In this document: one piece after another, positions 1 through 40,000 of the stretch | How positions within the stretch are numbered: position 1 is the first letter of the stretch | How the letters are laid out: each line of letters begins with the position of its first letter | Origin: Capillimicrobium sp. | GTDB taxonomy: Bacteria > Actinomycetota > Thermoleophilia > Solirubrobacterales > Solirubrobacteraceae | Reading direction: 5' to 3' | Assembly (NCBI GenBank): GCA_035565675.1 | Contig: DATMSA010000037.1 | Location: 13,173 to 53,172 of the forward strand | DNA: 40,000 bases | Notes under the pieces: model-generated | Seen by the model: only the letters and a program-made list of their open reading frames with translations | The model's database searches: none | Told to the model about the DNA's origin: nothing | Program-made: the position numbers and the translations under genes

Positions 1-1
1 C

Positions 2-571
2 AACTTCCGCGCCTCCGAGGATGCGATCGCCGGGCGCGCCGTCGCCGAGCGCGTCGAGCTCGAGGAGCGCGCGCTGCGCCGCTTCGCGCCCGTGGCCGCG
101 CGCCTGGGGCTGCGGGTGTGCGTCGAGAACCTCGCGCCGACCTACCCGTCGCCGCCGCGCGTCTGCCACGACCCGCGCGAGGTCGCCGCGTTCGTGCGCC
201 GCCTGGACAGCCCGGCGGTCGCGATGCTGTTCGACGCCGGCCACGCGCACATCGCCGCCGGCCTGCGCCGCGGCGACGCGGCCGCCCAGCTCGACGACGT
301 CGCCGACGCCGTCGGCCTGTTCCACCTGCACGACAACCTCGGCGCGCGCCGCCACGAGCTGCAGGCGCCGGGCGTCGACCCGCTGCGCCTCGACCTGCAC
401 CTGCCGCCCGGAGCGGGCACCCTGGCGTGGGAGCGCCTGGCGCCGGCGCTGGCCGGCCACGACGCGCCGCTCGTGCTGGAGATCGGCGCCGGCGTGCGCC
501 AGGAGCCGGTCGCGCTCGCGGCCGCGGCGCGCGCGGCCCTGACGGTCCCGGTCGCGCGCGCGGCCGCCTAG
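2..571 (+). CDS. sugar phosphate isomerase/epimerase (xylose isomerase-like TIM barrel), 5' end outside window
   Basis: The frame is open from base 2 (NFRASEDAIAG...), so the GTG at 92 in the ORF track is internal. Motifs VCVENL, FDAGHAHI, LHLHDN and LVLEIG are typical of the AP-endonuclease-2/xylose-isomerase-like fold. Third codon positions are strongly GC. Confidence 0.6.
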   Translation, partial: NFRASEDAIAGRAVAERVELEERALRRFAPVAARLGLRVCVENLAPTYPSPPRVCHDPREVAAFVRRLDSPAVAMLFDAGHAHIAAGLRRGDAAAQLDDVADAVGLFHLHDNLGARRHELQAPGVDPLRLDLHLPPGAGTLAWERLAPALAGHDAPLVLEIGAGVRQEPVALAAAARAALTVPVARAAA

Positions 572-1344
572 ACCGGGGCGCCCTCCAGCGCGAAGCGCTC
601 GGCCGCGACGGTCCCCGCGTCCTGCGGCTCGTCGGTGACGAGCAGGGCGATCCCGGTGCGGTACTTGCTCATCGCGACCGGCTCGATCCCGCGCTGCGCC
701 AGCAGCTCGTCGCAGCGGCCGTCCCCGCCCTCGGACTTCGTCTCGACCAGGACCCAGTCGGCGTCCAGGCGGGCCAGCGCGCCGTCGGGGCGCACCAGCT
801 CCAGGTCGAGGTCGAACGTCACCCGCTGGGAGCCGTCGCGCTCCAGCAGCGTCCCGCGGCGGAAGCGCGTGATCAGCGACGGCGCGAGCCCGGCCGGCAG
901 CTCCTCGCCCGTGCGCTCGCGCAGGTGCTCGCCGAGGAACGCGCGGGCGCGGTCGAGGTTGCCGTGGTCGGCGTCGTCGCCGTCGAGGTGGTCCTTGACG
1001 GTCTCGTCGTCCTCCTGCTTGACCTTCAGCTCGAACGACGACTTGTCGCCGCCGACGTAGCGGCGGCTGCGCACCTTCCAGCGCGGCCGCTCGCCGTCGA
1101 CGTGGTCGCGGTACGTGCGCAGGTCGGGCGTGTCGAAGTAGATCGTCTCGTAGCGCGACAGCCGGTCGCCGTCGACCTCGAGCGCGACGTGGTCGGCGGC
1201 GAGCGCCTCGACGACCTCGATCCACACGGGGGTCGGGACGAGGTACTTGCGGTCGACGCGCCGCTGCAGCGCCGCGCGCTGCTCGACCGTGTCGAGGTCG
1301 ATGGGGTCGAGCCGCTGCACGGCGGCGAGCACGGGGTGGGGCAT
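568..1344 (-). CDS. VTC domain-containing protein (polyphosphate polymerase-like/CYTH-like)
   Basis: 258 aa. RKYLVP..., YETIYFDTPDL, RRY.....FELKVK and VLVETK resemble bacterial VTC (PF09359-type) proteins. It converges on the upstream gene with overlapping stop codons. Confidence 0.7.
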   Translation of the reverse strand: MPHPVLAAVQRLDPIDLDTVEQRAALQRRVDRKYLVPTPVWIEVVEALAADHVALEVDGDRLSRYETIYFDTPDLRTYRDHVDGERPRWKVRSRRYVGGDKSSFELKVKQEDDETVKDHLDGDDADHGNLDRARAFLGEHLRERTGEELPAGLAPSLITRFRRGTLLERDGSQRVTFDLDLELVRPDGALARLDADWVLVETKSEGGDGRCDELLAQRGIEPVAMSKYRTGIALLVTDEPQDAGTVAAERFALEGAPV

Positions 1345-1385
1345 GCGGGCCGGTTACCCAGGTCCGTCTGGGAGGATGCCGCGCC

Positions 1386-1775
1386 ATGTCGGTCTCCTGG
1401 GTCACGCAGGTCGGCGGCGTCGAGCTGGCGGTCGGCGCGCTCTCGGGCTGGGTCATCGCCCTGAGCGTCGATGCGCCGGAGCGCGTGCGGGCGGCCGGGG
1501 TGCGGGCGCCGCACCGGCTGCGTCAGGCGCACCTCGACCTGATCGTCATGGGCGTGATCCTCATCGCCGCCGGGCTGGCGGCCCCCGGCCTGCCGACGGT
1601 CTGGCAGGTCCTGCTCGTCGCCGGCGCCTGGGTCAATCCGCTGCTGTTCCTGCCGCTGGCCTGGAGCCCCGACCAGCAGAAGCGGCTGCCCTACCGCGCG
1701 GTGACGCTCGCCTCGTTCACGGCGATGAGCGCGGGCACGGTCGCGCTGGCGGTCCACCTGATCGCCGCCGGCTGA
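1386..1775 (+). CDS. hypothetical integral membrane protein
   Basis: 129 aa with about 4 hydrophobic helices and good GC3 bias. I recognise no family. Confidence 0.45.
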   Translation: MSVSWVTQVGGVELAVGALSGWVIALSVDAPERVRAAGVRAPHRLRQAHLDLIVMGVILIAAGLAAPGLPTVWQVLLVAGAWVNPLLFLPLAWSPDQQKRLPYRAVTLASFTAMSAGTVALAVHLIAAG

Positions 1776-1894
1776 CGCTCGAGCCGGCGCCGCAGCGGAC
1801 GCACGATCGAGTCCCGGGGACGCTGGCGGACCTCGCGTTCGCGACGTGAGAACGGGGCGTTCGGCGCCGATGGGGCCGCGCCGATGCCGGAGGT

Positions 1895-3622
1895 ATGCGC
1901 TTTTCCATCCAGACCAAGCTGCTGGGTTCGTCCGCGTTCATCCTCGTCTGCCTCCTGGTGGTCGGGATCGTGGGGATCACCAGCCTGTCGTCCGTCGCCA
2001 CCAAGGGCGAGAAGGTCGACGAGAAGGTCGTCACGCCGATCGTCGATCTTGCCGTCGCCCGCGCGAACCTCAACGAGAACCTCGCGCTGATCGGCAGCCA
2101 CATCCTCGAGACCGACGCCGAGGCGAGCGCGGCGATCGAAGAGGAGTTCGCGGCGATCAGCGAAGAGACCAGCAAGCGCCTGGCGGCCGTCCAGCCGACG
2201 CTGCTCACGGCCGAGGCCCGCCAGCTCTTCTCGGATCTGACGGAGGCGCGCGAGCAGGCCGTCGCCGCCGCCGACAAGACGTTCGCGCTCTCCCAGGCCG
2301 GCCGCAACGCCGATGCCTACGCGACCTACACGTCCGAGCTGCGCCCGTCGTTCCAGGCGCTCATCACCAACCTCGAGAAGCTGTTCGAGAGCAAGGAGCA
2401 GGTGAGCGCGGAGACCGCCGCCGAGATCACCAGCCTGTACGAGTCGCGCCGCACGCTGTCGATCGTGATCATCGTCATCGCGCTGCTCGGCGGCTTCGTG
2501 CTGTCGTTCCTGATCGCGCGCAGCATCCGCCGCTCGGTGGCCGACGTGCGCGACCGCCTCGGCTCGCTGCGCGACCGCGACACCGCCGACCTGCAGCGCG
2601 GCCTGACCGCGATGGCGGAGGGCGACCTGACCGTCAAGGTGGTGCCGGCCACGGAGCCGATCGAGCGCATCACCGGCGACGAGCTCGGCGAGGTCGCCAC
2701 GGCGACGAACGAGATCGCCGCCGCGACGGCTGCCACCGTGGAGGCCTACAACGCCACGCAGGAGGCGCTGGCCGGGATGCTCAAGGAGGTCGCGCAGACC
2801 GCCGACACCGTCGCGTCGTCGTCGGAGCAGATGGCGTCGACGTCGGAGGAGGGCGGTCGCGCCGTCTCCGAGATCGCGCACGCCGTGGGCGACGTCGCCG
2901 CGGGCGCCGAGCGCCAGGTGAAGATGGTCGAGCAGTCGCGCGGGGCGATCGAGGAGACGACCCGCCTCGCGGCCGAGACCCGCGAGCGGGCCGACACCGG
3001 CGCCGCCGCGGCCGAGCAGGCGACCGAGGCGATGTCCGCCGTGCGCGGCTCGTCGGCGGCCGTCAGCGAGGCGATGGCGTCGCTGGCCGCGAAGTCGGAC
3101 GAGATCGGCGGCATCGTCTCCGCGATCACCGGCATCGCCGAGCAGACGAACCTGCTGGCGCTGAACGCCGCGATCGAGGCGGCGCGCGCCGGCGAGCAGG
3201 GCCGCGGGTTCGCGGTCGTCGCCGAGCAGGTCCGCAAGCTCGCCGAGGAGTCCCAGGAGGCCGCGGGGTCGATCTCCGCGCTCATCGAGCAGGTGCAGAA
3301 GGAGACGACCGACACGCTGGCCGTGGTCGAGGAGGGCGCCCAGCGCTCCGACGAGGGCGCCGAGATCGTCGAGCGCGCTCGCGAGGCGTTCATGCAGATC
3401 ACCGATGCGGTCCGCCAGGTCGGCGATCGCCTCAACGAGGTCGCCGAGCAGGCCGGTGAGGTCGCCGCGGTCGCCGAGGAGTCGTCGGCGTCGACCGAGC
3501 AGGTGTCGGCCTCCACGCAGCAGACCAGCGCCTCGACGCAGGAGATCGCCGCGTCGGCCCAGGAGCTGGCGGGCAACGCCGAGCAGCTCAAGGCGCTCGT
3601 CGGCCGCTTCACGGTCGCCTGA
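1895..3622 (+). CDS. methyl-accepting chemotaxis protein (4-helix-bundle sensor, HAMP, MA domain)
   Basis: 575 aa with an N-terminal TM, a second TM followed by a HAMP-like segment, and the canonical hairpin tip [51 protein letters not shown]. Confidence 0.9.
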
Positions 3623-3645
3623 GACGGCGCCGTTCGCATCGCCGC

Positions 3646-3670
3646 GTCCCGGGGCCGCGCGCCCCGGGAC
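3646..3670 (+). terminator. GC-rich hairpin after MCP-1 (no U-tract)
   Basis: GTCCCGGGGC-cgcgc-GCCCCGGGAC forms a perfect 10-bp stem 24 nt after the stop at 3622. Confidence 0.4.
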
Positions 3671-3676
3671 GTCGGG

Positions 3677-3708
3677 GATCCCCGGAAGTGGCGATCCCCG
3701 GAAGTGGC
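3677..3708. repeat. perfect 16-bp tandem direct repeat (GATCCCCGGAAGTGGC x2)
   Basis: Read directly: 3677-3692 equals 3693-3708. It lies between the two MCP genes, about 40 nt upstream of the likely MCP-2 start. Confidence 0.9.
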
Positions 3709-3745
3709 CATGCACATCCTCGCGGACCGGCCGAGTACGTCGTCC

Positions 3746-5476
3746 ATGAGGAGAGCTTCCGTCCAAACCAAGCTGCTGGGGTCCGCGGCGTTCCTGCTCG
3801 TCTGCCTGCTGGTGGTGGGCATCGTCGGGATCACCAGCCTGTCGTCCGTCGCGTCCAAGGGCCAGACGGTCGACGAGAAGGTCGTCGCGCCGATCGTCGA
3901 CACGGCGGTCGCCCGCGCGACGCTCAACGCCAACAACGCGCTGCTCGCGCGCCGCGTGCAGGAGCGCGACGCCGCCGCCGGCGCCGAGCTGCAGAAGCAG
4001 TTCGAGGCCAACGCCGAGGAGATCACCAAGCGCCTCGACGCGGTCGCGGCGACGATGATCCTGCCCGAGGGCCGGCAGGCCATCGCCCAGGTCAAGGAGC
4101 TGCGCTCCGGCTTCTACACGCCGGCGCAGCAGGTGCTCGAGCTGGCGGCCGCCGGCCGCCTCGACGACGCCCGGGCTCTGTACGAGGCCGAGGTCGTCCC
4201 GGCGTTCGACCGCCTCGGGGCCGGCTTCGACCGGGTCTTCGACATCAAGGTCGGCATCAGCGCCGACACGACCGCCGAGATCACGACCCTCTACGAGTCG
4301 CGGCGCACGCTGTCGATCGTGCTGATCGTCGTGGCGCTGGTGGGCGGGTTCGCGCTGTCGTTCCTGATCGCGCGCGGCATCCGCCGGTCGGTGGCCGACG
4401 TGCGCGACCGCCTCACCTCCCTGCGCGACCGCGACACCGCGGACCTGCGCGGGGCGCTGGCGGCGATGTCGGAGGGCGACCTGACCGTCGGCGTCGCCCC
4501 GTCGACGGAGCCGATCGAGCGCATCACGCGCGACGAGCTGGGCGACGTCGCCACGGCCGCGAACGAGATCGCGGCCGCGACGGCCCAGACGATGGCGGCC
4601 TACAACGCCACGCAGCAGGCGCTGGCCGGGATGCTGACCGAGGTCTCCCAGACGGCCGGCGCCGTCGCGTCGTCCTCGCAGGAGATGGCCGCGACCTCGG
4701 AGGAGGCCGGGCGCGCGGTCGCGGAGATCGCGAACGCCGTCGGCGACGTCGCGCAGGGCGCCGAGCGCCAGGTGAAGGTCGTCGAGCAGGCCCGCACCGC
4801 GACGGAGGAGACGAACCGGCTCGCCGTCGAGGCGCGCGAGCGCGCCGACCAGGGCGCCGCGGCCGCCGTGCAGGCCGCGGACGCCATGACCGCGGTGCGC
4901 GGCTCGTCGGCGGCGGTCAGCGAGGCGATGGCGTCGCTGGCCGCGAAGTCCGACGAGATCGGCGGGATCGTCTCGGCGATCACGGGGATCGCCGAGCAGA
5001 CGAACCTGCTGGCGCTGAACGCCGCGATCGAGGCCGCCCGGGCCGGCGAGCAGGGCCGCGGGTTCGCGGTCGTCGCCGAGCAGGTGCGCCAGCTCGCCGA
5101 GGAGTCCCAGCAGGCCGCGGGGTCGATCTCGGCCCTGATCGACCAGGTGCAGAAGGAGACCGCGGCCGCGCTGCGGGTCGTCGAGGAGGGCGCCCAGCGC
5201 TCCGACGAGGGCGCCGAGGTGGTCGAGCGGGCGCGCGAGGCGTTCGTGCAGATCACCGAGGCGGTGCGGTCGGTCGGCGAGCAGATCGCCGAGGTCGCCG
5301 CGCAGGCCGGCGAGGTCGCCGCGGTCGCCGAGGAGTCGTCGGCGTCGACCGAGCAGGTGTCCGCCTCCACCCAGGAGACCAGCGCCTCGACGCAGCAGAT
5401 CGCCGCGTCCGCGCAGGAGCTCGCCGGCAGCGCGCAGCAGCTCCACGCGCTCGTCGGCCGCTTCACCGTCGCCTGA
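3746..5476 (+). CDS. methyl-accepting chemotaxis protein, tandem paralog of 1895..3622
   Basis: I prefer the start at ATG 3746 ([12 protein letters not shown]) because it aligns with the MCP-1 N-terminus [11 protein letters not shown]; the ORF track starts at GTG 3704. The signalling domain is nearly identical to MCP-1, while the periplasmic helical sensor is strongly diverged. Confidence 0.9.
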
Positions 5477-5504
5477 GCCCGCCGCGCGCCTGGCTCCGCC
5501 CGAT

Positions 5505-5903
5505 GTGGCATCGTCCGCGTCGATGAGCGGGGCGGAGCCAGAGCGCGCGGGCGGCGGCGAGTTCGCCGGCGACGCGACCCGCCGCACGTTCCTCGCCAAC
5601 GAGCGCACCCAGCTCGCCTGGTGGCGGACCGGCCTGACGTCGGTCGCCGTCGGGGTCGGCGTCGGCCGCGTCGTGCCCGAGCTGGGCGGCGGCGAGCACT
5701 GGGCCTACGCCGCCGTCGGCGTCGGCTACATCGTCTACGGGCTGCTGTTCGTGCTCGTGGGGACCTGGCGTCAGCGCCAGGTCGAGCGGGCGGTGCTCGA
5801 GCACGGCTGGCGCGCCCAGGACCGCATGATCCTGCTGGCGATGACCGCGGGCGGGGTCGTCCTTGCCCTCGCCACGGCGGCCCTGGTGGTCATCGACGCC
5901 TGA
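5505..5903 (+). CDS. DUF202 (YidH-like) membrane protein
   Basis: Carries the FLANERTQLAWWRTGL motif followed by 3 TM helices. The start is ambiguous (GTG 5505 or ATG 5523). Confidence 0.65.
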   Translation: MASSASMSGAEPERAGGGEFAGDATRRTFLANERTQLAWWRTGLTSVAVGVGVGRVVPELGGGEHWAYAAVGVGYIVYGLLFVLVGTWRQRQVERAVLEHGWRAQDRMILLAMTAGGVVLALATAALVVIDA

Positions 5904-6487
5904 TGGCCGCGCCGACCGCCGACGAGCTGCCCGTCCTGCGCTGCCCCGACGCCGCCGCGTTCGAGGCGTGGATGGAGGCCGAGCACGTGAGCGCGCCCGG
6001 CGTGTGGCTCGAGTTCGCCAAGAAGGCCAGCGGCATCCCGACCGTCACCTATGGCGAGGCGCTCGACATCGCGCTGTGCTTCGGGTGGATCGACGGGCAG
6101 ACGAAGTCGGTCGACGAGACCTGGTACCGCCAGCGCTTCACGCCGCGGCGCACGCGCAGCAGGTGGTCGCTGCGCAACGTCGAGAAGGTCGCGGAGCTGA
6201 TCGCCGCCGGGCGGATGCGCCCGGCCGGCCTGGCCGAGGTCGAGCGCGCGAAGGCCGACGGTCGCTGGGAGGGCGCCTACCCGAGCCCCAGCCGCATCGA
6301 GGTCCCGCCCGACCTGCAGGCCGAGCTGGACGCCGACCCGCAGGCGGCCGCGTCCTTCGCCGCGCTGGACAGCCGGAACCGCTACGCGATCCTCTACCGC
6401 CTGCACGACGCCAAGCGGCCGGAGACCCGTGCGCGGCGCCTGGCGCAGTTCGTCGACACGCTGCGCCGCGGCGAGACGATCGTCTAG
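5903..6487 (+). CDS. YdeI/OmpD-associated family protein
   Basis: ATG 5903 overlaps the preceding stop (TGATG). FEAWMEAEH, GVWLEFAKK, CFGWIDGQ, RFTPRR and NRYAILYRL...AKRPETRARR are typical of this family. Confidence 0.7.
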   Translation: MAAPTADELPVLRCPDAAAFEAWMEAEHVSAPGVWLEFAKKASGIPTVTYGEALDIALCFGWIDGQTKSVDETWYRQRFTPRRTRSRWSLRNVEKVAELIAAGRMRPAGLAEVERAKADGRWEGAYPSPSRIEVPPDLQAELDADPQAAASFAALDSRNRYAILYRLHDAKRPETRARRLAQFVDTLRRGETIV

Positions 6488-6596
6488 CGCCGGCGCTGCG
6501 CCGTACAGACCGAGGCGGTCGGCGGTCTCCGCGGCGCGCGGCGCAGCAGCCTCAATGCCGCCACCGTACGCGCCGGATCCCGGCGTACACGACTTC

Positions 6597-6629
6597 TTCA
6601 CCGAAGCTTCACAGCCGGGTAACGGCGAT
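6597..6629 (+). promoter_or_regulatory. PHO-box-like direct repeats (TTCACC-N5-TTCACA-N5-GTAACG)
   Basis: Hexamers start at 6597, 6608 and 6619 (11-bp phase), about 30 nt upstream of the ATG at 6658. Confidence 0.5.
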
Positions 6630-6657
6630 CGGGCCGCGTCGCGCGAGGGTGGCGGCC

Positions 6658-7011
6658 ATGGAGGCCGCGTCCAACGTGCTGCGCTCGGGCGAGGTGGAGG
6701 TCCACCCGGCCGACGGGCTCGTGCGCGTCGGCGGCCGGGTGGTGGCGATGTCGATGCGCGAGCTGCGGCTGCTGTCCGCGCTCGTGGAGCGCGAGGGACG
6801 CATCGTCTCGCGCGCCGACCTGTACCGCATCGCCTGGGGCGCGCCGCTGCGCGACGGCGACCGCTCGGTCGACGTGTACGTCCACAAGCTGCGCGTGAAG
6901 CTCGAGGAGGCGCTCCCCGGCCACGCGTTCATCCACACCCACTTCGGCTTCGGCTACCGGTTCTCGCCGGAGCCTTCACACGCTTTTCACAACGGCGACC
7001 CCGGGGCCTAG
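6658..7011 (+). CDS. stand-alone OmpR/PhoB-type winged-helix DNA-binding protein (no receiver domain)
   Basis: 117 aa. ATG 6658 is preceded by GAGGGTGG. The sequence L..RE..LL..L....GRIVSR..L....WG.....GDRSVDVYVHKLRVKLEE......IHTHFGFGYRFSPEP is a Trans_reg_C domain closely similar to the C-terminus of the regulator at 12841..13692. The in-frame sequence upstream is not receiver-like. Confidence 0.7.
   Translation: MEAASNVLRSGEVEVHPADGLVRVGGRVVAMSMRELRLLSALVEREGRIVSRADLYRIAWGAPLRDGDRSVDVYVHKLRVKLEEALPGHAFIHTHFGFGYRFSPEPSHAFHNGDPGA
6975..6996 (+). promoter_or_regulatory. PHO-box-like direct repeat (TTCACA-N5-TTCACA)
   Basis: TTCACA occurs at 6975 and 6986. The repeat sits inside the last codons of the wHTH gene, 58 nt upstream of the pstB2 GTG at 7054. 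Confidence 0.55.
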
Positions 7012-7053
7012 CAGCCTGGGCCCGCCACGCGCGGAGACCAAGGAGCTGCCCCC

Positions 7054-7914
7054 GTGACCCCAGGCCAGACCACGCAGATCACCCCGGCGGCGCCCGTGCC
7101 GATGCGACGCGTGCGCCCGGCGGCCGAGGCGCCCGCCGCCCAACCGGCGGCGGCGATCGAGCGCGCCGCCCGGCCGGTGCGCCTCGAGGCGCTGAACGCC
7201 TGGTACGGGTCCCATCACACGGTCAGGGACGTGAGCCTGACGTTCCCGGCCAACGCGGCGACGGCGCTCATCGGCCCGTCGGGCTCGGGCAAGTCGACGG
7301 TCGTGCGGTGCATCAACCGCATGCACGAGGAGATCCGCGGCGCCCGCGCGCAGGGGCGCGTGCTGCTCGACGACGTCGACGTTTACCACCCGAAGGTCGA
7401 CGTCGGCGCGGTGCGGCGCGCGATCGGCATGGTCTTCCAGAAGCCCAACCCGTTCCCGACGATGTCGATCTACGACAACGTCGCCGCCGGCGTGCGCCTC
7501 ACGCAGCGGCGGGTCTCGCGCGACCAGGTCGAGTCGGCGCTGCGGCGCGCGAACCTGTGGGACGAGGTCAAGGACCGCCTCGACCGCCCCGGCCACGGCC
7601 TCTCCGGCGGCCAGCAGCAGCGGCTGTGCATCGCCCGCGCGCTCGCCGTCGAGCCCGAGGTGCTGCTGATGGACGAGCCCGCCTCCGCGCTGGACCCGAT
7701 CTCGACACTGAAGATCGAGGAGCTCGTCCAGGAGCTCAAGCAGCGCCTGACGATCGTGATCGTCACCCACAACATGCAGCAGGCGGCGCGCGTCGCCGAC
7801 CGCACCGCGTTCCTGCTCGACGGGCAGGTCGTCGAGGAGGGGCCGACCGAGACGATCTTCACGGCGCCGCGCGACCGCCGCACCGAGGACTACGTCAGCG
7901 GGCGGTTCGGATGA
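7054..7914 (+). CDS. pstB: phosphate ABC transporter ATP-binding protein, second copy (pstB2)
   Basis: GTG 7054 is preceded by AAGGAG. Walker A is [54 protein letters not shown] and VTHNMQQA are PstB hallmarks, and the protein is similar throughout to the PstB at 11875..12738. Confidence 0.85.
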
Positions 7915-8603
7915 GCGGCACCGGGATGCGCGTCCACTTCCACGAGGAGCTGGCCGCGCTGGAGACGCAGGCGCTCGGCGGCATCGACCTCGTCGTCGGC
8001 CAGCTCGACCGCGTGATGGAGGCGCTCACCCACCAGGACGTCGAGCTCGCCAGCTTCGTCATCGCCGACGACGACCGCCTCGACGGGCGCTACCTGGAGG
8101 TCAACCAGGGGATCCTGTCGCTCCTGGCGCTGCAGGCACCGGTCGCCGGCGACCTGCGCGTCGTCGCGGCACTGCTGCACGTGATCAAGCACGTCGAGCG
8201 CATGGGCGACCAGTGCGTGAACGTCGCCAAGCTCATCCCGCTCGCCGGCCACGAGCCGCCGCGGCTGCCGGAGATCGTCGAGCAGCTCATGCACATGGGT
8301 CAGTTCGCGCGCAGCCAGGCGCTGCAGGCGAAGACGTCGTTCGCCGAGCGCGACGTGGCGCTCGCCCGCGACCTCGTGCGCCAGGACCGAGAGATCAACC
8401 GGCTCAACCGCGAGATCTTCAACACGGCGCTCGCGGTCGGCGACGACCCGGACGTGCGCGAGTGGGCGATGCACATGGTCCTCGTCGCCCGGGCGCTCGA
8501 GCGCATCGGCGACAACGCGGTCGACATCGGCGAGCAGACGGCGTTCGTCGTGACCGGCCTGTTCCGCGAGTTCACCGACTCGTCGGACCACGCCGAGACG
8601 TGA
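7911..8603 (+). CDS. phoU: phosphate signalling complex protein PhoU
   Basis: ATGA overlap with pstB2. Two PhoU repeats are present, with the ERMGD and [12 protein letters not shown] motifs. Confidence 0.9.
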
Positions 8604-8612
8604 GGCCGTACG

Positions 8613-8656
8613 TTCACAGGGCTTTCACACCGCGGCGACAGGTCGGTAACAGGCTG
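8613..8656 (+). promoter_or_regulatory. PHO-box-like array of four 11-bp-phased units (TTCACA, TTCACA, GCGACA, GTAACA)
   Basis: Hexamers start at 8613, 8624, 8635 and 8646. The array ends 60 nt upstream of the pstS TTG at 8717. Confidence 0.6.
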
Positions 8657-8716
8657 CCCGGTGTCGGGGCGCGAGGCTGACCTCGCAACCCCACGAGGAC
8701 GAGAAGGAGCTCTCAG

Positions 8717-9850
8717 TTGAGACCGACACGCACGATCACCGCGCTGGCCCTGTGCGGCGCGCTCGCCGTCGGCGCCGCCGCGTGCGGAGACGACGACGAC
8801 AACGGCAGCACCGGCACCACGGGCGGCGGCGCCGCCACCGCGCAGGCCGCAGCGACGTCGCTGTCGGGCCAGATCGCCGGCGCCGGCGCGAGCTCGCAGG
8901 CGGCCGCGCAGGAGGCGTGGATCGCCGGCTTCCAGACCGCCAACCCCGACGTGACGATCTCCTACGACCCCGTCGGCTCCGGCGGCGGCCGCGAGCAGTT
9001 CGTGGCCGGCGGCACCGCGTTCGGCGGCACCGACTCGGCGCTGGCCGACGAGGAGCTCACCGGCGCCCAGGAGCGCTGCGGCGGCGTCGACAACCTGATC
9101 GAGATCCCGGCCTACGTGTCGCCGATCGCGATCGCCTACAACGTCCCCGGCGTCGAGGAGCTGAAGCTCGCGCCCGAGACGCTGGCCCGGATCTTCAAGC
9201 AGGAGATCAAGAACTGGAACGACCCGGCGATCGCCGCGACGAACGAGGGTGTCGAGCTGCCCGACCAGGCGATCACCGTCGTCAACCGCTCCGACGAGTC
9301 CGGCACGACCGAGAACTTCGTCGAGTACCTCGCCGCCGTCGCCCCCGACGTGTGGACGTTCGAGGTGAGCGGCGACTGGCCCGTGAAGGGCGGCGAGGCG
9401 GCCGAGGGCACGTCCGGCGTCGTGGACGCGATCCGCAACGGCGAGGGCTCGATCGGCTACGCCGACGCCAGCCAGGTCGGCGATCTCGGCGTCGTGCAGG
9501 TGCAGGTCGGCGAGGACTTCGTCGGCCCGACCCCCGAGGCGGCGGCCGAGATCTTCGCCGACTCGGAGCGCACCGAGGGCGAGGGCGCGAACGTGTTCAC
9601 GTACACGCTGAACCGCGAGACGGAGGCCTCGGGCACGTACCCGATCGTGCTCGTGTCCTACCTGATGGCCTGCACGCAGTACGACTCCGCGCAGGAGGCC
9701 GACATCGTCAAGGCCTACCTGAGCTACCTGATCAGCCCGGAGGGCCAGGACGCGGCCGCCCAGGCGGCCGGCTCGGCCCCGATCTCCGACGAGACCCGGG
9801 CGCTGATCCAGCCCGCCATCGACGCGATCGGCGGTGGCTCGGCCTCCTAG
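8717..9850 (+). CDS. pstS: phosphate ABC transporter substrate-binding lipoprotein PstS
   Basis: TTG start preceded by GAAGGAG. A signal peptide with Cys (AVGAAAC) is followed by a low-complexity linker. SGAGASSQ, SYDPVGSGGG, RSDESGTT and GSIGY are PstS motifs. Confidence 0.9.
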   Translation: MRPTRTITALALCGALAVGAAACGDDDDNGSTGTTGGGAATAQAAATSLSGQIAGAGASSQAAAQEAWIAGFQTANPDVTISYDPVGSGGGREQFVAGGTAFGGTDSALADEELTGAQERCGGVDNLIEIPAYVSPIAIAYNVPGVEELKLAPETLARIFKQEIKNWNDPAIAATNEGVELPDQAITVVNRSDESGTTENFVEYLAAVAPDVWTFEVSGDWPVKGGEAAEGTSGVVDAIRNGEGSIGYADASQVGDLGVVQVQVGEDFVGPTPEAAAEIFADSERTEGEGANVFTYTLNRETEASGTYPIVLVSYLMACTQYDSAQEADIVKAYLSYLISPEGQDAAAQAAGSAPISDETRALIQPAIDAIGGGSAS

Positions 9851-9890
9851 CCGGCCCCGCCGCCCGACCCCGCCAGAGGAACCGACCCCC

Positions 9891-10844
9891 ATGAGCGCCA
9901 CACCCCACACGACCAGCCTCGCCGCTCGTCGCCGTCGTGGCGTGCGCGGCGCCGGCGACCGAATGTTCGCCGGCGCCGCCGTCGGGGCCGGGGCCGTCAT
10001 CCTGGCCCTGCTGGGCGGGGTGGCCGTCTTCCTGCTCGTGAAGGCGTGGCCGGCCATCACCGCCGACGCCGACGAGATCCCCGGCGACGGCGGCCTGCTG
10101 TCCTACATCTGGCCGCTCGCCTTCGGCACGCTGCTGGCCGCGGTCCTCGCGATCCTCATCGCGGTGCCGATGGCCGTCGGCGTGTCGCTGTTCATCAGCC
10201 ACTACGCGCCGCGCTGGCTCGCCCAGCCGCTCGGCTACGTCGTCGACCTCCTCGCCGCGGTGCCCAGCATCGTCTACGGCCTGTGGGGCATCGCGGTGCT
10301 CGGCCCCGCCTCGGTCGACCTCCTGCGCTGGCTGCAGGACAACCTCGGCTTCCTGCCGTTCTTCGTCGGCCCCGCGTCGGCCACCGGCCGCACGATGCTC
10401 GTCGTCGGCGTGGTCCTCGCGGTGATGATCCTGCCGATCATCTGCGCCGTGACGCGCGAGGTGTTCTCGCAGACGCCGCGGTCGCAGATCGAGGGCGCGC
10501 TCGCGCTCGGCGCCACCCGCTGGGAGATGATGCGGATGACCGTCCTGCCGTTCGGGCGCTCGGCGATCATCGGCGGGTCGATGCTCGGCCTCGGCCGCGC
10601 GCTGGGCGAGACCATGGCCGTCGCGATCATCCTGTCGGTCTCCGGCGGGGTGACGGTCAACCTGATCAGCTCCGGCAACCCGTCGACGATCGCCGCGAAC
10701 ATCGCGCTGGACTTCCCCGAGTCGTCCGGGCTGGGCGTGAACGTGCTGATCGCCTCCGGCCTCGTGCTGTTCGCGATCACGCTGGTCGTCAACATGGCCG
10801 CGCGCGCGGTCATCGAGCGCACCGAGCGGGCGAGGCGCGCATGA
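9891..10844 (+). CDS. pstC: phosphate ABC transporter permease PstC
   Basis: ATG 9891 follows AGAGGA. Multi-TM protein with the EAA-type loop [18 protein letters not shown]. Confidence 0.9.
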
Positions 10845-11878
10845 GCACCCTGGACGTCATGCGGCCGTCGCTGCCCTCCTGGGGGCCGTGGGCGCCGCCG
10901 GCCGCCGCGCTGGCGGCCGCCGTCGCGCTGGCGATCGCCACCGACATCGGCACGGGCGTGCTCCTCGTCGGCGCGGTCGTCGTCGCGGCCGCCGTCGTGT
11001 ACGCGTGGTCGCGGGTCGTCGAGGGCGGCCGGCGCGCGCTGGACCGGCTCGTGACCGTGCTCGTCGCCTCCGCGTTCGCGCTCGCGGTCATCCCGCTGAT
11101 CTCGGTGCTCTACACCGTGATCGTCAAGGGCGCCGAGCGCTTCGACTGGGCGTTCTTCACGGAGACCGGCCGCAACGTCGTCGGCGCGGGCGGCGGCGCG
11201 TGGCACGCGATCGTCGGCACGCTCGTCATCACCGGCGTGGCGACCGTCGCCTCGGTGCCGATCGGGATCATGGCCGCGATCTACCTGCAGGAGTACGGGC
11301 AGGGGCGGCTGAAGCGGTGGCTCACGTTCTTCGTCGACGTGATGACCGGCATCCCCTCGATCGTCGCCGGCCTGTTCGCGTTCGCGCTGTTCGCGATCTT
11401 CTTCGGGCCCGGCGTGCGCATGGGCGTCATGGGCGCCGTCGCGCTGTCGGTCCTGATGATCCCGATCGTCGTGCGCTCGACCGAGGAGATGCTGAAGGTC
11501 GTGCCCAACGGGCTGCGCGAGGCGTCGTACGCGCTGGGCGTGCCGAAGTGGCGCACGGTCGTGAGCGTCGTCCTGCCGACGGCGCTGGCCGGCATCGTCA
11601 CGGGCGTGATGGTCGCCGTCGCGCGGGTGATCGGCGAGACCGCGCCGCTGCTGATCACCACCGGCACGATCACCAGCCTCAACGCGAACCCGTTCAGCGG
11701 CCGCATGGAGCCGCTGCCGGTGTACGCCTACAGCCAGTACAAGCACCCGGGCGTCCCGCCCGAGCCGTACTTCGCGCGCGCGTGGGCGGCGGCGCTGACG
11801 CTGATCGCCATCGTCATGCTGCTGAACCTCGTCGCGCGGCTCATCTACAAGCGCTTCGGCACGGAGATCCGCGGATGA
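10841..11878 (+). CDS. pstA: phosphate ABC transporter permease PstA
   Basis: ATGA overlap with pstC. Carries [22 protein letters not shown] and GETAPLL. Confidence 0.9.
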
Positions 11879-12738
11879 CCGAGCACGCATCGACCGCCGC
11901 CGGCGAGGCCGCGGCCACCGCCGCCCCGCGCGGCGGCGCCGCCACGGTGGAGGCCGTCGCGGCCAAGGCCGTCGAGGTCAGCGACCTGAACCTGTACTAC
12001 GGCGACTTCCACGCCGTGAAGGACGTCAACCTGCGCATCGAGCCCAACGCGGTGACGGCGCTGATCGGCTCCTCCGGCTGCGGCAAGTCGACGTTCCTGC
12101 GCTCGCTGAACCGCATGCACGAGCTGGTGCCGGGCGGCCGGGTCGAGGGGTCGATCCGCCTCGACGGCGACGACATCTACGCCCCCGACGTCGACCCGGT
12201 CGCCGTGCGGCGGCAGATCGGCATGGTCTTCCAGGCGCCCAACCCGTTCCCGACGATGTCGATCTACGACAACGTCGCGGCCGGGCTGAAGCTCACGCGC
12301 CGCCGGCGCGACCGGGCGGGTCTCGACGAGATCGTCGAGCGCTCGCTGCGCCAGGCGCACCTGTGGGACGAGGTCAAGGACCGCCTCGACAGGCCCGGCA
12401 TCGGGCTCTCCGGCGGCCAGCAGCAGCGGCTGTGCATCGCCCGCACGATCGCCGTGGAGCCCGAGGTCGTGCTGATGGACGAGCCCGCGTCCGCGCTGGA
12501 CCCGATCTCGACGCTCGCGATCGAGGACCTCATGATCGAGCTCAAGGAGCGCTACACGATCGTGATCGTCACCCACAACATGCAGCAGGCGGGGCGGGCG
12601 AGCGACTACACCGCGTTCTTCAACATCGCGGGCGTCGGCGAGCCCGGGATGCTCGTCGAGTTCGACACCACCGAGAAGATCTTCTCCAACCCCTCCGAGC
12701 CCGCCACCGAGGACTACATCAGCGGACGGTTCGGCTGA
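11875..12738 (+). CDS. pstB: phosphate ABC transporter ATP-binding protein PstB
   Basis: ATGA overlap with pstA. Walker A is GSSGCGKST, with the signature [13 protein letters not shown] and C-terminal [10 protein letters not shown]. Confidence 0.92.
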
Positions 12739-12771
12739 GCCGCCGCGCCGTCGCGCTCGGAGCGGGGATCC

Positions 12772-12793
12772 TGTGAACGAGCTGTGATCATCG
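12772..12793 (-). promoter_or_regulatory. PHO-box-like repeat in inverted orientation (TGTGAA-N5-TGTGAT on + strand)
   Basis: Hexamers at 12772 and 12783 are 11 bp apart and read ATCACA/TTCACA on the minus strand. The site lies between the pstB stop and the regulator start. Confidence 0.4.
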
Positions 12794-12840
12794 CGCCCGC
12801 GCCCCTTGCCGCCGCCCCGGCGGGGACTAAGCTGCGGGGC

Positions 12841-13692
12841 ATGGTCGAAGGAACGCCGGGCGAGCCCCACGGGCACGCACAGGAGGGGCCGGCGGGCGCG
12901 CCGTTGCGTCTCGCCGTCCTGGATCGCGACAGCGGGTTCCTGCAGGTGCTCGGCAAGCGGCTCGATCGCCTCGGCTGGGAGCACCGCGTCCTGGCCAGCC
13001 CCGTGTCGTCCGACGCGCTCGTCTCGATGCGCCTCAGCGCGATCGTCGTCGACCTGGCGATCCTCGGCCCGCAGGCGTGGGAGTGGCTGGAGCGCACGTG
13101 CGCCGCCCTGCCCGGCCTCGGCGTGGTCGTGTGCACCGGGCAGTCGACGGTCGCCCAGCGGGTGCGGGGCCTGCGCGCCGGCGCCGACGACTGGGTGACC
13201 AAGCCGTGCCATCCCGAGGAGGTCATCGCCCGCGTCGAGTCGGTGGTGCGCCGCCGCCGCCGCGCGGAGGCCCGCGTCGACGTCGAGCCGGTCGTGGCCG
13301 GCGAGGTCGAGATCCGCGCCGACCAGTTCCAGGCGTTCGTGGGCGACCGCTCGGTCGACCTCACCCGCCGCGAGTTCGAGCTCATCGAGCTGCTGGCTGC
13401 CGCCCGCGGCCGCGTGCTCGAGCGCGAGGAGATCTACCAGCGCGTGTGGGGCTACGCGATGGCCCGCGGCGACCGCTCGGTCGACGTGTTCGTGCGCAAG
13501 CTGCGCCAGAAGCTCGAGAAGGCCTCGCCGAACTGGCGCTACATCCACACCCACTTCGGGATCGGCTACCGCTTCGCGCCCGAGCCGGTCGAGGGCGCGG
13601 AGGTCGTGACGCCCGTGGCCGAGGCCGTGGCGCGCGAGGCGGCCGAGTCCGCCGAGACGGCGGCCGCGGCGGCCGAGTCCGTCTATCGTTGA
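12841..13692 (+). CDS. OmpR/PhoB-family response regulator (receiver + winged helix), orphan
   Basis: The receiver has LAVLDRD, the acceptor context AIVVDLAILG, VVCTG and VTKP. The DNA-binding domain has LTRREFELIELL and GDRSVDVFVRKLRQKLE..IHTHFGIGYRF. The start is uncertain (GTG 12784 or ATG 12841). No histidine kinase is present in the window. Confidence 0.8.
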   Translation: MVEGTPGEPHGHAQEGPAGAPLRLAVLDRDSGFLQVLGKRLDRLGWEHRVLASPVSSDALVSMRLSAIVVDLAILGPQAWEWLERTCAALPGLGVVVCTGQSTVAQRVRGLRAGADDWVTKPCHPEEVIARVESVVRRRRRAEARVDVEPVVAGEVEIRADQFQAFVGDRSVDLTRREFELIELLAAARGRVLEREEIYQRVWGYAMARGDRSVDVFVRKLRQKLEKASPNWRYIHTHFGIGYRFAPEPVEGAEVVTPVAEAVAREAAESAETAAAAAESVYR

Positions 13693-13696
13693 CGGC

Positions 13697-14047
13697 GTGA
13701 AGCACGTCCGCAACTTCGCGATCGTCGCGGTCCTGGCGTTCGGCGTCTACGCCCTGCCGGGCGGGGACACGGCCGCCGACCTGTTCGGCGCCACGCTGTT
13801 CGTGATCCTGACGATCGGGATCGGCCTGCTGGCCGCGCGCCTGTACCGCGAGCGCCGCTTCGACATCGAGGCGCTCGGCGACCGCTGGCGGCTCGTGCTG
13901 TACGGGGCGCTGGGCGCGATCGTGCTCGCGCTGGCCGCCTCCCCGGAGCTGTTCGACACCGGCCTGGGGACCGTCGCGTGGATCGCGATCATGGCCGCGT
14001 GCGTCTACGCGCTCGTGCGCGTGTTCCGCCACGCGCGCGAGTACTGA
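13697..14047 (+). CDS. hypothetical membrane protein
   Basis: 116 aa with about 4 TM helices. GTG 13697 lies 4 nt after the regulator stop. I recognise no family. Confidence 0.45.
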   Translation: MKHVRNFAIVAVLAFGVYALPGGDTAADLFGATLFVILTIGIGLLAARLYRERRFDIEALGDRWRLVLYGALGAIVLALAASPELFDTGLGTVAWIAIMAACVYALVRVFRHAREY

Positions 14048-14119
14048 GCTTCGTTGCCGTTCTGACGCAGTTCCGGCGCAGACTGGTGGTCCGCTGACAC
14101 ATCTGCCGCGCCAGGCTTC

Positions 14120-14470
14120 GTGGCCATGGCGCGAGGGCAGCGAGGACAGGCGGCGGTGGAGCTGGTGGCGCTGCTGCCGCTCGTCGCGCTGCTGGGCCTG
14201 CTGGCGTGGCAGGCGGTCGTCGCCGGGCAGGCGGTGTGGCTGTCGGGTGCGGCGGCGCGGGCGGCCGCGCGGGCCGACGCGATCGGGGCCGACGCGCAGG
14301 CGGCGGCGCGCGGGGTGCTGCCCGGGTCCTTGGCGCGCGGCACGCGCGTGGTGGGGGAGGGCGACACCGCCGGCGACGTGACCGTGCGCGTGGCGATCCC
14401 GGCCGTGGTCGGCGGGATCGAGCTGGCGGCGATCCGGACGCGGGCGCGCTTCGCGCCGCAGGAGGGGTGA
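14120..14470 (+). CDS. TadE-like pilus assembly (pseudopilin) protein
   Basis: The N-terminus RGQRGQAAVELVALLPLVALL matches the TadE-like G-x-x-x-VE plus hydrophobic segment. Small protein. Confidence 0.65.
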   Translation: MAMARGQRGQAAVELVALLPLVALLGLLAWQAVVAGQAVWLSGAAARAAARADAIGADAQAAARGVLPGSLARGTRVVGEGDTAGDVTVRVAIPAVVGGIELAAIRTRARFAPQEG

Positions 14471-14473
14471 CGG

Positions 14474-14854
14474 GTGGGGCCGCGTGGGACCGTGCGCGTG
14501 CTCCGGGCGCGGAATGCGCATGTCTCGGGCGCCCGCGGGCAGGCGACGGTCGAGCTGGTGGGGATGCTGCCCATCCTCGTGGTGGTCGCGCTGGCGGCGG
14601 CGCAGCTCCTGGCGGCGGGCGTGGCGCGCGAGCTGGCCGGCCACGCGGCGCAGGCGGGCGCGATGGCGCTGCTGCAGGGCGGCGAGGCCGGCCGGGCCGC
14701 GCGCGACGCGGTGCCCGGCTGGGCGCGCGACCGCATGACCGTCTCGGTGCGCGGCCGGCGCGTCGAGGTCGTGCTGCGCCCGCCGGCGCCGGTGCGCGCG
14801 GTCGGCGACGGGCTGGCGGCGCGGGCCGTCGCGACGGCTGGGGCCGAGTCGTGA
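14474..14854 (+). CDS. TadE-like pilus assembly (pseudopilin) protein
   Basis: ARGQATVELVGMLPILVVVALAAAQ is the same class of N-terminal motif. The exact start is uncertain. Confidence 0.6.
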   Translation: MGPRGTVRVLRARNAHVSGARGQATVELVGMLPILVVVALAAAQLLAAGVARELAGHAAQAGAMALLQGGEAGRAARDAVPGWARDRMTVSVRGRRVEVVLRPPAPVRAVGDGLAARAVATAGAES

Positions 14855-16044
14855 GCGCGGTCGCGCGCTGGTTCGTGCGGCCCGCGGGCGAGGCGCGCGC
14901 CCCGGCGGCGCGCGAGGTGCGGGCCGGGCGCGCGGCGCCGCCGGCCCTGGCGATCGTCGCCGCCGGCCCGGCGGCGCTGCCCGCCGCCGCGGCGGCCGCG
15001 CTGCGCCACGCCGGCAGCGGGGCGGTCGTGCTGTGCTGCTGGCGGGTGGCCGGGGCCGGGCGCGCGCGGGGCGTCGTCCCGCTGCCGGCGGCCCGGCGGC
15101 TGGCCGCGTCGCTGGCGGCGCGGGGGCTGGAGGCGGTCGCGTCCGGCCGGCTCGTGCGCGTGGCGCTGCCGGCCGGCGACGCGCAGGCGGTCGCCGCGCT
15201 GCGCCGCGCGGAGGCGGCCTGCGGCGCCGCGCCGTGCGTCCCGGTCGTGGGCGGGCCGCGCGGGCCGGCGTGGGACCCGGTGCTGGCCGAGCGCGACCTG
15301 GTGCTGGTGCACGGTGACGACCCGGCGGTGGTGGGGCTGGCGGTCGCGCGGCTCGCCGCCGAGCGCTGCGCCGCGGCGCCGCTGGACGGGGCGCCGCCGC
15401 GGCCGCTGCGGGGGCTGGCGGTGGCCGGCCTGGTCCTGCCCGCGCCGCGGCCGCGGTCGCCGCGGTCGCCGCGGTCGCCGCGCGCCGCCGACGGGCAGGC
15501 CGCGGTGCTGCTCGTCGCGATCCTCTGCGCGGTCCTGCTCGGCGCGGCGGTCCTCGGCCTGCTGGCCGCCGGCGTCAACGCGCACGGCCGCCAGCAGCGG
15601 GCCGCCGACCTCGGCGCGCTCGCGGCGGCTCGGCGCATGCACGACCTGCACCCGCGGCTGTTCGAGCCGGCGCTCGTCGACGGCGCGCCCAACCCCCGCC
15701 ACCTCGAGCGCGCCGCGTACCTGGCGGCCGCGCGCGAGGCCGGCGAGGCGGTCGCGCGCGCCAACGGCGCCGACGCGGTGGCGGTCACGTTCCCCGACGC
15801 CGATCCGATCGCGCCCGCGCTCGTGCGCGTGGCGGTCGGCGAGCGCGTGGCGGTCACGGTCGCGGGCGCCCGCGAGCGCATCGACGTGCGGGCCAGCGCC
15901 GACGCCCGGATCGTCCCGGTCGCCGCGCCGGACGGGGCGGCGTGGGGCGACGAGTACCGCGGCCCGTTCGCGGTGCGCCAGGGCCGGCGGATGCGCCCCG
16001 ACGTGGCCCAGGCCTTCGACCGCATGGCCGCCGCGGCCGCCGCC
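14851..16044 (+). pseudogene. TadG-like membrane protein with beginning of an M15 peptidase-like module, interrupted by insertion
   Basis: GTGA overlap with the preceding gene and strong GC3. An Ala-rich N-terminal region of about 190 aa is followed by DGQAAVLLVAILCAVLLGAAVLGLLAAG....QQRAADLGALAAAR (Tad/TadG N-terminal type; an alternative internal GTG lies at 15421). Next comes GPFAVRQGRRMRPDVAQAFDRMAAAA, resembling the start of VanY/M15 peptidases. Coding character changes at about 16045. Confidence 0.5.
15445..15480 (+). repeat. 9-bp tandem repeat CCGCGGTCG x3 (encodes PRS x3)
   Basis: Read directly at 15451-15477 with partial copies on both flanks. It is in frame in the linker before the TadG-like TM segment. 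Confidence 0.85.
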
Positions 16045-16614
16045 TGGACCTCTGTAGCCCTCGGCGGTCAGCGCATCGCCTACGGCTCGCTCTGTCAGGC
16101 CGGAAGCGCGCAGCTCCCGTGCGCGAGCCTCGACGTAGGGGGCGATGACCCGCGCGCGTCCCAGCCGAACGCCGGCCGCTCGCCGTGCCGCTAACGCTTC
16201 GCGCGTGCGCTGCGAGATCAAGCGTCGCTCGTACTGGGCGAACGTAGCCCGCACGTTGGCCATCATCTCGCCCTCGGGGGTGGTCGTGTCCACGCCGAGG
16301 TCAAGCGCCACGACACTCCACCGCTCGCGCTGCGCCCGCGCCATGAGCGACGCGAAGTCGAGCATGGAGCGTGAGAGGCGGTCGAGACGCGACACGCACA
16401 GCGCGTCAGCATCCCCAGCATCGAGAGCGTCGAGCGCGCACCGGATGCCAGGCCGGTTCATGTCCTTGGCGGAGTAGCCCGCGTCCTCGATGAACTCGAC
16501 CGACCAACCGCGTCGGTCGGCTTCCGCCTGGATCGCCGAACGCTGAGCGTCGATGCCCGCGCCGCTGTTCGCCTGCTCGGCCGTCGACACGCGGAGGTAG
16601 CCGAGGACCCTCAT
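16045..16614 (-). CDS. small serine recombinase (resolvase/invertase family); 3' end undefined
   Basis: MRVLGYLRVSTAEQ (catalytic Ser), SRLDRLSRS, FAQYERRLISQRT and a C-terminal HTH (LRASGLTERAVGDALTAEGY). There is no in-frame stop near the expected length; the frame runs on, antisense to the host gene, down to 14005. Confidence 0.8.
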
Positions 16615-16829
16615 CCGCCCCGTCCAAGACCCGCGAGCAGTCGTGCCCGCCGGTGGACCGCGCCCGCGTAGGTGGCGACTTCCGCCCATGCGGCGCGGCG
16701 GTCGTTGTCGTTGTCGCTGGCTACCGAGACGGCGACGACGAGCCGTGCCATCAGCGCCTTGATCTCGGTCGCGCGCTCGGTGTCTGACTTGCCGCGCGCG
16801 GGGACGCGCGTAGGCTTCGACTTGTCCAT
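16611..16829 (-). CDS. hypothetical small protein, translationally coupled to recombinase
   Basis: 72 aa. ATG 16829 follows AGGAGGAG with 8-nt spacing, and its stop overlaps the recombinase ATG (ATGA). I recognise no family. Confidence 0.4.
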   Translation of the reverse strand: MDKSKPTRVPARGKSDTERATEIKALMARLVVAVSVASDNDNDRRAAWAEVATYAGAVHRRARLLAGLGRGG

Positions 16830-17083
16830 GGAGATCACTCCTCCTGGGCCATGGCCCCGGACGGTTACCGCCGTCGCGGGGCCGACTAGTGGTTGAAGCC
16901 CTCACCGTAGCTGCTCCCAAGACCACCGTCAACGGAGCAGTATCCGGGAAAATCCCTGCTTATGGGCAGTTTTTCGCGGTAGTTGTCCCACAGGCGGAGA
17001 ATGAAGCGAAGTGGTACGAAGGCCCTGGACCGGACGGAATTCCGATCTGGCGCGCGTCCGCTGTGCGTGTCACCCTGCCGGCG

Positions 17084-17770
17084 ATGTCGACTGGACACTC
17101 CTTCAACCCGCTGGACCGCGTCGAGCTTGGTCGCAGCGTTGGTCGCGCCCTGCTCCTGAGCGAGTGCGGTCCTCTGCCGCCCGAGCCGTTCGCCGGAGCG
17201 GGCATCTACGCCATCTACTACCAAGGCGACTTCGACGCCTACGCGCCGCTGGCCATCCCCGGCTGCGTGTGGCCAATCTACGTCGGTCGAGCCATGCCGT
17301 CCGGTGGTCGCAAGGGTCTTGTTGGACTCGACGCCTCGCCCGGACCTAAGCTGCACGCGCGCCTGCGTGAGCACGCCAAGTCGCTTGACGCCGCGACCAA
17401 CCTGAAACGCGATCACTTCCGCTGCCGCTACCTGGTCGTGGACGACATCTGGATTCCCTTGGCGGAACGACTCCTGATCGGCCACTACCGCCCGGTCTGG
17501 AACGGCGTCGTTGACGGCTTCGGCATCCACGACCCTGGCGGCAAGCCGGGCGGACGAACGGGCCGCGCGGGGCAGATGAAGTCGCTGTGGGACACCCTGC
17601 ATCCCGGACGCGCGTTCGCTGATGGTCGCGAGGAGAAGGCGTCGGTCGAGGAGATCCGCGACCGGATCGCGGAGCACCTGTTCGAGCACCCGCCTCGCGA
17701 CGAGGAGATGCCCGTTCTCGGCGAACCGCCTGCAAGCGATGAGGAAGTGGGCGAGGAGGACGACGCGTAG
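17084..17770 (+). CDS. GIY-YIG nuclease, Eco29kI-like type II restriction endonuclease (putative)
   Basis: 228 aa from ATG 17084. GIYAIYY...(25 aa)...PIYVGRA is a GIY-YIG core, followed by RLREH, PLAERLLIGHYRPVWN, GFGIHDPGG..GR and SLWDTLHPGR, which I recall as characteristic of the Eco29kI family. It lies directly upstream of a C5-MTase. Confidence 0.6.
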   Translation: MSTGHSFNPLDRVELGRSVGRALLLSECGPLPPEPFAGAGIYAIYYQGDFDAYAPLAIPGCVWPIYVGRAMPSGGRKGLVGLDASPGPKLHARLREHAKSLDAATNLKRDHFRCRYLVVDDIWIPLAERLLIGHYRPVWNGVVDGFGIHDPGGKPGGRTGRAGQMKSLWDTLHPGRAFADGREEKASVEEIRDRIAEHLFEHPPRDEEMPVLGEPPASDEEVGEEDDA

Positions 17771-17788
17771 GCCGGACGAGACCCCTTC

Positions 17789-19132
17789 ATGGGCCCAGAA
17801 GGGGTCGACGTCTGTCCGACGCTTGCGCTTCACTCCTCCTGCGTGAGCACCATCGTCGAGCAGCAGGACGCGGCCACTGATCCTCGCGCGCTTGTAGCCG
17901 ATCCGACCTCTATCGAGTTGTTCGCTGGCGGCGGCGGGATGGCCCTCGGTCTTCACCTTGCAGGCTTCTCCCACAAGGCCGTGAACGAGCTTGACGGTCG
18001 ATCTGTCGAGACGTTGGAAGCGAACCGGCGGCAAGTCGGCGGATGGCCGCTCAAGCCCGGCGATGTGACGAAGCAGGCGTGGGACGGCTTCCATCGCGAC
18101 GTGACGCTGATCGCGGGTGGCGCGCCGTGCCAGCCGTTCAGCATCGGCGGCGTCCACCGAGGCGACGGCGACCCTCGCAATCTCTGGCCCGCCTTCATCG
18201 ACGTTGTCGACCGTGTCCGCCCGCTGGCGGCCATCGGGGAGAACGTACGCGGGCTGACGCGGCCCAGCTTCCTGCCGTACTTGGACTACATCTGCGACCG
18301 GCTGTCCGCTCCAACGCTCAAGCCGGAGGTAGACGAGTCGTGGCAGGAGCACGACGCGCGCCTTCGGGAAGCACTCGCGTATGAGGACTTGGAGGACGAC
18401 GAGCGGTACCTGGTCGACCGTCGCGTGGTCCTCGCGGCGGACTACGGCGTCCCGCAGATGCGCTACCGCTTGTTCATCGTCGCGTTCCGCGCCGACACGG
18501 GGGTGCAGTGGAACGCTGATGCTCCCTACGGTGAGCGCTGGACGTGGCCCGAGCCGACCCACAGCCGTGAAGCCCTACTGGCAACGCAGGAAGATGGCAC
18601 GTACTGGGAACGCCACGGGATCGCGCCGAGGACGCTGGACCTCCCCGCGCGTCGTCTCGCGGAGCTTGATCGCGCCCGGAGGAAGATGCTGGTTGGCGAA
18701 GTGAAGCCGTGGCGCACGTTGCGCGACGCGCTGACAGGTCAACTGGACGACGACGGCTTCAAGCCGCTGCCTGAGCCGGTCGACGGGCGGGAGACAGGCG
18801 GCTTCAACTTCCACATCGGCATCCCTGGAGCGCGGCTCTACAAGGGCCACTCCGGCAACGCGCTGGATGCGCCGGCGAAGACGATCAAGGCGGGTGTCCA
18901 CGGTGTCCCCGGTGGCGAGCACATCGCTCTACTTGACGACGGCAGCCATAGGTATCTGACGGTTCGCGAGTGCGCGCGGGTGCAGACCTTCCCGGATTCC
19001 TGGGTGTTCAAGGGTCCGAGGTCGGAGGCCAGTCGCCAGATCGGGAACGCGGTGCCTGTGCGGCTTGCGAGGATCATGGGAGAGCATGTCCGCGACGCTC
19101 TCGCCCGTGGCCTTCAAGGCGAAGAAGACTGA
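17789..19132 (+). CDS. DNA (cytosine-5)-methyltransferase
   Basis: Motif I ELFAGGGGMALG, IV GGAPCQPFS, VI ENVRGL, VIII QMRYRLFIVAF, IX-X RYLTVRECARVQTFPD and QIGNAVPVRLA. The start is uncertain (ATG 17789 or GTG 17844). Confidence 0.9.
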   Translation: MGPEGVDVCPTLALHSSCVSTIVEQQDAATDPRALVADPTSIELFAGGGGMALGLHLAGFSHKAVNELDGRSVETLEANRRQVGGWPLKPGDVTKQAWDGFHRDVTLIAGGAPCQPFSIGGVHRGDGDPRNLWPAFIDVVDRVRPLAAIGENVRGLTRPSFLPYLDYICDRLSAPTLKPEVDESWQEHDARLREALAYEDLEDDERYLVDRRVVLAADYGVPQMRYRLFIVAFRADTGVQWNADAPYGERWTWPEPTHSREALLATQEDGTYWERHGIAPRTLDLPARRLAELDRARRKMLVGEVKPWRTLRDALTGQLDDDGFKPLPEPVDGRETGGFNFHIGIPGARLYKGHSGNALDAPAKTIKAGVHGVPGGEHIALLDDGSHRYLTVRECARVQTFPDSWVFKGPRSEASRQIGNAVPVRLARIMGEHVRDALARGLQGEED

Positions 19133-19568
19133 GCCGCAGCTGCGCGACGCGGCTACCACGTCGCGCATCATGGCGAGGGTCAAGGGTCGCGACACGGAGC
19201 CGGAACTAGCGCTCCGTAGAGCGCTGCATGCTCGCGGCCTGCGCTACAGGGTGCACCCGCGTGACGTGACCGGGCGGCCCGACCTCGTCAATCGCTCGCG
19301 TCGCGTCGCGGTGTTCGTGGACGGCGACTTCTGGCACGGCAACCCGGCGGAGTGGCAGCGGCGTGGGTTCGCGTCGATGGAGGAGCAGTTCCCCAAGGGC
19401 AAGCGCGAGTACTGGACGGCGAAGCTACGCCGCAACATCGCTCGAGACCAGGAGGTCACAGCGGCGTTGGAGTCAGACGGGTGGACCGTCGTCCGGCTGT
19501 GGGAATCCGAAATCCGCGCGAACGTGGAGGGAGCGGCTGACAGGGTGGAAGCTGCATGGCGACACTGA
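19086..19568 (+). CDS. vsr: very short patch repair endonuclease Vsr
   Basis: TSRIMARVKGRDTEPE, LR..LH..GLRYR, VAVFVDGDFWHG and WTVVRLWE. ATG 19086 follows GGGAGAG and overlaps the MTase 3' end by 47 nt. Confidence 0.85.
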   Translation: MSATLSPVAFKAKKTEPQLRDAATTSRIMARVKGRDTEPELALRRALHARGLRYRVHPRDVTGRPDLVNRSRRVAVFVDGDFWHGNPAEWQRRGFASMEEQFPKGKREYWTAKLRRNIARDQEVTAALESDGWTVVRLWESEIRANVEGAADRVEAAWRH

Positions 19569-19900
19569 AGGCACATCCCCTCTGGGCCGAGCACAAGCCC
19601 ACCCCGGAGACTTGGCGTGCGCCCCGAGGTCGCTCGATGGCTGAGGCCGTCGCCGAGCAAGACGACGCGGCTGGAGGCGCTGGTCAGCGCGTGGTGACCC
19701 TCGATGGTGGACGGCGTTCGACCGGGTCCATCGAGTTGAAGTTCCTTGGTGGGCGGCGCATCTACGCCTACCTTCGCTATACCGACAATGGGAGGACGGT
19801 GGCGGTATACGTGGGCGAGGCTACGGGCGAGACGCGCATGGAGCGCCTACGGTCAGCGTGGAGGATCGTGCACGCGCGCGGGTTGACGCGGCGCGGCTGA
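19556..19900 (+). CDS. hypothetical protein (last gene of cassette)
   Basis: 114 aa, overlapping the vsr stop. The conserved-looking C-terminal half is IELKFLGGRRIYAYLRYTDNGRTVAVYVGEATGETRMERLRSAW. I cannot assign a family, and the start is uncertain (ATG 19556 or 19637). Confidence 0.35.
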   Translation: MATLKAHPLWAEHKPTPETWRAPRGRSMAEAVAEQDDAAGGAGQRVVTLDGGRRSTGSIELKFLGGRRIYAYLRYTDNGRTVAVYVGEATGETRMERLRSAWRIVHARGLTRRG

Positions 19901-19939
19901 GCAGTTCAAGCGCATCCTCGGCGGGTGCGCCGACGTCGT

Positions 19940-20284
19940 GGCGTGCCTGGCAGCGTCCGCAACGCTGACGGGGACGCGCACGGCCAGGGCCGCAAGTCGT
20001 ACCGGCCTGGGGAGCGTCACGCCGCGCTCGCCGTCAACCTCGCGGGCAGTATGGCGCTGTCGCCATGGAGACGCACCAGGCCCGCGACGCGCCTTGAGGA
20101 CGCGACGAGGGGACGGCGGCGCGCTGGCCGCCGCCCGCCCATCCCGGCGGTGATCTAGCCGGTCATGGGTTCCTAGGGGCGCTGCGCGAGAAGTTCGCCC
20201 CGTCCCACGCGCGCGTGTCGTCCTCGCTGTGGCGGGGCGTCGACGACGATGATGGGCATCCCTTCGGGAAGCGGGAACCACTGA
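19940..20284 (+). pseudogene. possible decayed middle part of the interrupted M15-like module
   Basis: High GC again, but no single open frame. Weak M15-like strings occur in frame 2 (GSVRNADGDA, PGERHAALAVNL) and then frame 1 (HPFGKREPLM), before TGA 20282-20284 precedes the conserved WEPWHW in frame 2. This is weak, motif-level evidence only. Confidence 0.25.
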
Positions 20285-20335
20285 TGGGAGCCCTGGCACT
20301 GGGGGTTCGTCCTCAACGCCGGGAGCAACGCGGCG

Positions 20336-20815
20336 ATGGCCCGCCGCCGCGGCGGCGACGGGGAGCGCGGCGGCGCGCTGCCGACGTTCGTGCCGGAGCG
20401 CTACGCGCCGGCGATCTCGCGCGCGGCGCAGCGCTGGAACGTGTCGGCGACGCTGCTGGCCGCGCAGCTCCAGAAGGAGTCGGGCTTCAACCCGTTCGCG
20501 GTCTCGCCGGCGGGCGCGCGCGGGATCGCCCAGTTCATGCCGGGCACGGCGGCCGCCTACGGGCTGGCCAACCCGCACGACCCCGACGCCGCGATCGACG
20601 CGCAGGCGCATCTCATGCGCGACCTGCTGCGGCAGTTCGGCTCGGTCCCGCTCGCGCTGGCCGCCTACAACGCCGGGCCGGCGCGCGTGGCCGCCTGCGG
20701 CTGCGTGCCGCCGATCCCCGAGACCACGGCCTACGTGGCGGCGATCCTCGGGCTGATGGGCGGCGCCGGCGACCCGGCCGGCCTGGGCGGCCTGGAGATC
20801 CGGCTGGTGCGCTGA
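20336..20815 (+). CDS. lytic transglycosylase (SLT domain); C-terminal module of interrupted gene or independently expressed remnant
   Basis: LLAAQLQKESGFNPFAVSPAGARGIAQFMPGTA and LALAAYNAGP are SLT family motifs. The same frame upstream reads WEPWHWGFVLNAGS from 20285, immediately after an in-frame TGA. Confidence 0.7.
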   Translation: MARRRGGDGERGGALPTFVPERYAPAISRAAQRWNVSATLLAAQLQKESGFNPFAVSPAGARGIAQFMPGTAAAYGLANPHDPDAAIDAQAHLMRDLLRQFGSVPLALAAYNAGPARVAACGCVPPIPETTAYVAAILGLMGGAGDPAGLGGLEIRLVR

Positions 20816-20833
20816 GATGCCCGACGTCCCCAC

Positions 20834-20882
20834 GTTGCTTGTCAGCTTTTGCGTACCAGGGACGCAAAAGGCGACAAGCAAC
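20834..20882. other. long imperfect hairpin (relatively AT-rich)
   Basis: GTTGCTTGTC-ag-CTTTTGCGT-accaggg-ACGCAAAAG-gc-GACAAGCAAC, 19 nt after the SLT stop. It may be a terminator or a protein-binding palindrome. Confidence 0.5.
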
Positions 20883-20913
20883 GGGAGGGGAGCGGCGCGG
20901 GGAGGAGAGGGCG

Positions 20914-20968
20914 GCGTGTGCCGGGCGCGGCCGGGGACAGGGGGTCCGGCCGCGCCCGCGACACACGC
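20914..20968. other. very stable GC hairpin (13-bp + 7-bp stems)
   Basis: CGGGCGCGGCCGG (20922-20934) pairs with CCGGCCGCGCCCG (20946-20958). The outer pair is GCGTGTG/CACACGC. It is flanked by GGAGGAGAGGG copies at 20901 and 20986. Confidence 0.5.
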
Positions 20969-21216
20969 GGGACAGGTCCTCCGCGGGAGGAGAGGGAGAG
21001 CGCGGAGGTCCCACGCTCTCCATCGGACCCGCGTCCGGCGACCTTGAGCCCCGGATCCCCGAGATCGTTGGGGTTCGGACAATCGTCCAATCGGCCCCGT
21101 CACGGGCCGGGCCGCGTATGGTCCCGGCATGGCCTCACCGCTGGTCGCCTCCGCCGTGATGACGTCGGCGCTCGTGATCGCCGCGATCCTCGCGCTCGGC
21201 CTGCCGCTCTACCAGC

Positions 21217-23424
21217 TCACGCGGGACGGGGTGCTGCCACGGCCGTTCCGGCGCGGTCGCTGACCCCCTGCGGCGCCAGCGTCACCGGGATCCCGTTCAG
21301 GACCGCGGTGCCCGACACCGGCTCCAGCGTCTGCTCGTCGCTGAGCACGTTGCTGTTGGCGCCTGCGTGGCGCGCCGCCGTCGCCCAGCCGACCCCCTCG
21401 GCGTCGTGGCCCCAGCCGTGCGGGATCGACACCACGCCGGCCATCACGGCGTCGGTGACCTCCACCGGCAGCTCGATCTCGCCGACCTGCGAGCGCACGC
21501 TCGCGACCGCGCCGTCCGCGAGGCCCAGCCGCGCCGCGTCGGCGGGATGGACCTGGACCGTGCACCGCCGCGGCCCGGACACGAGCAGCGGCAGGTTGTG
21601 CATCCACGAGTTGTTCGAGCGCAGATCGCGGCGCCCGACGAGCAGCAGCTGCCCGTCGTCGCCCGGCGGCGGCGCCGCCAGCGCGTCGTGCAGGCGGTCG
21701 ACGTCGGCGACCACGAGGTCCGGGGCCAGGCGGATGCGGCCGCCCTCGCCCAGCAGCTCCGGCAGCCGCGGCTCCAGCGGGCCGAGGTCGATCCCGTGCG
21801 GCTGCGCCTCCAGGTCGGCCAGCGTGAGGTCGTAGGGGCCGGCGCGCAGCATCGCGTCGAGGATGCGCTCGGGCCCGCGCCGCGGGGCGAGCGCCTCCAG
21901 CTCGACGCCGAGCCGCTGCGCGGTCGCCGCGGCGACGAAGTCGTCCAGCGCGTCCAGATCGGCGTCCGGGCCCTGGCCGGCCGCGATGCCGGTCAGGCGC
22001 AGCAGCGTCTGCCACTCGTCGGGCATCCCCTCGGGCCGCGGCAGCGCCGGCGGCGAGTAGTTGGCGACGTTGCGCACCGCGAACCCGTACAGCGCGATGT
22101 CGTAGTGCGAGCGCTCCAGCGGCGACGGCGCCGGCAGGATCACGTCGGCGTGGCGGGTCGTCTCCGTCACGTACAGGTCGACGGCGACCATGAACTCCAG
22201 CGACTCCAGCGCCTCGCCCAGCCGTCCCGCGTTGGGCGTCGACACCACCGGGTTGCCGGCCAGCGTGATCAGCGCGCGGACCTGCCCGTCGCCGGGCGTC
22301 TCGATCTCCTCGGCCAGGCAGGCGGCCGGCAGCTCGCCGAACACCTCGGGGCGGCCGCGCACGCGGCTGTGCCAGCGGCCGATGTGCGCCCGCCGCGGGC
22401 CGTCGCCGGTCGCCGGGCGCGTGAACATCGCGCCGCCCTCGCGGTCGAGGTTGCCGGTCAGCACGTTGAGGACGTCGACGAGCCACGAGGCGGTGGTGCC
22501 GAACGCCTGCGTCGTCGTGCCCATCCGCCCGTACACGACCGCGCGATCGGCGGCGGCAAGCTCGCGGGCCAGCCGCCGGATCGTCGCGGCGTCGATCCCG
22601 GTCGGGACCGCGACGAGCTCGGGCGCGAACGGCGCCGCCAGTGCGGCGACCGCGTCGATCCCGTCGCACATCGCCTCCAGGCGGCCGGGAGCGACGAGCC
22701 CCTCCTGGAACAGCGTCGCCACCATCGCCATCAGCAGCAGCGCGTCGGTGCCCGGGCGGATCGGCACGTGCTCGTCGGCCGCCTGCGCGGTGCGGGTGCG
22801 GCGCGGGTCGACGACCACCACCCGCCCGCCGCGCGCCTGGATCGCGCGCAGCCGCCCGCGCACGTCGGGCGCGGTCATCAGCGAGCCGTTGGACGTCAGC
22901 GGGTTGGCGCCGAGGATCAGCAGGTGGTCGGTGCGGTCGAGGTCGGGCACCGCGACCGACAGCGGCCCGCCGAACATCAGCGCCGACGCGAGCTGCTTGG
23001 GGTACTGGTCGACGGTGCTGGCCGAGAACACGTTCTTCGTGCCCAGCGCCTTCAGCAGCACCCGCCCATAGATCATCGCCGACAGGCTGTGGGCGGACGG
23101 GTTGCCCAGGTAGGCGGCGATCGCGTCCCGGTCGCCGCCGGCGCGCTCGAGCACGCCGCGCAGGCCGGCGTCGACGAGCGCGAACGCCTCGTCCCACGAG
23201 CACGGTCGCAGCGTCCCGTCGGCGGTGCGCCGCATCGGCGTGCGCAGCCGGTCGTGGTCCTCGTGGAGCTGCTGCAGCGACACGCCCTTGGGGCACAGGA
23301 AGCCGTGCGAGAACACGTCGTCGGCGTCGCCGCGGATCCGCGTGACGCGGCCCCCGTCGATCGTCAGCTCCAGACCGCACGTCGCCTCGCACAGCGGGCA
23401 TGTCCGGATCGCGGTGGCGGACAT
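21217..23424 (-). CDS. molybdopterin-dependent oxidoreductase (MopB superfamily, N-terminal 4Fe-4S motif)
   Basis: 735 aa. CPLCEATCGL...C is the Cys cluster, and GFLCPKG and the overall length match formate-dehydrogenase-like molybdopterin oxidoreductases. Confidence 0.85.
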   Translation of the reverse strand: MSATAIRTCPLCEATCGLELTIDGGRVTRIRGDADDVFSHGFLCPKGVSLQQLHEDHDRLRTPMRRTADGTLRPCSWDEAFALVDAGLRGVLERAGGDRDAIAAYLGNPSAHSLSAMIYGRVLLKALGTKNVFSASTVDQYPKQLASALMFGGPLSVAVPDLDRTDHLLILGANPLTSNGSLMTAPDVRGRLRAIQARGGRVVVVDPRRTRTAQAADEHVPIRPGTDALLLMAMVATLFQEGLVAPGRLEAMCDGIDAVAALAAPFAPELVAVPTGIDAATIRRLARELAAADRAVVYGRMGTTTQAFGTTASWLVDVLNVLTGNLDREGGAMFTRPATGDGPRRAHIGRWHSRVRGRPEVFGELPAACLAEEIETPGDGQVRALITLAGNPVVSTPNAGRLGEALESLEFMVAVDLYVTETTRHADVILPAPSPLERSHYDIALYGFAVRNVANYSPPALPRPEGMPDEWQTLLRLTGIAAGQGPDADLDALDDFVAAATAQRLGVELEALAPRRGPERILDAMLRAGPYDLTLADLEAQPHGIDLGPLEPRLPELLGEGGRIRLAPDLVVADVDRLHDALAAPPPGDDGQLLLVGRRDLRSNNSWMHNLPLLVSGPRRCTVQVHPADAARLGLADGAVASVRSQVGEIELPVEVTDAVMAGVVSIPHGWGHDAEGVGWATAARHAGANSNVLSDEQTLEPVSGTAVLNGIPVTLAPQGVSDRAGTAVAAPRPA

Positions 23425-23433
23425 GGGCGGATG

Positions 23434-25047
23434 CTACTCCCGTGTCAGCAGGCCGCGCTCGGCCACCAGCCCGGCGTCGAGCGTCTTGTAGCCGACCGAG
23501 TCGAACACGACCGTGAGCTGGTCGCCCTCGATCCGCCCGATCGTGCCCTCGCCCCACTCGCCGTGGGTGACCCGGTCGCCGACCGCGAACCCGGCCGCCT
23601 CCGGGGTCGCCGCCTCGTCCTCGCCCAGGCCGGCGTCGCACAGGTCGCAGTTCCCGCACGGCGGGTCGTAGGCCTCGCCGAAGTAGCCGAGCACGAACGC
23701 GCGGCGGCAGCCGCGCCGCTCCTCCGCGTAGGCGCGCATCATCTCCACGCGCGAGCGGTCGAACGCGTGGCGGTCCTCCTCGGCCCGGGCCGCGTGCTCG
23801 ACGGCCTCCTCGATCGCGTCCAGCCCGCCGACCGCGCGCACCCGCCCGTCGTCGCGCACCTCGAGGAAGCCCTCCTCCTCGAGGCGGTGCACCGCGGTCG
23901 CCAGCTTCGTCTTGGACAGCCCCAGCTCCTCGCGCACGTCGGAGGGGTCGACGGGCCGGTTGGCGACGGCGAGCACGTGCGCGACGCGCTCCATCGCCGC
24001 GCGGTCGACCACGCCGCTCGCGAAGAAGCGCCGCAGCCCGAGATCCTCGGGCCGGTAGAACAGCAGCGCCCGTGCCGGCTGCCCGTCGCGCCCGGCGCGG
24101 CCGACCTCCTGGTAGTAGGCGTCCAGCGACGCGCTCACGTCGTGGTGGAAGACCCAGCGCACGTCGGGCTTGTCGACGCCCATGCCGAAGGCGATCGTCG
24201 CCACGACGACGTCGAGGCCGCCGTCCTCCATGAACGCGGCCTGCACCTCCTCGCGGCGCCCGCCGCTCAGGCCGCCGTGGTAGGCGGCGGCGCGCACCCC
24301 GCGCGCCGCCAGCTCGGACGCGACCTCCTCGGTCGCGCGCTTCGTCGCGACGTACACGATCCCCGGCCCCTCGGCGGCGACCACGGCGTCGACCAGCGCG
24401 CGGCGCTTGTGGCCGGCGTCGCGGAAGTGCTCGACGCCGAGCCAGATGTTCGGCCGGTCGAACCCGCGCACGACGATCTCGGGGTCGCGCAGCCGCAGCA
24501 GCTCGACGATGTCCTCGCGCACCGGCGGCGTGGCCGTCGCGGTCAGCGCCAGCACGGTGGGGCGCCCGAGCCGGTCGATCACGTCGTCGAGGCGCAGGTA
24601 GTCGGGCCGGAAGTCGTGGCCCCACTCCGACACGCAGTGCGCCTCGTCGACCACGAACAGCGAGACGCGCGCCTCGCTCAGCCGCGCCAGGACCTCCTCG
24701 TTGGCGAGCTGCTCGGGCGCCAGCAGCACGTACTCGAGCTCGCCGTCCTCGGCCTCCTCGAACACCGCCTCGCGCGCGCCGGCGCTCAGCGTCGAGTTCA
24801 GGACCGCGGCGTCGTGCTCGCCCTGCACCTGGTCGCGCTGCAGCGCGATCAGCGGCGACACGACGACGGTGGCGCCGTCGATGAGCTGGCCCGCGATCTG
24901 GTAGATCGCGGTCTTGCCCGACCCGGTCGACATGATCGCGACGGTGTCGCGGCCGGCCAGGACCGACTCGATCGCCTCGCGCTGGCCGGGCCGCAGCGCC
25001 CGGAAGCCGAAGCGCTCGCGGGCGATCTCGTCGATGCGGTCGGGCAC
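23434..25047 (-). CDS. recQ: RecQ-family ATP-dependent DNA helicase with C-terminal Tudor-like domain
   Basis: FRALRPGQREAIE, MSTGSGKTAIYQ, DEAHCVSEWGHDFRPDY, ALTATA, ATIAFGMGVDKPDVR and QEVGRAGRDG. A Cys cluster CGNCDLC is followed by GDRVTHGEWGEGTI..V.F...GYKTL. Confidence 0.9.
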   Translation of the reverse strand: MPDRIDEIARERFGFRALRPGQREAIESVLAGRDTVAIMSTGSGKTAIYQIAGQLIDGATVVVSPLIALQRDQVQGEHDAAVLNSTLSAGAREAVFEEAEDGELEYVLLAPEQLANEEVLARLSEARVSLFVVDEAHCVSEWGHDFRPDYLRLDDVIDRLGRPTVLALTATATPPVREDIVELLRLRDPEIVVRGFDRPNIWLGVEHFRDAGHKRRALVDAVVAAEGPGIVYVATKRATEEVASELAARGVRAAAYHGGLSGGRREEVQAAFMEDGGLDVVVATIAFGMGVDKPDVRWVFHHDVSASLDAYYQEVGRAGRDGQPARALLFYRPEDLGLRRFFASGVVDRAAMERVAHVLAVANRPVDPSDVREELGLSKTKLATAVHRLEEEGFLEVRDDGRVRAVGGLDAIEEAVEHAARAEEDRHAFDRSRVEMMRAYAEERRGCRRAFVLGYFGEAYDPPCGNCDLCDAGLGEDEAATPEAAGFAVGDRVTHGEWGEGTIGRIEGDQLTVVFDSVGYKTLDAGLVAERGLLTRE

Positions 25048-25072
25048 CGGCCCGACCCTATCCTGAGAGGGG

Positions 25073-26938
25073 ATGGCAGAAACGGGTGCACGGGTCCACG
25101 AGCAGCGCCGGCACCTCCCCGACGGTCCCGGCGTCTACCTCTTCCACGACGCCAAGGGCAAGGTCATCTACGTCGGCAAGGCGAAGTCGCTGAAGAAGCG
25201 CGTCGCCTCGCACTTCTCCAACCCGGTGACGCGCGGCGCCTACCAGATGACCGAGGAGATCGACTCGGTCGACTACCTGCTGGTGGCCAGCGAGGCGGAG
25301 GCGCTGCTCGTCGAGCAGAACTTCATCAAGCAGTACCAGCCGCGCTTCAACATCCGGCTGCGGGACGACAAGTCGTACCCGTTCATCGCGATCTCGATGG
25401 AGGAGGAGTTCCCGCGCGTCTACTTCACGCGCGAGCGCCATCGCCGCAACCGCCTGTACTTCGGCCCCTACAGCAACGCCAAGCGGGTGCGCGGCACGCT
25501 GGACCTGCTCGGCAAGGTCTTCCAGTTCCGCTCCTGCCAGGGCCCGGAGCCGGGCCGCCGCTCCGGCTCGCCGTGCCTGGACTACTACATCAAGCGCTGC
25601 GGGGCGCCGTGCGTCGGCTACGTCGACCGCGACGGCTACATGGAGGCGATCGACGGCGTGATCGCGTTCCTGTCGGGCCGCTACCGCGAGATCGAGCGCG
25701 ACCTCGAGGCGCGGATGCGGGCCGCGGCCGAGGCGCAGGAGTACGAGCAGGCGGCGCTCGAGCGCAACCGGCTCAACGCGGTCCGCTCGCTGCTGGAGCG
25801 CCAGCGGGTCGCCAACGAGTCGGTCGGCACGCTCGACGCGGTCGCCGTCGCCGTGCAGGGCACCGACGCCAACGCGCAGGTGTTCCAGGTGCGCGACGGC
25901 GTGCTCTCCGACCGCCAGTCGTTCTACCTCTCCAACGAGGGCGAGCGCGACCTCGAGCAGGTCGTCGAGGAGTTCGTCCTGCAGTACTACGCCGAGGCGA
26001 TGTCGATCCCGGCGCAGATCCTCGTCCAGTCCCCGGTGGACCCCTACCTGGGCGAGGCGCTGGCCGAGCGCCGCGGCGGCAAGGTCGAGTTCCGCGTGCC
26101 CGAGCGCGGCGACAAGCGGCGCATCCTCGACCTCGCCGAGCGCAACGCCAAGCTCGCGCTCGACCAGGAGAAGCTGAAGACCGAGCGCCGCCGCCAGCAG
26201 CGCGTCGAGGCGCTCGACGGGTTGCAGCAGGCGCTCGCGCTCGACGCGCTGCCGCTGCGGATCGAGTGCTACGACATCTCGAACCTGATGGGCACCCACC
26301 AGGTCGCCTCGATGGTCGTCTTCGAGGGCGGCGCGCCGAAGAAGAGCGACTACCGCCGCTTCCGCATCCGCGGCAACGAGGAGGGCGTGCCCGACGACTT
26401 CGCGGCGATGGCCGAGGTCCTGGGCCGCCGGCTGGCGCAGTGGGAGCGCCAGGCCGATCTGTCGCCGCACGACCCCGAGTACGACCCGTCGTTCGCGGCG
26501 CTGCCGAACCTCGTCGTCATCGACGGCGGCCCGGGCCAGCTCTCGGCGGGCCTGAGCGTCCTGCAGGGCTTCCGCGATCGCGGCGTCGCCGTGATCTCGC
26601 TGGCCAAGCGGATCGAGGAGGTCTTCCGACCCGGCGTGCGCGAGCCGCTGCGCCTGGCCCACGACACGCCCGAGCTGCAGCTCCTGCAGCGCGTGCGCGA
26701 CGAAGCGCACCGCTTCGCGATCACCCATCACCGCGGCCGCCGCGACCGGGCGATGACGAGCTCGGTCCTCGACGACCTGCCCGGCATCGGCCCGACGCGC
26801 AAGCGCGCGATCCTCAAGCACTTCGGCTCGCCGGAGGCGTTCCTGGCCGCCAGCCGCGAGGAGCTCGAGGCGGTGCCGGGGCTGCCGGGCAAGGTCGCGC
26901 GCGATCTGTGGACGAGCCTGCACAAGACCGGCGTCTGA
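25073..26938 (+). CDS. uvrC: excinuclease ABC subunit C
   Basis: GIY-YIG N-terminus (PGVYLFHDAKGKVIYVGKAKSLKKRV), a UVR domain, the endonuclease V-like domain and a C-terminal (HhH)2 (LDDLPGIGPTRKRAILKHFGS). Confidence 0.92.
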   Translation: MAETGARVHEQRRHLPDGPGVYLFHDAKGKVIYVGKAKSLKKRVASHFSNPVTRGAYQMTEEIDSVDYLLVASEAEALLVEQNFIKQYQPRFNIRLRDDKSYPFIAISMEEEFPRVYFTRERHRRNRLYFGPYSNAKRVRGTLDLLGKVFQFRSCQGPEPGRRSGSPCLDYYIKRCGAPCVGYVDRDGYMEAIDGVIAFLSGRYREIERDLEARMRAAAEAQEYEQAALERNRLNAVRSLLERQRVANESVGTLDAVAVAVQGTDANAQVFQVRDGVLSDRQSFYLSNEGERDLEQVVEEFVLQYYAEAMSIPAQILVQSPVDPYLGEALAERRGGKVEFRVPERGDKRRILDLAERNAKLALDQEKLKTERRRQQRVEALDGLQQALALDALPLRIECYDISNLMGTHQVASMVVFEGGAPKKSDYRRFRIRGNEEGVPDDFAAMAEVLGRRLAQWERQADLSPHDPEYDPSFAALPNLVVIDGGPGQLSAGLSVLQGFRDRGVAVISLAKRIEEVFRPGVREPLRLAHDTPELQLLQRVRDEAHRFAITHHRGRRDRAMTSSVLDDLPGIGPTRKRAILKHFGSPEAFLAASREELEAVPGLPGKVARDLWTSLHKTGV

Positions 26939-26942
26939 CGCG

Positions 26943-27908
26943 GTGGGCAGAATGGAGCGCATGGCCACCACCCCGACCGCCCGGCAGCCGGGCGACAGCC
27001 CGCTCGCCGGCTCGCGGCTGCAGGACCTGGTCGTCATCACCGGCTTCTCGGGGGCGGGCAAGTCGACGGCGATGCAGGTGTTCGAGGACGCCGGCTACTT
27101 CTGCGTCGACAACCTGCCGCCGGAGATGATCCGCGGCCTCGTGGAGCTGTTCGTGCACGAGGGCTCCAAGGTCGAGCACGCGGCGGTGGTGTCCGACGTG
27201 CGCGGCGGCGCCTACTTCGAGACGCTGTCGGCGGTCCTCGACGACCTCGCCGCGCTCGGGGTGCGCCATCGCGTCCTGTTCCTCGACGCCGACGACACGA
27301 CGCTGCTCACCCGCTACAAGGAGACGCGCCGCCGCCACCCGCTGGCGCCCGAGGGCAGCGTCGCGGCCGGCATCGCCGAGGAGCGGCGCATCCTCGCGGG
27401 CGTGCGCGCGCGCACGAACATCGTCACGGTCATCGACACGAGCGGGATCAGCGCCGCGTCGCTGCGCCGCCGCATCGCCGACGAGTTCCTGCCCCGCCAG
27501 GCCAGCACGCGGCTGGCGGTCACGTTCGCCTCGTTCGGCTTCAAGTACGGCCCCGCCCGCGACGCCGACCTCGTCTTCGACGTGCGCTTCCTGCCCAACC
27601 CGCACTACGTCCCCGAGCTGAAGCCGCTCACCGGCCGCGACGCGCGCGTTGTCGAGTACGTCGCGCGCGAGGGCAAGCTCGACCGGTTCTACGGCCACCT
27701 CGAGCCGCTGCTGGACTTCCTGCTGCCCCAGTACGTGGCCGAGGGCAAGTCGCACCTCATGGTCGCGATCGGCTGCACCGGCGGCCGCCACCGCTCGGTC
27801 GCGATCGCCGAGCACCTCGGGGCGCGCTACGCCGACCGCGACGACGTGTGGGTCGAGGTGGCGCACCGCGACATCACGAAGGCCGACCCGCCGCGGCCCC
27901 GCACGTGA
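26943..27908 (+). CDS. rapZ: RNase adapter / P-loop NTPase RapZ (YvcJ family)
   Basis: VVITGFSGAGKSTA, FCVDNLP, FDVRFLPNPHY and IGCTGGRHRSV. The start is ambiguous (GTG 26943, ATG 26952 or ATG 26961). Confidence 0.85.
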   Translation: MGRMERMATTPTARQPGDSPLAGSRLQDLVVITGFSGAGKSTAMQVFEDAGYFCVDNLPPEMIRGLVELFVHEGSKVEHAAVVSDVRGGAYFETLSAVLDDLAALGVRHRVLFLDADDTTLLTRYKETRRRHPLAPEGSVAAGIAEERRILAGVRARTNIVTVIDTSGISAASLRRRIADEFLPRQASTRLAVTFASFGFKYGPARDADLVFDVRFLPNPHYVPELKPLTGRDARVVEYVAREGKLDRFYGHLEPLLDFLLPQYVAEGKSHLMVAIGCTGGRHRSVAIAEHLGARYADRDDVWVEVAHRDITKADPPRPRT

Positions 27909-28264
27909 TCCACCACCTCGGGGTGGAGGTGCGCGACCTCGCCGCCTCCGCGCGCTTCTACGACGCCGTCTTCTTCGCGCTCGGGATCCGGCGCCTGCAC
28001 GAGGCGCCGTCGGCGATCGCCTACGGCGTGATGGAGCCGACGTTCTGGATCGTGCAGCGCGGCCGCCCGCCGGCGCCCGGGTACGGGCACGTCGCCTTCT
28101 CGGCCAGCGGCCGCGCCGCGGTCGAGGCCGCCTACGCGGCGGGCATCGCCCACGGCGGGCGCAGCGACGGCCCGCCCGGCCCGCGGCCCCAGTACGGACC
28201 GCGGACGTTCGCCGCCTACCTGCGCGACCCCGACGGCCTGCGCGTGGAGCTCGTGGCCGGGTAG
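27905..28264 (+). CDS. VOC (glyoxalase/bleomycin-resistance) family protein
   Basis: GTGA overlap with rapZ. IHHLGVEVRDLAASARFYD...HVAF...AYLRDPDGLRVELV matches the VOC fold pattern. Confidence 0.7.
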   Translation: MIHHLGVEVRDLAASARFYDAVFFALGIRRLHEAPSAIAYGVMEPTFWIVQRGRPPAPGYGHVAFSASGRAAVEAAYAAGIAHGGRSDGPPGPRPQYGPRTFAAYLRDPDGLRVELVAG

Positions 28265-28294
28265 AGGCCTCCCGGCACCCGACGCGGGTCCTGA

Positions 28295-29356
<1,062 letters not shown>

Positions 29357-29360
29357 CCGC

Positions 29361-30479
29361 ATGCGGACGCTGGACGACCTCGACGTCGCGGGGCGGCGCG
29401 TACTCGTGCGCGTGGACTTCAACGTCCCGCTGAAGGACGGCGAGATCACGGACGACACGCGCATCCGCTCGGCGCTGCCGACGCTGAGGGAGCTGCGCGA
29501 GAAGGGCGCGGCGAAGCTCCTGCTCGTCTCCCACCTGGGGCGGCCGAAGGGCCAGCCGGTGCCCGAGTACTCGCTGGCGCCGGTGGCCCGGCGCCTGGAG
29601 GAGCTCCTCGGCGTGCCGGTGGGCTTCGGCGAGGACGCCGACGGCGAGGTCGTCCTGCTCGAGAACATCCGCTACGAGCCGGGGGAGACGAAGAACGACC
29701 CCGACCTGGCCCGGCGGCTGGCGGCGCTCGCCGACGTCTACGTCAACGACGCGTTCGGCACCGCGCACCGCGCGCACGCGTCGACCGAGGGCGTGGCCCA
29801 CCTGCTGCCGAGCGCGGCGGGGCGGCTGCTGCAGCGCGAGGTCGAGGCGATCGGCGGGATCATGCAGGACCCGAAGCGGCCGTTCGTGGCCGTCGTCGGC
29901 GGCGCCAAGGTCACCGACAAGATCGGGGTCCTGACGCGCTTCCTGGAGGTCGCCGACGCCGTCCTCATCGGCGGCGCGATGGCGTTCCCGTTCCTGAAGG
30001 CGCAGGGCCACGCGGTCGGCGCGTCGCTGTGCGCCGACGAGGACGTCGAGGCCGCGCGCGGGCTGCTCGGAGACGACAAGCTGAAGCTGCCGGTCGACCT
30101 CGTGCTCGGCCGTGAGTTCTCCGCCGACACCGAGACGCGGGAGCTCGACGGCGTCGACGTGCCCGACGGCTGGATGGGGCTCGACATCGGACCCCGGACG
30201 GCCGCGAGCTACGGCGAGGCGATCGCCGGCGCGGGCACCGTCTGCTGGAACGGGCCGATGGGCGCGTTCGAGCTCGCGCCGTTCGCCGCAGGCACCAAGG
30301 CCGTGGCCGAGGCGGTCGCCGCCTCGCCCGGCACAACCGTCGTGGGCGGCGGCGACTCGGTCGCCGCCGTCGTCCAGTTCGGGCTCGCCGATCGCGTCGA
30401 CCACGTGTCGACGGGCGGCGGTGCCTCGCTGGAGCTGATCGAGGGCAAGGCGTTGCCCGGAGTGGAGGCCCTGAAGTGA
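29361..30479 (+). CDS. pgk: phosphoglycerate kinase
   Basis: VLVRVDFNVP, SHLGRPKG, VNDAFGTAHRAH, GGAKVTDKI and STGGGASLE. Confidence 0.95.
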   Translation: MRTLDDLDVAGRRVLVRVDFNVPLKDGEITDDTRIRSALPTLRELREKGAAKLLLVSHLGRPKGQPVPEYSLAPVARRLEELLGVPVGFGEDADGEVVLLENIRYEPGETKNDPDLARRLAALADVYVNDAFGTAHRAHASTEGVAHLLPSAAGRLLQREVEAIGGIMQDPKRPFVAVVGGAKVTDKIGVLTRFLEVADAVLIGGAMAFPFLKAQGHAVGASLCADEDVEAARGLLGDDKLKLPVDLVLGREFSADTETRELDGVDVPDGWMGLDIGPRTAASYGEAIAGAGTVCWNGPMGAFELAPFAAGTKAVAEAVAASPGTTVVGGGDSVAAVVQFGLADRVDHVSTGGGASLELIEGKALPGVEALK

Positions 30480-31234
30480 GTCGTACGCCCTTCATCGCGG
30501 GCAACTGGAAGATGCACAAGACGATCGCGGAGGCCGAGGCGTACGTCGCTGGCCTGCTGCCGCTCGTCGGCGACGTCGACGGCATCGACGTCGCGCTGTG
30601 CGTGCCGTTCACGGCGCTGCAGGCGGTCGTGGACTCGACGCGCGGATCGAGCGTCGAGGTGTTCGCCCAGAACATGCACTGGGCCGAGCAGGGCGCCTAC
30701 ACCGGGGAGATCTCGGCGGCGATGCTCAACGAGCTCGACGTGCACGGCACGCTGCTCGGCCACAGCGAGCGGCGCGAGCTGTTCGGCGAGACCGACCGCG
30801 CGCTGCAGCAGAAGGTCCCGGCGGCGCTGGAGGCCGGCCTCAAGCCGATGCTGTGCGTCGGCGAGACCGAGGAGGAGCGCGACGCCGGCGAGACCGAGCG
30901 CAAGCTCCGCCACCAGGTCCAGGAGGCGCTGGAGAAGGTGCCGACCGACCGGCTGGCCGAGGTCACGATCGCCTACGAGCCGATCTGGGCGATCGGCACC
31001 GGCAAGGTGGCGACGCCCGAGCAGGCCCAGGAGGCGTGCGGGTTCGTCCGCGCGCTCGTCGCCGGGTTCGACAAGGCGGCGGCCGAGCAGACCCGCATCC
31101 TGTACGGCGGCTCGGTGAAGCCCGAGAACGCCGGCGAGCTGCTCGCGCTCCCGGACATCGACGGCGCGCTCGTCGGCGGGGCCTCGCTGGACCCGGCGTC
31201 GTTCGCGGCGATCGTCGACGCCGTGAGGGCCTGA
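30476..31234 (+). CDS. tpiA: triose-phosphate isomerase
   Basis: GTGA overlap with pgk. IAGNWKMH, GHSERR, AYEPIWAIGTG and YGGSV. Confidence 0.95.
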   Translation: MSRTPFIAGNWKMHKTIAEAEAYVAGLLPLVGDVDGIDVALCVPFTALQAVVDSTRGSSVEVFAQNMHWAEQGAYTGEISAAMLNELDVHGTLLGHSERRELFGETDRALQQKVPAALEAGLKPMLCVGETEEERDAGETERKLRHQVQEALEKVPTDRLAEVTIAYEPIWAIGTGKVATPEQAQEACGFVRALVAGFDKAAAEQTRILYGGSVKPENAGELLALPDIDGALVGGASLDPASFAAIVDAVRA

Positions 31235-31237
31235 CCG

Positions 31238-32710
31238 ATGGCGCCGCTGCCGGTGCCGTCCGTCGTGCTCGTCGTGCTCGACGGCTGGGGGCTGGCGCCG
31301 GAGGGCCCGGGCAACGCGGTCGCGCTCGCCGACACGCCGGTGATGGACGACCTGTGGGCGCGGTTCCCGCACGCGCGGTTGCGCACGTCGGGGCCCGACG
31401 TCGGCCTGCCGCCCGGGCAGATGGGCAACTCCGAGGTCGGGCATCTGAACCTCGGGGCGGGCGCGGTCGTCAAGCAGGACCTGCTGCGCATCGACGAGGC
31501 GCTGGCCGCCGACCCGGTCGACAACGACGTGCTGCGCGCGGCGATGTCGCGCGGCGGGCGCGTGCACCTCATCGGGCTCGTGTCCGACGGCGGCGTGCAC
31601 TCGTCGCTGGACCACCTCGAGGCGCTCGTGCGCCTGGGCCGCGAGGTCGGCGTCGACGACCTCGTCATCCACGCGTTCACCGACGGCCGCGACACCGCGC
31701 CGAAGGCCGGGGTCGGCTACCTGGAGCGGGTCGAGTCGTGGGACGGCGCGCGGGTCGGCTCGGTCATCGGCCGCTACTACGCGATGGACCGCGACAAGCG
31801 CGCCGAGCGCACCGAGGCGGCGCGGGCGCTGCTCGTCGACGGCGTCGCCGAGCACCACGTCGAGCGCGCCAGCGACGCGGCGCGCGAGGCGTACGCGCGC
31901 GGCGAGACCGACGAGTTCATCGTCGCGACCACGGTCGGCCCCGAGGCGCGGATCCGGCCCGAGGACACGGTGATCGCGTTCAACTTCCGGCCCGACCGGA
32001 TGCGCCAGATCACGACGGCGCTGAACCACGATCCCGAGCGGTACGTCACGTTCACCGAGTACGTCGAGGGCTGGCCGTACCCGATCGCGTTCCCGCCGCA
32101 CCGGCCGCAGACGACGCTGACCGCGGTGATCAGCCGCCACGGCCTCAGGCAGCTCCACGTGGCCGAGACCGAGAAGTACCCGCACGTCACCTACTTCTTC
32201 GGCGGGGGCGAGGAGAGCGAGTACGAGGGCGAGGTCCGCCACATGGTGCCCTCGCCGCGCGACGTCCCCACCTACGACCACAAGCCGGCGATGAGCGCGC
32301 CCGAGGCGGCGCGCGCGTTCGTCGACGCGTGGCGCGCCGACGGGTTCGCGTTCGGGATCATCAACTTCGCCAACGCCGACATGGTCGGCCACACCGGCGT
32401 GATCCCGGCCGCGGTCGAGGCCGTCGAGACCGTCGACCGCTGCCTGGGCGAGGTCGTCGCGGCGGTGCAGGAGTCGGGCGGCGTGTGCGTCGTCACCGCC
32501 GACCACGGCAACGCCGACCACATGCTCGAGCCCGACGGGTCGCCGAACACGGCGCACTCGCTCAACCCGGTGCCGCTCGTCGTCACGCTCGACGGGCTCG
32601 TGCTGCGCGAGGAGGGCATCCTCGCCGACGTCGCGCCCACGGTCCTGCAGCTGCTGGGCATCGAGCAGCCGCCCGAGATGACGGGCGAGTCCATGATCGC
32701 CTCCGCCTGA
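31238..32710 (+). CDS. gpmI: 2,3-bisphosphoglycerate-independent phosphoglycerate mutase
   Basis: LDGWG, GNSEVGHLNLGAG, GLVSDGGVHS, NFANADMVGHTG and TADHGNA. Confidence 0.9.
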   Translation: MAPLPVPSVVLVVLDGWGLAPEGPGNAVALADTPVMDDLWARFPHARLRTSGPDVGLPPGQMGNSEVGHLNLGAGAVVKQDLLRIDEALAADPVDNDVLRAAMSRGGRVHLIGLVSDGGVHSSLDHLEALVRLGREVGVDDLVIHAFTDGRDTAPKAGVGYLERVESWDGARVGSVIGRYYAMDRDKRAERTEAARALLVDGVAEHHVERASDAAREAYARGETDEFIVATTVGPEARIRPEDTVIAFNFRPDRMRQITTALNHDPERYVTFTEYVEGWPYPIAFPPHRPQTTLTAVISRHGLRQLHVAETEKYPHVTYFFGGGEESEYEGEVRHMVPSPRDVPTYDHKPAMSAPEAARAFVDAWRADGFAFGIINFANADMVGHTGVIPAAVEAVETVDRCLGEVVAAVQESGGVCVVTADHGNADHMLEPDGSPNTAHSLNPVPLVVTLDGLVLREEGILADVAPTVLQLLGIEQPPEMTGESMIASA

Positions 32711-32722
32711 CGGGCGGGCGCC

Positions 32723-33433
32723 GTGGCCGTCTTCGACGCGCACCTGCACGTCGTCGACCCCCGGTTCCCGCTGGTGGCGAACGACGGGTTCGTCCCGGCG
32801 CCGTTCTCGGTGGACGACTACCGCGCGCGGGTCGCCGGCCTGGACGTCCGCGGCGGGGCGGTCGTCGCCGGGTCGTTCCACGGGACCGACCCGCGCTGGC
32901 TGCTCGACGCGCTCGCGCGCCTGGGGGAGGGGTTCGTCGGCGTCGCCCAGCTCCCGGCCGACGCCGGCGACGAGGAGATCCTCGCCCTCGACCGCGCGGG
33001 GGTGCGCGCGCTGCGCTTCACGCTGCGTCGCGGCGGCCGGCTCGACGAGCGCCTCGCCCGCCGGGCGTGGGAGCTGGCCGGCTGGCACACCGAGCTGTAC
33101 GTCGACGCGCGGGAGCTGCCCGACGTTGCGCTGCCGGCGGTCGTCGTCGACCACCTCGGCCTCTCGCGGGCCGGCCTGCCGGCGCTGCTGGCCGCGGTCG
33201 AGCGCGGCTGGCGGGTGAAGGCGACGGGCTTCTCGCGCGGCGACCTCGACGTGCCCGCGGCGCTGCGGGCGATCGCGGCGGTGGATCCGGGGGCGCTGCT
33301 GTTCGGCACGGACCTGCCCGGCACGCGTGCGCCTGAGCCGTTCCGCGACGCCGACCTCGACCTCGTGCGCGACATCGCCGGCGAGCGGGCGCTGTGGGAC
33401 AACGCGGCGGCGGTCTACCGGGTCGGGTCCTGA
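32723..33433 (+). CDS. amidohydrolase-2 (metal-dependent TIM-barrel hydrolase) family protein
   Basis: FDAHLHV at the N-terminus, VVDHLG and LLFGTDLP. The length and pattern fit PF04909-type hydrolases. Confidence 0.65.
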   Translation: MAVFDAHLHVVDPRFPLVANDGFVPAPFSVDDYRARVAGLDVRGGAVVAGSFHGTDPRWLLDALARLGEGFVGVAQLPADAGDEEILALDRAGVRALRFTLRRGGRLDERLARRAWELAGWHTELYVDARELPDVALPAVVVDHLGLSRAGLPALLAAVERGWRVKATGFSRGDLDVPAALRAIAAVDPGALLFGTDLPGTRAPEPFRDADLDLVRDIAGERALWDNAAAVYRVGS

Positions 33434-33568
33434 GGAGGGAGGAGGAGGGCGGCGGCCCACCGGCTCGCGACTGGGTCAGGGTCGTATGTGAGAGCCGGCG
33501 GACCGCCGCTGGTGCGTCCTAGGGGAGGATGCGCAGGGCCATCCTCCGGCACCTTGCTCAAGGCGAGG

Positions 33569-34207
33569 TCAAGATCCCGTGAAACCTCGCGAAAGCCAGT
33601 CCGGGAGCTCGCGCAGCACCGCGGGGTCGATCGCGTGGGCGATCGGCGACTCGCGGTAGGTGACGTCCGCGCCGGCGTCCTGGAGGCGGTCGCGCGCCTC
33701 GCGGCCGTAGTCGACCGAGATCACCGGGTCGTGCGACCCGTGCGCGATGTACGCCCGCAGCGGGCGCCCGGGGAAGGACCACCCGGGCACCGTCGGGATG
33801 AAGCCGCTCAGCGCGATCACGCCCGCGGGCGCGGGGCGGTCGGGGCCGAGCGCGAGCGCCCAGCTCATGACGGCGCCCTGCGAGAACCCGCCGACGACCG
33901 TGCGCTCGACCGGCACGCCGGTCGCGTCGAGCAGCGCCGCGAGGCGGTCGTAGGAGGCCGCGAACGTCGGCGGGTCGGGGAAGCCGACGCGCGGCACGAC
34001 GTACCAGTGGCGCCCGCCGGGCGGCAGCGCCAGCGGGCCGCCGGCCGTGAGCCCGAGCAGGCGGCGCTCGGGGTCGATCAGGTCCAGCAGCCCGTACAGG
34101 TCGTGCTCGTCGGCGCCGCGGCCGTGCAGCAGCACGAGCGCGCCCTCGGGCTCACCGGCCGCGGGCCGGACGCGATGGTCCAGCGGCGCGGCGACGTCGC
34201 CCCTCAT
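33569..34207 (-). CDS. phospholipase/carboxylesterase family alpha/beta hydrolase
   Basis: LLHGRGADEHDL, the nucleophile elbow GGFSQGAVM and HGSHDPVI. ATGA coupling to the upstream dioxygenase gene. Confidence 0.75.
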   Translation of the reverse strand: MRGDVAAPLDHRVRPAAGEPEGALVLLHGRGADEHDLYGLLDLIDPERRLLGLTAGGPLALPPGGRHWYVVPRVGFPDPPTFAASYDRLAALLDATGVPVERTVVGGFSQGAVMSWALALGPDRPAPAGVIALSGFIPTVPGWSFPGRPLRAYIAHGSHDPVISVDYGREARDRLQDAGADVTYRESPIAHAIDPAVLRELPDWLSRGFTGS

Positions 34208-35130
34208 CGGGTCGCCGCCGTGCGCGTCCGCGGGTTCGTCAGCGGCGTCAGCGCCCGCTCGAGCTCCGGCCGGCGGTCCTCGTACTGCGGCGGCAGCTTC
34301 AGCGCCTCGCCGAGCGATTCGCGCGGCTCGTCGTAGTCGAAGCCGATGTCGCGCGTGGCCAGCTCGAACAGCACGCCGCTGGGCTCGCGGAAGTACACCG
34401 AGTGGAAGTACTGGCGGTCGATGATCGGCGTCGGGCGGGCGCCGGCCTGAAGCGCGGCGCGGGAGACGAGGTCGAGCTCGCCGTCATCGGCGGCCGACCA
34501 GGCGACGTGGTGGACGCTGCCGGCCGACTGGATGCCGGGCTCGGCGGGCGGGGCGTCGTAGGTCAGCAGGGCGCGGCGCTCGTCGCCGGCCAGCTCCCAG
34601 GAGGCGTCGCCGTCGCCGGTGCGGGCGAAGCCGATGCGCTCCAGCAGCGGGACGCTCCGCGCCGGGTCGGCCGCGTAGGCGCGCACGCCGTGGAAGCCCT
34701 GGAGGGCGTGCTCGGCGGGGATGCCGGCGGCGGCCGCCACGAGCGGGCGGTCCGGGACGTCGGCCACGACGAGCTCGTGCTCGAGCCCCTCGGGGTCGGC
34801 GAAGCGCAGCGTGCCCTCGGGCGTGCGGGCGGCGTCGTCCAGGCGCTTCTCCCAGAAGTCGATGGCCTCGGGCGAGCCGACGCGCCACAGGACGCGGTGG
34901 ACCATGCCCGCGCCGGCGCGGCCCGGGCGGGCGCCGGGGAACTCGAAGAACGTGAGGATCGAGCCGGGCGTGCCGGTCTCGTCGCCGAAGTACAGGTGGT
35001 AGACGTCGGGCGCGTCGAAGTTGACGGTCTTCTTGACGAGGCGCAGGCCGAGCGTGCCGGCGTAGTAGTCGACGTTGCGTTGGGCGTCGCCGGTGATGGC
35101 GGTGACGTGGTGCAGTCCCTCGAGTGCCAT
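34204..35130 (-). CDS. ring-cleaving dioxygenase (VOC superfamily, MhqO/YfiE-like)
   Basis: ATG 35130 follows GGGAGAGG. GLHHVTAITGDAQRNVDYY...LGLRLVKKTVNFD.PDVYHLYFGD..G.PG..LTFFEF, with a duplicated VOC module ending HSVYFREPSGVLFELAT. Confidence 0.8.
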   Translation of the reverse strand: MALEGLHHVTAITGDAQRNVDYYAGTLGLRLVKKTVNFDAPDVYHLYFGDETGTPGSILTFFEFPGARPGRAGAGMVHRVLWRVGSPEAIDFWEKRLDDAARTPEGTLRFADPEGLEHELVVADVPDRPLVAAAAGIPAEHALQGFHGVRAYAADPARSVPLLERIGFARTGDGDASWELAGDERRALLTYDAPPAEPGIQSAGSVHHVAWSAADDGELDLVSRAALQAGARPTPIIDRQYFHSVYFREPSGVLFELATRDIGFDYDEPRESLGEALKLPPQYEDRRPELERALTPLTNPRTRTAATR

Positions 35131-35154
35131 GACGTTGTCCTCTCCCGGATGAAG

Positions 35155-35172
35155 TAGTTGCACGCACAACTA
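35155..35172. promoter_or_regulatory. palindrome TAGTTG-N6-CAACTA, candidate MarR operator
   Basis: Perfect 6-bp inverted arms in the 90-bp divergent region between the dioxygenase (start 35130, minus) and the marR-like gene (start 35221, plus). Confidence 0.45.
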
Positions 35173-35220
35173 TATCACGGCGTTGCTACGGTTGCTTGCG
35201 CCGCGAACGATCCGCCCGCC

Positions 35221-35682
35221 ATGTCCTCCTCGTCGACCACCGCCATGCTGAGCCCGCGCGAGCTGCGCGCCTGGCGCGGCCTGCTGCGCGTCCACGCGAA
35301 GCTGGTGAAGGCGCTCGACGCGGAGCTCGAGCGTGAGCACGGGCTGAGCCTCACCACCTACGAGGTGCTGCTCTACCTCAACGACGCCGACGAGGGGCGC
35401 CTGCGCATGCACGATCTCGCCGCCAGCGTCCTGCTGAGCCGCAGCGGCCTCACGCGCCTGGTCGACCGCCTCGAGCGCGACGGCTTCGTCGAGCGCCAGG
35501 CCTGCGACTCCGACGCCCGCGGCTCGTTCGCCGTGATCACCGCCGCCGGCCGCGAGAAGCTCGCCGCCGCGCGCGCCACCCACCTGGACGGCGTCCGCCG
35601 CCACTTCCTCTCCCACCTCGACGACGCCCGCCAGGACCTGCTGGGCGACACGTGGGAGCAGGTCCTCGACGGCGCCGCCTGA
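35221..35682 (+). CDS. MarR-family transcriptional regulator
   Basis: LSLTTYEVLLYL......RMHDLAASVLLSRSGLTRLVDRLERDGFVER..C.SDARG is a winged-HTH MarR pattern. I prefer ATG 35221 to the ORF-track start at 35158. Confidence 0.8.
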   Translation: MSSSSTTAMLSPRELRAWRGLLRVHAKLVKALDAELEREHGLSLTTYEVLLYLNDADEGRLRMHDLAASVLLSRSGLTRLVDRLERDGFVERQACDSDARGSFAVITAAGREKLAAARATHLDGVRRHFLSHLDDARQDLLGDTWEQVLDGAA

Positions 35683-35806
35683 GCGCCTCGTCGCCCCGCG
35701 CCCACCGCGCCCGCGCGCCGTTGTCGGTTCGCGATCGCAGAGCGAGCTCGATCCGACAACGGTGGCGTCGCGCTGGGCGCGTGCTGCATTCCTTCGCGCA
35801 GAAGAC

Positions 35807-35836
35807 TTGACATCGAGAGACTGAGATTTCTATACT
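35807..35836 (+). promoter_or_regulatory. near-consensus sigma70-type promoter (TTGACA-18 nt-TATACT) for hsp20
   Basis: Read directly. It sits in a locally AT-richer stretch, 39 nt upstream of ATG 35875, which is preceded by GAGGAGG. Confidence 0.6.
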
Positions 35837-35874
35837 GGGGCCAGCAGATGTCAATCGACTGTGAGGAGGTGGAT

Positions 35875-36321
35875 ATGGCGCTTGTTCGCTGGGAGCCCGT
35901 GTCCATGAACCGGCTGTTCAACTCGCTCTTCGACACCCCGACCGGCTCGGCCCCCGTCCAGCGGCGCTGGGTGCCGGCGATGGACCTCGCCGAGACCGAC
36001 GACGCGTACGTCCTGCGGATGGACCTCCCGGGCCTGACGCCCGAGGACGTCCGCATCGAGATGGAGGGGCGCGTCCTCACCGTGTCGGGTGAGCGCAAGG
36101 CCGAGCACGAGTCCGAGGAGGCGGGCTACCGCCGCATCGAGCGCTCGTTCGGCGCGTTCCGCCGGTCGCTGACGCTCCCGGACGGCGTCGACCCCGAGGC
36201 GATCACCGCCAACTTCGACGCCGGCGTGCTGACCGTGCGCGTCCCCAAGCCCGAGGCGATCAAGCCGCACAAGGTCGCGATCGCCGTGGAGGGCAAGGAG
36301 GCCAAGGCTCTGGAGAGCTGA
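35875..36321 (+). CDS. hsp20: Hsp20/alpha-crystallin family small heat-shock protein
   Basis: WVPAMDLAETDDAYVLRMDLPG, ERSFGAFRRSLTLP and GVLTVRVPK. Confidence 0.9.
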   Translation: MALVRWEPVSMNRLFNSLFDTPTGSAPVQRRWVPAMDLAETDDAYVLRMDLPGLTPEDVRIEMEGRVLTVSGERKAEHESEEAGYRRIERSFGAFRRSLTLPDGVDPEAITANFDAGVLTVRVPKPEAIKPHKVAIAVEGKEAKALES

Positions 36322-36335
36322 ACGGCCGAGCCCGT

Positions 36336-36357
36336 GCCGCCGCAGGGACGCGGCGGC
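36336..36357 (+). terminator. GC hairpin after hsp20
   Basis: GCCGCCGC-agggac-GCGGCGGC, 15 nt after the stop. There is no U-tract. Confidence 0.35.
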
Positions 36358-36393
36358 CGCCGCACGGACGCGGCTCTCTAGGCTCCGGGGGCG

Positions 36394-37608
36394 ATGAGCG
36401 CCCTCGAGATCCTGTCGCGCGACCCCGGCTCGCAGGCGCGGGCCGGGGTCTTGCGCACCGCGCACGGCGACGTGCGCACGCCCGCCTTCGTCCCGCTCGC
36501 GACGAAGGCGACCGTGAAGGGCCTCGAGCCCCGCGACGTGGCCGCGCTCGGCTACGACATGGTGCTCGGCAACACCTTCCACCTGTTCCTCGACCCGGGC
36601 CACGAGCGCATCGGGCGCTTCGGCGGCCTGCACCGCTTCATGCGCTGGGACGGCCCGATCATCACCGACTCGGGCGGCTTCCAGGTCTTCAGCATGGGCC
36701 ACGGCACCGTCGCCGACGAGATCAAGGGCCGCGCCGCCCAGGGCGCCGACCGCGCCGGCGCCATCCTGTCGATCGAGGAGGAGGGCGTGCGCTTCCGCTC
36801 CTACCTCAACGGCGAGGAGCGCTTCATGGCGCCGGAGACCTCGATGGAGGTCCAGGCCGCGCTCGGCTCCGACCTCGCGCTCGTGTTCGACGAGTGCACG
36901 CCCTTCCACGTCACGCGCGACTACACCGCGCGCTCGACCGAGCGCACCCACCGGTGGCTGGCGCGCTGCCTGGACTGGCACGCCGAGCACGGGCCCGAGG
37001 GCCAGCTCGTCTACGGGATCGTGCAGGGCGGCGTGTACCCGGACCTGCGGCGCGAGTCGACCGAGGTCGTCGCGTCCGCCGCCGTCGACGGCGTCGCGAT
37101 CGGCGGCTCGCTCGGCGAGCACAAGGAGCAGATCTACGAGGTCACGGGCTGGTCGACGGCGGCGCTCGACGAGCTCGCCCCCGAGAAGCCGCGCCACCTG
37201 CTCGGCATCGGCGAGATCGACGACCTGATCCGCGGCGTCGAGCTGGGCATCGACCACTTCGACTGCGCGATGCCGACCCGCATCGGCCGCCACGGGATGG
37301 CGCTCGTGCCCGACCCCGAGGGGCGCTGGCGCGTCGACCTCACCGCCGCCCGCTGGAAGGACGCCGACGAGCCGATCATGGACGGCTGCCCGTGCCCGTG
37401 CTGCGAGGCCGGCTTCAGCCGCGGCTACCTGCGCTACCTGCTGAAGGCGCGCGAGCTCACCGGGCTGCGGCTCGTCACGCTGCACAACCTCGCGTTCGTG
37501 CAGCGGGTGATGACCGACCTGCGCGAGGCGATCCTCGCCGGCACGCTGGCCGAGACGGCCGCCGCGCTGCGCGCCGGCGCCGCGCCCGGGCTGGCGCAGC
37601 GGGCGTAG
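36394..37608 (+). CDS. tgt: tRNA-guanine transglycosylase (queuine tRNA-ribosyltransferase)
   Basis: TPAFVPLATKATVKG, LGNTFHL, TDSGGFQVFS, VFDECTP, GIVQGG and the zinc site CPCPCC...H. Confidence 0.9.
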   Translation: MSALEILSRDPGSQARAGVLRTAHGDVRTPAFVPLATKATVKGLEPRDVAALGYDMVLGNTFHLFLDPGHERIGRFGGLHRFMRWDGPIITDSGGFQVFSMGHGTVADEIKGRAAQGADRAGAILSIEEEGVRFRSYLNGEERFMAPETSMEVQAALGSDLALVFDECTPFHVTRDYTARSTERTHRWLARCLDWHAEHGPEGQLVYGIVQGGVYPDLRRESTEVVASAAVDGVAIGGSLGEHKEQIYEVTGWSTAALDELAPEKPRHLLGIGEIDDLIRGVELGIDHFDCAMPTRIGRHGMALVPDPEGRWRVDLTAARWKDADEPIMDGCPCPCCEAGFSRGYLRYLLKARELTGLRLVTLHNLAFVQRVMTDLREAILAGTLAETAAALRAGAAPGLAQRA

Positions 37609-37609
37609 C

Positions 37610-38473
37610 TCAGCGACGGACCGGCGACATCGGCCCCGAGCCCGGGGCCTGCGGGTTGGCCTCGGCGATCGCGATCGCCTCGCGCACGTCGCGGCGGCGC
37701 ATCGCGCCCAGCCCGACCAGCGGGTTGAGGACCCCGCGCGCCCACAGCACCGGGCCGACCCAGCGCGGCGCGTAGGCCCGCCGGGCGCGCCGCTCGATCG
37801 CGTCGGCCAGCGCGTCGACGGCCTCCGACAGCGGCGCGACCCCGCCGAGCAGGCCGCCCGCGCGGGTGGCCGGATGCGCCTGCGCCTCGCGCACCATGTC
37901 GGTGTCGATGAACGAGAAGTACGCGCAGCCCACCGCGACGCCCCTGGGCGCCAGCTCGATCCGCAGCGTGTTCGCGAGCGCGTCGACCCCCGCCTTGGAC
38001 GCCGCGTAGCAGGACATCATCGGCGCGTGGAGCGCGGCCGCCAGCGAGGCGATCGGCAGCACGTAGCCGCGGCGCTCGATCACGTGCGGCAGCGCGGCGC
38101 GGATCGTGCGGTAGACGCCGAGCAGGTTGACCTCGATCGTGCGCTCCCACGAGGCGTCGTCGAGCGTCGTGACGGTGCCGACCGGCGCGACGCCGGCGTT
38201 GGCGATGACCACGTCGATGCCGCCGAAGCGCTCGACGGTGCCGTCAACGGCGGCCTGGAGCGCGTCCGGGTCGGTGACGTCGGCCTCGAACCAGGCGGCT
38301 TCGGGGCCGAGCTCGTCGGCGAGCGCGGCCAGCAGGTCGGGCTCCAGCCCGACGAGCGACAGGCGGGCGCCGCGGGCGCGCAGCTCACGCGCCGTGGCGG
38401 CGCCGATGCCGCGCGCGGCGCCGGTGACGAGGACGACCTTGCCGGAGACCGGATACGACGGGGTGCGGGCCAT
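37610..38473 (-). CDS. SDR family oxidoreductase
   Basis: VTGAARGIG cofactor motif, NAGV and YAASKAG (catalytic YxxxK). Confidence 0.85.
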   Translation of the reverse strand: MARTPSYPVSGKVVLVTGAARGIGAATARELRARGARLSLVGLEPDLLAALADELGPEAAWFEADVTDPDALQAAVDGTVERFGGIDVVIANAGVAPVGTVTTLDDASWERTIEVNLLGVYRTIRAALPHVIERRGYVLPIASLAAALHAPMMSCYAASKAGVDALANTLRIELAPRGVAVGCAYFSFIDTDMVREAQAHPATRAGGLLGGVAPLSEAVDALADAIERRARRAYAPRWVGPVLWARGVLNPLVGLGAMRRRDVREAIAIAEANPQAPGSGPMSPVRR

Positions 38474-38498
38474 GGGGCGCCATGGTACCGCCCGGTAC

Positions 38499-39722
38499 CT
38501 ACCTCGTGTTGTCCTCGATCAGGTTGCGCATCGCGTCGACGCTCTGCTCGACCGAGTCGAACACGACGTTGCGAAGCTGCACGCGCTGGGAGTCGCTCAT
38601 CGACGTGATGATCGCGATCGCCACGCCCGCGCCGATCAGCGCCACGATCAGCAGCACGCCGAGCACCCGCTTGGCGCGGTTGCCGCGCTTCGGCTTGGAC
38701 CGGGCGGCCGCGGGCTCGGCGGCCGGCGCCGGCGGCGGCTGACGGCGGCGCGGCACCGGCTGGCGCGGCGCGACCGGGTGCTCGTCGGTCGGGTCCCAGA
38801 CCGGGGCGGCCGCGGCCGCCCCCGCGGGCAGCACCGACGTGGCCTCGGTGGCGCCCAGCGGGCTCGTCGCCGCGGTCGGCTCCTCGGGCGGGGCCTCGGC
38901 GGCGCGGTCCAGCGCGTCGCCCATCTCGCGGGCGCTCGCGTAGCGGTCGCGCGGGTCGATCGACAGCGCCACGGCCACCGCGCGGGCGAGCGCCGGCGTC
39001 ACGTCGGCGCGAAGCTGGTCCAGCCGCGGCGGCGCCTCGCGCTGCTGCTTGAGCACCAGCTCCGACAGCGACTGCGCCTCGTAGGGCAGCCGCGCGGCCA
39101 GGCACTGGTAGGTCACGACGCCCAGCGAGTACAGGTCGGCGCGCGGCCCGGCCTCCTCGCCGGCGGCCTGCTCGGGCGACAGGTAGGCGGCGGTGCCGAG
39201 GACCGAGCCGACCTGCGTGATCGACGACTGGTCGGTGGCGCGGGCGATCCCGAAGTCGGCGAGCTTGACGATCCCGTCGGGCGAGCGCAGCAGGTTGCCG
39301 GGCTTCACGTCGCGGTGCACGACGCCCTGGCGGTGCGCGTAGTCGAGGCCGTGGCAGGCCTGCACGACGATCGCCAGCGTCTCCTCGACGCCCAGCCCCT
39401 GGCCGCCGCGGTCGCGCAGGATCTGCGCCACCGACTGGCCCGGCACGTACTCCATGACGATGAAGTGGCGGCCGCTGGCCGCGTCGAGGCCGGAGTCGAA
39501 GACCTGGACGACGTTGGGGTGCACGAGCCGCGCCGCCGCCAGCGCCTCGCGCTGGAAGCGCGAGACGAACGTCGGGTCGTCGGCCAGGTGCTCGGCCAGC
39601 AGCTTGATCGCGACGTGGCGCTCCAGGCGCGTGTCGAGCGCCAGGTGCACGGTCGACATGCCGCCCAGGCCGAGGCGGCCCTCGATGCGGTAGCGGTCGG
39701 CGATCATCGTTCCCTCGGTCAT
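38499..39722 (-). CDS. Ser/Thr protein kinase (Hanks type) with one TM and short extracytoplasmic tail
   Basis: GLGGMSTVHLA, VAIKLL, HRDVKPGNLL, DFGIAR and SPEQA, followed by a Pro/Ala linker, the TM segment VLGVLLIVALIGAGVAIAII and a tail of about 45 aa. Confidence 0.9.
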   Translation of the reverse strand: MTEGTMIADRYRIEGRLGLGGMSTVHLALDTRLERHVAIKLLAEHLADDPTFVSRFQREALAAARLVHPNVVQVFDSGLDAASGRHFIVMEYVPGQSVAQILRDRGGQGLGVEETLAIVVQACHGLDYAHRQGVVHRDVKPGNLLRSPDGIVKLADFGIARATDQSSITQVGSVLGTAAYLSPEQAAGEEAGPRADLYSLGVVTYQCLAARLPYEAQSLSELVLKQQREAPPRLDQLRADVTPALARAVAVALSIDPRDRYASAREMGDALDRAAEAPPEEPTAATSPLGATEATSVLPAGAAAAAPVWDPTDEHPVAPRQPVPRRRQPPPAPAAEPAAARSKPKRGNRAKRVLGVLLIVALIGAGVAIAIITSMSDSQRVQLRNVVFDSVEQSVDAMRNLIEDNTR

Positions 39723-40000
39723 GGCGTCGGCGTCGCGCCTCCGGGCTCGCCGGAGCCGGGCACGGTCGCGCCGCCGGAGTCGGCCGGCGGCTCCGTCGTC
39801 GTCGGCGGCTCCGTGGTGGTGGGTGGCTCGGTCGTGGCGGGCGGCGGCTGCGTCTGGGTCGGCGTGGCGCCCGTGGGCGTCGTGTCGGTCGGCGTGGTGT
39901 CGGTCGGCGTCGTATCCGTGGGCGTGGTCTGGGGCGTCGTCTCCGGCGTCGTGTCCGTGCCGGCGTCGCGCCGCTCGAAGCACTCGTCGGGGGCGATCGT
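39719..40000 (-). CDS. partial CDS (3' end) with Thr/Pro-rich repetitive tail
   Basis: The minus frame reads TIAPDECFERRDAGTDTTPETTPQTTPTDTTPTDTTPTDTTPTGATPTQTQPPPATTEPPTTTEPPTTTEPPADSGG...TPTP*. The stop overlaps the kinase ATG (ATGA). The 5' end lies outside the window. Confidence 0.45.
   Translation of the reverse strand, partial: TIAPDECFERRDAGTDTTPETTPQTTPTDTTPTDTTPTDTTPTGATPTQTQPPPATTEPPTTTEPPTTTEPPADSGGATVPGSGEPGGATPTP

Follow-up and report, generated by a model that had tools for sequence, protein, structure and literature searches.

OmpR/PhoB-family response regulators are normally switched by a receiver domain. The described systems closest to the locus analyzed in this work are those of PhoB (E. 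coli), PhoP (Streptomyces, Bacillus), and RegX3 (mycobacteria), with which it shares the effector-domain fold, the tandem 11-bp direct-repeat boxes over the -35 of pst promoters, and the linkage to pstSCAB and phoU. Unlike these regulators, the small protein encoded here carries no receiver, and so neither a phosphorylation switch nor receiver-mediated dimerisation, and a full-length paralogue is encoded alongside it in the cluster.

Receiver-less OmpR-type proteins are already known. The SARPs (AfsR, ActII-ORF4), ToxR, CadC, and TcpP likewise contain an OmpR-type winged helix without a receiver, but they carry BTAD, NB-ARC or transmembrane/periplasmic sensor modules, none of which is present in the small protein. 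NnaR of Streptomyces and mycobacteria is a receiver-less OmpR-type winged helix acting beside the OmpR-family master regulator GlnR; its gene is a GlnR target and both proteins cooperate at promoters (PMC6277429, PMC12632262). NnaR, however, has an N-terminal HemD-like domain (the small protein is single-domain, 117 aa), is not a close paralogue of the GlnR DNA-binding domain, and belongs to nitrogen, not phosphate, control. Truncated regulators have also been engineered. The Streptomyces GST-PhoP-DBD binds constitutively, and its binding is better than that of the full protein (PMC2275107), and such truncations, including the M. tuberculosis PhoP reduced to its DNA-binding domain, bind PHO boxes constitutively and cooperatively (PMC2275107, PMC11825685). 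They start at the same linker/domain boundary as the small protein, whose gene, unlike them, is natural, separately encoded, conserved, and provided with its own PHO-box promoter.

In a full-text literature search, we came across no report describing a PhoP/PhoB paralogue that lacks a receiver and lies in a pst cluster; Pho regulation in Solirubrobacterales was likewise absent from the results. The combination found here, i.e., a domain-only paralogue beside its full-length parent, in the Pho regulon, order-wide and with a distinctive promoter of its own, is apparently undescribed. A whole order of abundant soil actinobacteria carries a laboratory-like truncation as a separate conserved gene within its likely regulon.

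The window (the whole 40,000-nucleotide stretch of Capillimicrobium sp. DNA that was analyzed) contains the following features relevant to this work:

5505-5903, + strand: DUF202 membrane protein
5903-6487, + strand: OmdA/YdeI protein (Pfam)
6586..6623, + strand: promoter of the small gene, with units TACACGACTTC, TTCACCGAAGC, and TTCACAGCCGG, then GTAAC at 6619-6623 (-10-like)
6645..6652, + strand: Shine-Dalgarno-like GAGGGTGG, 5 nt before the small-gene ATG (GCGCGAGGGTG is kept in congeners)
6658..7011, + strand: small receiver-less OmpR/PhoB-type winged-helix gene, 117 aa (ORF, Pfam, BLASTP, AlphaFold2, Foldseek)
6975..7014, + strand: pstB1-phoU PHO-box promoter, with strong units TTCACACGCTT and TTCACAACGGC, a weak unit, and CTAGCAG
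7054..7914, + strand: PstB-type ABC ATPase, first copy (ABC_tran; GTG start at 7054)
7911..8603, + strand: PhoU (PhoU, E 2e-38), its start overlapping the pstB stop (ATGA)
8613..8652, + strand: pstS PHO-box promoter, with TTCACAGGGCT, TTCACACCGCG, GCGACAGGTCG, and GTAACAG
8717-9850, + strand: pstS
9834/9891-10844, + strand: pstC
10841-11878, + strand: pstA
11875-12738, + strand: pstB, second copy
12784..13692, + strand: full-length OmpR-family regulator, the parent paralogue, 302 aa (Trans_reg_C, 85 bits)

The small gene starts with the ATG at 6658 and ends with a TAG whose last letter is 7011. Residues 27-102 of its product match positions 2-77 of the 77 of the Trans_reg_C model (PF00486; E 7e-19, 68.1 bits against a cut-off of 26.2), and Pfam found neither a second domain nor a Response_reg match in the protein. 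The winged-helix domain begins almost at the N-terminus, with just 7 residues ahead of its first strand. The AlphaFold2 model (pLDDT 89, pTM 0.81) comprises a folded part of residues 8-106, with strands in 8-24, helices 33-44, 52-60, and 70-85, and a hairpin at 89-106, followed by a disordered tail (107-117). It therefore has the OmpR/PhoB effector fold (N-terminal beta-sheet, three helices, and C-terminal beta-hairpin wing), and Foldseek matched it with the DNA-binding domains of PrrA, RstA, PhoP, and PhoB (probability 1.00, TM 0.8-0.9 on the target). This confirmed the claim of an earlier note on this DNA that the 117-aa product is a winged helix only: the gene encodes a single, complete OmpR/PhoB effector domain without any further part. 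As a second domain is absent, the protein is not of the SARP, ToxR/CadC or NnaR type.

The same note had considered that better assemblies might reveal a receiver encoded in frame upstream. The preceding gene, OmdA/YdeI (5903-6487), lies in another frame and is separated from the small gene by a gap of 170 nt. The open frame of the small gene does extend back to 5845, giving a stop-to-stop frame of 388 aa in this GC-rich DNA, but the extension is spurious and rich in Arg and Ala, as it translates the OmdA gene out of frame, which leaves no room for a receiver. In the single-contig assemblies G004, G018, and G024 the corresponding open frames are 117-131 aa long and have no receiver upstream, and no in-frame receiver-like sequence was found upstream of the gene in 80 further species. 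A few tblastn alignments of the regulator extended 20-60 residues upstream of the small gene; these extensions were considered as a receiver relic and rejected, being gap-rich, of low complexity, overlapping PHO-box DNA and, in one case, running across a stop codon. Since the receiver with its phospho-acceptor Asp is missing, the product is not a response regulator, and the annotation "response regulator" is unsuitable for these small genes.

The search of 40 relatives revealed orthologues 73-83% identical in seven of eight congeners, 55-65% identical across the family, and 54-62% identical in a second family (f3), with stop-to-stop frames mostly of 117-160 aa, single-contig assemblies included. 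Across Solirubrobacterales, the pst cluster begins with such an orthologue, about 117-130 aa in length. In a wider sample of the class, clear orthologues were confined to the order, and two or three other families had short copies that were more divergent; in the genomes searched outside the order, only full-length regulators were encountered. The protein database holds thousands of small homologues, and each of the best 120 has a length of 111-152 aa and PF00486 as its only domain; where named, they come from Solirubrobacterales (Capillimicrobium, Baekduia). A pattern scan found a relative encoded in at least 582 species genomes, including the cultured Solirubrobacter soli, S. taibaiensis, S. 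phytolaccae, and S. deserti.

In the phylogenetic tree the small proteins are monophyletic (99/94) and sister to the cluster regulators, and the two groups jointly make up a clade (100/99), from which the seven other OmpR-type domains of this genome are separate. The branching of both subtrees runs in parallel, as the f3 trio, the G024+G023 pair, and the genus clade were recovered in each, which, together with the monophyly of the small proteins, points to one old duplication followed by vertical descent. The branches of the regulators are 2-3 times shorter than those of the small proteins. Within the genus, dN/dS of the small gene (codons 8-104) ranges from 0.10 to 0.47, with a median of 0.26; the gene is under purifying selection, looser than that acting on the regulator. 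The choice between a conserved gene and a recent fragment, raised previously, is thus settled in favor of a conserved gene, forming one clade that mirrors the regulator tree. The long stop-to-stop frame in GC-rich DNA (388 aa here) and a C-terminal tail that translates promoter sequence might still suggest that a response-regulator gene was truncated and left a remnant without function, or that the annotation is an artefact of GC-rich DNA. Given the order-wide orthologues with dN/dS of about 0.26, the conserved start codon and ribosome-binding site, the complete and confidently predicted fold, and the absence of an upstream receiver relic, we consider the probability of such an origin to be negligible.

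The parent paralogue lies 6 kb downstream. Its start is probably the ATG at 12841; its receiver retains the acceptor Asp, Thr, and Lys, with an acidic pocket of the D-x-D form, and its Response_reg match (29.1 bits) falls just under the Pfam cut-off of 30.2. The alignment of both DNA-binding domains, recommended in the earlier note, showed that the small protein and residues 172-268 of the regulator are identical at 47 of 97 positions (48%, E 9e-30, BLASTP), and that the identity rises to 29/40 (72%) in the recognition helix and wing (GDRSVDV...PEP), which bears out the described near-sameness of this region. The regulator is also the best match of the small protein in its own genome (47%), where other OmpR-type proteins reach at most 35%. 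The two paralogues have in common DRSVDV(Y/F)V(H/R)KLRxKL and IHTHxGxGYRF, whereas the other OmpR paralogues of the genome carry sequences of the TVDVHIRRLR and TVRGVGYRF types instead. Recognition of the same boxes by both paralogues is thereby supported indirectly, through recognition-helix and wing residues which, within this genome, are found in these two OmpR-type proteins only.

The base-reading positions of PhoB (PDB 1GXP contacts) were mapped to Ser70, Val73, Lys77, and Arg79 and to the IHTH wing. All of these are identical in both paralogues. The pairwise identities, given for small proteins among themselves, regulators among themselves, and small protein against the regulator of the same genome, were as follows:

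Helix 1: 0.60, 0.82, and 0.40
Helix 2: 0.63, 0.91, and 0.52
Helix 2-3 loop: 0.56, 0.89, and 0.39
Helix 3: 0.76, 0.90, and 0.68
Wing: 0.71, 0.88, and 0.68

Outside helix 3 and the wing, the identity between the paralogues is 0.25-0.52. Conservation in the small protein thus centres on the DNA-contacting helix and wing, and the surfaces which, in relatives, face the polymerase are relaxed. The exception is Arg65, a residue of the helix 2-3 loop that never varies in the small protein and is replaced by Ala in the regulator; instead of relaxation, it could indicate that this surface has acquired a specific protein contact of its own. Trp60-Gly61 and Asp68, on either side of the transactivation loop, are retained.

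Within the recognition helix itself, there are consistent differences between the small protein and the regulator, i.e., Tyr74 versus Phe, mostly His76 versus Arg, and Val80 versus Gln. The first two fall at likely backbone contacts, and they may alter specificity or affinity in comparison with the regulator. Fixed as they are, and in a protein evolving faster than the regulator, these differences could mean that the small protein regulates targets outside the Pho regulon and that its position next to pst is only historical. We regard this as highly improbable, as the presumed base-reading residues and the IHTH wing are the same in both paralogues, each of the 20 genomes examined has a PHO-box promoter in front of the small gene, and the pst synteny is kept across the order.

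The boxes themselves stand out in the window, where TTCAC-N6-TTCAC with at most one mismatch occurs six times versus 0.43 expected (none of 100 shuffles reached six). Exact copies are found at 6597, 6975, and 8613. The first lies 61 nt before the small-gene ATG and is preceded by a TACAC unit at 6586, the second falls within the final codons of the small ORF, at a distance of 79 nt from the downstream pstB start (GTG, 7054), and the third precedes pstS. Both boxes that had been noticed earlier, one upstream of the small gene and one within its 3' end, are therefore exact copies, the latter being the promoter of the next operon. In its factual statements the earlier note was right throughout. 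The whole 4.6-Mb assembly contains seven exact copies versus about 0.8 expected from base composition, and five of them precede phosphate genes: the small gene, pstB-phoU, pstS, ppk1 (polyphosphate kinase; PP_kinase_N, E 4e-31), and phoX (Tat-signal PhoX alkaline phosphatase; PhoX, E 3e-22). The remaining two precede an FAD oxidase gene and a TIM-barrel isomerase-like gene. The TTCAC unit is likewise in agreement with the PHO direct-repeat consensus of actinobacteria, GG/TTCAYYYRG/CG (PMC2275107), and in every sense that a sequence can convey the TTCAC repeats qualify as PHO boxes. A search for a larger regulon with a composite motif (two TTCAC units and GTA[AG]C in phase) gave occurrences in this cluster only; unlike it, the simpler two-unit box brought in ppk1 and phoX.

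The linkage of the small gene is of the Pho type, as it stands beside pstSCAB and phoU with PHO boxes at the promoters. The comparison of 10-14 kb from each of 19 relatives showed the order small gene, pstS, pstC, pstA, pstB, phoU, regulator, and small membrane protein in 17 of them, and in 64 of 80 further species pstS was found within 450 nt downstream of the small gene. The pstB-phoU pair inserted between the small gene and pstS occurs in this genome and in G006 only. In family f3, the regulator gene is divergent and directly adjoins the small gene. In G162, a genome of the sister family f4, the regulator is followed by three repeats with GTAAC, the small gene, and pstS, and in two other f4 genomes, which do not have the small gene, the usual pst promoter comes directly after the regulator gene.

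No kinase gene adjoins the regulator, and none was present in the cluster in any relative examined. The TIGR02966 search of the genome for a PhoR-type kinase gave nothing but generic histidine kinases that scored under the family cut-off and were mostly paired with regulators other than that of the cluster. The small protein, having no receiver to accept phosphate, thus departs from control by a PhoR-type kinase. As the gene encodes only the DNA-binding half of the regulator, the phosphate-starvation response is probably subject to an additional, kinase-independent level of control. If so, it would help to explain how this response is shaped in the presence of a regulator without an adjacent kinase.

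The absence of an adjacent kinase gene, together with the invariant Arg65 specific to the small protein and the pstB-phoU pair directly following its gene in this genome and G006, may also be read as a sign that PhoU or PstB, i.e., a non-receiver partner, controls its DNA binding through the Arg65 surface. Such a protein might join the phosphorylated regulator in mixed head-to-tail arrays on four-unit PHO operators, providing a second, kinase-independent output of phosphate signalling. In most relatives, however, phoU is located about 5 kb away, beside the regulator and not the small gene. Gating by a partner is, in our opinion, improbable, and there is just a slim chance of the mixed arrays and second output that it would entail.

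Both the promoter of the small gene and the pst promoter were anchored on the conserved (G/A)TAAC, which in the latter reads (G/A)TAACAG, and each 11-bp unit was scored against TTCAC, with the following mean matches out of five:

Small gene's own promoter (20 genomes): unit -3, 4.65; unit -2, 4.85; unit -1, 4.6
pst promoter (17 genomes with the anchor): unit -3, 4.7; unit -2, 4.8; unit -1, 2.4 (xxxAC only)

Three strong units followed by (G/A)TAAC precede the small gene in all 20 related genomes. In 80 further species, all three units of this promoter match at four or more of five positions in 75% of cases (72 species), versus 1.4% for the third unit of the pst promoter. Scored in this way, the third strong repeat is specific to the small gene's own promoter. 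The distance from the second TTCACA of the pst promoter to TAACAG is 17 bp, a spacing which would correspond to a -35-like hexamer with a weak -10, as in PhoB-type promoters; read by this geometry, the small-gene promoter would contain an extra high-affinity repeat in its -35/-10 spacer. The assignment of GTAAC as a -10 is a matter of geometry only, as this element ends in G and lacks the usual T. Neither a sigma-70 promoter of the consensus type nor an intrinsic terminator was found in a scan of 6400-8800, which includes the stretch between the small gene and the next operon.

Taken together, the best explanation, which we hold to be moderately likely, is that the small gene encodes a duplicated, free DNA-binding domain that is induced within the Pho response and occupies PHO boxes independently of phosphorylation, as a non-activating competitor or feedback element. 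An old duplication of the DNA-binding half of the cluster regulator would have given a free-standing effector domain, retained in most Solirubrobacterales. As the recognition helix and wing of the parent are kept, the protein would bind the same 11-bp TTCAC direct repeats without phosphorylation, and that it is a PHO-box binder appears likely. Since its own promoter is a PHO-box promoter, phosphate starvation would lead to induction of the small gene by the regulator. The product may then act mainly as a non-activating occupant, competing with or extending the arrays of the phosphorylated regulator, as suggested by its poorly conserved RNA-polymerase-facing surfaces, by the third strong repeat in the spacer of its own promoter, and by the absence of receiver-mediated dimerisation. 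Its first target would be this spacer repeat, resulting in autoregulation, and at a higher dose it could reach the weak third unit of the pst promoters, resulting in delayed negative feedback. Competitive occlusion between OmpR-family proteins at shared boxes has been documented for M. tuberculosis PhoP (PMC11825685). A competitor or feedback element is more likely than an activator; the sign of the net effect is nearly a toss-up, and only tentatively do we take it to be negative.

An opposite sign would make the small protein a positive co-regulator, or feed-forward amplifier, whose free domain sits at PHO boxes beside or instead of the phosphorylated regulator and recruits RNA polymerase. 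In E. coli, the isolated DNA-binding domain of PhoB reportedly activates transcription, a finding of Ellison and McCleary from 2000 which makes a positive role plausible. The retained Trp60-Gly61 and Asp68 around the transactivation loop would fit this possibility, as would the co-orientation of the small gene with pst without a terminator between them, the constitutive and improved binding of the truncated Streptomyces PhoP (PMC2275107), and the precedent of NnaR, a receiver-less GlnR target that cooperates with GlnR (PMC6277429, PMC12632262). However, in the activation complexes of M. tuberculosis PhoP, the first helix and C-terminal loop of the DNA-binding domain contact the beta flap and sigma region 4, and the receivers bridge to the alpha subunit (PMC11825685). 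Those polymerase-contact surfaces are the least conserved ones in the small protein, and cutting M. tuberculosis PhoP to its DNA-binding domain reduced activation (PMC11825685). Moreover, the sister genomes without the small gene carry an identical pst promoter, which argues that the protein is an accessory modulator and not an obligatory partner. We therefore find a positive co-regulator rather unlikely; if true, it would provide kinase-independent maintenance or memory of pst expression. The preferred non-activating occupant, if it competes or cooperates at PHO boxes, would be a natural domain-only paralogue tuning the output of a two-component system by feedback, dampening or memory.

The promoter at 6975..7014 spans the 3' end of the small ORF and extends just beyond it, so that the stop TAG at 7009-7011 falls inside the -10-like element. 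In relatives, the same element (TTCAC, TTCAC, xxxAC, GTAACAG) precedes pstS, and the stop of the ORF is the TAA of GTAACAG. The orthologues accordingly share a C-terminal tail, SHxFH(K/N/I), with the stop about six codons later, and this tail is the in-frame translation of TTCACAnnnnnTTCACA, ended by the TAA/TAG of the GTAACAG element. As a functional C-terminal motif, SHxFH was considered and rejected: it translates TTCACAnnnnnTTCACA, it is missing in G004 and G002, where the small ORF ends before the box and the box is intergenic, and it is predicted to be disordered (tail pLDDT of about 46, AlphaFold2). The conserved peptide is thus translated promoter DNA, arising because the small ORF reads through the pst box; in this GC-rich DNA, the frame simply continues to the first AT-rich element. 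A conserved C-terminal peptide of such small proteins should be recognized as translated promoter DNA.

Direct repeats of the TTCAC-N6-TTCAC type (the putative PHO box, built of 11-bp units) were found both outside the window and in a relative that has no small DNA-binding-domain gene. Three such sites are:

G000 (source genome beyond the window) contig C14, near 15102, - strand: exact box upstream of polyphosphate kinase 1, which is preceded by a CHAD-like gene
G000 contig C204, near 9252, - strand: exact box upstream of a PhoX-family phosphatase with a Tat signal
L048 (locus from genome G145), 12905-12960, - strand: three TTCAC units, then TTAAC, preceding the pst cluster

With the two exact boxes, the putative Pho regulon reaches outside the window. 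G145 belongs to another order of the same class, its pst cluster is devoid of the small gene, and the three units stand in front of it, so this box type predates the small gene.

A further site lies at the start of the full-length OmpR-family regulator gene:

12773-12788, - strand: inverted one-mismatch box, ATCACAGCTCGTTCAC, overlapping GTG 12784 of the regulator gene

ATG 12841 is the more likely start of the regulator, favoured over GTG 12784, and the inverted box is located 53 nt upstream of this ATG; the box may serve autoregulation or have arisen by chance. The receiver domain of the regulator (12784-13692) is itself unusual, with a Pfam score slightly under the cut-off. Across 18 orthologues the acceptor Asp (VVVDL), Thr (VVCTG), and Lys (TKPCHPEE) are kept. 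The acidic pocket is of the form D-x-D, where x varies among R, T, A, S, and N. No kinase gene was found beside the regulator gene in any relative examined. Directly after it, and 3' of it in nearly all relatives examined, there is a gene for a small membrane protein, which seems to belong to the pst cluster as a conserved but uncharacterised component:

13697-14047: 116-aa membrane protein with a weak DUF202-like match

The pstB gene is present twice in the Capillimicrobium sp. genome (within window 7054-8603, which also includes phoU, and at 11875-12738) and in the related genome G006. One copy is coupled to phoU by an ATGA overlap; this pair separates the small gene from pstS and has its own PHO box; the majority of relatives carry one pstB, then phoU, both after pstA.

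Extra regulator-type DNA-binding-domain copies were observed near the small gene in some relatives:

L026 (locus from genome G020), 3635-3937: one additional copy, about 0.8 kb upstream of the small gene
G156 (related genome) contig C100, 1096-2930: three copies in 2 kb

These copies indicate that duplication of the regulator DNA-binding domain has recurred.

Follow-up and report, generated by a model that had tools for sequence, protein, structure and literature searches.

A captured mobile-element fragment with an Eco29kI-type R-M-Vsr cassette probably replaced part of a TadG-VanY-SLT gene in a soil actinobacterium

In the 40,000-nt stretch of DNA analyzed here (the window), two parts of a TadG-VanY-SLT gene, a cell-wall/pilus gene of the tad locus of a soil actinobacterium, are separated by foreign DNA (Table 1). 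The arrangement supports a preliminary description of the locus as a compositionally foreign defence module beside a resolvase, lying within that host gene. The GC content of the segment (16045-20284) was 0.6825 (68.3%), compared with 0.7414 (74.1%) in the rest of the window, and 274 other 4240-bp intervals gave a minimum of 0.714, a mean of 0.734 and an sd of 0.011. GC3 was 0.77-0.84 in the foreign genes versus 0.96-0.99 in host genes, and A/T runs of at least 4 nt occurred at 0.47/kb in the segment versus 0.11/kb elsewhere; the lower GC described earlier is thus borne out, and the windowed profile is not flat. The left boundary of the foreign DNA, 16044/16045, is exact and agrees with the preliminary description, whereas the right boundary, placed there at about 19940, was found at 20284/20285, which gives a segment of 4240 bp (about 4.2 kb). 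Position 19939 only marks the end of the R-M cassette, which has the lowest GC, and the 384 bp beyond the earlier end consist of the frameshifted tail of an Abi_C gene and about 190 bp more. GC content is a mosaic: 0.67 in the cassette, 0.70-0.71 in the resolvase part, and 0.72-0.74 in the Abi_C remnant and the 186-bp right end, with host DNA at 0.74.

Table 1. Features of the foreign segment and of the interrupted host gene (window coordinates).
Feature	Position	Strand	Basis
Host gene 5' part: TadG-like N-terminus and first ~30 residues of VanY/M15	15454..16044	+	tblastn
Left junction, 9-nt GCCGCCGCC shared stretch	16036..16044		host versus resolvase homology
Small serine recombinase (resolvase/invertase type), 3'-truncated	16045..16614	-	PF00239
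72-aa ORF, stop codon overlapping the resolvase start codon	16611..16829	-	conserved position
Conserved ~193-nt non-coding block upstream of the 72-aa ORF/resolvase operon	16830..17022	-	alignment, nhmmer
Eco29kI-family GIY-YIG type II restriction endonuclease, intact	17084..17770	+	PF09517, PADLOC, PDB
C5 cytosine DNA methyltransferase, intact	17789..19132	+	PF00145, TIGR00675, PADLOC
Vsr very-short-patch-repair endonuclease, overlapping the methylase gene 3' end	19086..19568	+	PF03852, TIGR00632
ORF7, 114 aa, overlapping the Vsr stop; fourth cassette gene	19556..19900	+	conservation, fusions
Abi_C-domain gene remnant, last ~64 codons, two frameshifts	19899..20098	+	aa identity, DNA alignment
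Foreign DNA, including a 36-codon ORF tail (20175-20284, minus) cut by the right junction	20099..20284		not host
Host gene 3' part: EPWHW end of VanY/M15, then SLT lytic transglycosylase domain	20285..20815	+	tblastn, Pfam

The two flanks had been regarded as pieces of one host protein, and alignment to P0001, an intact homolog of 452 aa with VanY and SLT domains, agreed: by tblastn, 15454-16044 corresponds to residues 8-205 (81% identity; GC3 0.99; compared at codon level with L009 and L006) and 20285-20812 to residues 275-452 (85% identity), with the SLT domain at 80 bits (PF01464, 1.3e-22). The contiguous TadG-VanY(M15)-SLT architecture is widespread. The host gene has 6665 homologs at E <= 1e-5, and among the 120 matches listed all 120 carry VanY and SLT and measure 420-524 aa; relatives have an uninterrupted gene of about 450 aa. 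Residues 206-274, which are 69 codons (~207 bp) of the metallopeptidase/zinc-binding core, are missing in comparison with all six homologs tested. The location inside the host gene therefore stands, but the event was a replacement and not a clean insertion; likewise, uninterrupted homologs exist, but the flanks do not join directly into an "empty site". The metagenome-assembled genome GCA_046330215.1 keeps the upstream synteny without the insert (Pst-PhoU, a response regulator and small ORFs, then the host gene). The two junctions have no flanking direct or inverted repeats, no terminal repeats, no target duplication and no att-like site, and the 40,000-nt window contains no tRNA.

At the left end, the resolvase retains an intact catalytic domain (PF00239, 131.9 bits, 2.4e-38). 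It matched seven NCBIfam models for serine recombinases, IS607 transposase and Mpi invertase among them, each time with a score under the cut-off. Nine full-length relatives of 206-216 aa show that it lacks the last ~20 residues, and with them the last helix of the DNA-binding domain, and the stop codon: relatives end in ...GPTGGAWHPSTLHRVLTRA, whereas the window copy stops at ...GYRGPGGG and its reading frame continues to 14005 through antisense host sequence. The GCCGCCGCC stretch can be read as a host Ala run or, on the other strand, as resolvase GGCGGCGGC (Gly-Gly-Gly); host homology reaches 16044, and resolvase homology (CCN GGC GGC GG in L004) reaches about 16036. The resolvase may have been cut at a 9-nt microhomology with the host, which a 9-nt GCC repeat supports only weakly in a genome of 74% GC. 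The coupled 72-aa ORF noted earlier is real: it matched nothing in Pfam, NCBIfam, PADLOC or PHROGs, and ORFs at the same position in two resolvase relatives (L001 and L004) are 51% and 49% identical to it. The 193-nt block contains promoter-like hexamers (TTGACGG and TACGGT) and a 5' hairpin, and nhmmer found it in all five closest resolvase relatives (L001-L005; E = 3e-51 to 9e-24). Its homology stops abruptly at CTTCGTACCAC, the start of variable cargo, and the window shares this break point with L001 and L003-L005, the four relatives displayed.

The cassette that follows comprises four intact genes. Pfam confirmed the earlier calls of the nuclease, methyltransferase and Vsr, as well as those of the resolvase and SLT domain. 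The nuclease covers PF09517 completely (1-164/164, 178.5 bits) and also matches PADLOC REase_II and the Eco29kI structures 3mx1/3mx4/3nic (E = 1e-29). The methylase, in whose translation the motifs FAGGGG, PCQ, ENV, QxRxR and GNAVP are visible, was identified by PF00145 (170.3 bits, 9.4e-50), TIGR00675 (131 bits) and PADLOC MTase_II (307 bits), and Vsr by PF03852 (83.7 bits) and TIGR00632 (121.3 bits; cut-off 97.85); vsr is called as a 160-aa gene in L025 and L026. CCGCGG sites number 0 in the foreign 4.24 kb versus 4.4 expected, and 87 in the host versus 86.8 expected. Judged from sequence, the cassette is probably a CCGCGG-type R-M system in which Vsr would correct T:G mismatches arising from m5C deamination. 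ORF7, present in 15 of 16 related loci, has an AF2 model with a pLDDT of 90 and no fold match in the PDB, and in other proteins its domain forms fusions with Vsr or with a C5 methylase; we regard it as an uncharacterised Vsr/m5C-methylase-associated domain.

The cassette and the resolvase have different companions elsewhere. Sixteen other loci hold the cassette or, in two cases, part of it; the four genes are complete in 14 of them, and the gene order of the cassette recurs in 15 other Solirubrobacterales loci, the best relative showing 82% DNA identity. The 13 complete copies that were compared have only ~2.8 kb in common. Almost all pairs have unrelated flanks, in which further defence genes, a TrwC/integrase element or housekeeping genes lie. 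Nothing that the preliminary description had named as evidence against it, in its own wording, was encountered; this shared gene order among relatives came nearest, and since the flanks of same-order loci are unrelated, the order was not vertically inherited. The window-type resolvase occurs in none of the 16 loci. Its own relatives are 72-84% identical (best 84% at the protein level), and the five closest lie within larger integrative elements, equipped with a replication/regulation module (AAA_25 and HTH_31 in three of five) or with a tyrosine or large-serine integrase of their own; integrase-bearing elements with resolvase relatives are at least about 10 kb long. These elements variously contain AAA_25, HTH_31, Prim-Pol or Peptidase_S78, Abi_C, and a tyrosine integrase beside tRNA-Glu or a large serine recombinase, and they integrate beside a tRNA or upstream of a Trans_reg_C gene. 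The cargo adjoining the resolvase and 193-nt block varies among the six loci (window and L001-L005), and in three of the six slots the cargo is an m5C R-M set with Vsr, each from its own specificity family (Eco29kI in the window, NgoMIV or SacI in L002 and L005). The Abi_C remnant is 76% identical (28/37 aa) to residues 219-255 of the L004 Abi_C, which adjoins the integrase at that element's end, with further pieces in two other frames. The final 186 bp matched neither the host, nor any locus compared, nor the family libraries; GC3 phase there agrees with a minus-strand reading frame, and this stretch may include a genuine element end or att site.

We favor, with a probability of roughly 0.6, the reading that the segment comes from the interior of a Solirubrobacterales mobile integrative element and was captured by illegitimate recombination, which the host deletion and truncated recombinase fit. 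The fragment would have brought one end of the resolvase operon (promoter block, 72-aa ORF, and resolvase minus ~20 codons), the adjoining cargo slot with its compact self-contained defence cassette, and about 190 bp of further donor DNA; in the donor, the cassette would itself have displaced most of the Abi_C gene. Entry into the chromosome would have been microhomology-mediated or by end-joining, with no site-specific step, leaving the resolvase a dead passenger. Retention is probably due to the R-M system: such systems are addictive, which would explain why a fragment that breaks a host gene stays. Because no near-identical donor element was found, this reading rests on diverged relatives, and because L004 has Abi_C and the resolvase in a different order, the donor architecture is a reconstruction.

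An integration of the complete element in the VanY-SLT gene, by its own integrase or by chance, followed by deletions that left the 4.2-kb remnant and removed the 207 bp of host sequence, is a less probable course, although it deserves some weight. The size and integrases of the relatives' elements suggest it, as does the layout of an Abi_C tail followed by a convergent cut ORF, which resembles the L004 element end; the right-end 186 bp could contain the old end. However, both remnant ends are cut inside genes, so at least two separate deletions would be needed, the relatives integrate at sites other than this gene, no att-like repeat was found, and comparison of the cut ORF tail with the C-terminus of the L004 integrase detected no similarity. 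The preliminary description had the resolvase and R-M-Vsr genes as one small unit, moved by the serine recombinase and caught in the act, and we consider this improbable. The two parts are adjacent and both foreign, R-M and Vsr sets occupy the same position in L002 and L005, and one cassette relative (L121) adjoins another small serine recombinase; that enzyme, however, is only 35% identical and on the other side. A resolvase without its DNA-recognition helix and stop codon, an imprecise insertion without crossover-site repeats, cassette loci without the resolvase, the unrelated debris (Abi_C tail and cut ORF), and the failure to find a unit with these ends anywhere else all speak against it; the segment is an ordinary horizontal-transfer scar. 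Finally, a chimera of reads from two organisms, conceivable for metagenomic material whose nearest relative for the cassette (L120) was sampled under a JGI number adjacent to that of a sample containing the window sequence, is very improbable and the junctions are not assembly artefacts, for the right junction occurs in four independent assemblies (ENA, Logan, JGI) and the left in two of them, essentially identical across the insert and differing at contig ends only, although all four may sample one population and give no reading of the insert's age.

Linkage of R-M systems to integrases, invertases and resolvases, and their insertion into genes or operons, have already been described (PMC2853133). 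Furuta, Abe and Kobayashi (2010) also described the deviant GC content of mobile R-M systems, and their survey centres on units with flanking repeats or long target duplications (PMC2853133); the window segment has neither, and instead shows a host deletion and a truncated recombinase. As in the defence-cargo hotspots of integrative elements, prophages and satellites, a conserved 193-nt block and resolvase operon stand beside a variable slot in six loci, within an element family of Solirubrobacterales (AAA_25/HTH_31/Prim-Pol, with a tyrosine or large-serine integrase); unlike them, the window holds a fragment only, outside the element's normal integration sites. The resolvase resembles Tn3-family and Hin-type recombinases in its N-terminal catalytic domain with the active-site serine and, in full-length relatives, a C-terminal helix-turn-helix, but in the window copy the DNA-binding domain is missing its end, and the analysis turned up no paired sites like res or hix. 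The Eco29kI system of the Escherichia coli plasmid pECO29 combines a GIY-YIG nuclease with an m5C methylase and recognizes CCGCGG. The window cassette resembles it in the whole-length PF09517 match and in the same-orientation methylase beside the nuclease, and itself has no CCGCGG site; the structural match covers 150 residues, and CCGCGG specificity is a prediction. It differs in adding vsr and ORF7 and in being chromosomal in Solirubrobacterales. In E. coli, dcm and vsr overlap and couple an m5C methylase to very-short-patch repair, and we know of no ORF7-like partner of E. coli Vsr. The window vsr similarly overlaps the methylase gene 3' end, and its product passed the Vsr models above their cut-offs; unlike Dcm-Vsr, however, this pair lies within a complete R-M system and is followed by a fourth, Vsr-linked gene.

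The joined flanks of the foreign segment were searched against protein databases and gave 6665 homologs; each of the best 120 is one protein of 420-524 aa in which VanY (M15 peptidase) and SLT domains are combined, in some cases also with a TadE/G-like N-terminus. In relatives, contiguous VanY (PF02557) and SLT (PF01464) domains make up a protein of ~450 aa (420-524), whereas in the window the two halves lie 4.2 kb apart. The proposal that the flanks are pieces of one host protein was thereby borne out: P0001, an intact protein of 452 aa and the closest of these best 120 homologs, spans both, with aa 8-205 corresponding to 15454-16044 and aa 275-452 aligning to 20285-20812. The search for an empty site with the joined flanks thus recovered uninterrupted homologs, but the flanks do not rebuild the target: the 69 residues of P0001 between the aligned parts (aa 206-274), which include the zinc-ligand region of the peptidase (...SLHRLGTELDL..., the VanY core), are absent anywhere in the window, and five other homologs tested gave the same picture. 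About 207 bp of the host gene was lost, and the event was therefore a replacement instead of a clean insertion. In the metagenome-assembled genome GCA_046330215.1, a phosphate transporter, PhoU, a response regulator, and small ORFs precede the host gene in the same order as in the window, and the insert is absent. A transfer of the missing codons into 19901-20284 was rejected, as they were found there in no frame; a weak minus-strand likeness between 20177-20392 and the TadG-like N-terminus (E = 0.024, 32% identity) was attributed to chance, half of this stretch being antisense to the genuine host gene.

The closest protein and locus matches indicate that the window is from the chromosome of a Solirubrobacterales member. 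The GC drop claimed in the preliminary description was confirmed. GC content was 68.3% in 16045-20284 versus 74.1% in the rest of the window (overall ~74%), 274 other windows of 4240 bp had a mean of 73.4% (sd 1.1) and a minimum of 71.4%, and GC3 was 0.77-0.84 in genes of the foreign segment versus 0.96-0.99 in host genes; because of these contrasts, the compositional anomaly is considered real and well beyond chance. GC rises from 0.67 in the cassette through 0.70-0.71 in the resolvase part and 0.72-0.74 in the right-hand debris to 0.74 in the host, a gradient that fits a mosaic origin of the segment. With regard to the extent, first given as 16045-19939, the left end stood exactly (16044/16045 by homolog alignment), but foreign DNA continues on the right to 20284, 345 bp farther. 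Both junctions were spanned in two independent assemblies and the right junction in two more, and the structure is therefore no chimera. The assemblies are identical across the insert, so that they possibly represent one population and no age is obtainable; dating from differences among the four assemblies failed, all differences lying at contig ends.

Profile searches confirmed all gene calls made earlier in the segment and its flank (resolvase, nuclease, C5 methyltransferase, vsr, and SLT; see the table). The nuclease matched PF09517 with 178.5 bits (cut-off 30.8) over profile positions 1-164 of 164, and aligned in its GIY...YVG (GIY-YIG) region with Eco29kI in the PDB (E = 1e-29). The methylase scored 170.3 bits with PF00145 and 131.2 bits with TIGR00675 (cut-off 100.65), and its translation contains all classical m5C motifs (FAGGGG, PCQ, ENV, QxRxR, and GNAVP). 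Vsr scored 83.7 bits with PF03852 (cut-off 27) and 121.3 bits with TIGR00632 (cut-off 97.85), with the catalytic region FVDG.FWHG present as VFVDGDFWHG. With a full-length nuclease and an adjacent m5C methylase, the pair is predicted to be a type II restriction-modification (R-M) system of the Eco29kI family, and all four cassette genes are intact. CCGCGG sites numbered 0 in the foreign 4.24 kb versus 4.4 expected, and 87 in host sequence versus 86.8 expected (no avoidance), counts that are weakly compatible with a putative CCGCGG system acquired too recently to shape the host.

Features of the foreign segment and its right flank, with the non-coding block at related loci (L001-L005, loci of five close resolvase relatives)
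Feature	Position	Strand	Remark
Resolvase-type serine recombinase	start 16614	minus	PF00239
72-aa ORF			stop overlaps resolvase start
~193-nt non-coding block	window 16830-17022; L001 3737-3935; L002 7341-7540; L003 3334-3531; L004 6078-6276; L005 4336-4535
Eco29kI-family GIY-YIG nuclease, C5 methyltransferase, overlapping vsr, 114-aa ORF7	ORF7 19556-19900		divergent from resolvase
Abi_C-domain gene remnant (last ~64 codons)	19899-20098		split over three frames
36-codon ORF tail	20175-20284	minus	cut by right junction
SLT domain	from 20285

The resolvase is damaged at the left junction. Its catalytic domain is complete and has the active-site serine (PF00239 positions 2-144 of 145, 131.9 bits, with the motif YLRVSTAEQ). 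Nine relatives (72-84% identical, 205-216 aa, the usual full-length range being 206-216 aa) all end in ...GPTGGAWHPSTLHRVLTRA; the match of the window copy to them stops at ...GYRGPGGG, antisense host sequence follows, and the next stop codon is at 14005. The window copy thus has neither a complete C-terminal DNA-binding domain nor a stop codon of its own, as a small serine recombinase should. Host homology extends to 16044 and resolvase homology to ~16036, and nine bases, GCCGCCGCC, were therefore common to both parents. At the other end, the best piece of the Abi_C remnant matches the L004 Abi_C gene at 76% identity, and the last 186 bp of the foreign segment had no match in NCBIfam or any fetched locus. 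The ORF tail there was considered as an integrase C-terminus and rejected, since it has no similarity to the L004 integrase and no NCBIfam or fetched-locus match. The foreign DNA is thus truncated within a gene on either side. A repeat search over 15700-20600 gave only scattered short matches and no direct or inverted repeats pairing 16045 and 20284; ARAGORN detected no tRNA in the whole window, and neither an att site nor a target duplication was found.

Several further observations concern the surrounding sequence. GC is extreme (0.84-0.87) in 14400-16000. An Ala/Arg-rich ORF (14851-15453) continues in frame into the TadG-like gene with no stop between them, and gene callers therefore fuse both into a 447-aa product, which also takes in 150 nt of antisense resolvase; in L006, a relative, they are two distinct genes. 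Annotation of the 447-aa "host" ORF and of the long resolvase ORF should be corrected, both being artefacts of a truncation, as should that of the SLT ORF, which is no more than a gene fragment. A near-perfect long palindrome (20827-20889) directly follows the SLT stop codon and could represent a terminator or a palindromic repeat element. Most of the differences between the window and another assembly of this sequence, L027, fall within this palindrome or next to it, and the match of the palindrome on both strands to a miRNA family, the single Rfam match over 15500-21000, is spurious. Finally, 7250-7812 and 12044-12618 share 82% DNA identity; as the latter lies within a phosphate-transporter ATPase (pstB-like) gene, the window apparently contains a pair of paralogues.

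The five close resolvase relatives placed on contigs all lie within larger integrated elements. Three of the five elements carry an AAA_25 protein and an HTH_31 regulator; Prim-Pol or Peptidase_S78 genes also occur, with a tyrosine integrase or a large serine recombinase at the far end. The elements of L002 (~3825), L003 (~790), and L005 (~637) end at the same place, directly ahead of a short Trans_reg_C gene, with a HATPase gene coming next (and in L002 CpaB too), and in L004, at 4374-4615, the element adjoins tRNA-Leu/tRNA-Glu. The Trans_reg_C-gene and tRNA sites are the normal integration sites of this element family, and the window site differs. The 72-aa ORF is conserved at two of the five loci. 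A non-coding block of ~193 nt upstream of the resolvase operon is found in the window and in all five close relatives; it contains promoter-like hexamers and a GC-rich hairpin ahead of the start codon, and a promoter scan of the divergent intergenic region gave no consensus match. Homology of the block breaks at the same motif, CTTCGTACCAC, in the window and four displayed relatives, with an imperfect inverted repeat (GTACCAC...GTGGGAC) at this outer edge. Past CTTCGTACCAC, the content is different in every locus: Eco29kI-type R-M plus Vsr in the window, NgoMIV-type m5C R-M plus Vsr in L002 (3900-7341), SacI-type m5C R-M plus Vsr in L005 (700-4336), and unrelated small genes in three relatives. 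A methylase-nuclease-Vsr trio therefore occupies three of six slots, each time of another specificity family. Farther resolvase relatives (≤65% identity, from metagenomes and viral contigs) had no such block and no detectable methylase or Vsr nearby.

The complete four-gene cassette was found at 14 other Solirubrobacterales loci and part of it at two more, of which L011 is without ORF7 and L120 is a contig ending inside the cassette. Thirteen complete copies compared pairwise have only ~2.8 kb in common, beginning ~40 bp before the nuclease start codon and running as far as the stop codon of ORF7, and their flanks are unrelated in almost all pairs; the neighbours are defence genes (GmrSD, HEPN, HicA, AAA_13), one TrwC/integrase element, or housekeeping genes. 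The window-type resolvase was present at none of these 16 loci. At L121, whose nuclease and ORF7 are 78% and 69% identical and which has a ParB_N/HTH_ParB gene upstream, an unrelated Hin/Tn3-like resolvase (8370-8945; 191 aa, 35% identical) lies on the other side of the cassette, directly after it. The narrow local resolvase profile failed to pick up even L002's large serine recombinase, as did phmmer; the absence of distant serine recombinases near cassettes therefore rests on Pfam scans of the neighbours, which covered the 25 top-ranking families and the directly adjacent genes. Three cassette loci (L014 9214-9945, L018 9151-9930, and L019 9199-9927) carry another Eco29kI-like ORF, highly divergent, immediately before the nuclease gene (PF09517, 30 bits, just under the cut-off).

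ORF7 follows vsr in every cassette that has it (window, L010, L012-L023, L120, and L121). Its relatives comprise 238 representatives among 1.84 billion cluster representatives, and fusions occur in other organisms: 8 of 10 longer relatives examined carry it joined to Vsr, in either order, or to the C-terminal end of a C5 methylase. Its AF2 model is a small helix-sheet-helix domain (pLDDT 90) that matched no solved PDB structure and belongs to no named family. This rarity, the fusions, and the confident unmatched fold therefore point to an uncharacterised partner of very-short-patch repair. ORF7 may be an accessory factor of this repair and, speculatively, may replace MutS/MutL as the stimulator of Vsr in Actinobacteria, which are not known to have these proteins.

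The simplest account of these sequence data, to which we assign a probability of about 0.62, is that the foreign segment is an internal fragment of an integrative element captured by illegitimate recombination. The compact R-M, Vsr, and ORF7 cassette would have been cargo in a variable slot of such an element, having displaced the greater part of an Abi_C gene there. An internal piece, from within the resolvase gene to ~190 bp past the Abi_C tail, would then have entered the chromosome through an illegitimate recombination event that removed 207 bp of the target, and the intact, probably addictive R-M system would keep the fragment in place. A two-step history, in which the whole element inserted into the host gene and later suffered deletions, keeps some probability because the last 186 bp match nothing, but it is unlikely: it calls for additional events and for integration at a site not used by the relatives. 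The idea that the ~193-nt block holds the resolvase's own recombination site, at which Eco29kI-, NgoMIV-, or SacI-type R-M plus Vsr and other cargo are captured or exchanged, is prompted by the sharp boundary of this block at the variable slot, but has a low probability; if true, it would represent integron-like cargo capture for defence genes in actinobacterial integrative elements, with the window copy a dead relic. The earlier model of resolvase and R-M-Vsr as one small unit caught during site-specific movement fails on four counts: the recombinase is broken, the junctions are imprecise (69 codons of the target missing), paired recombination sites, terminal repeats, or a target duplication are lacking at 16045 and 20284, and no unit of resolvase plus cargo with the same ends recurs (16 cassette loci without the resolvase, five resolvase loci with other cargo, and the identical structure seen only at the same site).

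Capture of an internal element fragment would make the segment an example of how defence genes reach chromosomes, being fixed through non-site-specific recombination within a host gene, which cost the cell a tad-locus cell-wall enzyme. ORF7 travelling with Vsr and the conserved non-coding block that marks a variable cargo slot by the resolvase are by-products perhaps worth attention. Overlap of a methylase gene with vsr is the classical dcm-vsr arrangement, and the overlap in the window is the same. That R-M systems can deviate in composition, be linked to integrases, invertases, and resolvases, and insert into genes has already been documented (PMC2853133); the segment is therefore a case of a known kind, to which it adds a clearly dissected example and an annotation correction.
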